Source: Fidelibacterota bacterium
GTDB lineage: Bacteria; Fidelibacterota; Marinisomatia; Marinisomatales; TCS55
Reading direction: 5' to 3'
NCBI GenBank assembly: GCA_046861385.1
Contig: JBHHTW010000005.1
Location: 1-64,000 of the forward strand
Length of the DNA: 64,000 nucleotides
In this document: piece by piece, positions 1 through 64,000 of the stretch
How positions within the stretch are numbered: the first letter of the stretch is position 1
Layout: every line of letters begins with the position of its first letter
Program-made: the position numbers and the translations under genes
The notes under the pieces: model-generated
The model's input: only the letters and a program-made list of their open reading frames with translations
What the model was told of the DNA's origin: nothing
Databases searched by the model: none

Positions 1-76
1 ATGGAAGATGGAGCATGGAAGATGGAGCATGGAAGATGGAGCATGGAAGATGGAGCATGGAAGATGGAATATGGAG
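1..76. repeat. Tandem repeat of ATGGAAGATGGAGC (14-bp unit built from 7-bp ATGGA(A/G)N subunits), truncated by the window edge
   Basis: Four exact 14-bp copies (1-56), a fifth variant ATGGAAGATGGAAT (57-70), then ATGGAG. Confidence 0.95.
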
Positions 77-128
77 TATGTTTAATGGAAAGTGGAAGAC
101 GAACTAAATAACCGAATTTGAGAACTAA

Positions 129-1058
129 ATGGAAGCAAGTATAACACTAAAAAAGGTCGGTAAACTCATAGGAGATAAGACCGTTCTGGCAAGCCTGACT
201 TTCGGAATTGAAAAAGGGTCACTGGTTGCTTTGGTCGGCGATAATGATGCAGGGAAATCAGCATTGTTAAAAGTTCTGGCTGGTTTGGAAAACCCTAATT
301 ATGGATCTGTCTTTTTGCACGGGCTTGACACGGATAAGCGACGGTTGGAAACCCGGAAAACAGTCGCTTACATTCCCCATGATGTTGATCTTGATCCATG
401 GTTGACTTTGGAACAGAATATCATTTTCGATGCACTTCTTTACAATATGCATAAAAAGGACATTGAGCCATTGATTCACGAATATGGAATTGCTCTGGAT
501 ATGGGTGATTTTATGTATTCCTTAGCCAGTGTTGTTCCAACAGGAATACAGAAAAAAGCTATGATCATCCGGGCATTGACGCATGATCCATCTATTATCA
601 TCATGGATGAACCAACTGCATTTATGGATGCTCCATCGAGACGACTTACGTGGGATTTAATGCGTAAATTTAAAGGAAGTAAAACGATAGTGTATTCGAG
701 CCAGTTTTTACCGGAAGTTGAAGCAGCCAACGACCGTATTATGGTTATATACGAGGGTCGGATTCTTTTAGACGGTAGTTTAGACAAATTACTGGAAAGC
801 ACACTGGAATATCATCAATTTGCGATTGAATTTGAGGAACTATCAGACAATATTTTTTCAACATTATCTGGTGTTCCCACTGTTGTAAATCCAACAAAAG
901 TGGGAAATACTTTTCATTTCTACGGTCGATCAAGAAAAGTATTTTTTGAAGTTTTAAACGCATGTGCCGGAGCCTTAATGACGGACTTATCCATTCAAAA
1001 ACTATCTCTTCAAGATTTATTGGACTCAGCTTTTGCTCAGAAAGGGATGAATGAATGA
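129..1058 (+). CDS. ABC transporter ATP-binding protein (ABC-2/DrrA-like, degenerate motifs)
   Basis: Walker A-like GDNDAGKS and Walker B IIIMDEPT; followed by a permease gene. Confidence 0.9.
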   Translation: MEASITLKKVGKLIGDKTVLASLTFGIEKGSLVALVGDNDAGKSALLKVLAGLENPNYGSVFLHGLDTDKRRLETRKTVAYIPHDVDLDPWLTLEQNIIFDALLYNMHKKDIEPLIHEYGIALDMGDFMYSLASVVPTGIQKKAMIIRALTHDPSIIIMDEPTAFMDAPSRRLTWDLMRKFKGSKTIVYSSQFLPEVEAANDRIMVIYEGRILLDGSLDKLLESTLEYHQFAIEFEELSDNIFSTLSGVPTVVNPTKVGNTFHFYGRSRKVFFEVLNACAGALMTDLSIQKLSLQDLLDSAFAQKGMNE

Positions 1059-1801
1059 AAGCATTCCTAATTAGAAGATGGTGGTTAATAAGGAATCGAA
1101 TAATATCTGCTGTCACCTTAGCATTGATTATCCCGAGTGTTTTATCGATTGTTACCGTTCTTGGAATTAAGAACGTAATCATCCGTAGTGTTAATGGACT
1201 TCCTTATGAATTATGGGTCATGCCGGGGCTATTTATGGTTATGGCAGCCATTTTGATTACGCCTTTGCTTTACAGAGATTTTTTTGATTTGCGTATCCAT
1301 CATAAGGTACTGACTCCAATGGTATTATCACCGGTAAGAAAATCACATATTGTATTAGGCATTTTAGTCAGCTCGCTTTTTGAAGTTGTGTTTACACTCA
1401 TAATCGGATTAATCATATATGGTTCAATTTTTCCCAATTCTGTTAATTTATATCAAAGTGTTTTGGTGGTATGCTATTCAATAATATTTGCAGTTCTTTT
1501 CGGAACGATCATTATATTGATTTCATTAGTCACTGAACGGATATCTGTTTTTATTTCTATTGTGCTGGTTTTACTAATTGTTTCCATGTTTGGGGGTGGA
1601 CTATTTATTGAACTTGAATTTTATCCGGTCACTTTGGGTAATTTATTTCGATATTTTCCTTTGACGATGGTAGGTATCGCCGGACGATCTCATTTATTTC
1701 AAAACTCATTGAGTTATTTCAATACAAGTATACCCATCATCATTTCTATTTTGTTGATAAATCTGAACGGTTATGTGTTAAAACGGAAAATGAGACAGTG
1801 A
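1055..1801 (+). CDS. ABC-2 type transporter permease
   Basis: About six hydrophobic segments; ATGA overlap with the upstream ATPase gene. Confidence 0.85.
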   Translation: MKAFLIRRWWLIRNRIISAVTLALIIPSVLSIVTVLGIKNVIIRSVNGLPYELWVMPGLFMVMAAILITPLLYRDFFDLRIHHKVLTPMVLSPVRKSHIVLGILVSSLFEVVFTLIIGLIIYGSIFPNSVNLYQSVLVVCYSIIFAVLFGTIIILISLVTERISVFISIVLVLLIVSMFGGGLFIELEFYPVTLGNLFRYFPLTMVGIAGRSHLFQNSLSYFNTSIPIIISILLINLNGYVLKRKMRQ

Positions 1802-2271
1802 TCGTATATCTCAGTGGGGCCATGGAGAATGCAATTGATGAGGGAGCCGATTGGAGAGGCGAACTTACCCAATGGTTAAAATCAGAATTAGACCATGACG
1901 TGATTGATCCTGTGATAACTTCAAAAGAATTGGTTGAGGAAAATAATGCTCAAAATTACCGGGATTGGAAAACATCGGATCCAGACCGATTCATTCAATT
2001 TGTTAGAAAAGCCATTAAATTGGATTTGAACAATGTCATGGATAAAGCAGATTACGTTATCTGTTTATGGACCCGGGAAGTCTTCACTGGCGGCGGTACA
2101 CATGGAGAGGTGACCATGGCCTATACCATTAATAAACCGGTTTACCTTGTGAATCAGGTTCCACAGGAAAAGTTTAGTGGATGGATTATGTCGTGCGCAA
2201 CTGAGATTTTCCCCGATTTTTCAACGCTGAAATCATTTTTATTGGAAACATATCGTTTCGGGATGGAATAG
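1798..2271 (+). CDS. Nucleoside 2-deoxyribosyltransferase-like protein
   Basis: N-terminal VYLSGAM, DLxxxxxADYVI and GGTHGE motifs typical of the NDT fold; GTGA overlap with the permease. Confidence 0.65.
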   Translation: MIVYLSGAMENAIDEGADWRGELTQWLKSELDHDVIDPVITSKELVEENNAQNYRDWKTSDPDRFIQFVRKAIKLDLNNVMDKADYVICLWTREVFTGGGTHGEVTMAYTINKPVYLVNQVPQEKFSGWIMSCATEIFPDFSTLKSFLLETYRFGME

Positions 2272-2279
2272 TTGTATTT

Positions 2280-3389
2280 ATGGTTGGACCAAAAGCATAT
2301 ATTCATCTTAATAGCCTTACCCATAATTATAGGATTATCAAGCAGCATTTAGATAATTCTCCAATCATGGCAGTGGTAAAAGCCAATGGCTACGGTCACG
2401 GTAGTATAGAATGCGCAAAAAAATTGGAAAAGGAGGGATGTACATTTTTCGCCGTATTTACATTCCAGGAAGCGCTGGAATTAAGGGACGCAGGAATAAA
2501 ATCTGATATTTTGGTTTTTTCCCGGATTCAAAAAGATATATTGGCTGAATCAGTCAATCAAAATATTATTTTAAATGTGTCCGGACAGAATGATTTTGAA
2601 TTATTGAATGAATTTTATGATGTATCCGGTAAAAGCCCGACCTTCCATTTGAAAATTGATACAGGAATGACCCGGTTAGGTGTTTCGTATGATTATGTTC
2701 ATGAAGCATACGATTGGTTGATGAGTAATCTTCATTTAAAGTGCGAGGGGATATATAGTCATTATGCTACGGCAGATGAAGGTGATATAAGTTATGCCCA
2801 ATGGCAATTAAATCGATTTAATCAAATGTTAATTCTAGCAGAAGATATGGGAATTCATTTTAAATATCGACATTTTTCAAATAGTGGTGCTGTTTTAAAC
2901 CTCCCAAACTCCAAATTTGATATTGTCCGAGTCGGTATGCTGCTGTATGGGGCATTCCCATCGGATGAAGTTCCTATAGATGTTGATATTAAACCAGTCA
3001 TGGAATTTCGTGGCCCGATTGTTGACACCCGAAGGATTAAGGCAGGGACAAAGGTTTCTTACGGTGGCGTCTGGGAATCTAAAAAAGATACTACGATTGG
3101 TGTGATTCAAACTGGATTCTCCGATGGGTTTCCCCGATCATGGTTCAAAGCTGGTTTTGTAGTTTATAAAGGAAAAAATTTTTCTATCGCCGGTAGAATA
3201 TGCATGGACCAGTTCATGGTAGATTTTGGCAATGAGGATGTCAATATTGGCGACGATGTACTTTTATTTGGCGAAAACAGCAATGAATCACTTCATATGG
3301 AAGAAATTGCTCAACAAATCCAAACTACGCCTTATGTCTTGATGACTGGCATTCACGGCCGCACAGAACGGATTTATTTGGAAAAGTAA
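2280..3389 (+). CDS. alr: Alanine racemase
   Basis: AVVKANGYGHG PLP-lysine motif, HLKIDTGMTRLG and GRICMDQ. Confidence 0.97.
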   Translation: MVGPKAYIHLNSLTHNYRIIKQHLDNSPIMAVVKANGYGHGSIECAKKLEKEGCTFFAVFTFQEALELRDAGIKSDILVFSRIQKDILAESVNQNIILNVSGQNDFELLNEFYDVSGKSPTFHLKIDTGMTRLGVSYDYVHEAYDWLMSNLHLKCEGIYSHYATADEGDISYAQWQLNRFNQMLILAEDMGIHFKYRHFSNSGAVLNLPNSKFDIVRVGMLLYGAFPSDEVPIDVDIKPVMEFRGPIVDTRRIKAGTKVSYGGVWESKKDTTIGVIQTGFSDGFPRSWFKAGFVVYKGKNFSIAGRICMDQFMVDFGNEDVNIGDDVLLFGENSNESLHMEEIAQQIQTTPYVLMTGIHGRTERIYLEK

Positions 3390-3415
3390 TAATTGGTAGT
3401 ATTTATTTAATAAAT

Positions 3416-3447
3416 TTTTCCTCTCCTTACCCTAAGGAGGAGGAAAA
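3416..3447. terminator. Probable terminator hairpin between the convergent alr and GFA genes
   Basis: TTTTCCTC-TCCTTA-ccc-TAAGGA-g-GAGGAAAA stem-loop in a convergent intergenic gap. Confidence 0.55.
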
Positions 3448-3472
3448 CGAAATGCAATTATAGTTCAATAAA

Positions 3473-3889
3473 TTATTCAAGCGGATCGTTGCCGACACTC
3501 CACTCGGAAAAGTGGGGAAGACCATCATCCAAATTGACCCAGTGAATACGACGTTTATCCCAAATATGCTTGGATGGAACCACTGCATTTGGATCATCAA
3601 AAGTGCCTACTGTGATATCGATAGTATCTTCTCCTATTCGATGATAACTGATAGATGAGCCGCATTGATTGCAGAATCCCCGCTCTACTTTATTATCTGT
3701 TAAATAGACGGTGGGATTGTGTTGAAGATAGATTATGTCTTTCTGATTTAATGCTGCCCATGTAACAAAAGGACCTCCCACAGACCGTTTGCAATTATTG
3801 CAGTGACAATGGACAACAACAATGGGTTCAGAAGAAATTTCGTAACGGATTTTTCCACAATAACATCCACCTGTCAGTTTATTACTCAT
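3473..3889 (-). CDS. GFA family (glutathione-dependent formaldehyde-activating / CENP-V-like) Zn protein
   Basis: GGCYCG, HCHCNNCKR and RGFCNQCGS motifs; start moved to MSNKLTGG at 3889. Confidence 0.92.
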   Translation of the reverse strand: MSNKLTGGCYCGKIRYEISSEPIVVVHCHCNNCKRSVGGPFVTWAALNQKDIIYLQHNPTVYLTDNKVERGFCNQCGSSISYHRIGEDTIDITVGTFDDPNAVVPSKHIWDKRRIHWVNLDDGLPHFSEWSVGNDPLE

Positions 3890-3903
3890 CCTTATCTTAC
3901 CTC

Positions 3904-4233
3904 CTATTTTTCCTGATCCTTGTCTGGGTTTCGGACCCAGGAACGCCGGTTTGTAAATGCCTGAATTTTTAATTCGGCCCATTCATTAATGATCTGTTTT
4001 AATTGTTCAACTTGCGCCGGTTTATCAGAAAGATGGGATTCTACAGATTCATGTAATTGTTTTTTCCGTTCTTGAACTTGACCATAGGTCATGATTTCCT
4101 CTTTCATACTGGATTCCTTTCCAGCATGGAGTACCTCTTTTTGTTTTTTAGCGCTGCCAAGCTTGGTTTTTCTACTATAAATAAATGCAAGTAAAATGAT
4201 AGCACCAATGAAAATTATCAGAATTGTATCCAT
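3904..4233 (-). CDS. Small single-TM membrane protein of unknown function
   Basis: N-terminal hydrophobic helix then a charged helical region; GGAG RBS-like sequence upstream; tightly packed between DASS and GFA genes. Confidence 0.75.
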   Translation of the reverse strand: MDTILIIFIGAIILLAFIYSRKTKLGSAKKQKEVLHAGKESSMKEEIMTYGQVQERKKQLHESVESHLSDKPAQVEQLKQIINEWAELKIQAFTNRRSWVRNPDKDQEK

Positions 4234-4245
4234 GACGATGATCTC

Positions 4246-5772
4246 CTAAAAACCGATTCCTGATGGATTAATACCCAAAATTCCAACCCAATAAATTATG
4301 ACCATCAAGGCCATCACAATTAACGCCGCCGGCCAACCCAATGAAGCCATACGAATAAAATCTTTGGATTCCAATCGACCACTGGCATAAACGATGGAAC
4401 TAGCGGGAGTACCGATAACAAGCCAATATGCCATGGATGTGGTGATGGCAAGACCTATTCCTACCAGAACTGGGTTTGTTCCTGAACTTTGAGCCATGTC
4501 GAGAACAACGGGCCCAATGACAGCTACCGTTGCACCTGCACTCATGAGGTTTGTGAGAATTGCGCCAATGATTCCCACCAATATAACGAGCCCTACACCG
4601 GAATTAAGACCGAGAGGCGCCACCAAATCGATAATTTGATCTGCAAACCAGCTCGATGCTCCTGTGGATTTAAATACACTCCCGAGACTAATACAACCGG
4701 CGTATAGAATAATGACTCCCCAACTGACTTTATCTTCGTAGTCTTTCCACGATGTAAATCCAAGTAACATATAAAGAACAGCGCCAAATATTGCAACGCC
4801 GCCCAATCCCAATGAAAAACCTAAAATACTTTTTGTAATTGATTTGTCAATTATCCATAAAATAACTACCATAAACATAATCAACGCAACGATGATTTGC
4901 TTTTGAGTCATTGGACCATGTTTTTCGAGATCCTTTTTCAAAAGATCCACTGCTTCAGTTAAATCATCAACTTCCGGTTTAAAGAGTAAGGGCAGGAGAA
5001 ATGCCATTACTAGGGTCATAACAGCCGTGTAAAAAATCCCCATCGTAACCCATTGCAAAAAAGATACTTCAATCCCAATATTGGACAAGAAACCAATCAT
5101 GAGTGCATTCCGCGCTCCGCCGGTGGGGCTCATAGGACCACCAATCATACAACCCACGGCAATGGTCACCATGAGCAATGTGCCTAATCTTGGTGCCGGA
5201 GTGGTTCGATTCGTTAACGTGAACAGGGCAATGGCGATGGGAACATACATCGCAGCCACAGCGTGCTCACCCACAAAGGCAGTTGGAACAGCAGTCCCGA
5301 TCAAAATACCTATCACGATCATTCGCGTTTTTGTTCCGGCCAGGTTGATGACCAGCATACCGACACGTTTATCCAATCCATATTTTACAAGCGTTGATCC
5401 CAGGGCCAGGGAACCGGCGATGAACCAAACGGCATCATGAGCGTAAGTGGAGACAATTCTGGTGGGTTCTGTGATGCCAAAGAATAGCTGAACCAAACCG
5501 ATAATAAGCGCCACAGCCGGCATGGGAATAGCTTCCGTAGCAAAGAAAATCACACAGGTTGCTAAGAGGGCGATGATCAGCTGAATATGGGTCGCTTTAA
5601 TGGAAATATCTACGTCTGTACTTCCGAAAATCTCCTTTGCTTTTAGCATCATGGAGTCCGGAAGCGGCATGACAAATGCAATTATAATAAAAAGGACCAG
5701 GCCAATGCCCAGCCATTTAAAATCGGTTTTTTTTGCAAATCCGCCTGATTGTATTTGATCTTGGTCTGTCAT
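4246..5772 (-). CDS. DASS/SLC13 family sodium-coupled dicarboxylate or sulfate symporter
   Basis: Many TM helices; SPTGGARNAL and VIGTPASSIV hairpin motifs; TNLMSAGAT. Confidence 0.9.
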   Translation of the reverse strand: MTDQDQIQSGGFAKKTDFKWLGIGLVLFIIIAFVMPLPDSMMLKAKEIFGSTDVDISIKATHIQLIIALLATCVIFFATEAIPMPAVALIIGLVQLFFGITEPTRIVSTYAHDAVWFIAGSLALGSTLVKYGLDKRVGMLVINLAGTKTRMIVIGILIGTAVPTAFVGEHAVAAMYVPIAIALFTLTNRTTPAPRLGTLLMVTIAVGCMIGGPMSPTGGARNALMIGFLSNIGIEVSFLQWVTMGIFYTAVMTLVMAFLLPLLFKPEVDDLTEAVDLLKKDLEKHGPMTQKQIIVALIMFMVVILWIIDKSITKSILGFSLGLGGVAIFGAVLYMLLGFTSWKDYEDKVSWGVIILYAGCISLGSVFKSTGASSWFADQIIDLVAPLGLNSGVGLVILVGIIGAILTNLMSAGATVAVIGPVVLDMAQSSGTNPVLVGIGLAITTSMAYWLVIGTPASSIVYASGRLESKDFIRMASLGWPAALIVMALMVIIYWVGILGINPSGIGF

Positions 5773-5860
5773 ATCTTATAAAAGGTCGGAATAAGACATA
5801 CTAAAGTACAAGTAGTAAATAATGTGCCATCTCATGCTGAATGTTACGCTCTAAATAATG

Positions 5861-5876
5861 TGTGATAAAACTCACA
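5861..5876. promoter_or_regulatory. CRP/FNR-family-like operator TGTGA-N6-TCACA
   Basis: TGTGATAAAACTCACA is an exact CRP consensus match, lying in the divergent gap between the DASS gene and the secreted-protein gene. Confidence 0.55.
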
Positions 5877-5975
5877 ATCCATATTGAAAAATATAGTTAT
5901 TTTAAGATATTATCAATGCATCGAAGATTAGTAAATAACTTTACTACTTAAGAATAAACAAATAAAAGGGTTATC

Positions 5976-8765
5976 ATGAAATACAATAAATATTTTTACA
6001 ATCATCTTTTTCCCATTATTTTACTCATGTGTTTTTCAACTTTCATTTTCGGTGTAGAAAAGCCGATATTAAAGCCTATCGATAAAATAGTTTCCAGCAC
6101 CGAGTCTGAAACATCACCGAAGGTAAATATAGAAAAGATTCAACAGTTACGATTATTGAAATATCAAAAAGAGCAATTGACAAATCAACAGGTGAATAAA
6201 AATGCTGCACCACAAAAAACATTTGTAAAGCAGGAACATAAATCCTGGCTTCCGAATAAAACACCCTCATTCCTGAAAAAACAACCTTTTTCAATGATTC
6301 CTCCCTTAAATCAACAATCAGTGGGTGCGATTGAAATCCTATTTAATGGTTCAGCAGATACTACATATCAGGTTGGGGATTCACTGACATTGACTATTAT
6401 TTTTTCTACTGGGGAAGATTCAGCGAGTATCGGGGGATACCTTGACAATGGCGACGGTGTATTGAATGATACATCAGATTTCTGGATTTTTGATGAAGGT
6501 AATATGTGGATATATGATGATGATTTCGAAGATGAGAATCCTGCTCCTGGAATTTATGAGATTACATTTTTTGTTGATTCGACTAATGATAAAGGTGATA
6601 TGTTTCCTTTTTCCATAGAAGGTGCTTCAATTTTCATTACTGCCACAGATGGTGGTGGAACTGCATCCGCTCACTTATCGATTGAAGGATTGGATTCTGA
6701 ATACTTAGTTGCCGGTGAGGTTATTCCATCGACAGGGAATTTCTTAGTATTCGCAATTCCTTTTTGGGGAATGGGAATGAATGCAAATGATGGACCTTCA
6801 GAAGTCTGGCTATCTGTAACTGATTCAACCGGAGCGTACTCCATTCATCTGCCGGAGCCTGGTATGTATTTTGTCATAGCAACGGACTTAGTTGGTGTGA
6901 CAGAACCACAACTATTCCCTATTTTATTCGGACAATCAGTAGAAATTGTTGACTCACTTATTGATGTTAATATACACCTGGTGGAAGCAAATGCATGGAT
7001 ATCTGGAAATGTTGAGGATCAAGAAGGTACTCCTATCAGCGGATTGACCGTTTGGGCTGAAAATGGCCCCTTCGCAGCGGATGCCGTGACTGATGATGCT
7101 GGATATTATCAGATAGGTGTAATGGATTGGCAAGATCCATTTGGTGATGGTTTTTGGGAGACGATGTGGAGATTTAATGTGGAAGAGTTAGAGCTTTGGC
7201 CGGCGTACATGATTCCTGAAGAAAGAGTTGTTTTTGTAAAAACGGGACATGATACAAACGATCCTGAATTTACCTACTTTACGTTGTATACAAATGATGC
7301 ATCTATCAGCGGAACTATTCAATTTCCATCGGATTTGGATGTGGGTTGTTTTGGTATTTACACGTACCATGACGAAAGACGAGTTTCAAACTGGATTGAT
7401 TTTTGTGATACTGACTTAACATCGCCCATAAGCTATACACTTCCCGTATCTTCTTACATAGATAGTTATGGAGAGTATTGGGTCAGCCTTTGGCCTGACA
7501 TAGGTTTTAATGACTTAATCATTATTCCAAATGGGTATATGACTTCTTCTGGAGCCACCGATATTGACTTTAATATGATTGCTGCTAATGCCTGGTTCGA
7601 AGGTCAAGTATTTTCAGCGATGGATGATTTTCCTATTGAACATGCGTTTATTCATTTCTATAATGATTCTATAGAAACAGGAAGCGGAACTGAGTATGGA
7701 GGATACTTTTCTGTACCTGTGCTCGGTAATATGTGGTATTCCATGGATGTTTATGCTGATGGATTTGAATCAATTCACGAGGATTCTATTTATATTAGCA
7801 ACGATGAAAATTATTGGCTGGATATCCCAATGCATTATGATGGAGGAGATTTCAACGGTCCCCATCTGTACGCAGTTAATGATGTGCCGGAAGATCAGGG
7901 AGGAAGAGTGAGAATTCAATGGAACGCTGGTGACCCCGGTTGGTGGAATAATTTTACCAGTTATAGTGTCTGGCGATTATTTATTGAACGAGATTCAGAA
8001 GAACCTAAATGGGATTTTATCAAAATGGTTCCTTGGCACGGTCAAGGTGATTACAGCACCATCGTTCCAACCCTTGGAAATGCCACTCCATTTGATACAA
8101 CCTGGTCTGTATTTATGGTTTCGGCTCATACAGATGATCCTAATTTCTTCTTGGATTCCAATCCCATGAAGGGATTTTCTGTGGACAATCTTCATCCGTC
8201 TCCACCCCTTGGATTGATGGCGTCTTTTAACAGTGGCACTGGACAAATTGGTTTGTCATGGCATCCTGTTCATGCTTCTGATTTTGATTATTATACGATT
8301 TATCGCGGTTTGTCAGAGGGATTTATTCCAGATGAACCATACGATCATACTATCGATACGTCATTTGTTGATGCTGGAGTAAGTGCCGGTGAACCCTACT
8401 ACTATGTTGTGACGGCAACGGATTTTAATGGGAACGAAAGTGGCCTATCCAATGAAGTAAATGCGACGTCAATGGGTACTGGTAACGAAGGAGTTATCCC
8501 GGATAAATATTATCTAGCTCAAAATTATCCCAACCCATTTAATCCGGTTACAACCATTTCTTTTGATCTTCCACGCAGTTCTAAGGTTACATTAACTGTG
8601 TTCGATATATTGGGGAATGAAATCAGTATTTTGGTAAATGATAATTTACCAGCAGGGCGGTATCGACATATGTTAAATGCATCTGATTTTACAAGCGGTA
8701 TATATTTCTACCGATTAGATGCTGGAGATTACCAGAAAACCAGGAAAATAATGATCCTGAAATAG
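5976..8765 (+). CDS. Large secreted protein with carboxypeptidase-regulatory-like beta-sandwich repeats, FN3-like domain and T9SS type A (Por) sorting domain
   Basis: Signal peptide; ISGNVEDQEGTPISG and TDDAGYY repeats; YYYVVTATDFNGNES; C-terminal LAQNYPNPFNP...SGIYFYRL...KIMILK. Confidence 0.88.
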   Translation: MKYNKYFYNHLFPIILLMCFSTFIFGVEKPILKPIDKIVSSTESETSPKVNIEKIQQLRLLKYQKEQLTNQQVNKNAAPQKTFVKQEHKSWLPNKTPSFLKKQPFSMIPPLNQQSVGAIEILFNGSADTTYQVGDSLTLTIIFSTGEDSASIGGYLDNGDGVLNDTSDFWIFDEGNMWIYDDDFEDENPAPGIYEITFFVDSTNDKGDMFPFSIEGASIFITATDGGGTASAHLSIEGLDSEYLVAGEVIPSTGNFLVFAIPFWGMGMNANDGPSEVWLSVTDSTGAYSIHLPEPGMYFVIATDLVGVTEPQLFPILFGQSVEIVDSLIDVNIHLVEANAWISGNVEDQEGTPISGLTVWAENGPFAADAVTDDAGYYQIGVMDWQDPFGDGFWETMWRFNVEELELWPAYMIPEERVVFVKTGHDTNDPEFTYFTLYTNDASISGTIQFPSDLDVGCFGIYTYHDERRVSNWIDFCDTDLTSPISYTLPVSSYIDSYGEYWVSLWPDIGFNDLIIIPNGYMTSSGATDIDFNMIAANAWFEGQVFSAMDDFPIEHAFIHFYNDSIETGSGTEYGGYFSVPVLGNMWYSMDVYADGFESIHEDSIYISNDENYWLDIPMHYDGGDFNGPHLYAVNDVPEDQGGRVRIQWNAGDPGWWNNFTSYSVWRLFIERDSEEPKWDFIKMVPWHGQGDYSTIVPTLGNATPFDTTWSVFMVSAHTDDPNFFLDSNPMKGFSVDNLHPSPPLGLMASFNSGTGQIGLSWHPVHASDFDYYTIYRGLSEGFIPDEPYDHTIDTSFVDAGVSAGEPYYYVVTATDFNGNESGLSNEVNATSMGTGNEGVIPDKYYLAQNYPNPFNPVTTISFDLPRSSKVTLTVFDILGNEISILVNDNLPAGRYRHMLNASDFTSGIYFYRLDAGDYQKTRKIMILK

Positions 8766-8774
8766 CGAAAATGG

Positions 8775-8816
8775 GACATTGCAAAACCTGATTCGTTCAA
8801 CAGGTTTTGCAATGTC
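8775..8816. repeat. Perfect 16-bp inverted repeat (REP-like or terminator hairpin)
   Basis: GACATTGCAAAACCTG-10 nt-CAGGTTTTGCAATGTC starting 10 bp after the stop codon; no clear U tract. Confidence 0.8.
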
Positions 8817-9127
8817 TTCGAAATATTATCACACTTGTCCAGAGGCAAGCAGATATCAATTTTGCAAACAATGTTGTACATTTATGGGAAACGAAAGATA
8901 TATAGTCACTTTAGATTTCATAGATTTTCCTGTTTGAGTCACTGGTTTAATTAAAAAAGAGATCATTCATTTTATCAAATTCCGGCGGAGCAAATCCAAT
9001 AATGATTTACATTCATAATATCTACTTTTAATTTGATTAAACAGTTCATAATAAGTAATCCAAATTTGTACTTTCGACCGGTATTATATTTATATTTAAA
9101 GACCATTAACTAAAAAGGACATTCATA

Positions 9128-12100
9128 ATGTTGAAAATTTCTCGATTCAGTTTGATTTTAATTTTATTAAGTACATTCGCTTTTACTATCGATCCAAATG
9201 TGGAAAACGTTGTCCCCGGAGAACTCATTGTTAAGCTCAAGCCAGGAACGGCTTTGCTTGCCAAAGGAACCCAATCAACAGGAGTTTTTAAAATAGATGA
9301 TATACTTGCTCCATATCAAGTTGAAGACATATCTCCGGTTGTTCCTTATAAAAAGAGAAACCCAAAACTAACAGACATCAATAGAATCTACAGGATAAAA
9401 TACTCTGATATTACGGATCCAAGGGTAATTTGTAAAAACCTTAACAAATTAGAGAATGTAGTATATGCTGAACCGAGATATATTTATTATGAAATGACAG
9501 TCCCCAATGATCCGGACTATTCTAGCCAATGGCATTTACCTGTGATAGAAGCAAGCTTTGCCTGGAGCACAACAACAGGCGATACCAATGCTATTATTGC
9601 AATTATTGATGATGCGGTTGATATCGATCATGAAGATCTAGCTGATAATATTTTTACTAACTGGGCAGAATACCATGGTACAAGTGGAGTCGATGATGAT
9701 GGCAACGGATATATTGATGATATTCACGGCTGGGATTTTGCAGAAGATGATAATGATCCAAGCCCTTCCATAGAAGGTCAGGACCATGGAACCCATGTTA
9801 CCGGTTGTGCTTCTGCAGTAACCGATAACGGTATTGGAGTTGCAGCCCCGGGTTGGAGTTGTAAAATATTACCCTTGAAATTTTCAAACGATCAAACAGG
9901 TTCTCTCACTGGAGATGCGGGTGCAGCGCTAATATATGCAGCTGATATGGGTGCGGTGGTGACGAATACAAGTTGGGGTGGCGGTGGATATAGTCAATAT
10001 CTTTTAGATGCTTTTGAATATGCGTATGATCTCGGCGTTCTTTCATTGTCTTCTGCAGGAAACAGCTATTCAGATCTGGCTGAATATCCATCTGCTTATC
10101 CTCATGTATTCAGTGTTGCTTCAACGACTACCGGTGATTTGAAATCGGACTTTTCAACCTATAATTTATCCGTGGATATATCATCACCCGGCTCGGGCAT
10201 TTTATCAACAATTCCAAATAATCAATATGCTTATTTTAGTGGTACATCAATGGCGAGTCCGGTGGCGGCGGGTGTTGCTGCTCTTATTAAAGCTCAATTT
10301 CCCGATTTGACACCCTATGAACTGGCTCTCAGACTCTCTTCGACCGCTGATAACATATATGACAATAATCCACCGGAATACAATTTGAAACTGGGTGCCG
10401 GAAGGGTTAATGCGAATAAAGCAGTAAATTTTACCGATGCCCAATTTGTCAGTTTCCCACCCAGATTGGATTTAGTCACATACTCATTTAGCGATACCGC
10501 TTTTGGAAATTCAGATTTTATTTACGATTATGGTGAAAAGATTGAAATAAGTGTTGAACTATATAATTATTCAATTATGGGTTCTAATTCATTTGATTTA
10601 GAACTCGTTGCAACCAACGATAACCTGACAATTACCAACGGTGATGTTTCTGGATTGTCAATTGGGGGTGAAGCCAGTATAATAATTGAAAATGCTTTCA
10701 CTATTGATATTTCGGATAGTGCATCTATTGGAGTTGAAGAACTTGAATTGGTTATAAGTCAGGATAGTGAGTATTTATTTTCCCATCCAATTCGAATGAA
10801 TATTGGGACAGCGCCTGTTCTAATTGTTGATGATGATAACAATGGTCCGAGTGATGTGGAAGCAGAACTTTTTTATACAACCATTTTGGACTCACTTGGG
10901 ATAGACTATTTAATTCATAAGAGGTCTGATGGACCCATAAATCCCAATCAGATCAATGCGACGCCAATTGTAATCTGGTTATGTGAATGGGCTTTTCCTT
11001 CTCTGGATGAGGACGATCGTGAGGCCTTATCATCCTATTTGGACTTGGGTGGTAATTTGTATGTTAGCGGACAGGACCTTGGATGGGATCTTAACGAAAA
11101 TCCTGGCGATGCCTCTCAAACCGAATTCTATACAAATTATCTCCGTGCGACTTGGGGTGGAGATCATGCAAGCACTTTTCAGGTGAACGGTATTGCGGGA
11201 AATCCCATTTCAGATCAGTTAAAATTCGAAATTTATCAACCCGGTTATGATGCCTCTTCTCAATATCCTGACTATTTTACACCTGGGAATGATGCCAATC
11301 TTATATTTGAATACGATAATGGATTGGGTATGGGTCTGTCCTACGCCGGTGATTACAGACTGGTTTATACAGGGGTTGGACTGGAAACATTTGGAAGCAA
11401 TTTTAATTCAACAGCCCCTGCAGATGTAAATGAAACACAAGTGGTTTTCATGGAGAGAACACTTGATTTTCTAAATTTCATTAGTCATGAGCCACTTAAG
11501 GATACAGAAGACTCCACCGCCACCATCGAGTTTCATACGAAACTTTTCAATGACGGCGCCGGCGTTTCTATACCGACATTAGAGTATAAAATCGGTAATA
11601 GTGATTATTTCTCCGTTGAAATGATAGACACGCTGGATGGTTATTACTATTGGGTGGATGGACCCGATTCAACTACCATCATAGAATATTATTTCAAAGT
11701 GGGTACTCGATATTTTGATTGGACCAATCCAATAAACACCGACAAACCGTTTTTATTTAATGTCGGAAGAGATTTGAGACTTCCGGAGCTAACCGATTTA
11801 TCTTACCTGAAGAATAGAATAGATCGTTCCGGAGTTGAAGAAGTTACTGTCGCAGCCACTGATAATATTGGCGTTGCAGGCGCCACGCTGCATTGGTTTT
11901 ATTCCTCCACACCAACTGTCGTCGAAAATGCGGATATGAACTTTGCCAACCATAAGTGGGTAGGGACTCTCTCTTATTCCGGATTAGAAGGAAATGAAAC
12001 TGTTTACTATTATGCAACTGCGTTTGACAGTGCAGCAAATGCAAATGTAGGATATTCCGATACCCTGAGTTTCAAAATTATTAATACAGCAAAATTGACT

Positions 12101-12841
12101 TCTTGGGATGATGATGAAATTGGCGCCTGGGATACCGGTGATCTTTGGGGATTAATGTATTTAAATGCCCTGGCAAAAAATGTTATGAATGATTCACCGT
12201 CAGGGAATTATGAAAATAATAAATCCGATACTTTAACTCTATTAACCCCATTTATGTTAAGTGACTATAATACTAGTTATCTGCAATTTTGGAATGGAGC
12301 TAGATTGAAAGAGGGAGATATCGGTACCGTAGAACTATCGAGCAATGGAATTGATTGGACAGCGGAATATACAATTACCGGTATGAATGTGGCGAATACT
12401 ACCACATTGGAAGTGACTGATTATAAAGAATCCGGAGTCTATATAAGGTTTATCGTAGAAACAAATGATTCAGAAGTGTCCAGTGGATGGTTCGTTGATG
12501 ACATATTTATTTTAGCGGATACTTTGATTGACCTGTCCATTGACGAGTTGAGTCAATTACCGATGGAATATAACCTCTATCAGAATTATCCAAATCCCTT
12601 TAATCCTGTCACAACCATATATTATGACTTACCCAGCCAAAGTAAAATCAATATTGAGATTTTTGACTTGCTTGGCAGAAATGTCAGAACCCTGGTTAAC
12701 GGGACAAAACCCTCAGGGAAGTATTCAATTATTTGGAATGGTAAGGATAAATACGATAAACCGGTCAGCGCCGGAGTGTACTTTTACCAACTCCAAACAG
12801 AAAATTATGTACAGACAAGGAAGATGCTTTTGCTCAAATAA
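9128..12841 (+). CDS. Secreted S8 (subtilisin) serine peptidase with T9SS/FlgD-type C-terminal domain
   Basis: Catalytic triad motifs IAIIDDAVD, DHGTHVTG and GTSMASP; signal peptide and propeptide; C-terminal LYQNYPNPFNP...WNGKD...KMLLLK. Confidence 0.95.
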   Translation: MLKISRFSLILILLSTFAFTIDPNVENVVPGELIVKLKPGTALLAKGTQSTGVFKIDDILAPYQVEDISPVVPYKKRNPKLTDINRIYRIKYSDITDPRVICKNLNKLENVVYAEPRYIYYEMTVPNDPDYSSQWHLPVIEASFAWSTTTGDTNAIIAIIDDAVDIDHEDLADNIFTNWAEYHGTSGVDDDGNGYIDDIHGWDFAEDDNDPSPSIEGQDHGTHVTGCASAVTDNGIGVAAPGWSCKILPLKFSNDQTGSLTGDAGAALIYAADMGAVVTNTSWGGGGYSQYLLDAFEYAYDLGVLSLSSAGNSYSDLAEYPSAYPHVFSVASTTTGDLKSDFSTYNLSVDISSPGSGILSTIPNNQYAYFSGTSMASPVAAGVAALIKAQFPDLTPYELALRLSSTADNIYDNNPPEYNLKLGAGRVNANKAVNFTDAQFVSFPPRLDLVTYSFSDTAFGNSDFIYDYGEKIEISVELYNYSIMGSNSFDLELVATNDNLTITNGDVSGLSIGGEASIIIENAFTIDISDSASIGVEELELVISQDSEYLFSHPIRMNIGTAPVLIVDDDNNGPSDVEAELFYTTILDSLGIDYLIHKRSDGPINPNQINATPIVIWLCEWAFPSLDEDDREALSSYLDLGGNLYVSGQDLGWDLNENPGDASQTEFYTNYLRATWGGDHASTFQVNGIAGNPISDQLKFEIYQPGYDASSQYPDYFTPGNDANLIFEYDNGLGMGLSYAGDYRLVYTGVGLETFGSNFNSTAPADVNETQVVFMERTLDFLNFISHEPLKDTEDSTATIEFHTKLFNDGAGVSIPTLEYKIGNSDYFSVEMIDTLDGYYYWVDGPDSTTIIEYYFKVGTRYFDWTNPINTDKPFLFNVGRDLRLPELTDLSYLKNRIDRSGVEEVTVAATDNIGVAGATLHWFYSSTPTVVENADMNFANHKWVGTLSYSGLEGNETVYYYATAFDSAANANVGYSDTLSFKIINTAKLTSWDDDEIGAWDTGDLWGLMYLNALAKNVMNDSPSGNYENNKSDTLTLLTPFMLSDYNTSYLQFWNGARLKEGDIGTVELSSNGIDWTAEYTITGMNVANTTTLEVTDYKESGVYIRFIVETNDSEVSSGWFVDDIFILADTLIDLSIDELSQLPMEYNLYQNYPNPFNPVTTIYYDLPSQSKINIEIFDLLGRNVRTLVNGTKPSGKYSIIWNGKDKYDKPVSAGVYFYQLQTENYVQTRKMLLLK

Positions 12842-12869
12842 GGAAATACTTCCGGTAGGTTTCAATAAG

Positions 12870-12925
12870 AGAGCGGCTTTTGGTTGCCTAATCATTTAGA
12901 CAGCTGAAAGCCGCTTTGTTTTTTT
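12870..12925 (+). terminator. Rho-independent terminator
   Basis: Long stem AGCGGCTTTTGGTTGCCTAA/TTAGACAGCTGAAAGCCGCT followed by TTGTTTTTTT. Confidence 0.8.
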
Positions 12926-13063
12926 ACTAAATATTGGTTTTTTTCATCAGGGACTTTAAAAGCCGCTATAGAATTATTCATTTAAAATGATGGGTAATGA
13001 TTCCGTTCCATTTTAATTTTAACCGAATGAATATGAGTAAACATTAATAATAAAAGAATTGGT

Positions 13064-13864
13064 ATGAAGATATACATTAGTGTTGATATGGAAGGCATTA
13101 CAGGTATCACCCATTGGGACGAAGTCGATCATCACAAGCCAGCTTATGGCCCTTTTCAGAAACAAATGTCCCTGGAAGCAGCGGCGGCATGTGAGGGCGC
13201 CATTAAGGCAGGTGCAAAAGAGATCATTGTCAAGGATGCACATTATTCCGGGCGCAACATTTTAGCAGATTATCTGCCAAAAGGAGTGAAGTTGATCCGG
13301 GGCTGGAGTGGACATCCTTATTCCATGGTTCAGGAATTAGATAGCTCTTTTGACGGCCTAATGATGGTGGGGTATCATTCAAGGGCAGGACAAGGCGGCA
13401 ATCCTCTTGCTCATACAATGTCATCCGGTAGAGTGGAATCAATCACTATCAATAACCAACAGACATCAGAATTCTTTCTCCATGGAAATATTGCTGCCAA
13501 GCACGGAGTTCCGGTGATATTTGCATCCGGGGACAAGGGTCTATGTGAGGAGGTAAATGAATTGAGTCCCTATACAATCACTCATGCTACCATGACAGGC
13601 ATAGGTGATTCTACCATCAGCTTGCAGCCGAAGGAGTCCATCGCAGCCATTCAAGCTAAATCTGAAGAAGCTTTGAAGGTGAATCTTTCAAAATGCTTGT
13701 GGAGTCATCCCGATTCATTCAAAGTACAGATTAAGTTCATGAAACAGCATCTGGCTTACCGGGCATCCCATTATGTCGGAGTATCCCTTCTTGATCCCAA
13801 GACAGTTGAATTTATTACAGACGACTATGATGAAGTCATGAGGTTAATACATTTTGTAGTTTAA
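13064..13864 (+). CDS. dppA: M55 family D-aminopeptidase
   Basis: MKIYISVDMEG, VKDAH, GYHSRAG and LAHT motifs. Confidence 0.93.
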   Translation: MKIYISVDMEGITGITHWDEVDHHKPAYGPFQKQMSLEAAAACEGAIKAGAKEIIVKDAHYSGRNILADYLPKGVKLIRGWSGHPYSMVQELDSSFDGLMMVGYHSRAGQGGNPLAHTMSSGRVESITINNQQTSEFFLHGNIAAKHGVPVIFASGDKGLCEEVNELSPYTITHATMTGIGDSTISLQPKESIAAIQAKSEEALKVNLSKCLWSHPDSFKVQIKFMKQHLAYRASHYVGVSLLDPKTVEFITDDYDEVMRLIHFVV

Positions 13865-14013
13865 TTATTAATGTAGGAAAAGTAGGAAGCACTGAAGAAG
13901 AATGCATGTGAGAAGATGGAGTTAAATTATTATACAGAGAATAGAATTTTATCATGTGGAAAGCGATTATTTAAAATGTTAAAATACCTTAGATCATATT
14001 CGATAAAACACGA

Positions 14014-15465
14014 ATGAATACTTACGCCGTACAAAACACTATTTTATTTCTGCTCTCAAAAGCATTCAATGAGTTGTTTCAACCTCGCCAGATTGTGATC
14101 GAACATTCATTTGGAGATGGATTATTTTGTCATTCGGTCAACTGGGAAAAAATTTCAAATGATGAACTTAATCGCCTGGAAGAACAATTAATTAATTGGA
14201 TAGACAATCCGGTGGAAATAGTTTTGGATTCCCAGCCAAGAAAAAACGTTCAATTGGATTTACAGAATTTGAATTCTCTGAGCAAACTTGAGCTCCTCCG
14301 GCAATGGAAAGGGGATTGGATTCCGTTGATTCATTTTGGACCCCACTGGGATCTTCAATTAGGTGAGATGGAAACGAATAAATCCCTTTTAAAGATTTTC
14401 CAACTTCTTAAATATAATGATGGATTTATTATTCGTTTTCAGAATGATAAGGGTATTTTCCCACCTTTTAAAGATCAGCCAAAATTGTTTTCAATCATTG
14501 AAGAGCATGAGCAGTGGGGGACCATTTTAAGGATTTCTACTATTCGAGAGTTGAATGAATTGATCCGAAGTGGGGATATTCAGGAAATGATCTGGGTGGC
14601 GGAAGGTCTACATGAAAAGAAAATAAGTGATATTTCTGATCATATAGTGAATGATTTCCCGCATAAACGAATCATCCCCATTGCAGGCCCTTCCTCATCC
14701 GGGAAAACAACCTTCGCGAAACGGCTCGGAATTCAGTTGCGGGTAAATGGTTTCAATACGATACAAATATCCATGGATGATTACTTTATTGATCGTGGAG
14801 ATTTAAAGCCAAACCATGAAGGTGAACTTGATTTTGAATCTATTGATTCAATCAATATGGATTTACTTTGTCATCGATTGAACGAGTTGCTCAATGGGAA
14901 AAATATACCGAAACGAGAGTATGATTTTCAAACCGGAAGAGGTCATGACACTGAGGAAACCATTATTCTCGGTAATCGGGATTTTATTTTACTGGAGGGA
15001 ATCCATGGGTTAAATCCTGTGTTAAGAGAAAAAATGGGATCAATGCGGTGCCAACGAATCTATGTAAGCGCCATTACCCAAATGAATATTGATGCAAACC
15101 ATCGAGTTTCCACTTCGGATAATCGACTGATCCGGCGGATGGTGAGGGATTATAAATATCGCGGTTATAGTTCTATGGAGACTTTAACCAGATGGCCCAT
15201 GGTAAGGCACGGGGAAGATATGAATATATTTCCGTTCCAGGAGGAAGCTGATTTCATGTTTAATTCATCGCTGGTTTATGAGTTGCCGGTATTGGCAAAA
15301 TATGCCATTCCGTTACTCAAGGATATAGGCAAAGACTCACTATTCGCTATTGAAGCAGAAAGATTAAAAACGTTTTTATCATTTTTTGAAGTAATCGATG
15401 AGGAATTAGTTAGAAGGATTTCTATTTTAAGAGAGTTTATTGGCGGTAGTGAATTTAATTATTAG
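14014..15465 (+). CDS. Nucleoside (uridine) kinase family protein with N-terminal ThrRS-like region
   Basis: IAGPSSSGKTT P-loop, ISMDDYF, LEGIHGLN and RRMVRD. Confidence 0.85.
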   Translation: MNTYAVQNTILFLLSKAFNELFQPRQIVIEHSFGDGLFCHSVNWEKISNDELNRLEEQLINWIDNPVEIVLDSQPRKNVQLDLQNLNSLSKLELLRQWKGDWIPLIHFGPHWDLQLGEMETNKSLLKIFQLLKYNDGFIIRFQNDKGIFPPFKDQPKLFSIIEEHEQWGTILRISTIRELNELIRSGDIQEMIWVAEGLHEKKISDISDHIVNDFPHKRIIPIAGPSSSGKTTFAKRLGIQLRVNGFNTIQISMDDYFIDRGDLKPNHEGELDFESIDSINMDLLCHRLNELLNGKNIPKREYDFQTGRGHDTEETIILGNRDFILLEGIHGLNPVLREKMGSMRCQRIYVSAITQMNIDANHRVSTSDNRLIRRMVRDYKYRGYSSMETLTRWPMVRHGEDMNIFPFQEEADFMFNSSLVYELPVLAKYAIPLLKDIGKDSLFAIEAERLKTFLSFFEVIDEELVRRISILREFIGGSEFNY

Positions 15466-15511
15466 AGAAATGTCTAAATGAAGTTCTGTAAGGATCTCTA
15501 TTCAGCAAATA

Positions 15512-16363
15512 TCAAATAGGTGTTATGCGCTGATCATTCCAATAAGTTAGACTGATATTGAGTGTAAAATTATTTCTGATAAATTTGAGTGGTACATTAT
15601 ATCGGTTCGATTCTAAGGAATTCATATTACTAACGACGTCCCATCCTGCAGTGATACCCCAAGTATTTTTCTGACTATTTTCTGAAGCTCTGGATACGGC
15701 TATTCCTGCATATACATTTTGCTTAAACATATAAATCAGTTCTGTTTTTAATATGGAATATTTATCATGGTTGTGCTGTTTGCCGTATACATCTCTGTCT
15801 GTGAATAACAGGGGTAAATCTTTGATGTATTCAACCGCATTTCCCCATTGTCTAAAACCCAATCTTAAGTATAAAGGACTGTCTGGATTGTTATGCTTAT
15901 AATACCAAAAAAGAACTCCAGAAAGATTACCAATTTCATCATTGATTGAAAATCTCCAACCATTACGTTTTTCCATAGCATCCAGAGCTTCTATACTAAA
16001 CCAGGAAACGGATGTTAGAATCATGGAAGGCCAGGGAGATTGGACATGAAAATAATTTTTCAAAATTGCATAATGGATATCCTGGGAAACAATATTTCCG
16101 ATTGCGTGGATAACATCATCAACAAAAAATGGTTCTTTTTCGCCTATATTAGAAAATGGATTAATTTTTCTAAACCCTTCCGGCCACCACATTTTATATG
16201 CCAGCGAGTATCCAGTAATGTATTCTGCACCTAAAAGAATCGAGCCGGTTAATATGCGTTTATTTTTTGCTCTCAATGATTCTTGATGGCTCGATAAATC
16301 GTTTTGAGAAAAAGCCAAAGACATCATCAGAACTATCAATAGATTTAAACACACTATCCTCAT
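15512..16363 (-). CDS. Exported protein, DUF2279/YfiM-like
   Basis: Signal peptide; DxxxH and IEALD...FSINDEIGNLSG motifs resemble DUF2279. Confidence 0.55.
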   Translation of the reverse strand: MRIVCLNLLIVLMMSLAFSQNDLSSHQESLRAKNKRILTGSILLGAEYITGYSLAYKMWWPEGFRKINPFSNIGEKEPFFVDDVIHAIGNIVSQDIHYAILKNYFHVQSPWPSMILTSVSWFSIEALDAMEKRNGWRFSINDEIGNLSGVLFWYYKHNNPDSPLYLRLGFRQWGNAVEYIKDLPLLFTDRDVYGKQHNHDKYSILKTELIYMFKQNVYAGIAVSRASENSQKNTWGITAGWDVVSNMNSLESNRYNVPLKFIRNNFTLNISLTYWNDQRITPI

Positions 16364-16506
16364 GACAAAAATTAATAACGTCAGGGATTATTCGGAGGAT
16401 TTAATTGATGAAATATTATTATCTGAACATGAATCACAGTAATTTCCAATTACAATTTTATCTATCCGTTAACCTGTTGCAAAAAGCGATAAACAAAAAC
16501 ATGATA

Positions 16507-17874
16507 ATGAATAAATATATTTTTAGAGAATATGATATTCGCGGCAAGGTGTCCGAAGATTTTCCACCGGATGTAGTTGAAAATCTGGGAAAAGGGTTTG
16601 GGACATTTGTCAAGCGTGCCGGTGGTCAGGAAATTGCTTTAAGCGGCGATATCCGCCTCACAACTCCTGAATTGATTGAAAATTTTAAAAAAGGTGTCTT
16701 ATCAACAGGAGTGGATGTGATTAACCTGGGTATTCTACCGACACCGGTAAACTATTTTAGCATGTTCGAACTGGGCGTCTCCGGGGCCATGCAAATTACC
16801 GGGTCACACAATCCGCCAGAGTTTAATGGGTTTAAAATGTCTCTGGAACGGAAGGCAGTGTTTGGTGATCAGATACAGGATATTCGTAAAATTATCGAAA
16901 AAGAAGATTATGAATCGGGCGAAGGGAGTGAAGTAAAGCATGATCTGAAAAGTAAATATACTGAAATGATCCTGAAAAAGATAAAAATCGAAAGACCTTT
17001 AAAGGTCGTCATGGATTGCGGCAATGCCGCAGGAGGCATTCTTGCTCCTGACATATTTAAAAAATTGAATATTGAATTGACTGAACTTTATTGTGATATT
17101 GATGGCACCTTCCCGAATCACCACCCAGATCCCACTGTAAAGGAAAACCTTGCCGACCTGATTGACACCATGAAAACTGGTCAATATGATATAGGTGTGG
17201 CGTTTGATGGTGATGCCGATCGAGTGGGAGTAGTGGATGAAACTGGAGAAATTATTTGGGCAGACCAGCTAATGGCATTATTTCTTCCTGAAGTAATCCA
17301 AAATGAAGGGGAAGAAATATTATACGATGTAAAATGCTCCCAGGCTCTGGAAGAAATGATTGTGAATTATGGCGGGAAACCAATCATGTGGAAAACCGGA
17401 CACTCGTTGATTAAACAGAAAATGCATGAATTAGGCTGCCGGTTAGGCGGGGAAATGAGCGGACATATCTTTTTTGCCGATGATTATTTCGGTTATGATG
17501 ATGCCATTTATGTGGCACTCCGAATTATTCAAACACTTTCTCGTACAGATAAAAAATTATCTGAATTGAGAAGAGAACTTCCCACATATTATTCTACTCC
17601 GGAAATGAGAATGGAAGCAGAAAACGATGAAGAAAAATTTCGCATTGCCAACGAAGCAATTGAGTATTTTACAACCCATTATGATTGCAGTACAGTAGAC
17701 GGTGTTCGTATACGATTTGGCGATGGATGGGGATTGGTGCGCTCATCCAACACTCAACCGGTCATTGTTTGCAGATTCGAAGCCAATTCTCAAGAACGAA
17801 TGGAAGAAATAAAAAACCTGGTATTAAATAAACTCAAGGAATTCGGGATACTGAAAGCGGATGTCGGACACTAA
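16507..17874 (+). CDS. Phosphomannomutase/phosphoglucomutase
   Basis: IFREYDIRG, ITGSHNP phosphoserine loop, FDGDADR and GEMSGH; start is probably ATG 16507 or 16501 rather than 16405. Confidence 0.95.
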   Translation: MNKYIFREYDIRGKVSEDFPPDVVENLGKGFGTFVKRAGGQEIALSGDIRLTTPELIENFKKGVLSTGVDVINLGILPTPVNYFSMFELGVSGAMQITGSHNPPEFNGFKMSLERKAVFGDQIQDIRKIIEKEDYESGEGSEVKHDLKSKYTEMILKKIKIERPLKVVMDCGNAAGGILAPDIFKKLNIELTELYCDIDGTFPNHHPDPTVKENLADLIDTMKTGQYDIGVAFDGDADRVGVVDETGEIIWADQLMALFLPEVIQNEGEEILYDVKCSQALEEMIVNYGGKPIMWKTGHSLIKQKMHELGCRLGGEMSGHIFFADDYFGYDDAIYVALRIIQTLSRTDKKLSELRRELPTYYSTPEMRMEAENDEEKFRIANEAIEYFTTHYDCSTVDGVRIRFGDGWGLVRSSNTQPVIVCRFEANSQERMEEIKNLVLNKLKEFGILKADVGH

Positions 17875-18820
17875 TTCATATTCTGAACTGATCAATTTCA
17901 TTCGTTCCGAAACAGACCTTCATCTTCAGAACATGAAATTGCCTGAAGAACCGTCTTATTTATACCGTCCGATAGATTTTGCATTAAAGGGAAAAGGAAA
18001 GCGTCTTCGCCCCATTCTGGTTCATCTTTCCGGCAGGGGATTCGGTGCAGATCCGGAAGATCTCATGAATGCCGGATTGGCAGTTGAACTAATGCACAAT
18101 TTTACTCTCGTTCATGATGATATTATGGATAATGATGAAACACGTCATGGCCAACCAACTATTCATAAACATTTCAGCGTCAATAAGGCTATTTTGGCTG
18201 GTGATAGTATTTTTGCATTGGCTCAGCTAATGATTGGAAAAGTGAAATCCTTTGATGCATTCCAGGCGTTCAATACTGCGTCTTTGTCAGTGTGTGAAGG
18301 TCAAGCTTATGATTTAGAATATGAAAATGATTCGCAAGTTAGTCTGGAGCAATATCTGAATATGATCGGGAAAAAAACAGGAAAATTATTAAGTATCTGC
18401 GCGGAATTGGGAGCAATCCTTGGACATAAGGATGAATTGATACGAAATGAGATGAGAAATTATGGAATGAATTTGGGTATGGCATTCCAGGTGCAGGACG
18501 ATTTACTTGAAATTTTTAGCGATTCAGAACAAATGGGTAAAAGTTTAGGCAGCGATGTTTCTGCCGGTAAACAGACTATTATGACACTGTTAGCTAAAAA
18601 ACATGACGGCTGGGATGAAATCGAAAGTATTCAGGAAAATATTACTTTAAAGTTGAAACGAATGCGCAGGTTTTTTATTGAAACTGGAGTGAATAAGAGA
18701 GCTGAAGAAATGGCAAACCAATTTATTCAAAAAGCGAAATCATCCTTATCCATTTTACAGGATGATCATCAAAAAACATTGAATCAATTTACGGAACAGG
18801 TATTAAACAGGACTTACTAG
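17861..18820 (+). CDS. Polyprenyl (geranylgeranyl-type) diphosphate synthase
   Basis: GKRLRP, LVHDDIMD and FQVQDDLL motifs. Confidence 0.93.
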   Translation: MSDTNSYSELINFIRSETDLHLQNMKLPEEPSYLYRPIDFALKGKGKRLRPILVHLSGRGFGADPEDLMNAGLAVELMHNFTLVHDDIMDNDETRHGQPTIHKHFSVNKAILAGDSIFALAQLMIGKVKSFDAFQAFNTASLSVCEGQAYDLEYENDSQVSLEQYLNMIGKKTGKLLSICAELGAILGHKDELIRNEMRNYGMNLGMAFQVQDDLLEIFSDSEQMGKSLGSDVSAGKQTIMTLLAKKHDGWDEIESIQENITLKLKRMRRFFIETGVNKRAEEMANQFIQKAKSSLSILQDDHQKTLNQFTEQVLNRTY

Positions 18821-19863
18821 TGGACATAAAATCAATTGATACACAAAACATGAGAAAAGCTATATTTGACTTTCCAGCTCATCTAATAGATGCGTTGACC
18901 ATTGGTAGAAATTTCACACCAAAGAACATTTTTCAAGACATTCAAAATATTGTTGTTGCCGGCATGGGTGGTTCTGCCATAGGTGGCGATGTCTGCCGAT
19001 TATTGGTTTCCAATGACCTGACTGTTCCATTGGTCGTATGCCGGAATTATACATTACCAAACTGGGTGAACAAACATACTTTAGTCATCTGCTCATCCTA
19101 TTCCGGAAACACGGAAGAATCCCTATCAGCGTTTGAGAATGGGCAAGAAAAGGGTGCGATGTTATGCGGTATATCGACCGGTGGTATTTTGACGGAAAAA
19201 ATGCAAGCAATTGGTCTGGATGTTATTTCAATTCCTGCGGGACTTCAGCCGAGAGCTGCTCTTGCTTATTCAGTTGTTCCGATGCTTTTTCATCTCATTA
19301 ACCAGAGATTGATTAATGATTCGATATTAGATGATATTCAAAATGCTGCTGAAATGCTTATGGGGAAGAGAGAAGGCTATCGTACTGAAAATAGACAAAA
19401 TCCCACCTATCAATTGGCTAGTAAAATTTTCGATACCATTCCCATTATTTATGGGTCATCAGAAACCACAGCAATTGTAGCGTTACGATTAAAAGGACAA
19501 TTTTGTGAAAATGCAGATATGCTGGCTTATCATAACGAATTACCAGAGATGAATCATAATGAAATTGTCGGCTGGGAAAACAACTCAGATGTGTTTAATC
19601 ATTTTAGTGTTTTGTGGATTAAAGATGAAAAGGATCATCCTCGTGTACAATTAAGACAGGAAATTACTCGACAAATTATTGAGGGGAAAAATACTAACCA
19701 GCACATTATACGTGTTGAAGGATCCACTCCCAACTCACGATTTTTACATTTGATCCATTTTGGAGACTGGGTGAGTTATTGGTGCGCGATTTTCCATGAT
19801 ACCAATCCTTCTCCCGTAAAACCGATTATGCGTTTAAAAAATAAATTATCAGAAAAAGAGTAA
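18820..19863 (+). CDS. Bifunctional phosphoglucose/phosphomannose isomerase (SIS fold)
   Basis: GMGGSAIGG, SYSGNTEE, QPRAA and PEMNHNEI motifs. Confidence 0.92.
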   Translation: MDIKSIDTQNMRKAIFDFPAHLIDALTIGRNFTPKNIFQDIQNIVVAGMGGSAIGGDVCRLLVSNDLTVPLVVCRNYTLPNWVNKHTLVICSSYSGNTEESLSAFENGQEKGAMLCGISTGGILTEKMQAIGLDVISIPAGLQPRAALAYSVVPMLFHLINQRLINDSILDDIQNAAEMLMGKREGYRTENRQNPTYQLASKIFDTIPIIYGSSETTAIVALRLKGQFCENADMLAYHNELPEMNHNEIVGWENNSDVFNHFSVLWIKDEKDHPRVQLRQEITRQIIEGKNTNQHIIRVEGSTPNSRFLHLIHFGDWVSYWCAIFHDTNPSPVKPIMRLKNKLSEKE

Positions 19864-19918
19864 AAAAATATTGTTTAGGTCTAAAATCGAAGTCTATATT
19901 TAATCAGGAAATAATTCC

Positions 19919-20470
19919 ATGATACCGGTCAAAGTTCATAAAATATCATTCCATCCACCCAGCCGAAGCTACGCGGTGATCTTAAAAGAGATTGAAGGAG
20001 AAAGACGTCTGCCGGTCATCGTTGGTGCATTTGAGGCACAATCTATTGCACTGGCTCTTGAATTCATGGAGACTCCGCGACCATTAACACATGATCTTGT
20101 TGGGAACATTATTAAAGGAATTGATGGCAAATTAAATACAATCAAAATTACTAAATTGAAAGATGGTGTTTTTTATGCACGCCTTGAAATTAGCATTAAA
20201 GGCACCGGTCGGCGCTCCATTGATTCCAGACCCAGTGATGCTTTAGCGATTGCTCTACGTCTCCAAGCGCCGATTTTAGTTGCGGAGTCTGTGATGGCTG
20301 ATGCCGGAATGATGCCGGATATTCAAGGTGAAAATGAAAAGGAACTTGACATCTCAGAATGGATTCCGTCTTTAAGCTCTTTAGAGAAAAAACTCCGGTC
20401 AGCTATTGATGAAGAAAAATATGAATTAGCTGCAAAAATCAGGGATCAGATAAAAGAGATGCACACTTAA
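19919..20470 (+). CDS. Bifunctional nuclease family (DUF151) protein with C-terminal UVR domain
   Basis: LPVIVGAFEAQSI, PRPLTHDL and DSRPSDALAIA; tail AIDEEKYELAAKIRDQI. Confidence 0.9.
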   Translation: MIPVKVHKISFHPPSRSYAVILKEIEGERRLPVIVGAFEAQSIALALEFMETPRPLTHDLVGNIIKGIDGKLNTIKITKLKDGVFYARLEISIKGTGRRSIDSRPSDALAIALRLQAPILVAESVMADAGMMPDIQGENEKELDISEWIPSLSSLEKKLRSAIDEEKYELAAKIRDQIKEMHT

Positions 20471-21186
20471 GATTGTAGTATTTCTAAAGCATGTCGCGCT
20501 GCAGATTGCTCAGCAGACTTTTTTTCCATCCCAATCCCTGAAGGGTAAACTTCACTTCCAATTGAAACATGAACTTCAAACATCTTCTGATGATCAGGAC
20601 CCGATACGTCAATCATTTGAAATTTTGGATTTTCAATATTTTTTGCGTGACAATATTCTATTAATTGACCCTTATAATTAACTTTTTTCCATGCTTCCAT
20701 TCTATTTACCCAAATAGTAGAAAGCACTAATCTTCTTGTTGGATTTATCCCACCGTCAAGATACATTGCCCCGACGAGCGACTCATAAAGATTCGCCAAT
20801 TGTTTATCTGCAACTTTTTCGTTATTTAAATTGACTGTCCCATCCACATTGAAATGATCTAAAAGATTTAACATAGAACCCATGGATGCCAGAAAAGATT
20901 GTTGAACCAATGCAGAACGTTTTTTCGTTAAGACTCCTTCATCACCCTCCGGAAATTCTTTCATTAATTCACCACTGATAATAATATCAATGACAGCATC
21001 ACCCAAAAATTCCAGGCGTTCGTAATTATACTTAGGATCCGGGCTTACGGAGCGATGTGTAAATGCCTGACATAAAAAAGCATAGTCAGAAAATCTATAA
21101 TGAATCTGTTGTTCGAGAGCGGTATAGGTGGATGTTTTTTTTCGGAGTGCGGTTCGAAGCGACCTCAGAAAGCCCACGTTATTCAA
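20467..21186 (-). CDS. rnc: Ribonuclease III
   Basis: YERLEFLGDAV signature and C-terminal dsRBD. Confidence 0.97.
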   Translation of the reverse strand: MNNVGFLRSLRTALRKKTSTYTALEQQIHYRFSDYAFLCQAFTHRSVSPDPKYNYERLEFLGDAVIDIIISGELMKEFPEGDEGVLTKKRSALVQQSFLASMGSMLNLLDHFNVDGTVNLNNEKVADKQLANLYESLVGAMYLDGGINPTRRLVLSTIWVNRMEAWKKVNYKGQLIEYCHAKNIENPKFQMIDVSGPDHQKMFEVHVSIGSEVYPSGIGMEKKSAEQSAARHALEILQS

Positions 21187-22426
21187 TCCATTTTTTTAAA
21201 ACCAATACGGCATTGTGTCCACCAAAACCAAATGCATTCACCATGACATAATTACATTCATAATCTTGCGCTGTATTCGGCACATAATCTAAGTCGCATT
21301 CTGGATCCGGTGTTGTATAATTGATAGTAGGGGGGATCCGATTATGCAATAACGATTGGACACAGGCAACACTTGCGATGGCTCCACTGGCACCCAAAAG
21401 GTGCCCCGTCATTGATTTAATTGAACTTACTTTCAAATCATCGGCATGTGTTCCAAAAACGGTTCGAATGGCTGCAGATTCAGATTTATCATTAAAAGGC
21501 GTGGAGGTGCCATGAGCGCAAATATAATCAATATCAGTGGGTTCTGCATTGGCGTCGTTTAAAGCAAGTTTGATTGCTTTTACTGCTCCAGCTCCACCTT
21601 CGGCAGGTTGGGTAATATGAAAAGCATCGTCAGTGGCACCGTATCCGCTTATTTCTGCTAATATATTTGCACCACGGGAACGGGCATGATCCAATGATTC
21701 CATGATTAACATCCCGGCTCCTTCGCCCAAGACAAAACCATCACGATTTTTATCAAAGGGACGGCTGGTATTTTCCGGTGTATCATTACCTGAAGAGGAT
21801 AATGCTTTCATGTTGGCAAATCCAGCAATAGTCAGAGGTGTTACTGACGCTTCACTGCCTCCCGTAATCATAATATCTGTTTCACCATATTGGATTTTAC
21901 GGAATGCCTGACCGATAGCATCTGATGCGGAAGAACATGCGGATATAACTGTGTAATTAGGCCCCCTCAATCCAAATTGAATAGATATTTGTCCAGCGGC
22001 AATATTTGCAATCATTTTAGGTACAAAGAAAGGAGAAATCCGTCTGGGACCTTTCTCATGTAAAACAAGATGTTGGTCTTCCAGAGTTTGAATCCCCCCG
22101 ACACCGCTTCCGATAATAACACCGGCTCGATCCCTGTCGATATGATCCAATTCCAATCCGGAATGATTAATGGCTTCTTCAGCTGTAATCAGTCCGTAAA
22201 TGGAAAAGGGATCGAGCTTGCGGATATTTTTTCTGTCAAAATAGTCCTCTGCGTTGAAATCCGATAGCTCACCTGCGATTTTGACGCTAAAATCGGAAGC
22301 ATCAAAAGAGGTGATTTTTTTGACACCGCTTTTACCGGCCAATAGACCAGCCCAAAAATCGGAAACAGAGTTACCGTTGGGAGCAAGTGCCCCCAAACCC
22401 GTAATGACTACACGACGTTTCATCAA
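21179..22426 (-). CDS. fabF: 3-oxoacyl-ACP synthase II
   Basis: RRVVITGLG, SACSS, AHGTST, GHLLGA and FGFGGHN. Confidence 0.97.
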   Translation of the reverse strand: MMKRRVVITGLGALAPNGNSVSDFWAGLLAGKSGVKKITSFDASDFSVKIAGELSDFNAEDYFDRKNIRKLDPFSIYGLITAEEAINHSGLELDHIDRDRAGVIIGSGVGGIQTLEDQHLVLHEKGPRRISPFFVPKMIANIAAGQISIQFGLRGPNYTVISACSSASDAIGQAFRKIQYGETDIMITGGSEASVTPLTIAGFANMKALSSSGNDTPENTSRPFDKNRDGFVLGEGAGMLIMESLDHARSRGANILAEISGYGATDDAFHITQPAEGGAGAVKAIKLALNDANAEPTDIDYICAHGTSTPFNDKSESAAIRTVFGTHADDLKVSSIKSMTGHLLGASGAIASVACVQSLLHNRIPPTINYTTPDPECDLDYVPNTAQDYECNYVMVNAFGFGGHNAVLVLKKWIE

Positions 22427-22428
22427 AA

Positions 22429-22662
22429 TTATTGGTTGCTGTCAATATAGTCTACTGCAGCACCAACCGTCGTCATGGTTTCGGCATCTTCATCAGGTAT
22501 CTCAATGCCGAATTCTTCTTCTAACTGCATAATTAATTCTACAGTATCGAGAGAATCGGCTCCAAGATCATCCATGAAGTTTGCTTCAAGGGTAATCTGG
22601 CTTTCTTCGACGCCTAGTTTATCCATAACAACTTCTTTTACTTTATCGAGTGTTGAAGACAT
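22429..22662 (-). CDS. acpP: Acyl carrier protein
   Basis: [14 protein letters not shown] motif. Confidence 0.98.
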
Positions 22663-22676
22663 GTGTTTCTCCTATT

Positions 22677-23411
22677 TTATATCATGACCATACCGCCATC
22701 CACGGTCATGGTTTTTCCAGTAATATAACTCGCTTCTTCCGATGCTAGGAAGAGAGCCATATGAGCAATATCCTCCGGGTTACCAATCCGTCCGAGGGGT
22801 ATTTGTTTTATTATTTCTTCTTTAACTCCATCGCTTAACTCATGGGTCATATCTGTGGAAATATATCCCGGCGCGATGCAATTAACTGTAATGCCTCTAG
22901 AGGCTAATTCTTTTGAGGTCGCTTTTGTTAATCCAATTAAACCGGCTTTGGAAGCGGCATAATTAGCCTGACCGGCGTTCCCGGTTAATCCGACTACCGA
23001 TGAAATATTAATTATACGACCTGACCTTTGTTTCATCATGGGTCTGGTTACCGCTTTTATACCGTTAAAAGCGCCGGTTAGATTAATGGATAACACAGTA
23101 TTCCAATCCTCTGGTTTCATTCTCATAATCAATCCGTCACGGGTAATCCCTGCATTATTAACCAATATATCAATTTTATTATGTTCCGAAACGATTGAAT
23201 TTACAACATCGGTGAATTCATTGAATGCGGATACATCACAGGAAAATGCAGAAGCATTTGGTAGGGAACCTGCCACAGCTTTAACATCATTAATATTCCT
23301 GCTGATGCACACCACATGACTTCCTGCGTGAGAAAGCGCTTCTGCAATGGATTTTCCTATTCCTCTGGAAGCTCCAGTGACAATAGCGATCTTATTTGTT
23401 AAATCAAACAC
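22677..23411 (-). CDS. fabG: 3-oxoacyl-ACP reductase
   Basis: TGASRGIG, NNAGIT and YAASK; start set at GTG 23411. Confidence 0.96.
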   Translation of the reverse strand: MFDLTNKIAIVTGASRGIGKSIAEALSHAGSHVVCISRNINDVKAVAGSLPNASAFSCDVSAFNEFTDVVNSIVSEHNKIDILVNNAGITRDGLIMRMKPEDWNTVLSINLTGAFNGIKAVTRPMMKQRSGRIINISSVVGLTGNAGQANYAASKAGLIGLTKATSKELASRGITVNCIAPGYISTDMTHELSDGVKEEIIKQIPLGRIGNPEDIAHMALFLASEEASYITGKTMTVDGGMVMI

Positions 23412-24312
23412 GGTGAAGCTGGTCCCATTTTTCAATACCGCTCGTTTTAATAGTTCGATCAATCCGTTTACAGAGTCCTTGCAATACACGCCCGGAACCG
23501 ACTTCCATAAAATGATCAATCTTATCATTGGCCATGTTCAAGATAGTCTGGCTCCAAAGTACCGGACTTTCCAATTGACGTATCATTGCAGAACGAATAT
23601 CTTCTGCTTTCGTGACCGGTTTTGCACTAACATTAGAGTAAATGGGGATCATTGCATCGATAATTTCGAATGATTCAATCATTTCTGCAAGTGTATCCCG
23701 TGCACTGCTCATTAGCGGGGAATGAAATGCTCCGCTGACATTCAATCGTTTTACAAGCCGTGCCCCACCATCTTTCGCTTTTGTCATTGCTTCTTCTACT
23801 GCCCTTATTTCACCGGATATGACCACTTGTCCCGGTGAATTAAAATTGGCCGCGACAACTGTGCCGGATGTCTCATCAATTAATTTTTTGATTGCTTGAT
23901 CGTCGAGTCCAATAATTGCAGCCATTGTCCCTGGATTCTCTTCACCGGCGTTCTGCATACTTTCTGCACGGGCTTTCACGAGTTTTAATCCCGTTTCATA
24001 ATCAAATGCTCCTGCGAGTGTATAGGCAGAATACTCACCCAAACTATGTCCGGCGGCTGCAACCGGTTTAATTCCTTTTTCCATCAATAAGGTTCCAATG
24101 ATGACTGATAGAATGTATAAAGCAGGTTGTGTATATCGGGTTTGTCTTAATCGATCTTCAGGTCCTTTAAACATAATAGATTGAATATCAGTATTCAATA
24201 TCTCATTGGCGGTTTTAAAGTAATCTTTTGCTGTATCCGATTGCAGGTAGATATCTGCGCCCATTCCCACACTTTGTGAGCCTTGCCCCGGACAAATAAA
24301 GGCTAATCTCAT
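23404..24312 (-). CDS. fabD: Malonyl CoA-ACP transacylase
   Basis: PGQGSQ, GHSLGE and GAFHS; start set at ATG 24312. Confidence 0.96.
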   Translation of the reverse strand: MRLAFICPGQGSQSVGMGADIYLQSDTAKDYFKTANEILNTDIQSIMFKGPEDRLRQTRYTQPALYILSVIIGTLLMEKGIKPVAAAGHSLGEYSAYTLAGAFDYETGLKLVKARAESMQNAGEENPGTMAAIIGLDDQAIKKLIDETSGTVVAANFNSPGQVVISGEIRAVEEAMTKAKDGGARLVKRLNVSGAFHSPLMSSARDTLAEMIESFEIIDAMIPIYSNVSAKPVTKAEDIRSAMIRQLESPVLWSQTILNMANDKIDHFMEVGSGRVLQGLCKRIDRTIKTSGIEKWDQLHRV

Positions 24313-25298
24313 CTTATTCCACCCCAACGGATCAACATACTTCCCCAGGTAAAACCACCTCCAAAAGCTGCAAGTAAAAGTAAATCACCGTCATCCAAAC
24401 GATTTTCTTCTGAGGCTTCGTCTATACCAATAGGTATGGTGCCGGCAGTTGTATTTCCATACTTATTGATATTAATTAATACTTGATCCTCTCTCATCCC
24501 GCAACGGTCTGCGGCAGCATCGATGATACGTTTATTTGCCTGATGGGGAATAAATAATTTAATATCGGAGCCAACCAGGCTGTTCTTGTCTAATATTTCT
24601 TTACTGACTTTCGCCATATTCTTGACAGCAAACTTAAATACAGTTTTTCCATCTTGATAGACGAAATGTTGTCTGTTTTCAACTGTGTCTTTCGACGCTG
24701 GTTGAGCGCTTCCGCCCGCAGGTACAGTCAGATATTTTTGTCCACTTCCGTCTATATGAAGTATGGAGTCCAATATGCCAAAATCATTTATGCTGGGTTC
24801 CAATAATACTCCGCCGGCACCATCTCCGAAAATGACACATGTATTTCGATCAGTATAATCAATAATAGAACTCATGGTATCACCGCCGATTACAATTACA
24901 TTTTTATATCGCCCGGACTCAACCATTTTTGCTCCGGTTTCCAAAGCGTAAACAAATCCCGTGCATGCAGCAATAATATCAAATCCCCATGCATTATTTG
25001 CGCCGATTTTATGCTGTACAAGGGCAGCGGTAGAAACCACGGGATAATCCGGCGTACTTGTCGCAACAATAATTAAGTCTATTTCGTTAGGATGTTTTCC
25101 TGATTGTTCCAATAATTGTTTGGCAACATGCGCCCCCATGTCTGACGTAGCTTCCCCTTCGGAAACAAGATGTCTTTTTTCAATCCCCGTACGTGAAAGT
25201 ATCCACTCATTAGAAGTGTCCACCAATTTTTCCAAATCAAAATTTGTCAGGACGCGCTTGGGTAAATATCGACTGGTGGCTGTAATTTTGGCTTTCAA
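24309..25298 (-). CDS. fabH: 3-oxoacyl-ACP synthase III
   Basis: AACTGF, PHQANKRI and YGNT motifs. Confidence 0.97.
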   Translation of the reverse strand: MKAKITATSRYLPKRVLTNFDLEKLVDTSNEWILSRTGIEKRHLVSEGEATSDMGAHVAKQLLEQSGKHPNEIDLIIVATSTPDYPVVSTAALVQHKIGANNAWGFDIIAACTGFVYALETGAKMVESGRYKNVIVIGGDTMSSIIDYTDRNTCVIFGDGAGGVLLEPSINDFGILDSILHIDGSGQKYLTVPAGGSAQPASKDTVENRQHFVYQDGKTVFKFAVKNMAKVSKEILDKNSLVGSDIKLFIPHQANKRIIDAAADRCGMREDQVLININKYGNTTAGTIPIGIDEASEENRLDDGDLLLLAAFGGGFTWGSMLIRWGGIR

Positions 25299-26296
25299 TG
25301 GTTGTTCCCCAGGTGTTCGTTAATTCCTATTTGAATATCAGAAACGAGGTGCCGGTTAACGCATTTATTTGCAAGTAAAATTGAATTTTTAATCGCTTTT
25401 GTATTTGAACTTCCATGAGCCACAATACACACTCCTTTTACCCCCAAAAGGGGAGAGCCTCCGTGTTCTTCATAATCAAATTGCCTACTAATAGATTCCA
25501 GAACGGGATTTAACAGTTTGACGCCGATTTGATATGTGAGTTTTTCTTTAATCTTCTTCTTGACCAAATCACTAAACAACGTAATCCATCCCTCGGCAAA
25601 TTTTATGATGGTGTTACCAACGAATCCATCGCAAATTAAAACATCTGCTTCAGATGTCAGCACGTTTCGTCCTTCAATATTCCCGATAAAATTTGGAAGT
25701 CCTTTTTTAAATAGATCGTAGGTTTCCCGATAAAGGTCACTGCCTTTCCCCGGTTCTGTTCCAATATTAATTAATCCAATTTTGGGATTTTTAACCCCTT
25801 CCACATGGTCAAGGTACAGTGACGCCATCACTGCGAATTGTAATAAGTGGTGTGGTTTTGCATCCGGGTTTGCACCGACATCGCACAATATTTTCCCCCC
25901 GAGATCAGTTGGGATATATGCTCCCAACGCCGGTCGTCTTGCTCCTTCAATCCTACCCAAAGATAATATGGCGGTGGATAATACTGCTCCGGTATGTCCG
26001 GCGCTGACAAATGCATCTGCCACACCATTTTTTAACAGTTCGATACCCCTGACTAAAGACGAATCCGGTTTTTCTTTTAATACACGCGATCCTCTGTCAT
26101 TCATTGAAACCACTTGAGTCGTAGGAATAATATGTATGTGCTTGGGATTTGGAATCGGAAGGAACTCAGATATCAGTTGTTCATTTCCTGTTAGAAAAAC
26201 CTCGATTGATTTATCGGCATTATGAGCTTCAATTGCACCATGCACTGCTGCCTCAGGTGCTAAATCGCCACCCATCGCATCTAAAGCTATTTTCAT
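25295..26296 (-). CDS. plsX: Phosphate acyltransferase
   Basis: IALDAMGGD, DVGAN and CDGFVGN. Confidence 0.97.
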   Translation of the reverse strand: MKIALDAMGGDLAPEAAVHGAIEAHNADKSIEVFLTGNEQLISEFLPIPNPKHIHIIPTTQVVSMNDRGSRVLKEKPDSSLVRGIELLKNGVADAFVSAGHTGAVLSTAILSLGRIEGARRPALGAYIPTDLGGKILCDVGANPDAKPHHLLQFAVMASLYLDHVEGVKNPKIGLINIGTEPGKGSDLYRETYDLFKKGLPNFIGNIEGRNVLTSEADVLICDGFVGNTIIKFAEGWITLFSDLVKKKIKEKLTYQIGVKLLNPVLESISRQFDYEEHGGSPLLGVKGVCIVAHGSSNTKAIKNSILLANKCVNRHLVSDIQIGINEHLGNNH

Positions 26297-26305
26297 AAAG
26301 GGAGG

Positions 26306-26485
26306 TTAGTTGTTTGGAGAAATGACAGGGCGACCGCGATAATATCCACAGTTTGGGCAAGCTCTATGCGGCATTTTTGCCTGGTCACATTGCGGACATT
26401 TGGCAACTTGTACATGGCCTGCTTTATAGTGGGTGCGGCGTTTTCTGCCACGGGCTTTTGATATTCTTGTCTTTGGTAGAGCCAT
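26306..26485 (-). CDS. rpmF: 50S ribosomal protein L32 (59 aa, Zn-ribbon type; absent from the ORF track)
   Basis: Manual translation MALPKTRISKARGRKRRTHYKAGHVQVAKCPQCDQAKMPHRACPNCGYYRGRPVISPNN; canonical position between yceD and plsX. Confidence 0.97.
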   Translation of the reverse strand: MALPKTRISKARGRKRRTHYKAGHVQVAKCPQCDQAKMPHRACPNCGYYRGRPVISPNN

Positions 26486-26515
26486 AAAAATACTCCGATA
26501 ATTATTTTAATTCAG

Positions 26516-27010
26516 TTAAGTTAGTTTCTTCAGTTTATCCCAGCGGGGATCGTTAGCGTTATTCGAGCAGTTACAGTCTTCTTCATTTAAACAACATCCA
26601 CAAGAAGTACACAATCCTTTGCAATCTTCACTGCATAGATTTTTCACAGGACGATCTAAAATCATATATTCCATCAAGATTGGTCGAATGTCCAAACTAT
26701 CTTGTTGACTGGTGAAATACACAACATTGATTTCATTTTCGGTTGCCAGTTCACTTTTGTCCGTCAGTAAAATGGTAAAGTGTATAACCTGATAAGTCCT
26801 ACAATCGGTTAAACATCTATCGCACTGCTCCAAAAAAGGAACATTTAGTTGACCTCTTAAATAATATCCATGAGGCGAAACATCAGAACTGATCGTGCAT
26901 TTGATAGAATCCTCATAAAACCGGATAGAATCCTGTTCCATAGATTTGCTGGAAATTTCAAATAGCTTTTTTTTCAGTCCGACTTCTAGTTCGGAGCGGA
27001 AAATTTTCAT
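26516..27010 (-). CDS. yceD: DUF177 / YceD family protein
   Basis: CDRCL, LCSEDCKGLCTSCG and DPRWDKL motifs; upstream of rpmF. Confidence 0.92.
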   Translation of the reverse strand: MKIFRSELEVGLKKKLFEISSKSMEQDSIRFYEDSIKCTISSDVSPHGYYLRGQLNVPFLEQCDRCLTDCRTYQVIHFTILLTDKSELATENEINVVYFTSQQDSLDIRPILMEYMILDRPVKNLCSEDCKGLCTSCGCCLNEEDCNCSNNANDPRWDKLKKLT

Positions 27011-27112
27011 TTTTTAGGGCGGGAAAATACTTCTTTTAGAGAGGTGTTTCCTATGTTTAATTAAAACTTGAAATTGAATAAAACTCCATTCATTTTCTTC
27101 AACAGAATTCGA

Positions 27113-28387
27113 TTAGTCAGAGCCATTGCTCGGTTTTGAATCATCATTTTCCGTTATATCCGATTCATCCAGTGACGTATCAATTTCATCATCATCATCT
27201 TCATCCTCTTCCTCGAGTTCGTCTTCATCTTTTCGTTCCAGAATATTATCGTCATCTGATTTCTTTTTAAATATGACGAACATGAGCGTTTCACCAACGG
27301 AGAAAATGGATAATACATACGCTGCGACGGAAAAAATCAATAGGAAAAGAAATACAGCCAGAATGACACCGGCTGCAGTTTCCGTTCCCGAAATGGATGC
27401 TAAATCAACATTGGCAATCGTGTCACAGTGAGCAAATAGATTTCCGTTACAGCAAGCAGATACGTGCTTTGCACAGGAAGTAGAAACATGCCCTGCGCAA
27501 GAAGCCGCATGGTGTCCGATGTTACAAATCGATGATGTCAATCTGCATAAACTATCAGGGAAAACTATATTAGATGCATAGGCAACAATATTTGCCAATT
27601 TAGATCCCATGAACCATTCGCATCCGAAAAACCAGTTGATTAAATGAAAGCCGCCCATCCAAATCCACGAAAAAATCTTAAAGGCAAGTATTCCAATGGG
27701 CAATAGAACCAGATGGTAGAGAATGATTCGCCAGGGCTGGGACCATGTAATGGAATAAGAATTAAAAACCGTTCCCATAGTGTCTTCTTCATAAGCGCTG
27801 ATAATCGCTGGTGTATATATAAATGAAACACCGAAAACGATGGCAGTGTAAATGGTAAAAATAGCGCCAAAGAAATACAACAAATATGGAATGACAAACA
27901 AAAATTCACCTACATAGGGAATTTTGCCCAATAGTCCAAAAAATGCAGCCAGACCAAAGAAAAATGCCAATATGAACAAAAAGGAAACGGAAGTAAAAAC
28001 AACCGGGTGCCAGTGTTTTTTAACGTATTTCCACGCATCACCCGATGAAAAGAATTCATCCCCTTTCAATTGTTTGTACGTGATTCTGGATACAGCCGTG
28101 CAGCCAAAATTTATTGCCAACAGCAGCAATATCGAGCCAATCCAATAAATTAGGTAAGCAAACCAGGGACCGGGATTTCCCAGTAAACATGGATATAATC
28201 CATACCGGGTCCACATATCGGAGAATGCGTAACCAGCCAAACCAAAAGATATGTATGTTAATATTAAATATGCAAGATACCCGATGAGTAATGCCTGGAT
28301 AAAAACCAGTATCTTTTTACCGCTCAATGCTAATCTTGGTGCGCGAAAAATATCTCTCACGTCAAAATATAGTTTCATGGGACTCAT
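27113..28387 (-). CDS. Polytopic membrane protein with Cys/His-rich repeat loop and acidic C-terminal tail
   Basis: Several TM helices; CAGHVSTS-CAKHVSAC repeat; EDELEEEDEDDDDE tail. Confidence 0.85.
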   Translation of the reverse strand: MSPMKLYFDVRDIFRAPRLALSGKKILVFIQALLIGYLAYLILTYISFGLAGYAFSDMWTRYGLYPCLLGNPGPWFAYLIYWIGSILLLLAINFGCTAVSRITYKQLKGDEFFSSGDAWKYVKKHWHPVVFTSVSFLFILAFFFGLAAFFGLLGKIPYVGEFLFVIPYLLYFFGAIFTIYTAIVFGVSFIYTPAIISAYEEDTMGTVFNSYSITWSQPWRIILYHLVLLPIGILAFKIFSWIWMGGFHLINWFFGCEWFMGSKLANIVAYASNIVFPDSLCRLTSSICNIGHHAASCAGHVSTSCAKHVSACCNGNLFAHCDTIANVDLASISGTETAAGVILAVFLFLLIFSVAAYVLSIFSVGETLMFVIFKKKSDDDNILERKDEDELEEEDEDDDDEIDTSLDESDITENDDSKPSNGSD

Positions 28388-28404
28388 TATTATTCTCCTA
28401 TGTG

Positions 28405-29325
28405 TTATTCTTCAAAACGCACATAATCAACCCAGGTTGACATACCACGTTTTTCGGAAATTACTTTTGCAACTAAGGTAGCCGCTTTACGGCTATCATA
28501 ACTTCCAACACGGATTCTGTACCAAATTTCATCCGTCTCTTTAAAATATGCTTTTTGTATATAGGCATCATATCCATCATCAATTAATCCTGCAGCGACC
28601 GATTCAGCGTCTGATAACATTTTTTTTGATGCCAATTGAATTGTAAATCGATCAGTCATTTTCGGAATGGTTGATCCCAAAAGAATGGTTGGTTTCGGCA
28701 ATGGCGGTGGGGGAACTGTCTTCATTATTATTTCTTCTTCTACTTCTTCATTAATATCTTTAATGGGGACAGACAATTCAATCGTATCGGTACTTTCCAG
28801 AACAGAATCATTCACTGTCGTATCCTGTACAAGCACTTCAGCAAGGATCGGATTATTTATGTCCATCAATTCTTCTGAATGTTCTTCTTCTAACCATTTT
28901 TGGTCTTCCTCTGTTTCTATCCATTCATCTTCAATTGCAGCAGTTTCTTCTGTCGGTGGGGTATTGTTTCCTTCCTCAATATTGATGACGAATGACTGGA
29001 CCGATAATTGATCTCCATACTGTAGCACATTTACTTCTAATTCATAAATTCCTGATTGATCAGGAATAAAGGTCACGACAGACCGATTATCATTATAGCT
29101 AAAATCACTGGGATTCACAATGGATGCATCCGGTTGATTTATCATATCCCAAACATAATCTAAATCATCGCTATCTTCAGGAATGATAGCACTCAACTCA
29201 ATCGCTTCTCCGATGATTCCGGATGGAATATCCTTCTCGCAGCCTGTGAGGAGCAGGAAAAGGCTGACGATTGCTGTGATAATGGGCGTGTTAGGTCTGT
29301 AAGACAGAATAAGTTTCCTATTCAA
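28405..29325 (-). CDS. SPOR-domain lipoprotein
   Basis: Lipobox LTGC; Ig/PKD-like N-terminus; C-terminal FTIQLAS...WYRIRVGSY. Confidence 0.85.
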   Translation of the reverse strand: MNRKLILSYRPNTPIITAIVSLFLLLTGCEKDIPSGIIGEAIELSAIIPEDSDDLDYVWDMINQPDASIVNPSDFSYNDNRSVVTFIPDQSGIYELEVNVLQYGDQLSVQSFVINIEEGNNTPPTEETAAIEDEWIETEEDQKWLEEEHSEELMDINNPILAEVLVQDTTVNDSVLESTDTIELSVPIKDINEEVEEEIIMKTVPPPPLPKPTILLGSTIPKMTDRFTIQLASKKMLSDAESVAAGLIDDGYDAYIQKAYFKETDEIWYRIRVGSYDSRKAATLVAKVISEKRGMSTWVDYVRFEE

Positions 29326-29747
29326 TAATCAAGAATTTCATTGGAAGAATAGAAAAAAGCAATTTCTTTTTCAGCATTTTCATCAGAGTCTGATCCATGG
29401 ACTGCATTGTTTTGAAGGCTTTCAGCAAAATCTTTTCTGATGGTGCCTTCGGCTGCATCCTCTGGATTGGTAGCGCCAATTAATGCCCGAAATTCGCTAA
29501 CGGCATTGTCTTTTTCGAGTGCCATCGGCATGCAAGGACCCGATGTCATAAATTCAACCAGATCCTGATAAAATGGTCGATCTTTATGAACTTCATAAAA
29601 TCCTTCTGCTTGCTGGCGGCTTAAATGCATTAATTTAGCCGCTTGGATTTGAAAACCCGCTGTAATGATTCTGTCCATGATTTTCCCGGTGAAACCATTC
29701 CCGACTGCATCCGGTTTTATTATCGCCAATGTTTTATTTTTCACCAA
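29322..29747 (-). CDS. ndk: Nucleoside diphosphate kinase
   Basis: TLAIIKPDAV and NAVHGSDS. Confidence 0.98.
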   Translation of the reverse strand: MVKNKTLAIIKPDAVGNGFTGKIMDRIITAGFQIQAAKLMHLSRQQAEGFYEVHKDRPFYQDLVEFMTSGPCMPMALEKDNAVSEFRALIGATNPEDAAEGTIRKDFAESLQNNAVHGSDSDENAEKEIAFFYSSNEILDY

Positions 29748-29753
29748 AGTCTC

Positions 29754-30644
29754 CTACTTATTGCCTTTTTTTGAATGAATTAATTTAGCCATAGTTGACC
29801 CAATTTCGGCAGGGCTATTAACCACCGCGATTCCGGCAGCCTCAAGGGCCGCGACCTTTTCAGACGCAGTTCCTTTTCCGCCGGCAATGATTGCGCCTGC
29901 ATGACCCATACGCCGTCCTGGTGGCGCAGTCTGTCCTGCAATGAATGCAACGATTGGTTTTTTTAAGTGATTATCAACCACCCATTGAGCCGCTTCTTCC
30001 TCAGCCGTTCCACCAATTTCACCGATTAACACCACGCCATCGGTTTCATCATCTTCAGCAAATAATGATAGCATATCGATAAAGGTTGTACCGATAATTG
30101 GATCGCCGCCAATGCCTACTGATGTTGACTGACCCAAACCGGCAGCCACCAATTGGTGGACAGCTTCGTAGGTTAACGTCCCGGATCGTGAAATGACTCC
30201 AATCGTCCCCGGTTGATGAATAAATCCAGGCATTATACCTACTTTTGCTTTTCCTGGGGAAATAACTCCCGGACAATTGGGACCAACCAGCCGGGTCGGG
30301 AGATGCTTAATTTTATAATCTACCGTGACCATATCTGCTGTTGGAATCCCTTCTGTGATACAAATAATAAGTTCAATACCGGCTTCTGCGGCTTCGATTA
30401 TGGCGCCGGCAGCAAATGCGGGAGGAACAAAAATAACGGATGTATTTGCACTCGTTTTATCCATTGCTTCCTTTACAGTATTAAACACCGGAACACCTAT
30501 CGCAGCTTGACCGCCTTTCCCCGGTGTAACGCCACCCACCAAGTTTGTACCATATTCTTTAATTTGACTACCGTGAAACGATCCTTCGGAACCCGTAATT
30601 CCCTGGATAATCAATCGTGTGTCATTTCCAACTAATACGCTCAT
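29754..30644 (-). CDS. sucD: Succinyl-CoA synthetase alpha subunit
   Basis: QGITG, GPNCPG and RMGHAGA. Confidence 0.98.
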
Positions 30645-31813
30645 TTCGCACCTCCAATAGCTGAAGCAACTGCTTTTTCAGCCGCGTCAGCCAAGCTCGC
30701 TGCAACTAAAAATTCTAGAGGTGAATTATCCAATAGTTCTGCTGCTTCTTTTGAATTAGTCCCCTCAAGTCGGACGACGACCGGTATATTTACTTCAACT
30801 GTCTCCATTGCATCAATTACACCTTGAGCGACGCGGTCACAACGGACAATTCCACCAAAAATATTGATTAAGATCGATTTTACGTTCGGGTCGGATAAAA
30901 TGATTTTAAAACCATTGGCAACCGTTTCAGCATTCGCGACACCGCCAACGTCCAAAAAATTAGCAGGTTCACCACCGTAAATTTTAATAATATCCATCGT
31001 CCCCATGGCCAAACCGGCTCCATTCACCATGCAGCCAACATTCCCATCTAATTTGATATAATTCAATTTGTATTTGCTCGCTTTCAATTCGGCAGGGTTT
31101 TCTTCCGTAATATCACGATAATCCAGTAATTCCTTATGACGAAAAAGACCATTATCGTCGAAATTTATTTTTGCATCCAATGCCATCACGTGATCATCAC
31201 CAGTCACGACCAATGGATTTATTTCAACCAATGAACAATCATTTTCTGAAAAAACAGTCCAGACCGACAGAAAGATGTTCACAGCGGAGTCAATTTGTTT
31301 GCCGGTTAATCCTAAGGCAATCGCCAGGTTCCGCGCTTGGGATGTGGTCAATCCTTTCTCGGGATCAATCCACTCTTTAATAATCTTTTCCGGTGTGTCA
31401 GAAGCTACTTTTTCAATTTCCATTCCGCCTTCAGTAGAAACCATAAAAGCGAACTGCCGCTTTGCCCTATCCAAAACGATTCCTGCATATAATTCCCGGG
31501 CAATGTCCACACCTGTTTCAACAAGTAATCTCTGGACTTCCTTTCCTTCGGAACCGGTTTGATGGGTAACCAGATTCATCCCCAGTATTTGGGATGCATA
31601 TTTCTTAACTTCATCCCTGGTGTGAGCGAGTTTTACTCCACCACCTTTTCCCCGGCCGCCTGCATGAATTTGGGCTTTTACAACTGCCGTCTCAACGTTG
31701 AGTTGATCATAAGCATCCAGTGCTTCACCAACAGAAAATGCTGGGTATCCTTCGGGAACACTGACCTGATATTTTCGAAAGAGTTCCTTTGCCTGATATT
31801 CGTGTATTTTCAT
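30641..31813 (-). CDS. sucC: Succinyl-CoA synthetase beta subunit
   Basis: [25 protein letters not shown] and [10 protein letters not shown]. Confidence 0.98.
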
Positions 31814-31874
31814 TATTCTATTTCCATATGTTTATTTTATCCATCAAAATTTTTCAATTTCTTCAATAATTACT

Positions 31875-31950
31875 CACCACCCCTCTGAATGCGATAAAAA
31901 TGATTAACGAATCATAAATCCCCTCCTCGGCCCCGGGGTCTGGGGTGGTG
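31875..31950. repeat. GC-rich inverted-repeat (REP-like) intergenic element
   Basis: CACCACCCC (31875-31883) pairs with GGGGTGGTG (31942-31950) and encloses an ATGATT/AATCAT hairpin and CCCCTCCTCGGCCCCGGGG. Confidence 0.5.
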
Positions 31951-31963
31951 TTAAACATTGATC

Positions 31964-33283
31964 CTAAATCATATTATTCTCTTTCAATACATCTTGAATA
32001 TTCGGACTTCCTTTTTCCTGCAGGTCATAGGTTACCCGAACGCTGGGATGGGAAATGGTTATTATTCTGCGTAAATCAATGGGGGTACCGATGATAACAA
32101 GGTCACAATCCGTGCTGTTGATTGTATTTTCCAGATCACTAATCTGTTCAGATCCATATCCCATGGCGGGAAGCAGCGTTCCTATATTCGGATATTGAGC
32201 AAATGTTTCGTTCAATTTTCCCGTGAGATAGGGTCGAGGATCAACCATTTCGGATGCACCAAATTGTTCAGCAGCGACCGTTCCTGCGCCAATTTTCATT
32301 TCACCGTGGGTCAGCGTTGGACCATCTTCAACGACGAGAACTCTTTTCCCTGATATTAGCTCAGGGGCATCCACAGAAATGGGGGAATCGCCTTCTATCA
32401 CTACTGCACCGGGATTGGCGATTTCAATATTGGTTTTCACCGTTTCAATACCTGCTTCACCTGCAGTGTCAATCTTATTAATCACAACAACATCTGCCAT
32501 GAGCAAATTTGTTTCTCCGGGATAATAGGTTAATTCATGCCCAGGCCGATGGGGATCCGTTACAACAATTGATAAATCGGGTTTGTAAAAAGGCATATCA
32601 TTATTTCCACCATCCCACAGAATAATATCTGCCTCTTTTTCTGCCTCTCGGACAATAGCCTCGTAATCTGCGCCGGCAAATACAACTGTTCCTTGAGTAA
32701 TATGGGGTTCATATTCTTCCATTTCTTCAATGGTGCAATTGTGTTTTTTTAAATCATCAATGGAGGCAAATCTCTGGACATCTTGTTTTGTCAGATCACC
32801 GTAAGGCATCGGATGGCGTATGGCAGCCACTTTTTTCCCTGCTTCTTTCAATATCTGGGCAACCTTACGTGTAGTTTGGCTTTTTCCGCATCCGGTCCTG
32901 ACGGCGCAAACTGAAATCACCGGTTTGGTGGACTTGATCATCGTTGGTTCTCCGCCCAACAATTTAAAGTGTGCTCCGGCAGCTATGACTTTTGATGCTT
33001 TATGCATCACAGCTTCATGGGAAATATCCGAGTAAGAGAATACAACTTCCTCGATAGAATGTTCTTTAATTAATTCTTCAAGTCTGCTTTCATCAAAAAT
33101 TGGAATTCCATTTGGATATAGGGAACCTGATAATACTCCCGGATACATTCTACCTTCTATATCTGGTATCTGCGTGGCAGTAAAAGCCACTATTTTGTAG
33201 GAGTCATTATTTCGATAAACTACATTGAAATTATGAAAGTCACGTCCTGCGGCTCCCATAATAATTGTCTTAATTGGTTTCAT
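31964..33283 (-). CDS. COG2403 P-loop protein (cyclic 2,3-diphosphoglycerate synthetase-like; candidate arginine synthetase ArcE)
   Basis: IIMGAAGRDFHNFN, AVRTGCGKSQT, RHPMPYG, WDGGNND and VEDGPTLTHG motifs. Confidence 0.8.
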   Translation of the reverse strand: MKPIKTIIMGAAGRDFHNFNVVYRNNDSYKIVAFTATQIPDIEGRMYPGVLSGSLYPNGIPIFDESRLEELIKEHSIEEVVFSYSDISHEAVMHKASKVIAAGAHFKLLGGEPTMIKSTKPVISVCAVRTGCGKSQTTRKVAQILKEAGKKVAAIRHPMPYGDLTKQDVQRFASIDDLKKHNCTIEEMEEYEPHITQGTVVFAGADYEAIVREAEKEADIILWDGGNNDMPFYKPDLSIVVTDPHRPGHELTYYPGETNLLMADVVVINKIDTAGEAGIETVKTNIEIANPGAVVIEGDSPISVDAPELISGKRVLVVEDGPTLTHGEMKIGAGTVAAEQFGASEMVDPRPYLTGKLNETFAQYPNIGTLLPAMGYGSEQISDLENTINSTDCDLVIIGTPIDLRRIITISHPSVRVTYDLQEKGSPNIQDVLKENNMI

Positions 33284-33460
33284 TTTTTAAATCCTTTTGC
33301 TTATTTGTTTTTCTAATTATTTTTTTTATGAAGAAGTACAAATATTAGGTAAAACCAAAAGTCTGTCTAAAGAAAAGAATATATTTTAAGAACTTGGTCA
33401 TTGATTGTTTCATAACCGTTATTATTTTACCGTCACTCACCTATTTATCTATCCAATATT

Positions 33461-35095
33461 TTATTCTTTTGCCATAAAAGGATAACGATAATCCTTAGGC
33501 GGATCGAAAGTTTCTTTTATCGTTCGCTGTGATACCCAGCGAATCAGGTTGAAAATAGAGCCTGCTTTATCATTTGTCCCGGAGGCACGACTTCCGCCAA
33601 AAGGCTGTTGCCCTACTACCGCACCAGTGGGTTTATCGTTAATATAAAAATTACCTGCAGCGTGGGTCAATCGCTTGGAGGCTATCTCCACCGCTTTTCT
33701 GTCCAGACCAAACACACACCCCGTAAGGGCATAAGGGGAAGTTTCATCTATCAGATTTAAAGTTTTTTCCCAATCATCCGGATCATACAAATAAATCGTT
33801 AATACAGGACCAAAAATTTCCTCACACATGGTACAATATTTTGGATCAGAAGTTAAGATAGTTGTTGGTTCGATAAAATATCCGATTGAATCATCGTAGT
33901 TCCCTCCCGTAATGATTTCTGCATTGGTATCCTTTTGGGCGTTGTCGATATATGAAGTAATTGTATCAAAAGCAGCCTGATCAATCACTGCATTCATGAA
34001 ATTGGTAAAATCCTCGGAATCCCCCATTTTTATCGTTTCTACTTGTGTAATATATTTTTCTTTCACGGTATCCCAAATGGTCGTTGGAATGTAGGCACGA
34101 GAAAGAGCAGAGCATTTTTGTCCTTGATACTCAAAAGCACCACGAACCATAGCGGTGACTAGTGCATCGATATCTGATGAATCGTGAGCAATGCAAAAAT
34201 CTTTTCCTCCTGTTTCACCCACAATCCGAGGGTAGGTTTTGTAACCCTTAATATTATTACCTATTTCCGACCACATACCCTGAAAAACCTTTGTCGATCC
34301 GGTAAAATGAACACCGGCTAGATTTTCATCCTTCATGACAATAGGACCCACAGTGGAACCAGAGCCGGGAATGAAATTAATAACACCATCAGGAATTCCC
34401 GCTCTACGAAAGAGATCCATAATATAATGGGCGCTATAAACTGCGCTGGATGCAGGTTTCCACAAAACGACATTTCCCATAAGGGCCGGTGACATGGGAA
34501 GATTACCCGCAATCGATGTAAAATTGAATGGCGTCACTGCAAAAACGAATCCTTCTAATGACCGATGCTCCAATCGATTCCACATCCCATCGGGAGAATA
34601 AGTGGGCTGCTGCTCATATAATTCCTGGGCATACCAACAGTTAAAATTTAGAAAGTCAATAAATTCGCAGGCAGAATCAATTTCAGCTTGATAGGCATTT
34701 TTACTTTGACCCAACATAGTAGCGGCATTGAGCGTTTGCTCTTCATGGCGTTGAAGGATGGAAGCCATTTTCTTAAATATAGCTGCCCGCGCTTCCCAAG
34801 GCGTTTTAGACCAAGAACTCCAAGCGTCCATAGACGCTTCGATGGCCAATTTTATTTCTTTTTCACCTGCTTGATGGAAATATCCCAAAATATGCTGATG
34901 GTTATGGGGAACTCTCATTTCACCCATATTTCCGGTCTTTATTTCTTGCCCTCCGATAATGAGAGGTACTTCAATTTCTTGTGATTTTAATTCTTCAATT
35001 CTTTTTTTTAGTGCAGCTTTTTCCAGTGAGCCGGGAGCATAGGAAAGGATGGGTTCGTTAAATGGTTTGGGTACGATGGCTTTTGCATTCTGCAT
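33461..35095 (-). CDS. pruA: Delta-1-pyrroline-5-carboxylate (L-glutamate gamma-semialdehyde) dehydrogenase
   Basis: NEPILSYAPGS, PFNFT, GETGGKD, YQGQKCSA and QQPFGGSRASGTNDK. Confidence 0.95.
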   Translation of the reverse strand: MQNAKAIVPKPFNEPILSYAPGSLEKAALKKRIEELKSQEIEVPLIIGGQEIKTGNMGEMRVPHNHQHILGYFHQAGEKEIKLAIEASMDAWSSWSKTPWEARAAIFKKMASILQRHEEQTLNAATMLGQSKNAYQAEIDSACEFIDFLNFNCWYAQELYEQQPTYSPDGMWNRLEHRSLEGFVFAVTPFNFTSIAGNLPMSPALMGNVVLWKPASSAVYSAHYIMDLFRRAGIPDGVINFIPGSGSTVGPIVMKDENLAGVHFTGSTKVFQGMWSEIGNNIKGYKTYPRIVGETGGKDFCIAHDSSDIDALVTAMVRGAFEYQGQKCSALSRAYIPTTIWDTVKEKYITQVETIKMGDSEDFTNFMNAVIDQAAFDTITSYIDNAQKDTNAEIITGGNYDDSIGYFIEPTTILTSDPKYCTMCEEIFGPVLTIYLYDPDDWEKTLNLIDETSPYALTGCVFGLDRKAVEIASKRLTHAAGNFYINDKPTGAVVGQQPFGGSRASGTNDKAGSIFNLIRWVSQRTIKETFDPPKDYRYPFMAKE

Positions 35096-35189
35096 ATTAG
35101 ACCTGTTCTTAACTTCAATTATTTGTTAGAGAGTAGTAAACTAACTCAATATAACACTATACTTGTCGATAGCAAAATCATACATTTCA

Positions 35190-35247
35190 ATAATTATTTA
35201 AAACGTAAAACGTAAAAGAAATATATAATTACGTTTTAAATAATTAT
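35190..35247. repeat. Perfect 19-bp inverted repeat with 20-bp spacer
   Basis: ATAATTATTTAAAACGTAA (35190-35208) and TTACGTTTTAAATAATTAT (35229-35247). Confidence 0.9.
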
Positions 35248-35400
35248 GTTTTATGTATAACAGCGCTCCTAATTTTCTACCCATGTAAACTTATTAATTC
35301 TTAAACCGGCGAATAATCAGGTTAAAACTATTTAGTGAATTTTAGCCAAGGAATTTACCAAATTTACAGACTGCGAATCAAGGTAAGGAGTTGGGGAATT

Positions 35401-35536
35401 TATGGAATATGGAACATAGAAAATACTAGACCGCAGAACACATAGCATAGGCAGGGAAGATGGAGGGTGATGCATAACTAATTATTCTAATTATTGTACA
35501 GCCAATCATCCAATCTATCAATCTATCAATCAATCA
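35401..35536. repeat. Degenerate short tandem repeats downstream of dusB
   Basis: TATGGAATATGGAACATAGAA and GGAAGATGGAG share words with the 1-76 repeat; CAATCTATCAATCTATCAATCAATC abuts the dusB stop. Confidence 0.6.
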
Positions 35537-36502
35537 TTCACCCATTTTTTCTTTCTCCAAAAGGTTCTTCATCTCATCTTTTCCTTGTGCTGTTACCAAT
35601 GACTGTCTGAGAGCGGCCGCCCCGGGGAAACCTTTTATATACCATCCGAAATGCTTTCTCATGAGATTACTGCCAATTTTTTCACCGCGGGATTCGATGA
35701 GTAATTCCAAATGCCGTATGCACATGTCCATACGATCTTGAATTCCGGGCGTAGAAGGAAGGGGAGTGCTGTATAAAAAGGCGCTAGCCTGTTTAAAAAA
35801 CCAGGGATTACCCATTGCACCCCGACCAATCATGACTGCGTCACAGTTGGTTTCTTGAAACATTTGAAGTACATCGTCCGGTTTTTTTATATCCCCATTT
35901 CCAATGACAGGAATGGAAACAGATCGTTTTAATTCTGCAATTAATTCCCAATTGGCATTTCCTTTATAGTTTTGTTTTGTGGTTCGAGGGTGGAGTGTAA
36001 TGGCTTTTATACCAATTTTTTCTAGTCGAATCCCTGCTTCATTTGCTATAATACTGGATGAATCCCAGCCGGCTCGCATTTTGACCGTGACAGGCAATTC
36101 CGGTACTGATTCTACAACTGCGGAAGTAATATCGTCCATAAGACATAAGTCTTTCAAAGCTGCTGATCCGGCACCTTTTTTGGTCACCTTGGGTACGGGA
36201 CAACCATAATTAATATCAATAATGTCAGGTTTGAATTTATCGGCGACCATTCGCGCTGCTTTGCCCATGACGTCTGGAGAATCACCAAAGATTTGAATGC
36301 CAATTGGTCGTTCAGCTTCAGTAAATCGAATCATATCCAATGTTTTTTCGTTTTCACGAATGATACCGTGGGCAGAAACAAATTCAGAATAGACCATTCC
36401 GGCGCCCATTTCCTTGCACAACATACGGAAAGAATAGTCGGTGACTCCGGCCATAGGAGCAAGGAAAACTGGTGTTTTAATATTTACATTGCCGATTTGC
36501 AT
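35534..36502 (-). CDS. dusB: tRNA-dihydrouridine synthase B
   Basis: LAPMAGVTD, IDINYGCP, GAGSAAL, IGNGDI and MIGRGAMGNPW. Confidence 0.96.
   Translation of the reverse strand: MQIGNVNIKTPVFLAPMAGVTDYSFRMLCKEMGAGMVYSEFVSAHGIIRENEKTLDMIRFTEAERPIGIQIFGDSPDVMGKAARMVADKFKPDIIDINYGCPVPKVTKKGAGSAALKDLCLMDDITSAVVESVPELPVTVKMRAGWDSSSIIANEAGIRLEKIGIKAITLHPRTTKQNYKGNANWELIAELKRSVSIPVIGNGDIKKPDDVLQMFQETNCDAVMIGRGAMGNPWFFKQASAFLYSTPLPSTPGIQDRMDMCIRHLELLIESRGEKIGSNLMRKHFGWYIKGFPGAAALRQSLVTAQGKDEMKNLLEKEKMGE
36374..36502 (-). repeat. Direct repeat copy 1: dusB 5' end within the intact gene
   Basis: 36387-36502 is identical to 37773-37888 (116 bp); extends to 36374 with two synonymous mismatches. Confidence 0.97.
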
Positions 36503-36527
36503 GATTGAATAATCAGGATTCGTGTTA

Positions 36528-37649
36528 TTATTTCAAGAAGTCATCCATATTATCAGGTGTAATTATTTGGCTGGTCCCGATATCGTATTCATTCATAAAT
36601 GTTTTTGGAAACCGTACGTTTTTTGTAGGATTCCACTTAAACTCAAATGCATGTAAAAGACCATCCCGTTCTTCAATATAATCAATTTCCTGTTGCTGGG
36701 TAGTTCGCCAATAAAAGCAATTCGACCATTTTTGTTTATAAGCGATTTGTTTTCGTCTTTCACCTAAAATAAAATTCTCCCACAATGCGCCTACATCGAG
36801 GCGTAATGCTAAAGGCTGGTATGCTGCAAGGATTGCATTCCGAATCCCATTATCAAAAAAGTATACTTTTCGTTTCGTGTTAATCTCATTTCGGATGTTT
36901 CTGGCGAATGGCTTAAGACGGTATACAATAAATGCTTTCTCGAGTAAATCCAAATAGTTCATAACTGTTTTTTTATCGACCTCTAACAATCTACCTAATT
37001 CACTAAAGGATACTTCATTTCCTATTTGCAGTGCAAGTGCTTGAAGTAACTTTTCCAGTAATTCCGGTTTTCGCAATCCTTTGTAGGATAAAATATCCTT
37101 GTATAGGAAACTGGAAGCTAATTGGGTTAGAATTTCATTTTCATTCCCTGGATGGTTTATCACATCGGGATACATTCCATAGATTAATCGTTGCTCCAAT
37201 TGCCCTTTGGCAGAAAGATAACCTATATCATTTGTTAATTCATTCCAACTAATAGGATAAAGCATGTATTCTAATTTTCTACCAGTGAGCGGTTCATTTA
37301 TATTAGAAGAAATTTCCAATGCTGACGACCCACTTACCATTACATTTATATCAGGAAAAGTGTCATGAATTAACTTTAAAAGCAAACCACTATTCTTTAC
37401 TCTTTGTATTTCATCAATAAAGACTCGTTTATGTTCTCCAAGGATCACACGGATTTGCTCGACAGACTTTAATTCTAAATTAATTCGAATATTAGGGTCA
37501 TCGCAATTCAACCAAAGGTGCGATCCTGTTTCTTGAGCTATCTGTTTCATCAAGGTCGTTTTACCTGTTTGGCGAGGTCCGAGGATAACAATGGTCTTTT
37601 TTGACCATTTATTGGTCATTAGTGTTTGATATATTTGTCTATTTATCAT
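36528..37649 (-). CDS. AAA+ ATPase (AAA_14) with C-terminal DUF4143 domain
   Basis: Walker A GPRQTGKT, Walker B VFIDEIQ, SGSS, LTGRK; C-terminal YWRT..QEIDYI...AFEFKW; start probably ATG 37649 (ORF track 37670). Confidence 0.92.
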   Translation of the reverse strand: MINRQIYQTLMTNKWSKKTIVILGPRQTGKTTLMKQIAQETGSHLWLNCDDPNIRINLELKSVEQIRVILGEHKRVFIDEIQRVKNSGLLLKLIHDTFPDINVMVSGSSALEISSNINEPLTGRKLEYMLYPISWNELTNDIGYLSAKGQLEQRLIYGMYPDVINHPGNENEILTQLASSFLYKDILSYKGLRKPELLEKLLQALALQIGNEVSFSELGRLLEVDKKTVMNYLDLLEKAFIVYRLKPFARNIRNEINTKRKVYFFDNGIRNAILAAYQPLALRLDVGALWENFILGERRKQIAYKQKWSNCFYWRTTQQQEIDYIEERDGLLHAFEFKWNPTKNVRFPKTFMNEYDIGTSQIITPDNMDDFLK

Positions 37650-37741
37650 TTTTTTCACGATTGTATTCACCGAATATTATAATATATAGGGATTATAATC
37701 AATATTAAAAAAACGAATTCAAAATCGAATCCCTCACGAGT

Positions 37742-37888
37742 TCAAATGATACTATGTGAAGACACAAATTCGGAATAGACCATTCCGGCGCCCATTTCCT
37801 TGCACAACATACGGAAAGAATAGTCGGTGACTCCGGCCATAGGAGCAAGGAAAACTGGTGTTTTAATATTTACATTGCCGATTTGCAT
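37742..37888 (-). pseudogene. dusB: Truncated dusB 5' fragment (48 aa); direct repeat copy 2
   Basis: Reads MQIGNVNIKTPVFLAPMAGVTDYSFRMLCKEMGAGMVYSEFVSSHSII-stop, against ...FVSAHGIIREN in the intact gene. Confidence 0.93.
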
Positions 37889-38098
37889 ATGCGAATTTAT
37901 TATGAATCCTTTAAGAGGAAAAAATATTGAATATTCATCATTCTTCCAGAAATTATTCAGTGTTTAACGGATCCTTGACCAAACAGTCATTCAAACATGG
38001 AATCATTCATTCCTCACATTGAAAGATAGTAATTTGTAAGAATGAAATGTTGCATTAAATTCGCCGGCAAAATTATACAAAAATAGGAAGAATTTATT

Positions 38099-38335
38099 AT
38101 GAGTAGAATATGTGACGTCACCGGCAAAAAACCCATGTATGGGAATAACGTGAGTCATGCGCACAATAAAACGCGACGACGCTTTAATATTAATCTCCAG
38201 AGGAAGCGTTTTTGGCTTCCTGACGAGAAACGATATATAACGCTGAACGTATCAACGCAGGGTATGCGGTTAATTGATAAAAAGGGGATTACAAGAGTCG
38301 TAAGTGAAATGCGCATTCGAGGTGTAAAAGTTTAA
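38099..38335 (+). CDS. rpmB: 50S ribosomal protein L28
   Basis: [29 protein letters not shown]. Confidence 0.98.
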
Positions 38336-38360
38336 CAAACATTATTAATCATCTTTAATG

Positions 38361-38395
38361 AAAAACCCTTTGCCTTTCGGCAAAGGGTTTTTTTT
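38361..38395 (+). terminator. Rho-independent terminator, probably bidirectional
   Basis: AAAAACCCTTTGCC-tttc-GGCAAAGGGTTTTTTTT between the convergent rpmB and ftsZ genes. Confidence 0.92.
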
Positions 38396-38445
38396 AACTT
38401 AACTTGCTTGGCCAAACCCAAGAATTCTTACGTTTTTATTGTTTA

Positions 38446-38551
38446 GTCATTGCGAGGATTCCGATTTATCGGATGACGCGGTAATCTCCTTTCTTTGAAG
38501 AATGCGAGAAGATCGCTTCATCCCGCCATAAATGACGGGATTCGCGATGAC
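38446..38551. repeat. Palindromic REP/RPE-like miniature element (GTCATTGCGAG...TCGCGATGAC type)
   Basis: Termini GTCATTGCGAG and TTCGCGATGAC pair; internal hairpins TCCGAT-tt-ATCGGA and TCCCG...CGGGA; GCGGTAATCT/AGATCGC arm. Confidence 0.75.
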
Positions 38552-38558
38552 ATTATTT

Positions 38559-39749
38559 TTACTCATGTTGGCGGCGAATAAAAGCCGGTATTTCAATATC
38601 GTCTCCATAGATCACCGGATTTGTATCATCAAAATGGAATTTTGAGATAGAGGGTCGTTCGCTTTTAGGCTCCGATACAACTTTCTGATTAAACAGAGGA
38701 ACGTTTTCCTGATCCGCAAGAATTCTTGCCTGCTTTTGTCTGGGGATTTCGTTAACTTGTTTTGTTTCTGTATTCACTTCCTTCGGAATCCTCTGATTAA
38801 ATCCGGTTGCGATCACCGTAACACGAATTTCTTCAGTCATCCTCGGATCGATTACAGCACCAAAAATAATATTAGCATCATCACCCGCTTCTTCGAAAAT
38901 GATAGATGTCGCTTCATCCACTTCCATTAATGTAAGGTCTGGTCCGCCGGTAATATTCACCAAGACACCCTGTGCTCCACTGATCGATGCACTATCCAAA
39001 AGTGGACTCGATATCGCTTGTTGTGCCGCTAATACAGCCCGTTCTTCACCGCCGGCCACACCGGTACCCATAATCGCCTCACCCATATTTTTCATAATGG
39101 TTTCCACATCAGCGAAGTCCAGATTAATTAACCCGTGTACATTGATTAAATCCGAAATTCCTTTTGCTGCTTGATGGAGTATGGAGTCAGCCAATTTGAA
39201 TGCTTCAAGAACAGTGGTATTACTGTCCACAATTGACATTAATTTCTGATTCGGTATTGAGATAACTGTGTCACATGATTTCCGTAAGTCGGAAAGACCT
39301 CCTAATCCACGATTCATGCGCTTGGGACCTTCAAAATTAAAGGGAAGAGTAATGATTCCAACGGTAAGAATTTCCATTTCCTTTGCCATTTGAGCAACGG
39401 CAGATGCTGCGCCGGTTCCTGTGCCACCACCCATTCCAGCCGTAATGAAAACCATATCAGCTCCTGTTAAAACACTCTCGACTGCTTCACGATCTGATTC
39501 AACTGCTTCTCTGCCAACATCCGACTTTGCTCCGGCACCGAGACCCTTGGTGAGATTTTTACCAATTTGTATTTTATGTTTGGCTGCATTGTTTTCCAGG
39601 TCTTGGGCGTCAGTATTGATTACAATAAAATCTACACCTTGCATTCCTGCTTGTATCATGCGGTTCACAGCGTTTCCGCCTGCTCCGCCTACTCCTATGA
39701 CTTTCAGTTTGGCTTTTTGTTCAGCAATACTATCAAATTCAAATAACAT
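38559..39749 (-). CDS. ftsZ: Cell division protein FtsZ
   Basis: VIGVGGAGGNAV, GMGGGTGTG, NLDFAD and C-terminal DIEIPAFIR. Confidence 0.99.
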   Translation of the reverse strand: MLFEFDSIAEQKAKLKVIGVGGAGGNAVNRMIQAGMQGVDFIVINTDAQDLENNAAKHKIQIGKNLTKGLGAGAKSDVGREAVESDREAVESVLTGADMVFITAGMGGGTGTGAASAVAQMAKEMEILTVGIITLPFNFEGPKRMNRGLGGLSDLRKSCDTVISIPNQKLMSIVDSNTTVLEAFKLADSILHQAAKGISDLINVHGLINLDFADVETIMKNMGEAIMGTGVAGGEERAVLAAQQAISSPLLDSASISGAQGVLVNITGGPDLTLMEVDEATSIIFEEAGDDANIIFGAVIDPRMTEEIRVTVIATGFNQRIPKEVNTETKQVNEIPRQKQARILADQENVPLFNQKVVSEPKSERPSISKFHFDDTNPVIYGDDIEIPAFIRRQHE

Positions 39750-39791
39750 AGGTGTTCTCCTTTAGTTTGGTCGTTAAGTATGTGTTAATTA

Positions 39792-41066
39792 TCAATAGAA
39801 TCCTTTTATCCATTGCTTGAGCCATCCGACGGCTCGATCAAATGTTGGTTTCTCGGGCATGGATGTCGGAGATAGTTCACGTTTTAAATCCATCCAATGT
39901 GTCAGTCCGATGACGGTTGTGAACTCTGCTTCGGACACCATGTCAACGGCACCGCTAATATTTTTTGGAATACCTTTCCGAACTCTCATTTTTAAGATTT
40001 CCTCCGCTAATGGAGTAATATTCCGTAATTGAGAACCGCCACCGGTAAGGACGACTCCATAGGTTAATTGATCTCGAACATCAGCCCGATGTATTTCTCT
40101 CGCAATCAGTTGAAGAATTTCGACTGCCCGCGCTTCCACATATCTGGATAATTCATGTTCAGAAACTTTTCTTGCAAGACCGCCATTTTTTACAGGAAGA
40201 TCAAATTCCAATTCTGTAGATGACATGGAGGCTTTTGCAGACGCATATTTTCTTTTAATCTTTTCGGCTTCATCAATACCAATTTGAAGCATGACAGCAA
40301 TATCGTTTGTGATACTATTTGAACCAATTCCCAAAACAGCCGAGTGACGAATACCATCTTCATGATAGACCACTATTTCCGTTGTTCCGCCGCCAATATT
40401 CACAATGGCGACACCCAAATCTTTTTCATCGGTGTCTAAAGTTGTCAGGGCACAGGCCAATCCCTGGAATACAAGACCTTCCACTTTAATACCAAGTTCT
40501 TCTGTACAATTAACCAAATTTTTTGCCGCAGAGCTTGGAACAGTTATTAAATGAACCTTTGCTTCTAATCTTCGTCCTGACATTCCAACCGGATCTTTAA
40601 TTTTATCCATAGTGTCTATGACGTATTCCTGTGGAAGAACATGCATGATATCCCTATCGGCAGGAAGAGAGAGCGCCCTAGCCATTTCCATTACCCGGAA
40701 CACATCATATTCAGTAATCTCATTTTCCACTGGGATGGTTGAATGCTGATTTCGTTGAATGGCAATAGCTCCCTGCGTATTGATACCCCTGATATTTTCA
40801 CCCGAAATGCTTAATACAGCCTTTTCTACTTTTTGTCCCGACATGAGTTCGGTATCTTTTACCGCAGCTTCCATCGCATCCATCAATTTATCACGGTGAA
40901 TGACAGATCCGTTTTTCAGGCCAGCTGAAGGGGCTCGACCCAAGCCCAATAATTTCACTTCATTTGTTCCATGGGATTTATCAACAATGGCACATGTGAT
41001 ATATGATGAACCGACATCCAAGCCAATTCTGATTTGCTGAGGGATGTTTTTATGAATTGATTTCAC
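39792..41066 (-). CDS. ftsA: Cell division protein FtsA
   Basis: GLDVGS, NIGGGTT and VLTGGGS; dcw position. Confidence 0.96.
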   Translation of the reverse strand: MKSIHKNIPQQIRIGLDVGSSYITCAIVDKSHGTNEVKLLGLGRAPSAGLKNGSVIHRDKLMDAMEAAVKDTELMSGQKVEKAVLSISGENIRGINTQGAIAIQRNQHSTIPVENEITEYDVFRVMEMARALSLPADRDIMHVLPQEYVIDTMDKIKDPVGMSGRRLEAKVHLITVPSSAAKNLVNCTEELGIKVEGLVFQGLACALTTLDTDEKDLGVAIVNIGGGTTEIVVYHEDGIRHSAVLGIGSNSITNDIAVMLQIGIDEAEKIKRKYASAKASMSSTELEFDLPVKNGGLARKVSEHELSRYVEARAVEILQLIAREIHRADVRDQLTYGVVLTGGGSQLRNITPLAEEILKMRVRKGIPKNISGAVDMVSEAEFTTVIGLTHWMDLKRELSPTSMPEKPTFDRAVGWLKQWIKGFY

Positions 41067-41824
41067 GCTCTAACCTTTGCAATAACCTGGCGATTATAGC
41101 GCAAGTCTAATAATTTGAATTGATTTAATCCCCGATTATCCGGTAATGATTCTGAAAAGGATGTCAGTATTTGAATTTTATCCAAAAGGCGTTCCTTCCC
41201 CAAAATAACTCTTGTGGGATAATCGGAAAGTATGAGTACAAACTCATCATTTGAATTCAAAGTTATTTCAGAGAGGTTATTATACAAACTTGGAAAGTAT
41301 TCCATTATTTGATCAATAACTGATACTGATTCAAGAACTTTAAGTGATACAGTTTGATGTCCAATGGGATATAACTCACGAGCAGAATTAAAGCCGGACA
41401 TAATTGGTATTATTTTGTCTCCAACATAACCTAATTCAGGAAGAACCACTCCTTTATTATCAACATACAAAATGGGTCTCATATTCAAAAGGGCGATCGG
41501 TTCTCTCTCCGCAATTTCAACTTGGAGTGTGTTTGGAAATGTTCTGCTTACTCGAGCAGCTTGGACAAAAGGATGGCTTTCCAATAACATCCCCACCTCA
41601 CGTATGTCAATTTCATCTATTGAGACTCCCACTAATGACGAAAGGGACGCATAATATTCATTTTCAGGAATAATATTGGCACCCTGGATAAAAATATTTT
41701 TTACTAGATTAAATTTTGTATATGCTGACCAATTAATGGATAACCACGATAATACAATTAACATGGAAGTCAACATTGTTCCAATCATTAAACGCCAGTT
41801 CATTTGCTTCTTTTTCTTATTCAT
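41063..41824 (-). CDS. ftsQ: Cell division protein FtsQ/DivIB
   Basis: Single TM, POTRA region (PFV..A.VSRTFPNTLQVEIAEREP) and C-terminal LDLRY. Confidence 0.9.
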   Translation of the reverse strand: MNKKKKQMNWRLMIGTMLTSMLIVLSWLSINWSAYTKFNLVKNIFIQGANIIPENEYYASLSSLVGVSIDEIDIREVGMLLESHPFVQAARVSRTFPNTLQVEIAEREPIALLNMRPILYVDNKGVVLPELGYVGDKIIPIMSGFNSARELYPIGHQTVSLKVLESVSVIDQIMEYFPSLYNNLSEITLNSNDEFVLILSDYPTRVILGKERLLDKIQILTSFSESLPDNRGLNQFKLLDLRYNRQVIAKVRA

Positions 41825-42741
41825 AGTGAAAATACATCCTTTTTAAATCCCAACGTTTTTATTTCGAGATCCAACATAATATCAAATTTTTCATATACTT
41901 TTTTACGGGCAATGCGAATAAGGTCTATGATATCGCTGGCCTTTGCCTGCCCATGATTAATGAAAAAATTGCCATGTTGCTTAGAAATTTCAGAATCACC
42001 AATACGCTTACCTTTAAGACCTGCTTTATCGATCAAAAAGCCGGCTGCCAGATCAGGTTTGGGATTTTTAAATACACTCCCCGCAGACCGGAAACGAAGT
42101 GGTTGAGTATCCTTTCTTCCCAGGCTGGCCATTTCACGCTTTTTTGAAATCGTTTCAGTTGATGCTTCTTCCAGTTCAAATTCAGCACTTATTATTATTT
42201 CATTTTCTTTAATGGTAGAAAACCTGTAACTAAATTCAATGGCACTGACTTCTAATTCTTTAATAATTCCGGAAAAATTCATCACTCGTATATTTTTGAG
42301 ACAATTTGATATTTCGCTGCCAAATGCACCCGCATTCATCTTTAAGGCTCCACCGATAGTTCCAGGAACACCAATCATACTTTCCAATCCGGTTAAATGG
42401 TTTTTCATGCTCTCCTTCACCAAATGCCCAAGCATGACGCCCGATTCTGCAAAAATTTTATTTCCTGATATTCGAAGCTTCCTAAATGATTTACCCAAGG
42501 TTATTACAATACCGTTAATTCCTTCATCCGCTACAAGAAGATTGGATCCTGATCCGACAATGTATACAGGGATTGAGTATGAATCAGCAAATTGTAATAT
42601 TTCACTTATGTCATTTTCATCATTTGGCGTGATGAATGCCCATGCCGGACCACCAATCCCATAGGTTGTATGAGCAGACATCGATTCATTCTCCAAAAGT
42701 GTACCTTTGACTATTCGTTTCAATTCCGCCATTTTGTTCAC
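41821..42741 (-). CDS. murB: UDP-N-acetylmuramate dehydrogenase
   Basis: HTTYGIGG, GSGSNLL, PGTIGGA..MNAGA and SAGSVFKNP. Confidence 0.97.
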   Translation of the reverse strand: MNKMAELKRIVKGTLLENESMSAHTTYGIGGPAWAFITPNDENDISEILQFADSYSIPVYIVGSGSNLLVADEGINGIVITLGKSFRKLRISGNKIFAESGVMLGHLVKESMKNHLTGLESMIGVPGTIGGALKMNAGAFGSEISNCLKNIRVMNFSGIIKELEVSAIEFSYRFSTIKENEIIISAEFELEEASTETISKKREMASLGRKDTQPLRFRSAGSVFKNPKPDLAAGFLIDKAGLKGKRIGDSEISKQHGNFFINHGQAKASDIIDLIRIARKKVYEKFDIMLDLEIKTLGFKKDVFSL

Positions 42742-42742
42742 C

Positions 42743-44131
42743 TTAAGCAGCAGCCTCCAGGTTTTTTAAATGTGCGAAATATTTTTCAGAATAACGCCAA
42801 ATGGTTCCAGCGCCGATCGTAATAACCATGTCACCAGGAAGAACGATTTTGTCTAAATGACTGTTTAAATCATCAAGATTCTGGACATAAAACACATGTT
42901 TATGTCCGGACTGGCGTGCTGCATTGGAAACCATGGCTCCACTAATACCCTTTATCGGCTTTTCCCGGGCAGGATAAACATCTGTAACAATAAGAATATC
43001 CGATTGTTGAAATGCTAAGGCAAAATCTTCATAAAAATCTCGGGTTCGAGTGTATAAATGTGGTTGAAATACGGATACAATTCTACGATCCCAACCCTGT
43101 TTTGCTGCATTCAAAGTCGCCTTGACTTCCGTCGGATGGTGGGCATAATCGTCGACTACCATTATATTGTTGGAAATCCCTTTGATTTCAAATCGTCTGC
43201 GAACACCAGTATATGCCTTCAACCCTTGGACGATGTGACCAATTTTTAGTCCCATTTCTTTTCCAACAGCAATCGCTGCGAGTGAATTCGATACATTATG
43301 CTCACCGGGAACATTTAAAGTTATGGTTCCATTATCGTGACCATTAGAGCAAAGTGTGTATACTGTTTGAGATTCATTAAAACATATATTATTGGCGCTA
43401 ATGTCCGCCTGGTCACTGAAACCGTAACCAATAATAGGGCGTTTTATGTCCGGGACTATTTCTTGAAGTGCCGGTGAATCAATACAAACGATTACAGCTC
43501 CATAAAAAGGTGAAGAATTAGCAAATTGTAAAAAAGCTTGCTGAAGATCATCGATATCCTTATAACAATCCGTATGCTCAAGTTCAATATTCGTTAAGAC
43601 ACTGATAGTGGGACGCAAGGCTAAAAAACTGCGATCATATTCATCAGCTTCCACTACAATTATTTCGCCCGATCCAAGCTTGGAATTTGAATCAATGGTT
43701 TTGACCAATCCCCCAACGACAAGTGTTGGATCTAAATTCCCTTCTGTTAAAATGGTTCCAATCATGGAAGATGTAGTAGTTTTTCCGTGAGTTCCGCCAA
43801 CACCGATACTCGTTTCTTTAACCGAAATAAGTTCTCCAAGCATTTCAGCCCGACGAATAACCGGAATGTTTTTTTGATGGGCAGCAATGATTTCAGGATT
43901 ATCTAAATGGACAGCGCTTGAATAAACCAATACATCTGCATCGGTAAGGTTGACTGCACTGTGTCCCATATGAATATCTGCACCAAGACTAATTAATTTT
44001 TCGACATTGACTGAGTGATTGATATCCGAACCACTTACATAAAACCCAAGGTTTAATAATAATTCAGCAATACCGCTCATTCCGATACCGCCAATGCCAA
44101 CGAAATGAACTTTCTTAACTTTTCTAAACAT
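42743..44131 (-). CDS. murC: UDP-N-acetylmuramate--L-alanine ligase
   Basis: HFVGIGGIGMSG, GTHGKTTT and DDYAHHPTE. Confidence 0.98.
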   Translation of the reverse strand: MFRKVKKVHFVGIGGIGMSGIAELLLNLGFYVSGSDINHSVNVEKLISLGADIHMGHSAVNLTDADVLVYSSAVHLDNPEIIAAHQKNIPVIRRAEMLGELISVKETSIGVGGTHGKTTTSSMIGTILTEGNLDPTLVVGGLVKTIDSNSKLGSGEIIVVEADEYDRSFLALRPTISVLTNIELEHTDCYKDIDDLQQAFLQFANSSPFYGAVIVCIDSPALQEIVPDIKRPIIGYGFSDQADISANNICFNESQTVYTLCSNGHDNGTITLNVPGEHNVSNSLAAIAVGKEMGLKIGHIVQGLKAYTGVRRRFEIKGISNNIMVVDDYAHHPTEVKATLNAAKQGWDRRIVSVFQPHLYTRTRDFYEDFALAFQQSDILIVTDVYPAREKPIKGISGAMVSNAARQSGHKHVFYVQNLDDLNSHLDKIVLPGDMVITIGAGTIWRYSEKYFAHLKNLEAAA

Positions 44132-45221
44132 CAGGTGCTGATCCTTTCCAAAATATGATCAGCAATAACCGAAACGGCATTCGGTTTCCCCAACGCTTTT
44201 GAGTTTTTTGACATTTTGTTTAATGCGTATTCGTCTTTGAATAATTGATTTATTAATATGGATAAATTATCAGGACTCAAATCAGCCTCAGGAATCATTT
44301 TAGCTGCGTCTCTTTTATCCATAGCTGCAGCGTTGTGAGTTTGGTGATCCTCAGCCGCAGAAGGAAGGGGGATCATAATACTCGCCACTCCGCAAGCGGT
44401 CAGTTCCGTGATGGTCATTGCGCCTGCTCTGGTCAAAGCCAGATCTGCCGCTGCATATGCACTTTTCATATCATTAATGAATGGTTTTACACGAACAGAA
44501 TTTGTTTCATGATGTTTATATTGTTCAAAATGGTTCATTCCTGTTTGCCAAAGAACTTGGACGTCTTTCAAGTCATCAATCATTTCAGAAACACATTGGT
44601 TGATTACTATTGAACCCTGACTACCGCCAAAAACAAAAAGTGTTTTATTTTGATCCACAAAATCAAATTTCTTGAGAGCGGTCACGCGATCCCCATTGGT
44701 AATATCTTTTCGAACTGGATTTCCGGTTGAAAAAACGTTTTTTTTTTAATGAAATTTTCTACTTCATTAAACGAAGTAAAAACTATCTCTGCACTTTCAG
44801 CAAAATATTTTGTTGTTATTCCCGGGAATGAATTTTGCTCTTGAATGAAATAGGGAATATTTTGTTGACGGGCGACGAAAAGCGGCAGAGCGGAAGCATA
44901 TCCCCCGGTTCCAATGACAGCATTGGGCTGCAGTTTTTTCATTAACGCATTCGTCTTCATCTTTGACCGTATCAATTGTCCCGGTAATTGTAAATTTTTT
45001 CCGAAAGATGACCATGAAGTTCCCCGCTGCAATCCTCGGATGGGTAATAATGTATACATTAAACTTCGTCCTGGTAATATTTTCGCTTCAATTCCGAATC
45101 TGGATCCCACATAATGAATATCTGCGCCTGTTCGATCGCGGAGCTCTTCACCAATTGCCAGGGCAGGAAATAAATGACCTCCCGTTCCACCACCGCTAAT
45201 TAGAAATTGTAATTTAGCCAT
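44131..45221 (-). CDS. murG: MurG N-acetylglucosaminyl transferase, split by a one-base frameshift at about 44730-44747
   Basis: The N-half (GGGTGGHLFP, EQNSFPG) and C-half (FGGSQG, RAGA..E) lie in different frames; the span is 1091 bp, one base short of 364 codons. Confidence 0.93.
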
Positions 45222-46368
45222 ATATCCGTTTCCTCCAGTTCGAATTCCCTGACACAGATCGTTTGGATTGGCTAATATTTAATAAAATACCTAGGCTGGC
45301 TAAGTGAACGACAACTCCTGATCCACCATAGGAAATGAGAGGCATTGCTAATCCAGTCGTGGGGACAAGATTTGTGACAACTGCTGCATTGATAAATGCA
45401 TAGAGAACAAAACTGTAGGAGATTCCAAGGGCAAGCATAATGCCGAATGGTTCTGAGTTCTCTTTGGCTATTTGTACACCTCGTTGGAAGATTACAATAA
45501 ATAACGTTAAAACAAAAAGTGTACCGATTAGACCAGTTTCTTCTCCAATTATGGCGAAAATAAAATCTGTATGGGGAGTCGGAAGGAAGAGATTTTTTCC
45601 TAAGCTGTTTCCAAGACCCATGCCCCATAAACCTCCGTTACCTAAACTGATCAGCGACTGTTTAATTTGATACACATTTTCAATCCCTACACTTTCCGGG
45701 TTCAAAAAAGTCATAATCCGCCGCCGCATATATTCCCAATTCAAAATGACCAGTGTAAAAGCAGATAGGGAAATGAGCGCGGTAGCAAACATATGCCGAA
45801 GCCTTGCTCCACCGAGGAATAACATGATAAATGAAATAAGTAAAATGACAAAAGCTGTACTGAGATCAGGCTGTAGTACGATTAAAACTACAATGAGTCC
45901 AATAGCGGTTATTATATTTAAATATCCATCATAAAATTCCTTAATATGTTCACGTTTGTTATGAATAAAAGCAGAAATATAAATAATCAGGGACAAACGC
46001 GCTATATCTGAAGTTTGAACTGAAACTTTACCCAAGTATAACCAGCGGGCTGGTGATGAATTCCCTTTAATAATGAATAAGAATTTTGTCAATACTAATA
46101 AAAAAATAGAAATTCCCAAAATGGGATACGCCCAATCTTTCATTCTACGATAATCAAATAACATAAAGAAGAACATGAATGAGACACCGACTAGTAGCCT
46201 TTTTAAATGTGCCAGTAAATAAAGCGTATCTGTTCTGCTGCCGGTTTCATCTAATGATAAATTTGAACTTGCGCTAAACAGCATGACCGTACCAAAAATA
46301 CAGAGAATAATGATACTTCCTAATAAATACTGATCATATTTTTTGACAATAATATTTAAATAACTCAT
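45214..46368 (-). CDS. ftsW: SEDS peptidoglycan polymerase FtsW
   Basis: ARWL, LQPDLST, LPTPHTDFIFAIIGEE and PLISYGGS. Confidence 0.96.
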   Translation of the reverse strand: MSYLNIIVKKYDQYLLGSIIILCIFGTVMLFSASSNLSLDETGSRTDTLYLLAHLKRLLVGVSFMFFFMLFDYRRMKDWAYPILGISIFLLVLTKFLFIIKGNSSPARWLYLGKVSVQTSDIARLSLIIYISAFIHNKREHIKEFYDGYLNIITAIGLIVVLIVLQPDLSTAFVILLISFIMLFLGGARLRHMFATALISLSAFTLVILNWEYMRRRIMTFLNPESVGIENVYQIKQSLISLGNGGLWGMGLGNSLGKNLFLPTPHTDFIFAIIGEETGLIGTLFVLTLFIVIFQRGVQIAKENSEPFGIMLALGISYSFVLYAFINAAVVTNLVPTTGLAMPLISYGGSGVVVHLASLGILLNISQSKRSVSGNSNWRKRIYG

Positions 46369-47738
46369 CCATTTGCCTTCAATGATTGCACTAATTCCCT
46401 AAATGAATCTCCTCTTTCTTCAAAATTTGCGAATTGATCAAAACTTGCACAACCCGGAGATAATAAAACAATATCTCCAGGTTGCGCATTTGAATGAGCG
46501 ATCTCAACAGCATGACTGAGTGTATTACAACATTTGATTTTCACTTTTTCTTCCAACACAGTTGTGATCGCTTTTTCTGACTCACCAATGGTGAGTACTT
46601 CTTTCACCTTTTTGTGGGTATGTGGGTACAGTGAAAGAAAGTCTCCGCCTTTATCCCGACCGCCCAAAATAAGCAATATTGGTTGATCAAAACTGTCTAA
46701 AGCCACTTTTACTGCTTCAATATTTGTTGCTTTAGAATCATTGATATATATAACGCCATCGATTTTTCCAATGTGTTCAAGTCGATGTGGGACTCCACAA
46801 AACGTAGACATGACTTTAGCAATTCTGGATGATGCTATGCCCAACAGACTCGCCGAGGTAGAGGAACCGAGGTAGTTCGAAAGGTTATGCCTACCAGGCA
46901 AAGCAATTTCATCCAGAATGATCAGAGTGGCGTGCTTTTGATCATAAATTTTGGTTGCGTTTAAACGAAATAGTAGTCCTTTTGCATCTGAATTTAAACT
47001 ATAGGGTATTTTGATCGCTTTTGACGGCTCGATACATCTTGACACTAGTGGGTCATCAGCATTAAATACCAGATAATCATTTTCCGTCTGATTTGACCAC
47101 ATTTTCATTTTGGTTGCAACATAATCATCCATATCGTCATAACGATTTAAATGGTCCGGTGTCAGATTAAGAAATAGAGAAATATATGGTTTGAAATGAT
47201 GGATAAATTCCATTTGGAAGCTGGATATTTCCAGTACGTGAATTCGTTGGTCATCCGGTTTTAAACAATCACTGAGGACTACCTCCGAAAATGCTTTGCC
47301 AACATTCCCCGATAGTATAGGATGCAAATCATCCGTTTTACACATTTCAAACATCATATGAGCTGTGGTTGTTTTACCATTAGAGCCGGTAATGGCAATA
47401 ATCGGAGCACGGGTGAACCAACTGGCGAATTCAATTTCACCTACGATAGGAATATTTTTTAATTGCGCATTTCGAACAATAATTGAATCTTTTGGTATTC
47501 CCGGTGAAATAACCCACAAATCTGCATCATAGACGGAATCACTGTGACCATTGGTTTCCACCCGGATGCCTTCTTTTTTCAATTCGATAATGTCTTTAGT
47601 CCAACCTTTATCACTAATGAAAACATTTGCGCCTAAGTAATGAGCCAGTCTTGACGCTGCCAATCCGCTGCGACCAGCGCCAATAACCGTCACGTTTTTA
47701 TTTTTTAATTTGATTCTATCTAAGTGTGAAATATCCAT
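46365..47738 (-). CDS. murD: UDP-MurNAc-L-Ala--D-Glu ligase
   Basis: ITGSNGKTTT, LEISSFQ, NDSKATN and LSPGCASFDQF. Confidence 0.98.
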   Translation of the reverse strand: MDISHLDRIKLKNKNVTVIGAGRSGLAASRLAHYLGANVFISDKGWTKDIIELKKEGIRVETNGHSDSVYDADLWVISPGIPKDSIIVRNAQLKNIPIVGEIEFASWFTRAPIIAITGSNGKTTTAHMMFEMCKTDDLHPILSGNVGKAFSEVVLSDCLKPDDQRIHVLEISSFQMEFIHHFKPYISLFLNLTPDHLNRYDDMDDYVATKMKMWSNQTENDYLVFNADDPLVSRCIEPSKAIKIPYSLNSDAKGLLFRLNATKIYDQKHATLIILDEIALPGRHNLSNYLGSSTSASLLGIASSRIAKVMSTFCGVPHRLEHIGKIDGVIYINDSKATNIEAVKVALDSFDQPILLILGGRDKGGDFLSLYPHTHKKVKEVLTIGESEKAITTVLEEKVKIKCCNTLSHAVEIAHSNAQPGDIVLLSPGCASFDQFANFEERGDSFRELVQSLKANG

Positions 47739-48841
47739 TAGCGAATCTTAAAAGTGGTTAATGAAAATAATGCCAGCAATAAGCCGATAATCCAAAAGCG
47801 GATGACGACACGAGATTCGGGCCATCCTTTTAACTCAAAATGATGGTGAATCGGTGCCATTTTGAATAATCGCTGTCCGTCACCGAATTTTATTTTAGTC
47901 CATCGAAAATATACGACCTGTAAAATAACGGTAAGCGCTTCCCAAACAAAAACACCACCAATGATGAATAGGAGCAATTCTTTTTTTAGTAAAACCGCCA
48001 TTGTACCCAAAGCAGCGCCGGTAGATAAGGATCCAACATCACCCATAAATACTTCGGCGGGAGATGCATTGAACCATAAATATCCAATCAATGCACCAGT
48101 GATCGCGGCAGTAAAAATGGTAAGTTCTCCTGCTCCGGGTAAATAGAGGATGTTTAAATAACTGGAAAAATCAACGCGACCGCTCATATATGCAATGGCA
48201 GCAAAGACTGTAAAGCAAATGGCAAGCAAACCTGCAGCCAACCCATCCAAACCATCAGTCAGATTAACCGCATTGGATGACCCGGTGATAACCAATATAA
48301 TCACAAGTGGGTAAAGATATCCAAAATCCAGCTCAAGATTTTTAAAAAATGGTACATTCGTTACACTTTTAATATCCACAAATGCCGGATGGTTAAATAT
48401 CCACACACTAATGATGATTCCTAATAATATTTGACCAACAAGTTTATAGCGGGCAACCAACCCTTTTTTAAATTTTTTAATTACTTTTAAATAATCGTCC
48501 AAAAAACCAATACATCCCATCCAGACTAATGCCAACATCACAATTTGAACATACGTGTTAGATAAGTCGGCCAATAGCAGGGTCGGGATTAACACAGATC
48601 CGATAATCATTAATCCACCCATGGTCGGTGTTCCCTGTTTCTTCCGGTGGCTTTTAGGACCCTCAATCCTAATTTCCTCTCCAATTTGGTGTTTGTGTAA
48701 AAGTCGAATAATCCAAGGACCAATTATAAATGTCAATAATAGGGATAAAATGGCGGCCATAGCTGAGCGGAATGTGATGTATTGAAATACGTTGAAAGGT
48801 GAGAATACATCACGTAAAGGATAAAGTAACTTAAATAACAT
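47738..48841 (-). CDS. mraY: Phospho-N-acetylmuramoyl-pentapeptide transferase
   Basis: GTPTMGG, NAVNLTDGLDGL, FMGDVG and MAPIHHHFE. Confidence 0.98.
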   Translation of the reverse strand: MLFKLLYPLRDVFSPFNVFQYITFRSAMAAILSLLLTFIIGPWIIRLLHKHQIGEEIRIEGPKSHRKKQGTPTMGGLMIIGSVLIPTLLLADLSNTYVQIVMLALVWMGCIGFLDDYLKVIKKFKKGLVARYKLVGQILLGIIISVWIFNHPAFVDIKSVTNVPFFKNLELDFGYLYPLVIILVITGSSNAVNLTDGLDGLAAGLLAICFTVFAAIAYMSGRVDFSSYLNILYLPGAGELTIFTAAITGALIGYLWFNASPAEVFMGDVGSLSTGAALGTMAVLLKKELLLFIIGGVFVWEALTVILQVVYFRWTKIKFGDGQRLFKMAPIHHHFELKGWPESRVVIRFWIIGLLLALFSLTTFKIR

Positions 48842-50196
48842 TATTTCGTTTCTAGATCTCTCAAAATGGTTTCCATTAACATACCCCGCGACCCTTTTAC
48901 CAGTATTTTGTCACCTTCTTGAATCCAGACCTTCAATTCTTCAGATAGGTCATGTTTTGAATCAAAATGTTTATGAAAAATACCCGAATTAATAGCCTCA
49001 TTCGTTTCTCGAGTATTATTTCCAATCGTAAAAACAGCGTCCAATTTCTTTTTCGAACAATGTTCCCCCACTTTTCGATGATGAGAAATTGATTCATTTC
49101 CCAATTCGAGCATATCTCCAAAAACAAAAATATTTCTTCCATTTCCACTGAATGCCTTCAGATAATCTATAGCCGCAACGGTTGACGAAAGGTTCGCATT
49201 ATAGGTATCGTCGATAATTGTGACTTGGTTCATCTGAGTGACTTCGCAGCGTCCTTTGGGAGCTTGAAATGATTGGACTTGATTTTCAAACGTTTTCCAG
49301 TCAATTCCAAAATGAGCACATACAGCCGAAGCAGCGATGACGTTCTTAATGAACGAAAGATTTTGGGAAGCAGTGGCAATTTCATACGAATCAATTGTTA
49401 GGGTAATCGAGCCGTCTTTCTCATGATGAATATCAGCAGGGTAGTCACAATCTGGTGTCAGTCCATAAGAAATTCCCTTACCCGGTAGGTTCATTTTACG
49501 AATTAGATCATCCGCTTTGTTTACAAATGCTATTCCATCAGCTAAAGCTTCGAATAGGGCTCCTTTAGTTTTTGCTATTTCATCAAGGGAACCAAATCCT
49601 TCCAGATGGGACGAGTTAATATTTGTGATCAAACCATGCGTTGGTTCTGATATCGAACATAAATATGCAATTTCGCCTGGTTGGCTTGCACCCATTTCTA
49701 ATATTGAAAATGTGTGATCATAAGATATTTGGAAAATGGTTAACGGTAAGCCAATAGACGTATTAAAATTTCCCGATGTTGCATGAACTTTTTCATCTAC
49801 AGATAAAATATGTTTCAATAATTCTTTTGTTGATGTTTTTCCATTTGATCCGGTTATACCTATTAATGGAATATTAAATAATCTTCGATAAGACCGTGCA
49901 AATGCACCCAATGTTTCCACCGGTTTTTCAACAATGAATAATTCCATTCCACTAATAACAGAAACTTCATGATCTGCCAAACATGCCACGGCACCATTTT
50001 CATTCGCCTGTAGTATAAACTTATGTCCATCAGTCCGCTCACCCCTAATGGCAATATATAAATCCCCCACCTGGCATTCGCGGCTATCCGTGGAAATCCC
50101 AGTGATCGGGGAGGATGGGGTCACACCCAGATGGGTCTTCAATACAGTCGTAAAAGCTTCAGGTTCAGCTATTTGAATTCGCACAAAATTTCTCAA
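48841..50196 (-). CDS. murF: UDP-MurNAc-tripeptide--D-Ala-D-Ala ligase
   Basis: ITGSNGKTSTK, DDTYNAN, GDMLELG and KGSRGM; start uncertain (50196 or GTG 50184). Confidence 0.96.
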   Translation of the reverse strand: MRNFVRIQIAEPEAFTTVLKTHLGVTPSSPITGISTDSRECQVGDLYIAIRGERTDGHKFILQANENGAVACLADHEVSVISGMELFIVEKPVETLGAFARSYRRLFNIPLIGITGSNGKTSTKELLKHILSVDEKVHATSGNFNTSIGLPLTIFQISYDHTFSILEMGASQPGEIAYLCSISEPTHGLITNINSSHLEGFGSLDEIAKTKGALFEALADGIAFVNKADDLIRKMNLPGKGISYGLTPDCDYPADIHHEKDGSITLTIDSYEIATASQNLSFIKNVIAASAVCAHFGIDWKTFENQVQSFQAPKGRCEVTQMNQVTIIDDTYNANLSSTVAAIDYLKAFSGNGRNIFVFGDMLELGNESISHHRKVGEHCSKKKLDAVFTIGNNTRETNEAINSGIFHKHFDSKHDLSEELKVWIQEGDKILVKGSRGMLMETILRDLETK

Positions 50197-51628
50197 TGAT
50201 TTCTATATCTGAATAGGGGTGTCTAACACCTTCAATTTCTTGATAAGTCTCCCGACCCTTTCCTAAAACGACCAAAACGTCATTTTCCTCCAATTGGCTT
50301 AAAGCTTTCCTCAAAGCTATTCCCCGATTATTAACTATTTCATAACGATTTGATGACAAGCCGGTAGAAATATCTTTTACAATGTCATCCTGATTTTCAT
50401 ACCGTGGATTATCTGGTGTGATATAAAAGAAAGCCGCATATTGTTCAACTAATCTACCCATAAGAGGTCGGTTAGAAGCATCTCTGTTGCCTCCGCATCC
50501 AAAAAGTACGATCATTTTTCCGTCTGCTTTCACCAGTCCATAAATTGTACTCAATACTTTTTCATACGCATCCGGTGTATGGGCATAATCGACAATAATC
50601 TGAGCTCCATTCGCAGAAGTAAATTTTTCCATGCGTCCGGAAACGATTCTGCATTTATTGATACCATTTCTGATTGTACCCATAGGAAGTCCTATTGCAA
50701 TAGTCGCTCCAACCGCAGATAATATATTTTCTTTATTAAAATCCCCAATTAGGGATGAATCGATCTGAATTTTGTGGTGTCCTGCGGAAATTAACCCTTT
50801 AATCCCCTTTAAAGTAGATTGCACCTCTTTGAAATAAATATCAGATTTGTTTTCGGGAGAAAATTTCAGAACAGGTGCCGTACTCTTCTCTGATAGACGC
50901 AAACCATATTCATCATTTGTATTAATGATCGAAGTTGCCGAGAGCGGAAGGGAAGTAAATAATTTCGCCTTTGCGTAAAAATAATCTTCCATACTACCAT
51001 GATAATCAAGATGTTCAGGAGATAGATTGGTAAAAACAGTAACATCAAACTCAATATCTGCAACTCGATATTGATGAATGGCATGAGAAGAAACTTCCAT
51101 AACAATATGGGTAAAATTATCATCAGCGAGATCTCGCAAAAGTTTTTGCAAATTGATGGCATCCATTGTTGTGAGCGTTTTAGATTGCTCATGACCCGCA
51201 GCAATGACTCCCAATGTACCTAATTGAGCCGTTTTGCATCCTGCTTCATTCAATATGGATGTAATTAGAGTTGCGGTACTTGTTTTACCGTTTGTTCCGG
51301 TTATGCCAATCACAAACAATTCTTTTGAAGGATTTCCATAATATTCCGCTGCAACATAAGAAGCAGCCTTTCTCGGATTAGATACTTTGACTTGTGGAAC
51401 AGCGAGAACCCCGACATCCCGACCGTTAGTGATGACAGCTGATGCACCATTATCCAACGCTTCCGGAATGAAATCGTGACCGTCTGCGGAGGTTCCATAA
51501 ACAGCAATATAAAGGTCACCCGGCTTCACATCTTTGGAATGTAATCGTATTTTGTTTATCGGTGTTGCCGGGATATCTTCCGTTGACGCCATAATTCCTT
51601 TAACCAGTTGATTTAGAGGTATTCTCAT
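50165..51628 (-). CDS. murE: UDP-MurNAc-dipeptide--meso-DAP ligase
   Basis: ITGTNGKTS, MEVSSH, VDYAHTPD and the DNPR meso-DAP motif; start set at ATG 51628 overlapping the ftsI stop. Confidence 0.97.
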   Translation of the reverse strand: MRIPLNQLVKGIMASTEDIPATPINKIRLHSKDVKPGDLYIAVYGTSADGHDFIPEALDNGASAVITNGRDVGVLAVPQVKVSNPRKAASYVAAEYYGNPSKELFVIGITGTNGKTSTATLITSILNEAGCKTAQLGTLGVIAAGHEQSKTLTTMDAINLQKLLRDLADDNFTHIVMEVSSHAIHQYRVADIEFDVTVFTNLSPEHLDYHGSMEDYFYAKAKLFTSLPLSATSIINTNDEYGLRLSEKSTAPVLKFSPENKSDIYFKEVQSTLKGIKGLISAGHHKIQIDSSLIGDFNKENILSAVGATIAIGLPMGTIRNGINKCRIVSGRMEKFTSANGAQIIVDYAHTPDAYEKVLSTIYGLVKADGKMIVLFGCGGNRDASNRPLMGRLVEQYAAFFYITPDNPRYENQDDIVKDISTGLSSNRYEIVNNRGIALRKALSQLEENDVLVVLGKGRETYQEIEGVRHPYSDIEIIEKFCANSNS

Positions 51629-53622
51629 TTTAATCCTATACTGCATATAGAGCTATTAGCGACGATAGTTCCCGGCTTTGGGCTCTGCCACACCACTTTT
51701 CCTGACCCCGTGAAATTTGTATGCAATCCTAATTTCCTAAGTACGGTTCTTGCTTTTCTCAAGCTCATGCCTCGGACCTCAGGCATATAGAATTTTCCTT
51801 CTTTAGTTTGAGCGACTTTCATTATCTGCATTTGGTTGGATAAAGCCACTGGGCTGTTTACTGCATCACCCTGAGTATGTGGGAGGGGTAGACTTTCTTG
51901 AGCCCATTGCGGGTCTTTTGAGATCGTCCGCGGTTTAAAGCGGCGTATGGAATCGTCCATATTAATGATTCGTTCCATAACGCGGCGAAATACGGGTGCT
52001 GCTCCGTAACCACCCCAGTGGTATCCAATTTTTGGTTCGTCAAGTACGATTACACAAACGAGTTGAGGATTATCTGCCGGTAGAAATCCAGCAAAGTTGG
52101 AAATAAATTTTTTATTTGAATAATGGTCACCAATAAATTTTTGAGCTGTCCCGGTTTTTCCGGCTACAGGCCAACCATTAATCGCCGCATTCGTCCCGGT
52201 TCCGGTTTCAACTACTCTGCAAAGGATATCCACCATAGTGCCAAGTACATCCTTCGAAGATATTTTGCGAACGACCTCAGGTTTTTCAGAATAAATAATT
52301 TTACCATCAGATGAGATAATCTGATTTACCAACCTGGGTTTCATTAAAAAACCGCCGTTTGCAATCGCTGCGTAAGCCATGCCTAACTGTAAGGTTGTTA
52401 CACCTACTTCATGACCCAAAGAAATTTCAGCCAGAGATATATGGCTCCATTCATTGACACGCCTTAAAGTGCCTGGATTCTCACCATCAATCGAAATATT
52501 TGTCGGAGTCCCAAATCCAAAATTTCTACTGTATTTATAAAGTTTTGATGGTCCCAACGTTTCAGCAATTTTTATGACACCGACATTGCTGGAATTTTCA
52601 ATGATCTGTGGTAAAGTTAATAATCCGAAATTACCCCAGTCTTTGATTTTTTTCCCGGCAAATTCATAACTGCCGTTTTCACAATTGAATTCTTGCCATA
52701 GCGAAACAGTATTCTGGTCTAACGCACCTAAAGCAGTAACTATTTTATACGTTGAACCTGGTTCAAACTGGTCTGAAATCACTCTATTGCGCCGCCAGGA
52801 TAAATCAGATCTTCCAGGATAGTTTGGGTCAAAATCAGGAGCGGATGACATGGCTAAAATCGCTCCATTTTGAGGGTTAATTATGAGCCCCATAGCAGAT
52901 GAGGCTTCTGTTTTCTTTACTTGTGCATACAGTTCCTCTTGCAGAATAGCTTGGTACTCCAAATCCAGGGTTAATTGAATATTAGCGCCATCTATCGGTG
53001 GTTCCATCGGGAAATTCGTTTTAAATATAGATTTCCCTTTCCCACTCATTTGTTTTATCACCCAGCCGGGAGTACCTGTTAAGTATTTGTTAAATTTTTG
53101 CTCTAATCCGGCAATTCCCAAGTCATCAATATTGACAAATCCCAAAATTTGTGACGCGATATTCTCATGAGGGTAATAACGACGCGAGTCCCTTTCAATG
53201 ATAATACCATAAGGTTGATCGATCAAAATATCTTCACATTGCGATCGTTGGAGATTGCGTTCCAGATAGACAAAACTTTTATTGGAATCTAATTTTTTCA
53301 GATATTCTTTTGGATCTCTTCCGGTGCACGCGCTTATTTTATCCGCTAATTCTTGTTTGTTGTGAATTTTGAATGGATGAACGCCTAAAGAATAATGAAT
53401 AATATTCCGAGTTAATGAAATGTTATTGCGATCAAATATGTTTCCCCTCACGGGTCGCAATGGTTCTTGTACTCGCCCCTGCGCCAACCCTTTCATTCGA
53501 AGAGATTCACCATCAATGATTTGAATTTTGAACAATCGTATAGACAGGCCTATCCAACACAGGAAAATAATACCAGAAATAAATATTACACGGGACCGAT
53601 ATTTTAAATAGGTCTTAGTCAA
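51625..53622 (-). CDS. ftsI: Class B penicillin-binding protein FtsI with C-terminal PASTA domain
   Basis: RGNIFDRN, EPGSTYK, SSN and KTGT; PASTA MPEVRGMSLRKA. Confidence 0.95.
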   Translation of the reverse strand: MTKTYLKYRSRVIFISGIIFLCWIGLSIRLFKIQIIDGESLRMKGLAQGRVQEPLRPVRGNIFDRNNISLTRNIIHYSLGVHPFKIHNKQELADKISACTGRDPKEYLKKLDSNKSFVYLERNLQRSQCEDILIDQPYGIIIERDSRRYYPHENIASQILGFVNIDDLGIAGLEQKFNKYLTGTPGWVIKQMSGKGKSIFKTNFPMEPPIDGANIQLTLDLEYQAILQEELYAQVKKTEASSAMGLIINPQNGAILAMSSAPDFDPNYPGRSDLSWRRNRVISDQFEPGSTYKIVTALGALDQNTVSLWQEFNCENGSYEFAGKKIKDWGNFGLLTLPQIIENSSNVGVIKIAETLGPSKLYKYSRNFGFGTPTNISIDGENPGTLRRVNEWSHISLAEISLGHEVGVTTLQLGMAYAAIANGGFLMKPRLVNQIISSDGKIIYSEKPEVVRKISSKDVLGTMVDILCRVVETGTGTNAAINGWPVAGKTGTAQKFIGDHYSNKKFISNFAGFLPADNPQLVCVIVLDEPKIGYHWGGYGAAPVFRRVMERIINMDDSIRRFKPRTISKDPQWAQESLPLPHTQGDAVNSPVALSNQMQIMKVAQTKEGKFYMPEVRGMSLRKARTVLRKLGLHTNFTGSGKVVWQSPKPGTIVANSSICSIGLK

Positions 53623-53953
53623 GAGAATTCTCCATTACAATTGGGTCAACAAACACAGAAATGGATTCAGGATCAGCAACAACCATCCCCAATTCATTTC
53701 TGGCTACTGTCGTAATTCGGTCAACACGATTTAACAGTTCAATCTTGCCTTTTAATTCTTTGACTGTATTATTTAATTCTGAAAAAGTGGATTTTTGAAT
53801 TTCGATTGCCATCATTGTTTCATCTATTTCAGTATATACCCATAAATAAATTATCAGGCCTCCAATCGAGAGAACTGTCACCAGAAAAAATGATAATGTT
53901 TGAAAAAAATCTCGGTACTTATTTTTCATTTTCGATTTACGTTTTTTGGTCAT
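53615..53953 (-). CDS. ftsL: Cell division protein FtsL
   Basis: Single TM plus coiled coil ending RITTVARNELGM; lies between rsmH and ftsI. Confidence 0.85.
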   Translation of the reverse strand: MTKKRKSKMKNKYRDFFQTLSFFLVTVLSIGGLIIYLWVYTEIDETMMAIEIQKSTFSELNNTVKELKGKIELLNRVDRITTVARNELGMVVADPESISVFVDPIVMENSLD

Positions 53954-54846
53954 TATATCCTTTCTGCTGCGCGCAGTTTTGCGCTTCTGGCGCGGGAATT
54001 ATCTGCTATCTCTTTATTGGTGGGTCGAAGAGGTTTTTTTGTTAAGATGGATACTACATTTTTATTGGACAGATCTTTGAATGAATGTTTCACTATTCTA
54101 TCTTCCAGTGAATGATAACTCAAAATGACGATTCTTCCTTTAGGTGCTAAATAATTGGCAAAATTTTCTAAGAATTTTTGTAAACGTGTTAATTCATCAT
54201 TAACAGCAATTCGCAGAGCCTGGAAAACTCTCGCCAATGAATTTTTTCGATGGTTCGGTGGAGTGCTTCTTCGTATCGCTTCTTTTAAATCGGACACTGT
54301 GTTCATTGAATCCATATTTTTTATAGATCTCGCTATTCTTCTGGATAGTCGCTCTTCTCCATAATTGTAAAGGATGTCTGCTAATTCTTTTTCCGTTTTA
54401 GAAAAAATGAGTTGGGCAGCTGTTTGCCCGTCAGAAGAATTAAAACGCATGTCCAAAGAACCATTAGACTTGAAACCAAAACCTCTGGAGGAGGAATCCA
54501 GCTGGAAGGAAGATAAACCCAAGTCAAGTAATATACCATTCACGACCGATATACCCTCGTCCTGAAGAATTTTAGGGAATAATTCGTACGAGGTATGGAG
54601 GCAGGAGAAGGCACGGCTGTCTGATAGTCGTTCTTTGCAAATTGCCAGAGCCTTCTCGTCGCGGTCAAGTCCGATTAACCTCCCTGAAGCTGAAAGGGCA
54701 TTCAGTATCTGTGCAGCGTGCCCGCCGAGACCTACTGTCCCGTCGAGATAAATTCCATTCCGGTTCGTGATGAGAAAATTCATCGCTTCGTGAATCATCA
54801 CCGGAATATGGAGCGACTTGGTTTCCGGCGTTGAATTTTTGTTCAT
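53953..54846 (-). CDS. rsmH: 16S rRNA m4C1402 methyltransferase
   Basis: HIPVM, DGTVGLGGH, DLGLSSFQLD, FQALRIAVN and SYHSLEDR. Confidence 0.98.
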   Translation of the reverse strand: MNKNSTPETKSLHIPVMIHEAMNFLITNRNGIYLDGTVGLGGHAAQILNALSASGRLIGLDRDEKALAICKERLSDSRAFSCLHTSYELFPKILQDEGISVVNGILLDLGLSSFQLDSSSRGFGFKSNGSLDMRFNSSDGQTAAQLIFSKTEKELADILYNYGEERLSRRIARSIKNMDSMNTVSDLKEAIRRSTPPNHRKNSLARVFQALRIAVNDELTRLQKFLENFANYLAPKGRIVILSYHSLEDRIVKHSFKDLSNKNVVSILTKKPLRPTNKEIADNSRARSAKLRAAERI

Positions 54847-55310
54847 TATAAAATAATTTTTTCTGATAGTTCATCGTAAGCCGACGAGTCCAATTCTGTT
54901 GCTTGATTTTCAATTCTTGATAATTCCGCCGCATTCCATATTTCAATTTTATTGATCATTCCAATAATCAAGGCATCATTATCGATATTGGCATAATCCA
55001 TCAGTTGAGGCGAGAGAATGATTCGACCTTGTTTATCAAATTTAACAGGTGAAGCATACCGAGCTGTACTGCGGATAAATGATCTATTGATCGGTGAGAT
55101 AGCAGATAGTTCTTTCAAATTGTCTTCGATATACTGCCAACCCGTAAGAGGGTAAACCCAGATACAGGGATCCATTCCCCGGGTGATAACAAATGTGTTA
55201 TCGTTTTCCGGAGCAAGGCTCTGTCGAAATTTAGCAGGAATATTGACACGACCTTTCGCATCAATTGTATAGGAATACTCTCCTATAAATGTATCTTGAT
55301 TGATTGTCAT
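54846..55310 (-). CDS. mraZ: Transcriptional regulator MraZ
   Basis: DAKGRVNIPAKFR and DKQGRI repeats; start set at ATG 55310. Confidence 0.96.
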   Translation of the reverse strand: MTINQDTFIGEYSYTIDAKGRVNIPAKFRQSLAPENDNTFVITRGMDPCIWVYPLTGWQYIEDNLKELSAISPINRSFIRSTARYASPVKFDKQGRIILSPQLMDYANIDNDALIIGMINKIEIWNAAELSRIENQATELDSSAYDELSEKIIL

Positions 55311-55371
55311 ACCCACTTAAGTTTGTTTTGAATTACCCACAATTACCCACAATATATTTCACTCTACCCAC
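55310..55371 (-). promoter_or_regulatory. MraZ-binding direct repeats (GTGGGTA x4)
   Basis: TACCCAC on the + strand at 55310, 55334, 55344 and 55365; the central two have 10-bp periodicity. Confidence 0.8.
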
Positions 55372-55426
55372 TTATGTCAACTTATTTTATAAAGGTATTT
55401 AATAATTTTCTGTTTTTTTAGACGAG

Positions 55427-55452
55427 AAAAAGCTTCAACCGATAGTTGAAGT
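55427..55452 (-). terminator. Probable terminator downstream of the rodZ-like gene
   Basis: Minus strand ACTTCAAC-tatcg-GTTGAAGC followed by TTTTT. Confidence 0.6.
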
Positions 55453-55480
55453 CAAGTGGGAAGTTAAAGTAATCTTTTAA

Positions 55481-56311
55481 CTATCTTTGGGGAATGTAGT
55501 GCTTAACGGTGACCGTGCTTGGGTCAGAAATGAATTCAATATCTGCAGGATGAGAGTAATCACCAAGCTCATCAACTTCAACACCATTTATATAAAGGGT
55601 AGTTCCCGCAGTTTGATTCAATCTTATATGAAATTTACTATCAAAGGGAAGACTGTATTCTTCGCCCGGAGGAAGAATACCTGATCGAGTAGTGGATGTA
55701 TCGATTTTAACACTGTACCAAATGCGTTCATCTGATATGATTTTCATTTTAAATGGAAAAGTGACAGTCATTGCAACAGTTTGAGATACTGCTTCTACGT
55801 AGTCATTTGTTAAAATATCATCGGTGATGATTGCCGGATTGTTCGTCAAAACAATTTCACCATTTTGGAGAGATGCTGCACTGTCTTCAGAATTGATTTT
55901 TTTTATAATGAATATGGCAAATAGAAAGATGATTAATAAAACAACACCTTTGATTAAATCCTCTCGAATTTTCGTTGGAGGTCTGGAGTGTGATGGTGGT
56001 TTCAATTTCGCATCTTTTTGATCATCTATCGATGCTTCTTTTGTAAAGACGGGTTTTTTTGGAATCCTTCTACCTTCTTTACTGGCTTGAAAAATATCCA
56101 ATTGGTGCAATGCTTCATCGGGATCACCACCCAGTTCAACAACATATGCCCTCAAAAATAAGCGTACGTAAGGCAATGGTAAGATTTCAAATTGACCTTC
56201 TTCAATCGCTGTTAAATAATCAATATTGATTTTTGTTCTGGAATGGATTTCTTCCAGCTCAATATTTTGCGACTGCCTTTTTTCTTTGAGGTCTTTAAAG
56301 AATTCGTTCAT
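55481..56311 (-). CDS. rodZ: RodZ-like HTH-TM-DUF4115 protein
   Basis: N-terminal HTH (LEEIHSRTKINIDYLTAIEEG...YVRLFLRAY), one TM and a C-terminal beta domain. Confidence 0.8.
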   Translation of the reverse strand: MNEFFKDLKEKRQSQNIELEEIHSRTKINIDYLTAIEEGQFEILPLPYVRLFLRAYVVELGGDPDEALHQLDIFQASKEGRRIPKKPVFTKEASIDDQKDAKLKPPSHSRPPTKIREDLIKGVVLLIIFLFAIFIIKKINSEDSAASLQNGEIVLTNNPAIITDDILTNDYVEAVSQTVAMTVTFPFKMKIISDERIWYSVKIDTSTTRSGILPPGEEYSLPFDSKFHIRLNQTAGTTLYINGVEVDELGDYSHPADIEFISDPSTVTVKHYIPQR

Positions 56312-56373
56312 AATGATTCAATGAATAGGGGAGAAACTTAACCGACCGTATGCTTCGTTATCAATATAAATGT

Positions 56374-56961
56374 CTATTTATTTACAATATGTTTATAGTG
56401 TTTAAAAAATGCTGATAAGGGAAAACCCATTACGTTATAAAAACAACCATTTATTTTTTTTACATTAACCGAAAACCAATCCTGGATTCCATAACTTCCA
56501 GCTTTATCAAATGGTCTGTAAGTCTCAATATAATTAGATATAGTACTATCTGAAAGATTCATAAACGTTACCTTTGTTTTTTCAAAAAATGTACGACTGA
56601 TTTGATGGTTAATATGGTTTAATGACACTCCTGTGAAAACAGAATGTGTTCGGTCTGATAATGATTTTAACATAGCAAAACTTTCTTTTTTATCTTTAGG
56701 TTTGCCAAGAATTTTACCATCCAGCACGACAATAGTATCTGCACCGATTACTAAATAATTTTGGTTTTTACTAGCAATATCAAGAGATTTTTCTTTTGCA
56801 TAAAACTTGACAAATTCTTCAGGAGACAAACTGATATTAAAATCTTCGTGTATTTTGCTAGGGGCTACATCAAAGGTTAAATTGATCATTTCCAGAAGTT
56901 GTTTTCTTCTCGGAGAAGCAGAGGCGAGGATAATAGGGAACAGTTGCAAATTATTATTCAA
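56374..56961 (-). CDS. maf: Maf family nucleotide pyrophosphatase
   Basis: IILASASPRR, IGADTIV and DKAGSYGIQ; start probably TTG 56961 (195 aa). Confidence 0.93.
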   Translation of the reverse strand: MNNNLQLFPIILASASPRRKQLLEMINLTFDVAPSKIHEDFNISLSPEEFVKFYAKEKSLDIASKNQNYLVIGADTIVVLDGKILGKPKDKKESFAMLKSLSDRTHSVFTGVSLNHINHQISRTFFEKTKVTFMNLSDSTISNYIETYRPFDKAGSYGIQDWFSVNVKKINGCFYNVMGFPLSAFFKHYKHIVNK

Positions 56962-56962
56962 A

Positions 56963-57136
56963 TTAGATTTGATTGTTATCCCAAAGTGCCGCGACATTTT
57001 TTGGTAAAATACACCAGGGTTTTTCATCTCGTCCCTCTTCAGCAAGCCGAAAACCTAATATTTTGTGGTACCGTTCTACGGCATCTTTAAAATTATGGGT
57101 ACTTAAGTTAAAATGATCCATTCGTGTAACACTCAT
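56963..57136 (-). pseudogene. Truncated VOC/glyoxalase family gene remnant (57 aa)
   Basis: MSVTRMDHFNLSTHNFKDAVERYHKILGFRL matches the VOC N-terminal motif, but the ORF is about half domain length. Confidence 0.6.
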
Positions 57137-57149
57137 CTTAGAAATCGTA

Positions 57150-60100
57150 CTATTGGAATTTAGCAAGTTTCTTTATTACTGAAACTGTTTGATTACCATC
57201 ATTTGCTTTCAGACGATACAAATATACTCCGTTCGCTAAGCGCTCACCGTAGGCATCTCTGCCGTTCCAGTTAATATAATGATAACCTTCGGAAAATTGC
57301 TCTTCTGGAATGCTCATAATTCGTCGTCCACCAAGGGTGAAGATATCAATAGAAACGTTTGCATCGGATGTTAATTCAAAAGCGAATTGGGTTGTTGTCG
57401 AATAGGGGTTTGGAAAATTCAGGACATTAAATATATTTAAAGTTTGATTTTCAAACAGGTACAATGTGAATTCCTTTTCTGATGGATTATTCGCATTATC
57501 CCATGCTTTTATATGAAGAGAGAGAGGTGAATCTGTCCCATCATGGGGGAATTGTATCACTCCGGTTGTAATACTATTTTCATCATAAATGTATTGGGAG
57601 GACATATTTTTCTTCATGTCATCATTCAGATTTGATACTATAATCTCATGACCAACTTCACCGGTGAGGTTGATTCCGATCGGATCGGATATCCGAATAA
57701 TTATTTTTTCATCTTTCTGTAAATGATCATTATCCTGAAGCAGTCGCCCCGTTTCTGTTTCAAGTGAAATAATGGGTCCCTGTGTGTCAGAAATCGGTTT
57801 ACCGCTTTTTAGAAAAATATTATTCAGTATTCCCAAAGCTTCCGTTGGTGGTTCCGAATTTAACTGTACATACGAATTTAGGTGGGCAGGGGTGGTTGAG
57901 TAAGATATATCTTTTGGTATTCTTAACCGGGCGCTAAAATTATTTTCAGTAATTGAAAATTGTCCTTTAAATAATATTGGCCCCGGCAAAGTATAGGATA
58001 TTTCTTGTGTTTTTGAATTAATGATATATTGTCTGGTAACATCTCGATCTGCATCAGCAAGCCTAATTACTCCAACACCGGATGCACCTGTTGGTGATGT
58101 TAATCTTCCAAAAACTCGTGCTGTATCCAGGGAGCTCAATGTGTCCGGTACAATATGGGTCATGTTAATTTCTTTTTCTGGGATTGGTAGTGGCATACTG
58201 GGATCGCCAAAAAGATGAAATAATTCGCCACTACTATTCCCATCTTTTACCGATTGCAATACAACTCCAATTGGGGCATCTGTCACGCTGAGATCAGGGA
58301 ATATTGCTTTAAATAATTTTACGATATAAGCAGCATTTGATGAAACTGCAATTGGGCGGCTGGTCGTAATAATGGATGAGGCTCCTTCCATAGGTTGGCG
58401 AATTAATTCCTCAGCAAATGACTCTTTGTCTAGGAAATCAAAATGTCCCCATGAACATGTTCCGGCAATCCAAACCGGTAATTTCATATTGGTTTCAATT
58501 TGACCTATATCCCCTCGATCCTGAACAAGGAGTTTTTCCTGGGCCCACTGATGCTCGGATCCATGACCAATATAATTAATAATGGCTGTTCCTTCAGTTA
58601 AAATATCGAACAAAGCTTCAGTGGCATCCGGTTTAATAACGCCGTATGAAGATGCATCACTTACTTCCGGATATTCCAGCATATATAATTTTTGAACTTC
58701 AATTCTTGGTGAAATAAATTTGGAGGCGTTTTCAGAATTTAATGTATGGCTTTTTCCGGTTGAAATAGATCCATGAGGTCCATCATCTTCTGGCCGAGCG
58801 CCATCGTCGGCGACTAAGGTAACGCGCTGGCGCCAATAGCCCAATACTGGATGTGTTTCGTACTCAATGATTTTCTCAACATAATCCTGAACTTCGTCAA
58901 CATTTTTCGCAGGAAATCGTCCAATTGCCAGGTCGGGTATGCGACCGCTGAACGCGGCAAGACGATCGTCAACAGCTCTATTTCCGTATGCACCTTTAAT
59001 AATTGTCGGTACTTTTATACCAGACTCACCGGAAATGTTTCTATAATCATAATCTGCGTCTCCCATGAATAGAACGCTATATGGAATCGGGTTTGACCAT
59101 TGCTCATTAGTCCATTGCAAAAACCTGCGAATCGCAGTTGGGTCAGCGTTTCCACCGGAGAATTCGTCGTAAATGGTTTCGAGGGGTATGAATTTTGAAC
59201 TCCCTCGATGGTCTGCCAATGGTTGGGAAGCCGATTCATATTTTCCAGGACCAATAATCAGATGATCTACACCAGCATTATTATGGCGCAGCTGGGTGAA
59301 GGAATGACCACTTATTAAATCCATATTTGTAATTGGACTAACATCAGTATCTTTAAAGAGGATAAATCGCATTAGTGTATCAGATGGTAAATCGACATTC
59401 ATTGAATAATTGGAATTATTAAATGCTATATCCACCATTTTTGGCTGTGTCACATCAGTAATATCCCATACATTGGGTGCGAGTGTTCCTGAAAAATTAA
59501 ATGAAACGGAGTTACCTGTAATCGGGGCAAAAAATTCAAAAGGACTATTATCTATATTTAATTTTCTCCCATAACGAATTGTAGCGTAATCAAAATGGGG
59601 AAAGGAATAGCTACTGGAGGTTGATTTGTTGTCCAGATAAATAAGGTTAACACCTTCTTTTAAGTCGAATCCATTGACCGAAAATTTCCCCGATCTTTGA
59701 TTTGCTCCCGAAAAAGTAATCGTATCCTTTGCAATTCCTCTTTCGTTGAGATATACGAATATTGTATGGTTTTTACTAATTCCTGATGTATTCATCACGT
59801 AGTCTAAATCTGTAAAGCTACCTCTAATTGATACCTTGATCTCTGCACTTACAGATGGTTCCGGATCATTAATTTTAGGAACCACGGTGAAGCTGGATCC
59901 TCGTCCAAAACCTGATCCAGTCCAGATTAACCCACCAAGAAATGGGTTAATAACATCATTTTCAATATGGATATACGATGTTGCATAATCCAAAGATAGA
60001 CTAGTCGTTGACGGACTGGCGGCAGTTTTAATTCGTTTACCTCTTATATTACTGTCATCAGGAATTAATAGCCAATAATGATTATCTGTAAAGTAGAGGT

Positions 60101-60929
60101 TTTGATGATGTTTAATTGTCTCTCCGTTTTGGTCAAACCCATTGGCTCCGCGACCATAAAACTGGAACAAATCATCGTTGTCCAGTTTTTCATTATCTTC
60201 TCCCGTTACAAACATACTGATTTCAACCAGATTCTCTGGAATTTCAGAATAAGAAATAGTATTAATCACAGTACTGCTTCTGTCTCTTCCAAGAGCGGTT
60301 GATGTAAACAACATAAAGGAACGGGGATTCTCATTTTGCACAGTACCGCTAAGTGATATAAGGTCAGCACCGGAGAAGGAATACAATTTATCTTCCTTCA
60401 CCGAAAATTTCATCCATTTTCCTAAGGGTAATTCTGATTTTTTTTTGCGTGAATGTTTTTGGTCATAAAACCAATTTTTTGCGCTGTCCCAGTTCAGTAT
60501 TCGATTTTGTAGAAATAATGTTTGTGTCTTGTTTGCAGTAACCAGTCTATTGTGTGAAGGGAAAAATGAAATTTCAATCCAATAATTTTCATAGTAATAA
60601 TTATCGGAATTTGCTGGATTTATTTCAAGGGTAGCCGTTTCTAATGACCTCACTTTTTGCTGGTTGATCCAACGAACAGCCGGATGTTTGCCTTCAATGA
60701 AGAATGGGTTTTTTTGTTTATTTAATTCTCGAATGCTCAAAGTGGGTAATTCTTTATCTGGCAGACCGATCAGAAAGGTCAACGGTTCCAGGTCACTTTC
60801 TGTTTTAACGTCAAAATGGATCGAGATTACCAGTTTCTCATCAGTGGATTCATTTACTTCCCATTGCCTACCGGCAAAAATGAAAGTAATTAAAAACAAA
60901 AAATGAAAGTGTTTCCAAAATATTTTCAT
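57150..60929 (-). CDS. porU: PorU-like peptidase C25 (gingipain-fold T9SS sortase) with C-terminal sorting domain
   Basis: IYDEFSGG, LFMGDADYD, IGRFP, NYIGHG (His), AGTCSWGHFD (Cys), LFGDP, KAWDNANN and NFPNPY. Confidence 0.88.
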   Translation of the reverse strand: MKIFWKHFHFLFLITFIFAGRQWEVNESTDEKLVISIHFDVKTESDLEPLTFLIGLPDKELPTLSIRELNKQKNPFFIEGKHPAVRWINQQKVRSLETATLEINPANSDNYYYENYWIEISFFPSHNRLVTANKTQTLFLQNRILNWDSAKNWFYDQKHSRKKKSELPLGKWMKFSVKEDKLYSFSGADLISLSGTVQNENPRSFMLFTSTALGRDRSSTVINTISYSEIPENLVEISMFVTGEDNEKLDNDDLFQFYGRGANGFDQNGETIKHHQNLYFTDNHYWLLIPDDSNIRGKRIKTAASPSTTSLSLDYATSYIHIENDVINPFLGGLIWTGSGFGRGSSFTVVPKINDPEPSVSAEIKVSIRGSFTDLDYVMNTSGISKNHTIFVYLNERGIAKDTITFSGANQRSGKFSVNGFDLKEGVNLIYLDNKSTSSSYSFPHFDYATIRYGRKLNIDNSPFEFFAPITGNSVSFNFSGTLAPNVWDITDVTQPKMVDIAFNNSNYSMNVDLPSDTLMRFILFKDTDVSPITNMDLISGHSFTQLRHNNAGVDHLIIGPGKYESASQPLADHRGSSKFIPLETIYDEFSGGNADPTAIRRFLQWTNEQWSNPIPYSVLFMGDADYDYRNISGESGIKVPTIIKGAYGNRAVDDRLAAFSGRIPDLAIGRFPAKNVDEVQDYVEKIIEYETHPVLGYWRQRVTLVADDGARPEDDGPHGSISTGKSHTLNSENASKFISPRIEVQKLYMLEYPEVSDASSYGVIKPDATEALFDILTEGTAIINYIGHGSEHQWAQEKLLVQDRGDIGQIETNMKLPVWIAGTCSWGHFDFLDKESFAEELIRQPMEGASSIITTSRPIAVSSNAAYIVKLFKAIFPDLSVTDAPIGVVLQSVKDGNSSGELFHLFGDPSMPLPIPEKEINMTHIVPDTLSSLDTARVFGRLTSPTGASGVGVIRLADADRDVTRQYIINSKTQEISYTLPGPILFKGQFSITENNFSARLRIPKDISYSTTPAHLNSYVQLNSEPPTEALGILNNIFLKSGKPISDTQGPIISLETETGRLLQDNDHLQKDEKIIIRISDPIGINLTGEVGHEIIVSNLNDDMKKNMSSQYIYDENSITTGVIQFPHDGTDSPLSLHIKAWDNANNPSEKEFTLYLFENQTLNIFNVLNFPNPYSTTTQFAFELTSDANVSIDIFTLGGRRIMSIPEEQFSEGYHYINWNGRDAYGERLANGVYLYRLKANDGNQTVSVIKKLAKFQ

Positions 60930-61061
60930 TTGAATTTTATTAATTTATTCAGCATTGAAATTGAAATATGATTACGTAAATGTGTAAGTTTGTCTATCGA
61001 AATCGAACGTGAATATAGTAGTTCGGTTCCATCTTCTTTAATCTAATTATTAGGATTCCCT

Positions 61062-63329
61062 GTGTTTGATTTAGAAATGATTAATCATGTCTATAAGACC
61101 ATTGTAGATAATAGTTCACTAGCCCGAAACCTAATGGGCAGACCCTTGACACTTTCTGAAAAAATACTTTATTCTCATTTATTTGATAAAAACAGTGGGG
61201 AAAAATATACCCGAGGTAAGTCGTATGTTGAATTTGCTCCGGATCGAGTAGCCATGCAGGACGCAACGGCTCAAATGGCACTTTTACAATTTATGATGGC
61301 CGGCAAGGATAAAGTGGCTGTGCCATCCACAGTTCACTGTGATCATTTAATTCAGGCAAAAGACAACGCTAATCTTGATTTGTCTAATGCCAAAAATATT
61401 AATGGTGAGGTGTATGATTTTCTTGAATCTGTATCCAATAGATACGGAATTGGTTTCTGGAAACCGGGAGCAGGGATTATCCATCAAGTGGTTTTGGAAA
61501 ATTATGCATTCCCTGGCGGACTGATGATCGGGACCGATAGTCATACGGTAAATGCGGGTGGACTCGGTATGATTGCCATAGGTGTCGGCGGTGCTGATGC
61601 AGTGGATGTGATGGCAAATATGCCTTGGGAATTAAAATTTCCGAAAATGATTGGCATTCAATTGACTGGAGAACTGAGCGGGTGGACCTCTGCGAAAGAT
61701 GTAATACTCAAAGTAGCAGGAATTCTTACGGTGAAGGGCGGAACAGGCGCTATCGTTGAATATTTTGGACCAGGCGCTGAAAAATTGTCCTGTACCGGAA
61801 AAGGCACTATTTGCAACATGGGGGCTGAAATTGGTGCAACTACTTCTGTGTTTGCTTACGACAAACAAATGGCAGCGTATTTGCGAGCGACAGGTCGAAG
61901 TGCCGTAGCAGATCTCGCCGATGACATTGCCAATTGTTTACGGGCCGACGATGAAGTTTATGAGAATCCAGAGAAATATTATGATCAGATAATTGAAATA
62001 AATTTATCTGAGCTGGAACCCCATTTAAATGGTCCATTTACACCGGATCGCGCAACGCCTATTTCTGAAATGTCGAAGGCAGCCGCAGAAAATGGGTGGC
62101 CTACCAAAGTCGATGTAGGTTTAATTGGTTCCTGCACTAATTCATCTTATGAAGATATATCACGAGCAGCTTATATTGCAAAGCAGGCTGTTCAAATGGG
62201 ATTGAATACGAAAGCTGATTTTACAATTACTCCCGGATCGGAACAAGTAAGGTATACAATTGAAAGAGATGGTTTTATTCAAATATTTAACGAATTAGGT
62301 GCCCAGGTGTTTGCCAATGCATGCGGACCATGTATCGGTCAATGGGCTCGCCCGGGATCGGAGCAAAAAGAAAAAAATACAATTGTCCATTCATTTAATC
62401 GAAATTTTTCGAAAAGAGCCGATGGAAATCCTAATACACATGCATTTGTGGCATCTCCCGAGCTGGTAACCGCACTTGCGATTGCAGGCGATCTGACATT
62501 CAATCCATTAACAGACTCTCTCATCAATGAAAATGGAGAGTCTGTTATGTTGGAAATTCCCAAAGGTGATCAATTGCCTTCAAAAGGATTTGACGTAGAA
62601 GATTTAGGTTATCAAGAGCCATCGATTGATGGTTCCGGAAGTGAAATAACTGTTAATCCGGATTCGGAGCGATTGCAATTATTAACTCCATTCGAGCCAT
62701 GGGATGGACAAAATATCACTGGAATGAAACTGCTGATAAAAGCGAAGGGTAAATGTACAACAGATCATATCTCAATGGCTGGACCCTGGCTGAAATTCAG
62801 AGGTCATTTAGACAATATTTCAAATAATTTTCTGACTGGGGCCGAGAATTATTTTAATGAAAAAACGAATTGTGTAATAAACCAACTAACAGGAGAATAT
62901 GGCTCTGTTCCGGATGTACAAAGAGCTTATAATTCTGCCAATATTCCAACGATTGTCGTTGGGGATGAAAATTTTGGTGAAGGCTCATCACGAGAGCATG
63001 CTGCAATGGAACCAAGGCATTTGGGCGTCAGGGTCGTTTTGGTCCGTTCTTTTGCTCGAATCCACGAGACCAATTTGAAAAAGCAGGGGATGTTAGCCTT
63101 AACATTCGCAGATAAATCGGATTATGATAAAATTCAGGAAAACGACATTATGGACTTTATTGATCTGGACGAATTCACTCCAAATAAACCACTGACTTTA
63201 AGGGTTGTACATAAGGGAAATACTGATGATACAATTATGTGCAATCATAGTTATAATCATACACAAATTAGTTGGTACAAGGCCGGATCCGCTCTCAATT
63301 TAGTTCGAAGCCAATTAAAGGAAATATAA
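61062..63329 (+). CDS. acnA: Aconitate hydratase (mitochondrial/Bacteroidota type)
   Basis: [37 protein letters not shown] and [10 protein letters not shown]. Confidence 0.96.
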
Positions 63330-64000
63330 TGACAAAAATACTTGTTTCTGACCCGGTTACAGATGCCGGAATGGCCATTCTGCAAGATGCAGGATTTGAA
63401 GTAAAATATTTACCTGACTCGCCTCCCGAAGATAAAGCAGAAGCATGTAAAGATGTTGCTGGTTGGGTCGTACGCAGCGGAACAAAAGTAACTGCTGAAA
63501 TGATAGAGTCAGCCAATCAGTTACGAGTTATTGGCCGGGCAGGTGTTGGTGTAGATAACATTGATATTCCCAAGGCCACGAGGAGAGGAATCCTGGTCAT
63601 GAACACGCCCAATGCAAGCACATATTCTGCTGCAGAGCATACGATGGCGATGATGTTGGCTCTTTCCAGAAATATACCCAAGGGTCATGGCGGTATTATG
63701 GATGGAAAATGGAATAGAAATGCGTTGGTTGGAACCGAATTACGGAATAAAACGTTGGGAGTTGTCGGTCTTGGAAAAATTGGTCGGGAGGTGATAAAGC
63801 GATGCCGTGCGTTTGATATGAATATTCTTGGTTTCGACCCTTATGTAAGTCAAGAAATGTTTACTGAGGAAGAAATTAAAATAGTAGATCTGGATAAACT
63901 AACACAAGTATCAGATTATATCACTGTTCATGTCCCATTGACAGATTCCACGCGGAGTCTATTTGATTATGAACGTCTATGCATCATGAAACCAACTGCA
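63329..64000 (+). CDS. serA: D-3-phosphoglycerate dehydrogenase, partial (runs off the window)
   Basis: Manual translation [10 protein letters not shown]...VRSGTKV...IGRAGVGVDNID...GVVGLGKIG; its ATG overlaps the aconitase TAA. Confidence 0.9.
   Translation, partial: MTKILVSDPVTDAGMAILQDAGFEVKYLPDSPPEDKAEACKDVAGWVVRSGTKVTAEMIESANQLRVIGRAGVGVDNIDIPKATRRGILVMNTPNASTYSAAEHTMAMMLALSRNIPKGHGGIMDGKWNRNALVGTELRNKTLGVVGLGKIGREVIKRCRAFDMNILGFDPYVSQEMFTEEEIKIVDLDKLTQVSDYITVHVPLTDSTRSLFDYERLCIMKPTA

Follow-up and report, generated by a model that had tools for sequence, protein, structure and literature searches.

Insertion with long target duplication was reportedly first described by Nobusato et al. 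in 2000. In Campbell-type insertion-duplication, a circle carrying a 5' gene fragment enters by one crossover, after which the insert lies between a truncated and an intact copy, and 'minimal mobile elements' are exchanged via flanking homology in naturally transformable bacteria, the cargo of a fixed slot varying between relatives. For R-M gene complexes, Furuta, Abe and Kobayashi (2010, PMC2853133) describe inserts without mobility genes between repeats of 45-423 bp, which often cover start or stop sites, so that the neighbouring gene survives; the authors propose double-strand breakage as the common factor and credit an earlier study from the same group for long target duplication. For integrase islands at dusA, the published account has it that excision restores the gene (PMC4482086).

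Our analysis of a 64,000-nt window (positions 1 to 64,000 of contig JBHHTW010000005.1 from a Fidelibacterota genome, here G000 or the focal genome) showed a second copy of the dusB start upstream of dusB, with one gene between the two. We think it probable that this 1386-bp one-gene cassette came to lie in dusB through 'insertion with long target duplication', that the duplication arose once in a shared ancestor, and that a recombinase-free entry was followed by exchange through homologous recombination. Read on the minus strand, the order is the divergent rpmB and the native dusB promoter region, a 48-codon dusB stub, a 92-nt leader, the ATPase gene, 25 nt and the intact dusB:

38099..38335, plus strand: rpmB (ribosomal protein L28), conserved divergent neighbour of dusB (ORF; TIGR00009, 8.5e-28)
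37889..38098, minus strand: native rpmB-dusB intergenic region, presumed native dusB promoter, now fronting the stub (collinearity with the congener G002)
37742..37888, minus strand: displaced original dusB 5' end, 48 codons plus TGA (alignment; Pfam Dus, 1.7e-08)
37773..37888, minus strand: 116-nt identical block (ATG to +116), upstream copy (repeat search, alignment)
37650..37741, minus strand: leader of the cassette, AT-rich, containing promoter-like hexamers as well as short palindromes (I5, I20) (promoter scan, repeat search)
36528..37649, minus strand: cargo gene (373 codons and a stop) for PADLOC PDC-S01, with an AAA+ ATPase, a winged-helix region and, at the C terminus, a PD-(D/E)xK nuclease domain (Pfam, PADLOC)
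36503..36527, minus strand: 25-nt spacer from the ATPase stop to the dusB ATG, upstream edge of the duplicated target segment (similarity to G002)
36387..36502, minus strand: 116-nt identical block, downstream copy, heading the intact gene (repeat search, alignment)
35534..36502, minus strand: intact dusB, 322 aa (TIGR00737; Pfam Dus, 1.3e-89)

A repeat search found one direct repeat here, at 36359-36502 and 37745-37888 (144 nt, 96% identical, spacing 1386), and alignment showed that 116 nt from the ATG onward match without a mismatch (36387-36502 and 37773-37888). This is the dusB-start repeat that the first-pass annotation had placed around an AAA_14/DUF4143 gene, and repeat search, alignment and Pfam agree with that description. 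A perfect repeat of 116 nt is far above chance expectation within 64 kb; the other longest direct-repeat families in 34000-41000 measure only 14-31 nt, at 66-100% identity. Past the identical block the copies differ by TCT/TCC and GTT/GTG and then by a 2-nt gap, the stub reading SSHSII-stop against SAHGIIREN in the gene, just as had been noted for the diverged upstream tail; the stub stays dus-like to about +147/150, and it is the 2-nt deletion that leads to the stop codon. The 1.24-kb segment between the repeats contains a single ORF (AAA_14 plus DUF4143) and no integrase, transposase or mobility gene. The gene behind it reaches 381.5 bits for the TIGR00737 equivalog, whose cut-off is 293.3, its protein being 79-86% identical to those of congeners over at least residues 1-317. 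As claimed, a single gene without an integrase has been inserted at the 5' end of dusB, and an intact dusB is left. It also holds by simple logic that a crossover inside the 116-nt block would regenerate an undisturbed dusB, which was the earlier claim about excision.

The cargo gene has a GC content of 34-36%, compared with 41-44% in the neighbouring genes. The leader in front of it shows sigma-70-like matches on the minus strand at 37708-37679/37681, while across the locus such matches are in no excess over shuffles (11 found, 7.8 +/- 2.8 expected), nor did a terminator scan of the locus give any excess over shuffles; the leader (37650..37741) may act as a promoter, and the region 37889..38098 presumably has promoter activity for dusB. 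In two of the three repeat-bracketed cassettes of the focal genome, the ATPase start has a TTACATGG/CCATGTAA palindrome ahead of it; the focal start has none. Comparison of these three cassettes revealed no recognisable conserved cassette ends.

The duplication is longer than its identical core. Homology between the two copies extends from about -25 to +148 (~170 bp), and from about -25 the gene copy is similar to the sequence ahead of the undisturbed dusB in G002, with the BLAST alignment starting 23 nt before the ATG and about 20 of 29 aligned positions of the spacer edge matching the native sequence. On the other side of the insert, the native intergenic region plus the stub is collinear with the corresponding, uninterrupted rpmB-dusB stretch in G002 (74.7% over 612 columns). 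Within the focal genome the centre is identical at 116/116 positions, the far edge at 23/31 (+117..+147), and the near edge (-30..-1) is weakly similar. Because the edges are only ~60-79% alike, the duplication appears to be old and its centre homogenised; and because these diverged edges come with a stub that is common to three sister species, gene conversion accounts better for the identical block than would a newly formed attL/attR hybrid, to which the first-pass annotation had likened the site. The insert is not recent.

All junction pieces are present in separate contigs of four runs from one sample, possibly the source of the window. An assembly artefact, in which the chromosomal dusB is undisturbed, the 1.39-kb unit exists as a circle of its own or comes from elsewhere and the 116-nt repeat misled the assembler, would find room in the 31-mer graph, whose A-R-B-R-C pieces fit A-R-C plus a circle R-B equally well, and in the fact that no listed run contig spans the whole stretch. 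We regard it as extremely unlikely, since in all four runs the islet piece has the depth of the flanks (41.6, 54.6, 50.2 and 34.5 against 33-61) and the 116-nt block, a single contig, has about twice the flank depth; since the stub's own diverged tail is contiguous with the islet piece (36473-37802 in the record); since the congener G005 and L062, an independent metagenomic contig, were assembled with the same architecture around other cargo; and since a 1.39-kb circle would lack a replication gene.

The cargo protein matches AAA_14 (2.9e-30) and DUF4143 (9.2e-42) in Pfam and, over residues 1-372 on positions 1-373 of 375, the PADLOC profile PDLC04789 (PDC-S01; 1.8e-154). As this match covers residue 1 onward, the start is likely the ATG at 37649, giving 373 aa, and not the GTG at 37670. 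Across an alignment of 55 sequences, Walker A and B, E291, D323 and K338 never vary and E336 hardly does, so that the PD-(D/E)xK tail which had been proposed from the letters is found with its motif intact. A search of PDB sequences with the protein returned only marginal P-loop matches (E 0.002-0.004). Its AF2 model has a pLDDT of 90.6 (86.5 for the C-terminal domain model), and the best fold matches of the C-terminal domain are the Can2/Card1 nuclease domains, NucS, VRR-NUC, BpuSI, McrC, TnsA and Hjc, though with Z of just 4.4-6.8, under the caution line of 8; DUF4143 is among the families included in a PD-(D/E)xK superfamily survey (PMC3424549). The protein is predicted to be an NTP-dependent DNA nuclease, a candidate defence gene or selfish gene whose predicted DNA breakage may favour insertions of this kind.

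PDC-S01 is given as the fourth most common 'defence' system in prokaryotes, with about 39,000 copies detected (PMC12988326), and in a preprint that challenged E. coli B carrying one representative with T7, T5 and T4, PDC-S01 is absent from the four systems reported protective (bioRxiv 10.1101/2024.09.26.614923). In the literature on PDC-S01, COG1373 and DUF4143 that we covered, we found no account of the gene's movement and no tie to long target duplications. The focal ATPase itself has no orthologue in five congeners, nor in 232 other genomes of the order, 306 of the class and 400 sampled from the phylum at E <= 1e-130 to 1e-150 (with part of the initial candidates scored), and it is absent from all 80 metagenomic dusB loci; the nearest known relatives are 84-85% identical in amino acids. 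Its closest paralogue in the same genome is 51% identical, and since no near-identical copies lie at different sites of the genome, moves to new sites would seem to be rare or old.

When the rpmB-dusB interval was compared in relatives, both empty sites and alternative cargo were found, the two things that the first-pass annotation had suggested looking for. A second dusB start occurs in 4 of 41 genomes searched (G000, G001, G004 and G005), all of the same genus, and in one of 80 metagenomic dusB loci (a G005-like locus), the other 79 having a single start; in 60 of the 80 loci dusB has rpmB on its upstream side. G002, a species of the same genus, has a single start, with rpmB and dusB about 230 nt apart, and both G000 copies align to it. 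It is the outgroup, its FtsZ and FtsA being 87.4 and 84.2% identical to those of G000, compared with 93.9 and 91.0% for G004 and 91.4 and 93.2% for the G005-like locus. In G000 the stub remains homologous up to about +147/150, in both G004 and G005 up to +153; two of the sister-species stubs terminate at a shared point, give or take ~6 nt, and the right junction is common to G001, G004 and G005 out to about -90. Between stub and gene the sister species have remnants of a DUF559 nuclease (3.5e-26 and 3.2e-14) or Phd/ParE plus three IS-type transposase genes; inside the G000 islet, BLAST found no similarity to the DUF559-islet remnants except one weak 79-column match to G001. We infer that cargo has turned over between the two dusB copies, although two independent insertions at a preferred point may be the alternative.

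The same comparison is where a passive sink would gain its support. On that reading a tandem duplication of the dusB start, or an older unrelated insertion, made a neutral slot in which the ATPase is merely one of several later arrivals, the duplication having nothing to do with its family. The four related genomes do differ in what lies between stub and gene, G005 has three additional genes between rpmB and its stub, and ordinary genes (GNAT, GT2, amidohydrolase) fill the rpmB-dusB spacer in other lineages, the spacer exceeding 400 nt in 18 of 60 loci. On the other hand, the DUF559 cargo at dusB is nuclease-like too, which matches the published tie of such duplications to DNA-cutting genes, and duplicated gene ends also surround members of the ATPase family at sites that are not dusB. 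We therefore consider a passive sink unlikely.

The sites in question came from a search for other DUF4143 ATPases with duplicated gene ends, as had been proposed. Of the nine ATPase paralogues in the focal genome, three lie between duplicated ends of host genes (dusB, the serC 5' end and one 3' end), the repeats on either side measuring 144, 97 plus 74, and 44 nt. For orthologues in other species, located with an alignment of the seven closest sequences (a 12-sequence alignment of all paralogues being too diverse), direct repeats of at least 25 nt flank 9 of 76 loci, compared with inverted repeats at 3 of 76. Among ORFs of 300-450 aa in G000 taken as control, 7 of 458 have flanking repeats (9 of 460 before two ATPase genes were removed), which gives a Fisher odds ratio of 8.7 (p = 8e-5) for a control drawn from one genome against test loci from many, the related genomes among these not being independent of one another. 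The repeats beside orthologues are likewise host-gene ends, among them, in other phyla, the 3' ends of rfbA and of genes for an oxidoreductase and a TonB receptor, and at unrelated targets they are 42-545 nt long; no flanking repeat was detectable for 6 of the 9 paralogues or for 67 of the 76 orthologues. Since the ATPase family leaves the same footprint at unrelated targets, from the serC 5' end to the 3' ends of other genes, the cassette is not a dusB-targeting element comparable to the dusA integrase islands, and the first-pass annotation finds no support on that point.

This recurrence also bears on the possibility that a dusA/dusB-type tyrosine-integrase island brought a new 5' end and then lost its integrase and nearly all of its cargo. 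The geometry would be equal, with the original 5' end on the far side and the gene regenerated, and dusA-specific islands do swap the gene's 5' end, with one dusB case mentioned (Farrugia et al. 2015, PMC4482086). However, the known islands have, in the published description, semi-conserved att repeats of 21 bp (PMC4482086) against about 170 bp duplicated here, 116 of them identical, and the footprint recurs at unrelated genes with repeats of varied length. The islets of G000, G001, G004 and G005 contain no integrase or fragment of one, and the tyrosine recombinases of the focal genome (PF00589) sit elsewhere, two full-length on contigs C80 and C3 together with a 54-aa fragment, all matches being on C80, C3 and C56. 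Nothing points to a larger island having left the cassette behind, and we hold a decayed island to be very improbable.

The footprint could also be read as the work of the gene itself: PDC-S01 would be an autonomous one-gene element and the agent of its own spread, its NTP-driven nuclease making widely staggered or paired breaks at gene boundaries, the repair of which installs the gene with a long target duplication of variable length. We treat this as a speculative and unlikely possibility.

Evidence of exchange comes from the other cassettes of the focal genome. The serC-site and C1-site cassettes are common to G000 and G001, where they are 93.5 and 93.8% identical in amino acids and have the same junctions, with dN/dS of about 0.1 for both ATPase pairs. 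At the C1 site the dS of the ATPase is 0.25, compared with 0.87 and saturation in the flanking genes, and at the serC site it is 0.38, compared with 0.70 for serC and 1.05-1.26 for the upstream genes, so that in both shared cassettes synonymous divergence is 2-4 times below that of the flanks. In serC, pS climbs from 0.36 to 0.56 away from the cassette, as measured in short, noisy windows. These values fit a passage of the two sister cassettes between species via homologous recombination, and to this extent the earlier suggestion of spread by homologous recombination finds support, that is for the serC and C1 cassettes rather than for the one at dusB. A young block limited to the ORF was considered for the C1 site and rejected, as the identity of the leader (76-78%) equals the synonymous identity of the ORF (pS 0.21); for that reason the young block is the whole cassette and may reach into the flanks.

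Taken together, insertion with long target duplication would have proceeded at dusB along the following lines. The cassette would consist of the AT-rich leader and the PDC-S01 gene, ending about 25 nt before the next start codon, and its insertion would have left about 170 bp of target (-25 to +148 of dusB) on each side. The upstream copy would have retained the native promoter and become a dead 48-codon stub, and the downstream copy would head the intact gene; dusB would survive because its first ~170 bases were duplicated, its transcription starting at the native promoter and reading through the insert, at a promoter of the cassette, or at both. The duplication would be a single event in the ancestor of the focal and three sister species, the content between the copies having since turned over (the ATPase in G000, DUF559 remnants or Phd/ParE plus IS in the others) and the central 116 bp having been homogenised through gene conversion. 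As to the mode of entry, we infer an illegitimate or break-repair event without a site-specific recombinase. Persistence, loss and exchange between related genomes would then rely on ordinary homologous recombination acting on the duplicated and flanking homology, possibly with excision as a 1.39-kb circle and Campbell-type re-entry.

Long target duplication is already known for R-M genes, and here the cargo is a single candidate-defence gene. The focal genome offers a compact natural system, with three cassettes of one family at three targets; in its sister species the same breakpoints are empty or hold a cassette remnant or a different nuclease cargo, and the synonymous-site signal suggests that such cassettes pass between species through homologous recombination. 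If the self-spreading reading were true, the fourth most common prokaryotic 'defence' gene would be a new class of mobile element, and it would account for 'insertion with long target duplication', which has been unexplained since its first description. At a practical level, the repeats break assemblies (contigs C63, C59 and C57 of G000, and C14 and C15 of G004), and the stubs are liable to annotation as pseudogenes of essential genes.

How does the locus compare with the known systems? The geometry is identical to that of a Campbell insertion, and the cargo of a fixed slot varies among relatives here too; that model leaves the initial joining of the cassette to a dusB fragment unexplained. 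Like the dusA/dusB integrase islands, as far as their published description goes, the cassette hits the 5' end of a dus gene that is regenerated while the original is left behind; unlike those islands, which have their own integrase, tens of kb and 21-bp att repeats, it is 1.2 kb long and integrase-free, with a repeat of about 170 bp (PMC4482086). Its cargo is like PADLOC PDC-S01 (COG1373; AAA_14 plus DUF4143) in its end-to-end match to the model and its ATPase plus PD-(D/E)xK architecture, PDC-S01 being a family label rather than an established function. The R-M inserts of Furuta et al. share most with it: flanking direct repeats of more than 30 bp (here 144 nt at 96%, 116 of them perfect), a repeat that aligns to single-copy sequence at the empty site of a relative (here G002), and an insert of less than 20 kb in which mobility genes are absent and the cargo is DNA-cutting (here predicted). 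In contrast to those inserts, the dusB cassette is one ATPase-nuclease gene without a methyltransferase, which suggests the same mode of insertion outside the R-M set; its slot is common to sister species with different cargo; and its repeat appears old, with a homogenised centre, while its sister cassettes bear the signs of exchange by homologous recombination.

The islet at dusB consists of a truncated copy of the start of the gene (the stub), a leader and an ATPase-nuclease gene, placed ahead of an intact dusB as follows.

Features of the dusB site (window coordinates)
38099-38335, + strand, divergent from dusB: rpmB, ribosomal protein L28
about 210 nt between rpmB and the stub: native intergenic region
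37888-37742, - strand: dusB stub, 48 codons
92 nt between the stub and the cargo ORF, - strand: AT-rich leader
37649-36528, - strand: cargo ORF, 373 codons
25 nt between the cargo ORF and dusB, - strand: spacer
36502-35534, - strand: dusB, intact

A repeat search of the region found a single 144-nt direct repeat (96% identity, spacing 1386), and alignment of the two dusB copies showed them to be perfectly identical over 116 nt from the ATG. The pair of synonymous changes and the premature stop described by the first-pass annotation are visible just past the identical block, where a 2-nt gap breaks the frame. The full gene scores above the cut-off of the TIGR00737 equivalog; over its stop codon and the bases just 3' lies a run of 8-nt units (35502-35548; three 31-nt copies that overlap at 8-nt steps and are 77-100% alike). 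The cargo ORF carries AAA_14 and DUF4143 domains (Pfam), matches the PADLOC candidate PDC-S01 end to end (1.8e-154) and has a GC content of 34-36% against 41-44% in its neighbours.

In the congener G002, rpmB and dusB are about 230 nt apart and there is one dusB start. From rpmB through the intergenic region to the stub, the window is collinear with this undisturbed arrangement (74.7% over 612 columns), while the intact dusB copy is similar to G002 only from about 24 nt 5' of its ATG, which identifies the stub as the original 5' end of dusB, displaced but still downstream of the native promoter region. By the same alignments, the duplicated target segment runs from about -25 to about +147/150 of dusB. 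Outside the 116 nt its edges are less alike (23 of 31 positions identical at +117 to +147, and weak similarity at the upstream edge), and a perfect centre with old edges is the product that gene conversion between old repeats would be expected to leave. Because a fresh event would leave the entire segment identical, the duplication does not come from a fresh insertion, and the insertion at dusB is not recent.

A search for a second dusB start in 41 genomes, drawn from the genus, the family and the order, found one only in four genomes of this genus (the window's genome G000, G001, G004 and G005). Of 80 metagenomic dusB loci, 60 have rpmB upstream (median spacer 134 nt; 42 spacers of at most 260 nt), and one, G005-like, has a second dusB start. 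The first-pass annotation looked to the rpmB-dusB interval of relatives for alternative cargo and empty sites, and both are there: the site is empty in G002; in G004 and G005 a decayed DUF559 (Vsr/restriction-endonuclease-like) gene on the opposite strand separates the stub from dusB, the G004 assembly being interrupted at the repeat; and in G001 the stub is cut at +104 amid an rve-type transposase, a Phd/ParE pair and an IS4-type transposase, with further IS genes upstream of the full-length dusB. The right-hand junction is common to G001, G004 and G005 out to about -90, so these three go back to one event. The stub ends at +153 in G004 and G005 and at about +147/150 in the window, and G002, with its empty site, branches outside G000, G004 and G005 by FtsZ and FtsA identities. 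The most economical reading is a single insertion and duplication in an ancestor, after which the content turned over; two independent insertions at a nearly identical point are a less economical alternative.

In other lineages the longer spacers contain ordinary genes (GNAT, GT2, amidohydrolase), and dusB is not duplicated there. Such genes, named from their translations, appear to occupy the rpmB-dusB spacers of ten loci of other marine lineages (L077, L078, L086, L100, L103, L104, L109, L113, L122 and L131), as a GNAT acetyltransferase-like gene or a family-2 glycosyltransferase-like gene, the second in some cases accompanied by an amidohydrolase-like gene. In G005, the interval between rpmB and the stub (L046; L062 2489-5419 on a G005-like metagenome contig) contains three more ORFs of 179, 248 and 277 aa, with no match in PADLOC and, for the two larger ones (from L046), none in Pfam, which suggests a second, uncharacterised insertion in that spacer.

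Every junction piece of the islet is present in contigs of four public runs from one sample, possibly the window's source. The 116-nt block has about twofold depth and the islet piece has the depth of its flanks, and the word graph fits the integrated form or an empty site plus a circle alike. A 501-nt contig of the X2 run (depth 6.3) joins dusB +123 to +152 (window 36351-36380) to sequence resembling the stub junction of G004 and G005; on these 30 matching bases, a relative carrying the DUF559 cargo may coexist in the same sample.

The window's genome has nine AAA_14/DUF4143 genes, counting those 28-51% identical to the focal one, and direct repeats of host-gene ends bracket three of the nine, all encoding PDC-S01 proteins. 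Besides dusB, the targets are a serC 5' end and a 3' end on contig C1; the first-pass annotation had proposed looking for further such ATPases between duplicated gene starts. The serC locus (L005) repeats the dusB architecture in nested form, and its repeats split the assembly into three contigs: the end of C63 has the serC start together with the native genes upstream of it; C59 (whole, 1735 nt) runs from a first stub over a terminator hairpin and a second stub of 16 codons to the ATPase gene and the regenerated serC start; and the start of C57 has the serC body. On C1 (4289-5772; L006 1190-2673) the upstream secreted-protein gene has 44 nt of its 3' end duplicated (95%) after the ATPase gene. 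Directly 5' of two of the three ATPase starts (L006 ~1370-1420; L005, - strand, ~1350-1400) are perfect 13-nt inverted repeats with TTACATGG/CCATGTAA, one overlapping the ATPase ATG, which may be an operator for the ATPase's own winged-helix domain; the focal cassette instead has ATTATAAT palindromes.

Orthologues at about 50% identity gave 76 testable loci in other species, for the most part Bacteroidota; nine have flanking direct repeats of at least 25 nt and three have inverted ones. These repeats are likewise host-gene ends, for example 3' portions of rfbA, an oxidoreductase beta subunit and a TonB-dependent receptor. Such repeats flank nine of 460 control ORFs of 300-450 aa from the window's genome, two of them ATPase genes, leaving 7/458; 9/76 against 7/458 gives an odds ratio of 8.7 (p = 8e-5), for sets drawn from different genomes and including related, non-independent ones. 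Two of the controls, an ORF for a secreted beta-propeller-like protein on C26 (38-nt, 100% repeats at 1568-1605/3050-3087) and one for a protein with a C-terminal sorting-domain-like end on C6 (59-nt, 97%, at 54075-54133/55360-55418), probably owe their repeats to the repeated ends of paralogous neighbours. The duplicated-end footprint is a trait of the ATPase gene family and not of dusB, and the earlier idea of a dusB-specific element does not hold. Many close ATPase homologues come from contigs 1.2-1.8 kb long, roughly one cassette in size. Routine assembly breaks at flanking repeats would give such lengths, but the collection searched consists largely of short contigs in any case.

G001 has orthologous cassettes with the same junctions at the serC (93.5% aa) and C1 (93.8% aa) sites. 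In the serC loci retrieved from G003 and G005, serC has no neighbouring ATPase gene, and the C1 site has an undisturbed 40-nt spacer in G002, an unrelated 221-nt spacer in G005 and, in G004, a remnant of about 230 nt made of the cassette leader and last codons. Between G000 and G001, ATPase dS is 0.25 at C1 (flanking genes 0.87 and saturated) and 0.38 at serC (serC 0.70, upstream genes 1.05-1.26), which indicates that the cassettes were exchanged between the two lineages after speciation; for dusB, synonymous divergence is saturated. Within serC, pS rises from 0.36 adjoining the cassette to 0.56 further off, a gradient that bears the signature of homologous recombination with crossovers in the flanks. 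A dN/dS of about 0.1 places the shared ATPase genes under purifying selection, and the lack of near-identical copies at different sites in G000 argues against frequent transposition to new targets.

In the protein, the Walker A and B motifs, E291, D323 and K338 are invariant across a 55-sequence alignment. Residues 1-275 of the AlphaFold model (pLDDT 90.6) align with the archaeal AAA+ ATPases 2qen and 2fna (Z 16.4), followed by STAND, ORC/Cdc6 and clamp-loader ATPases. Modelled alone (pLDDT 86.5), the C-terminal domain matches nearly exclusively PD-(D/E)xK nucleases, at modest Z of 4.4-6.8 (Can2/Card1, NucS, VRR-NUC, BpuSI, McrC, TnsA, Hjc), and a survey of that superfamily includes DUF4143 (PMC3424549). 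One account ranks PDC-S01 fourth in frequency among prokaryotic defence candidates (PMC12988326); in an experiment that challenged E. coli B carrying a representative with T7, T5 and T4, PDC-S01 is outside the four systems reported as protective (bioRxiv 10.1101/2024.09.26.614923).

Integrase islands at dusA/dusB share the geometry of the islet, but their defining features (PMC4482086) are a dedicated integrase, which is not seen here, and att repeats of 21 bp, where the islet has a duplicated segment of about 170 bp with 116 nt identical. Full tyrosine recombinases of G000 are all on contigs other than the window's, and the islet is not the remnant of an integrase island. By a Campbell-type single crossover, a circular molecule with a 5' fragment of dusB would give the exact geometry of the islet, and the same route would make an excised unit re-insertable. 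Like the R-M genes described as insertions with long target duplication (PMC2853133), the islet lacks mobility genes, has repeats longer than 30 bp and corresponds to an empty site in a relative, but it is without R and M genes. In that account the repeats often cross start or stop sites, and double-strand breakage is proposed as the common denominator with no mechanism offered. It is improbable that the ATPase-nuclease itself causes the insertions. The dusB islet is a clear instance of this known, mechanistically unexplained insertion mode, in this case with a non-R-M nuclease gene, and it adds to the published description three targets within one genome, a duplicated slot that sister species have in common but fill with differing nuclease or toxin cargo, and evidence from synonymous sites of exchange by homologous recombination.
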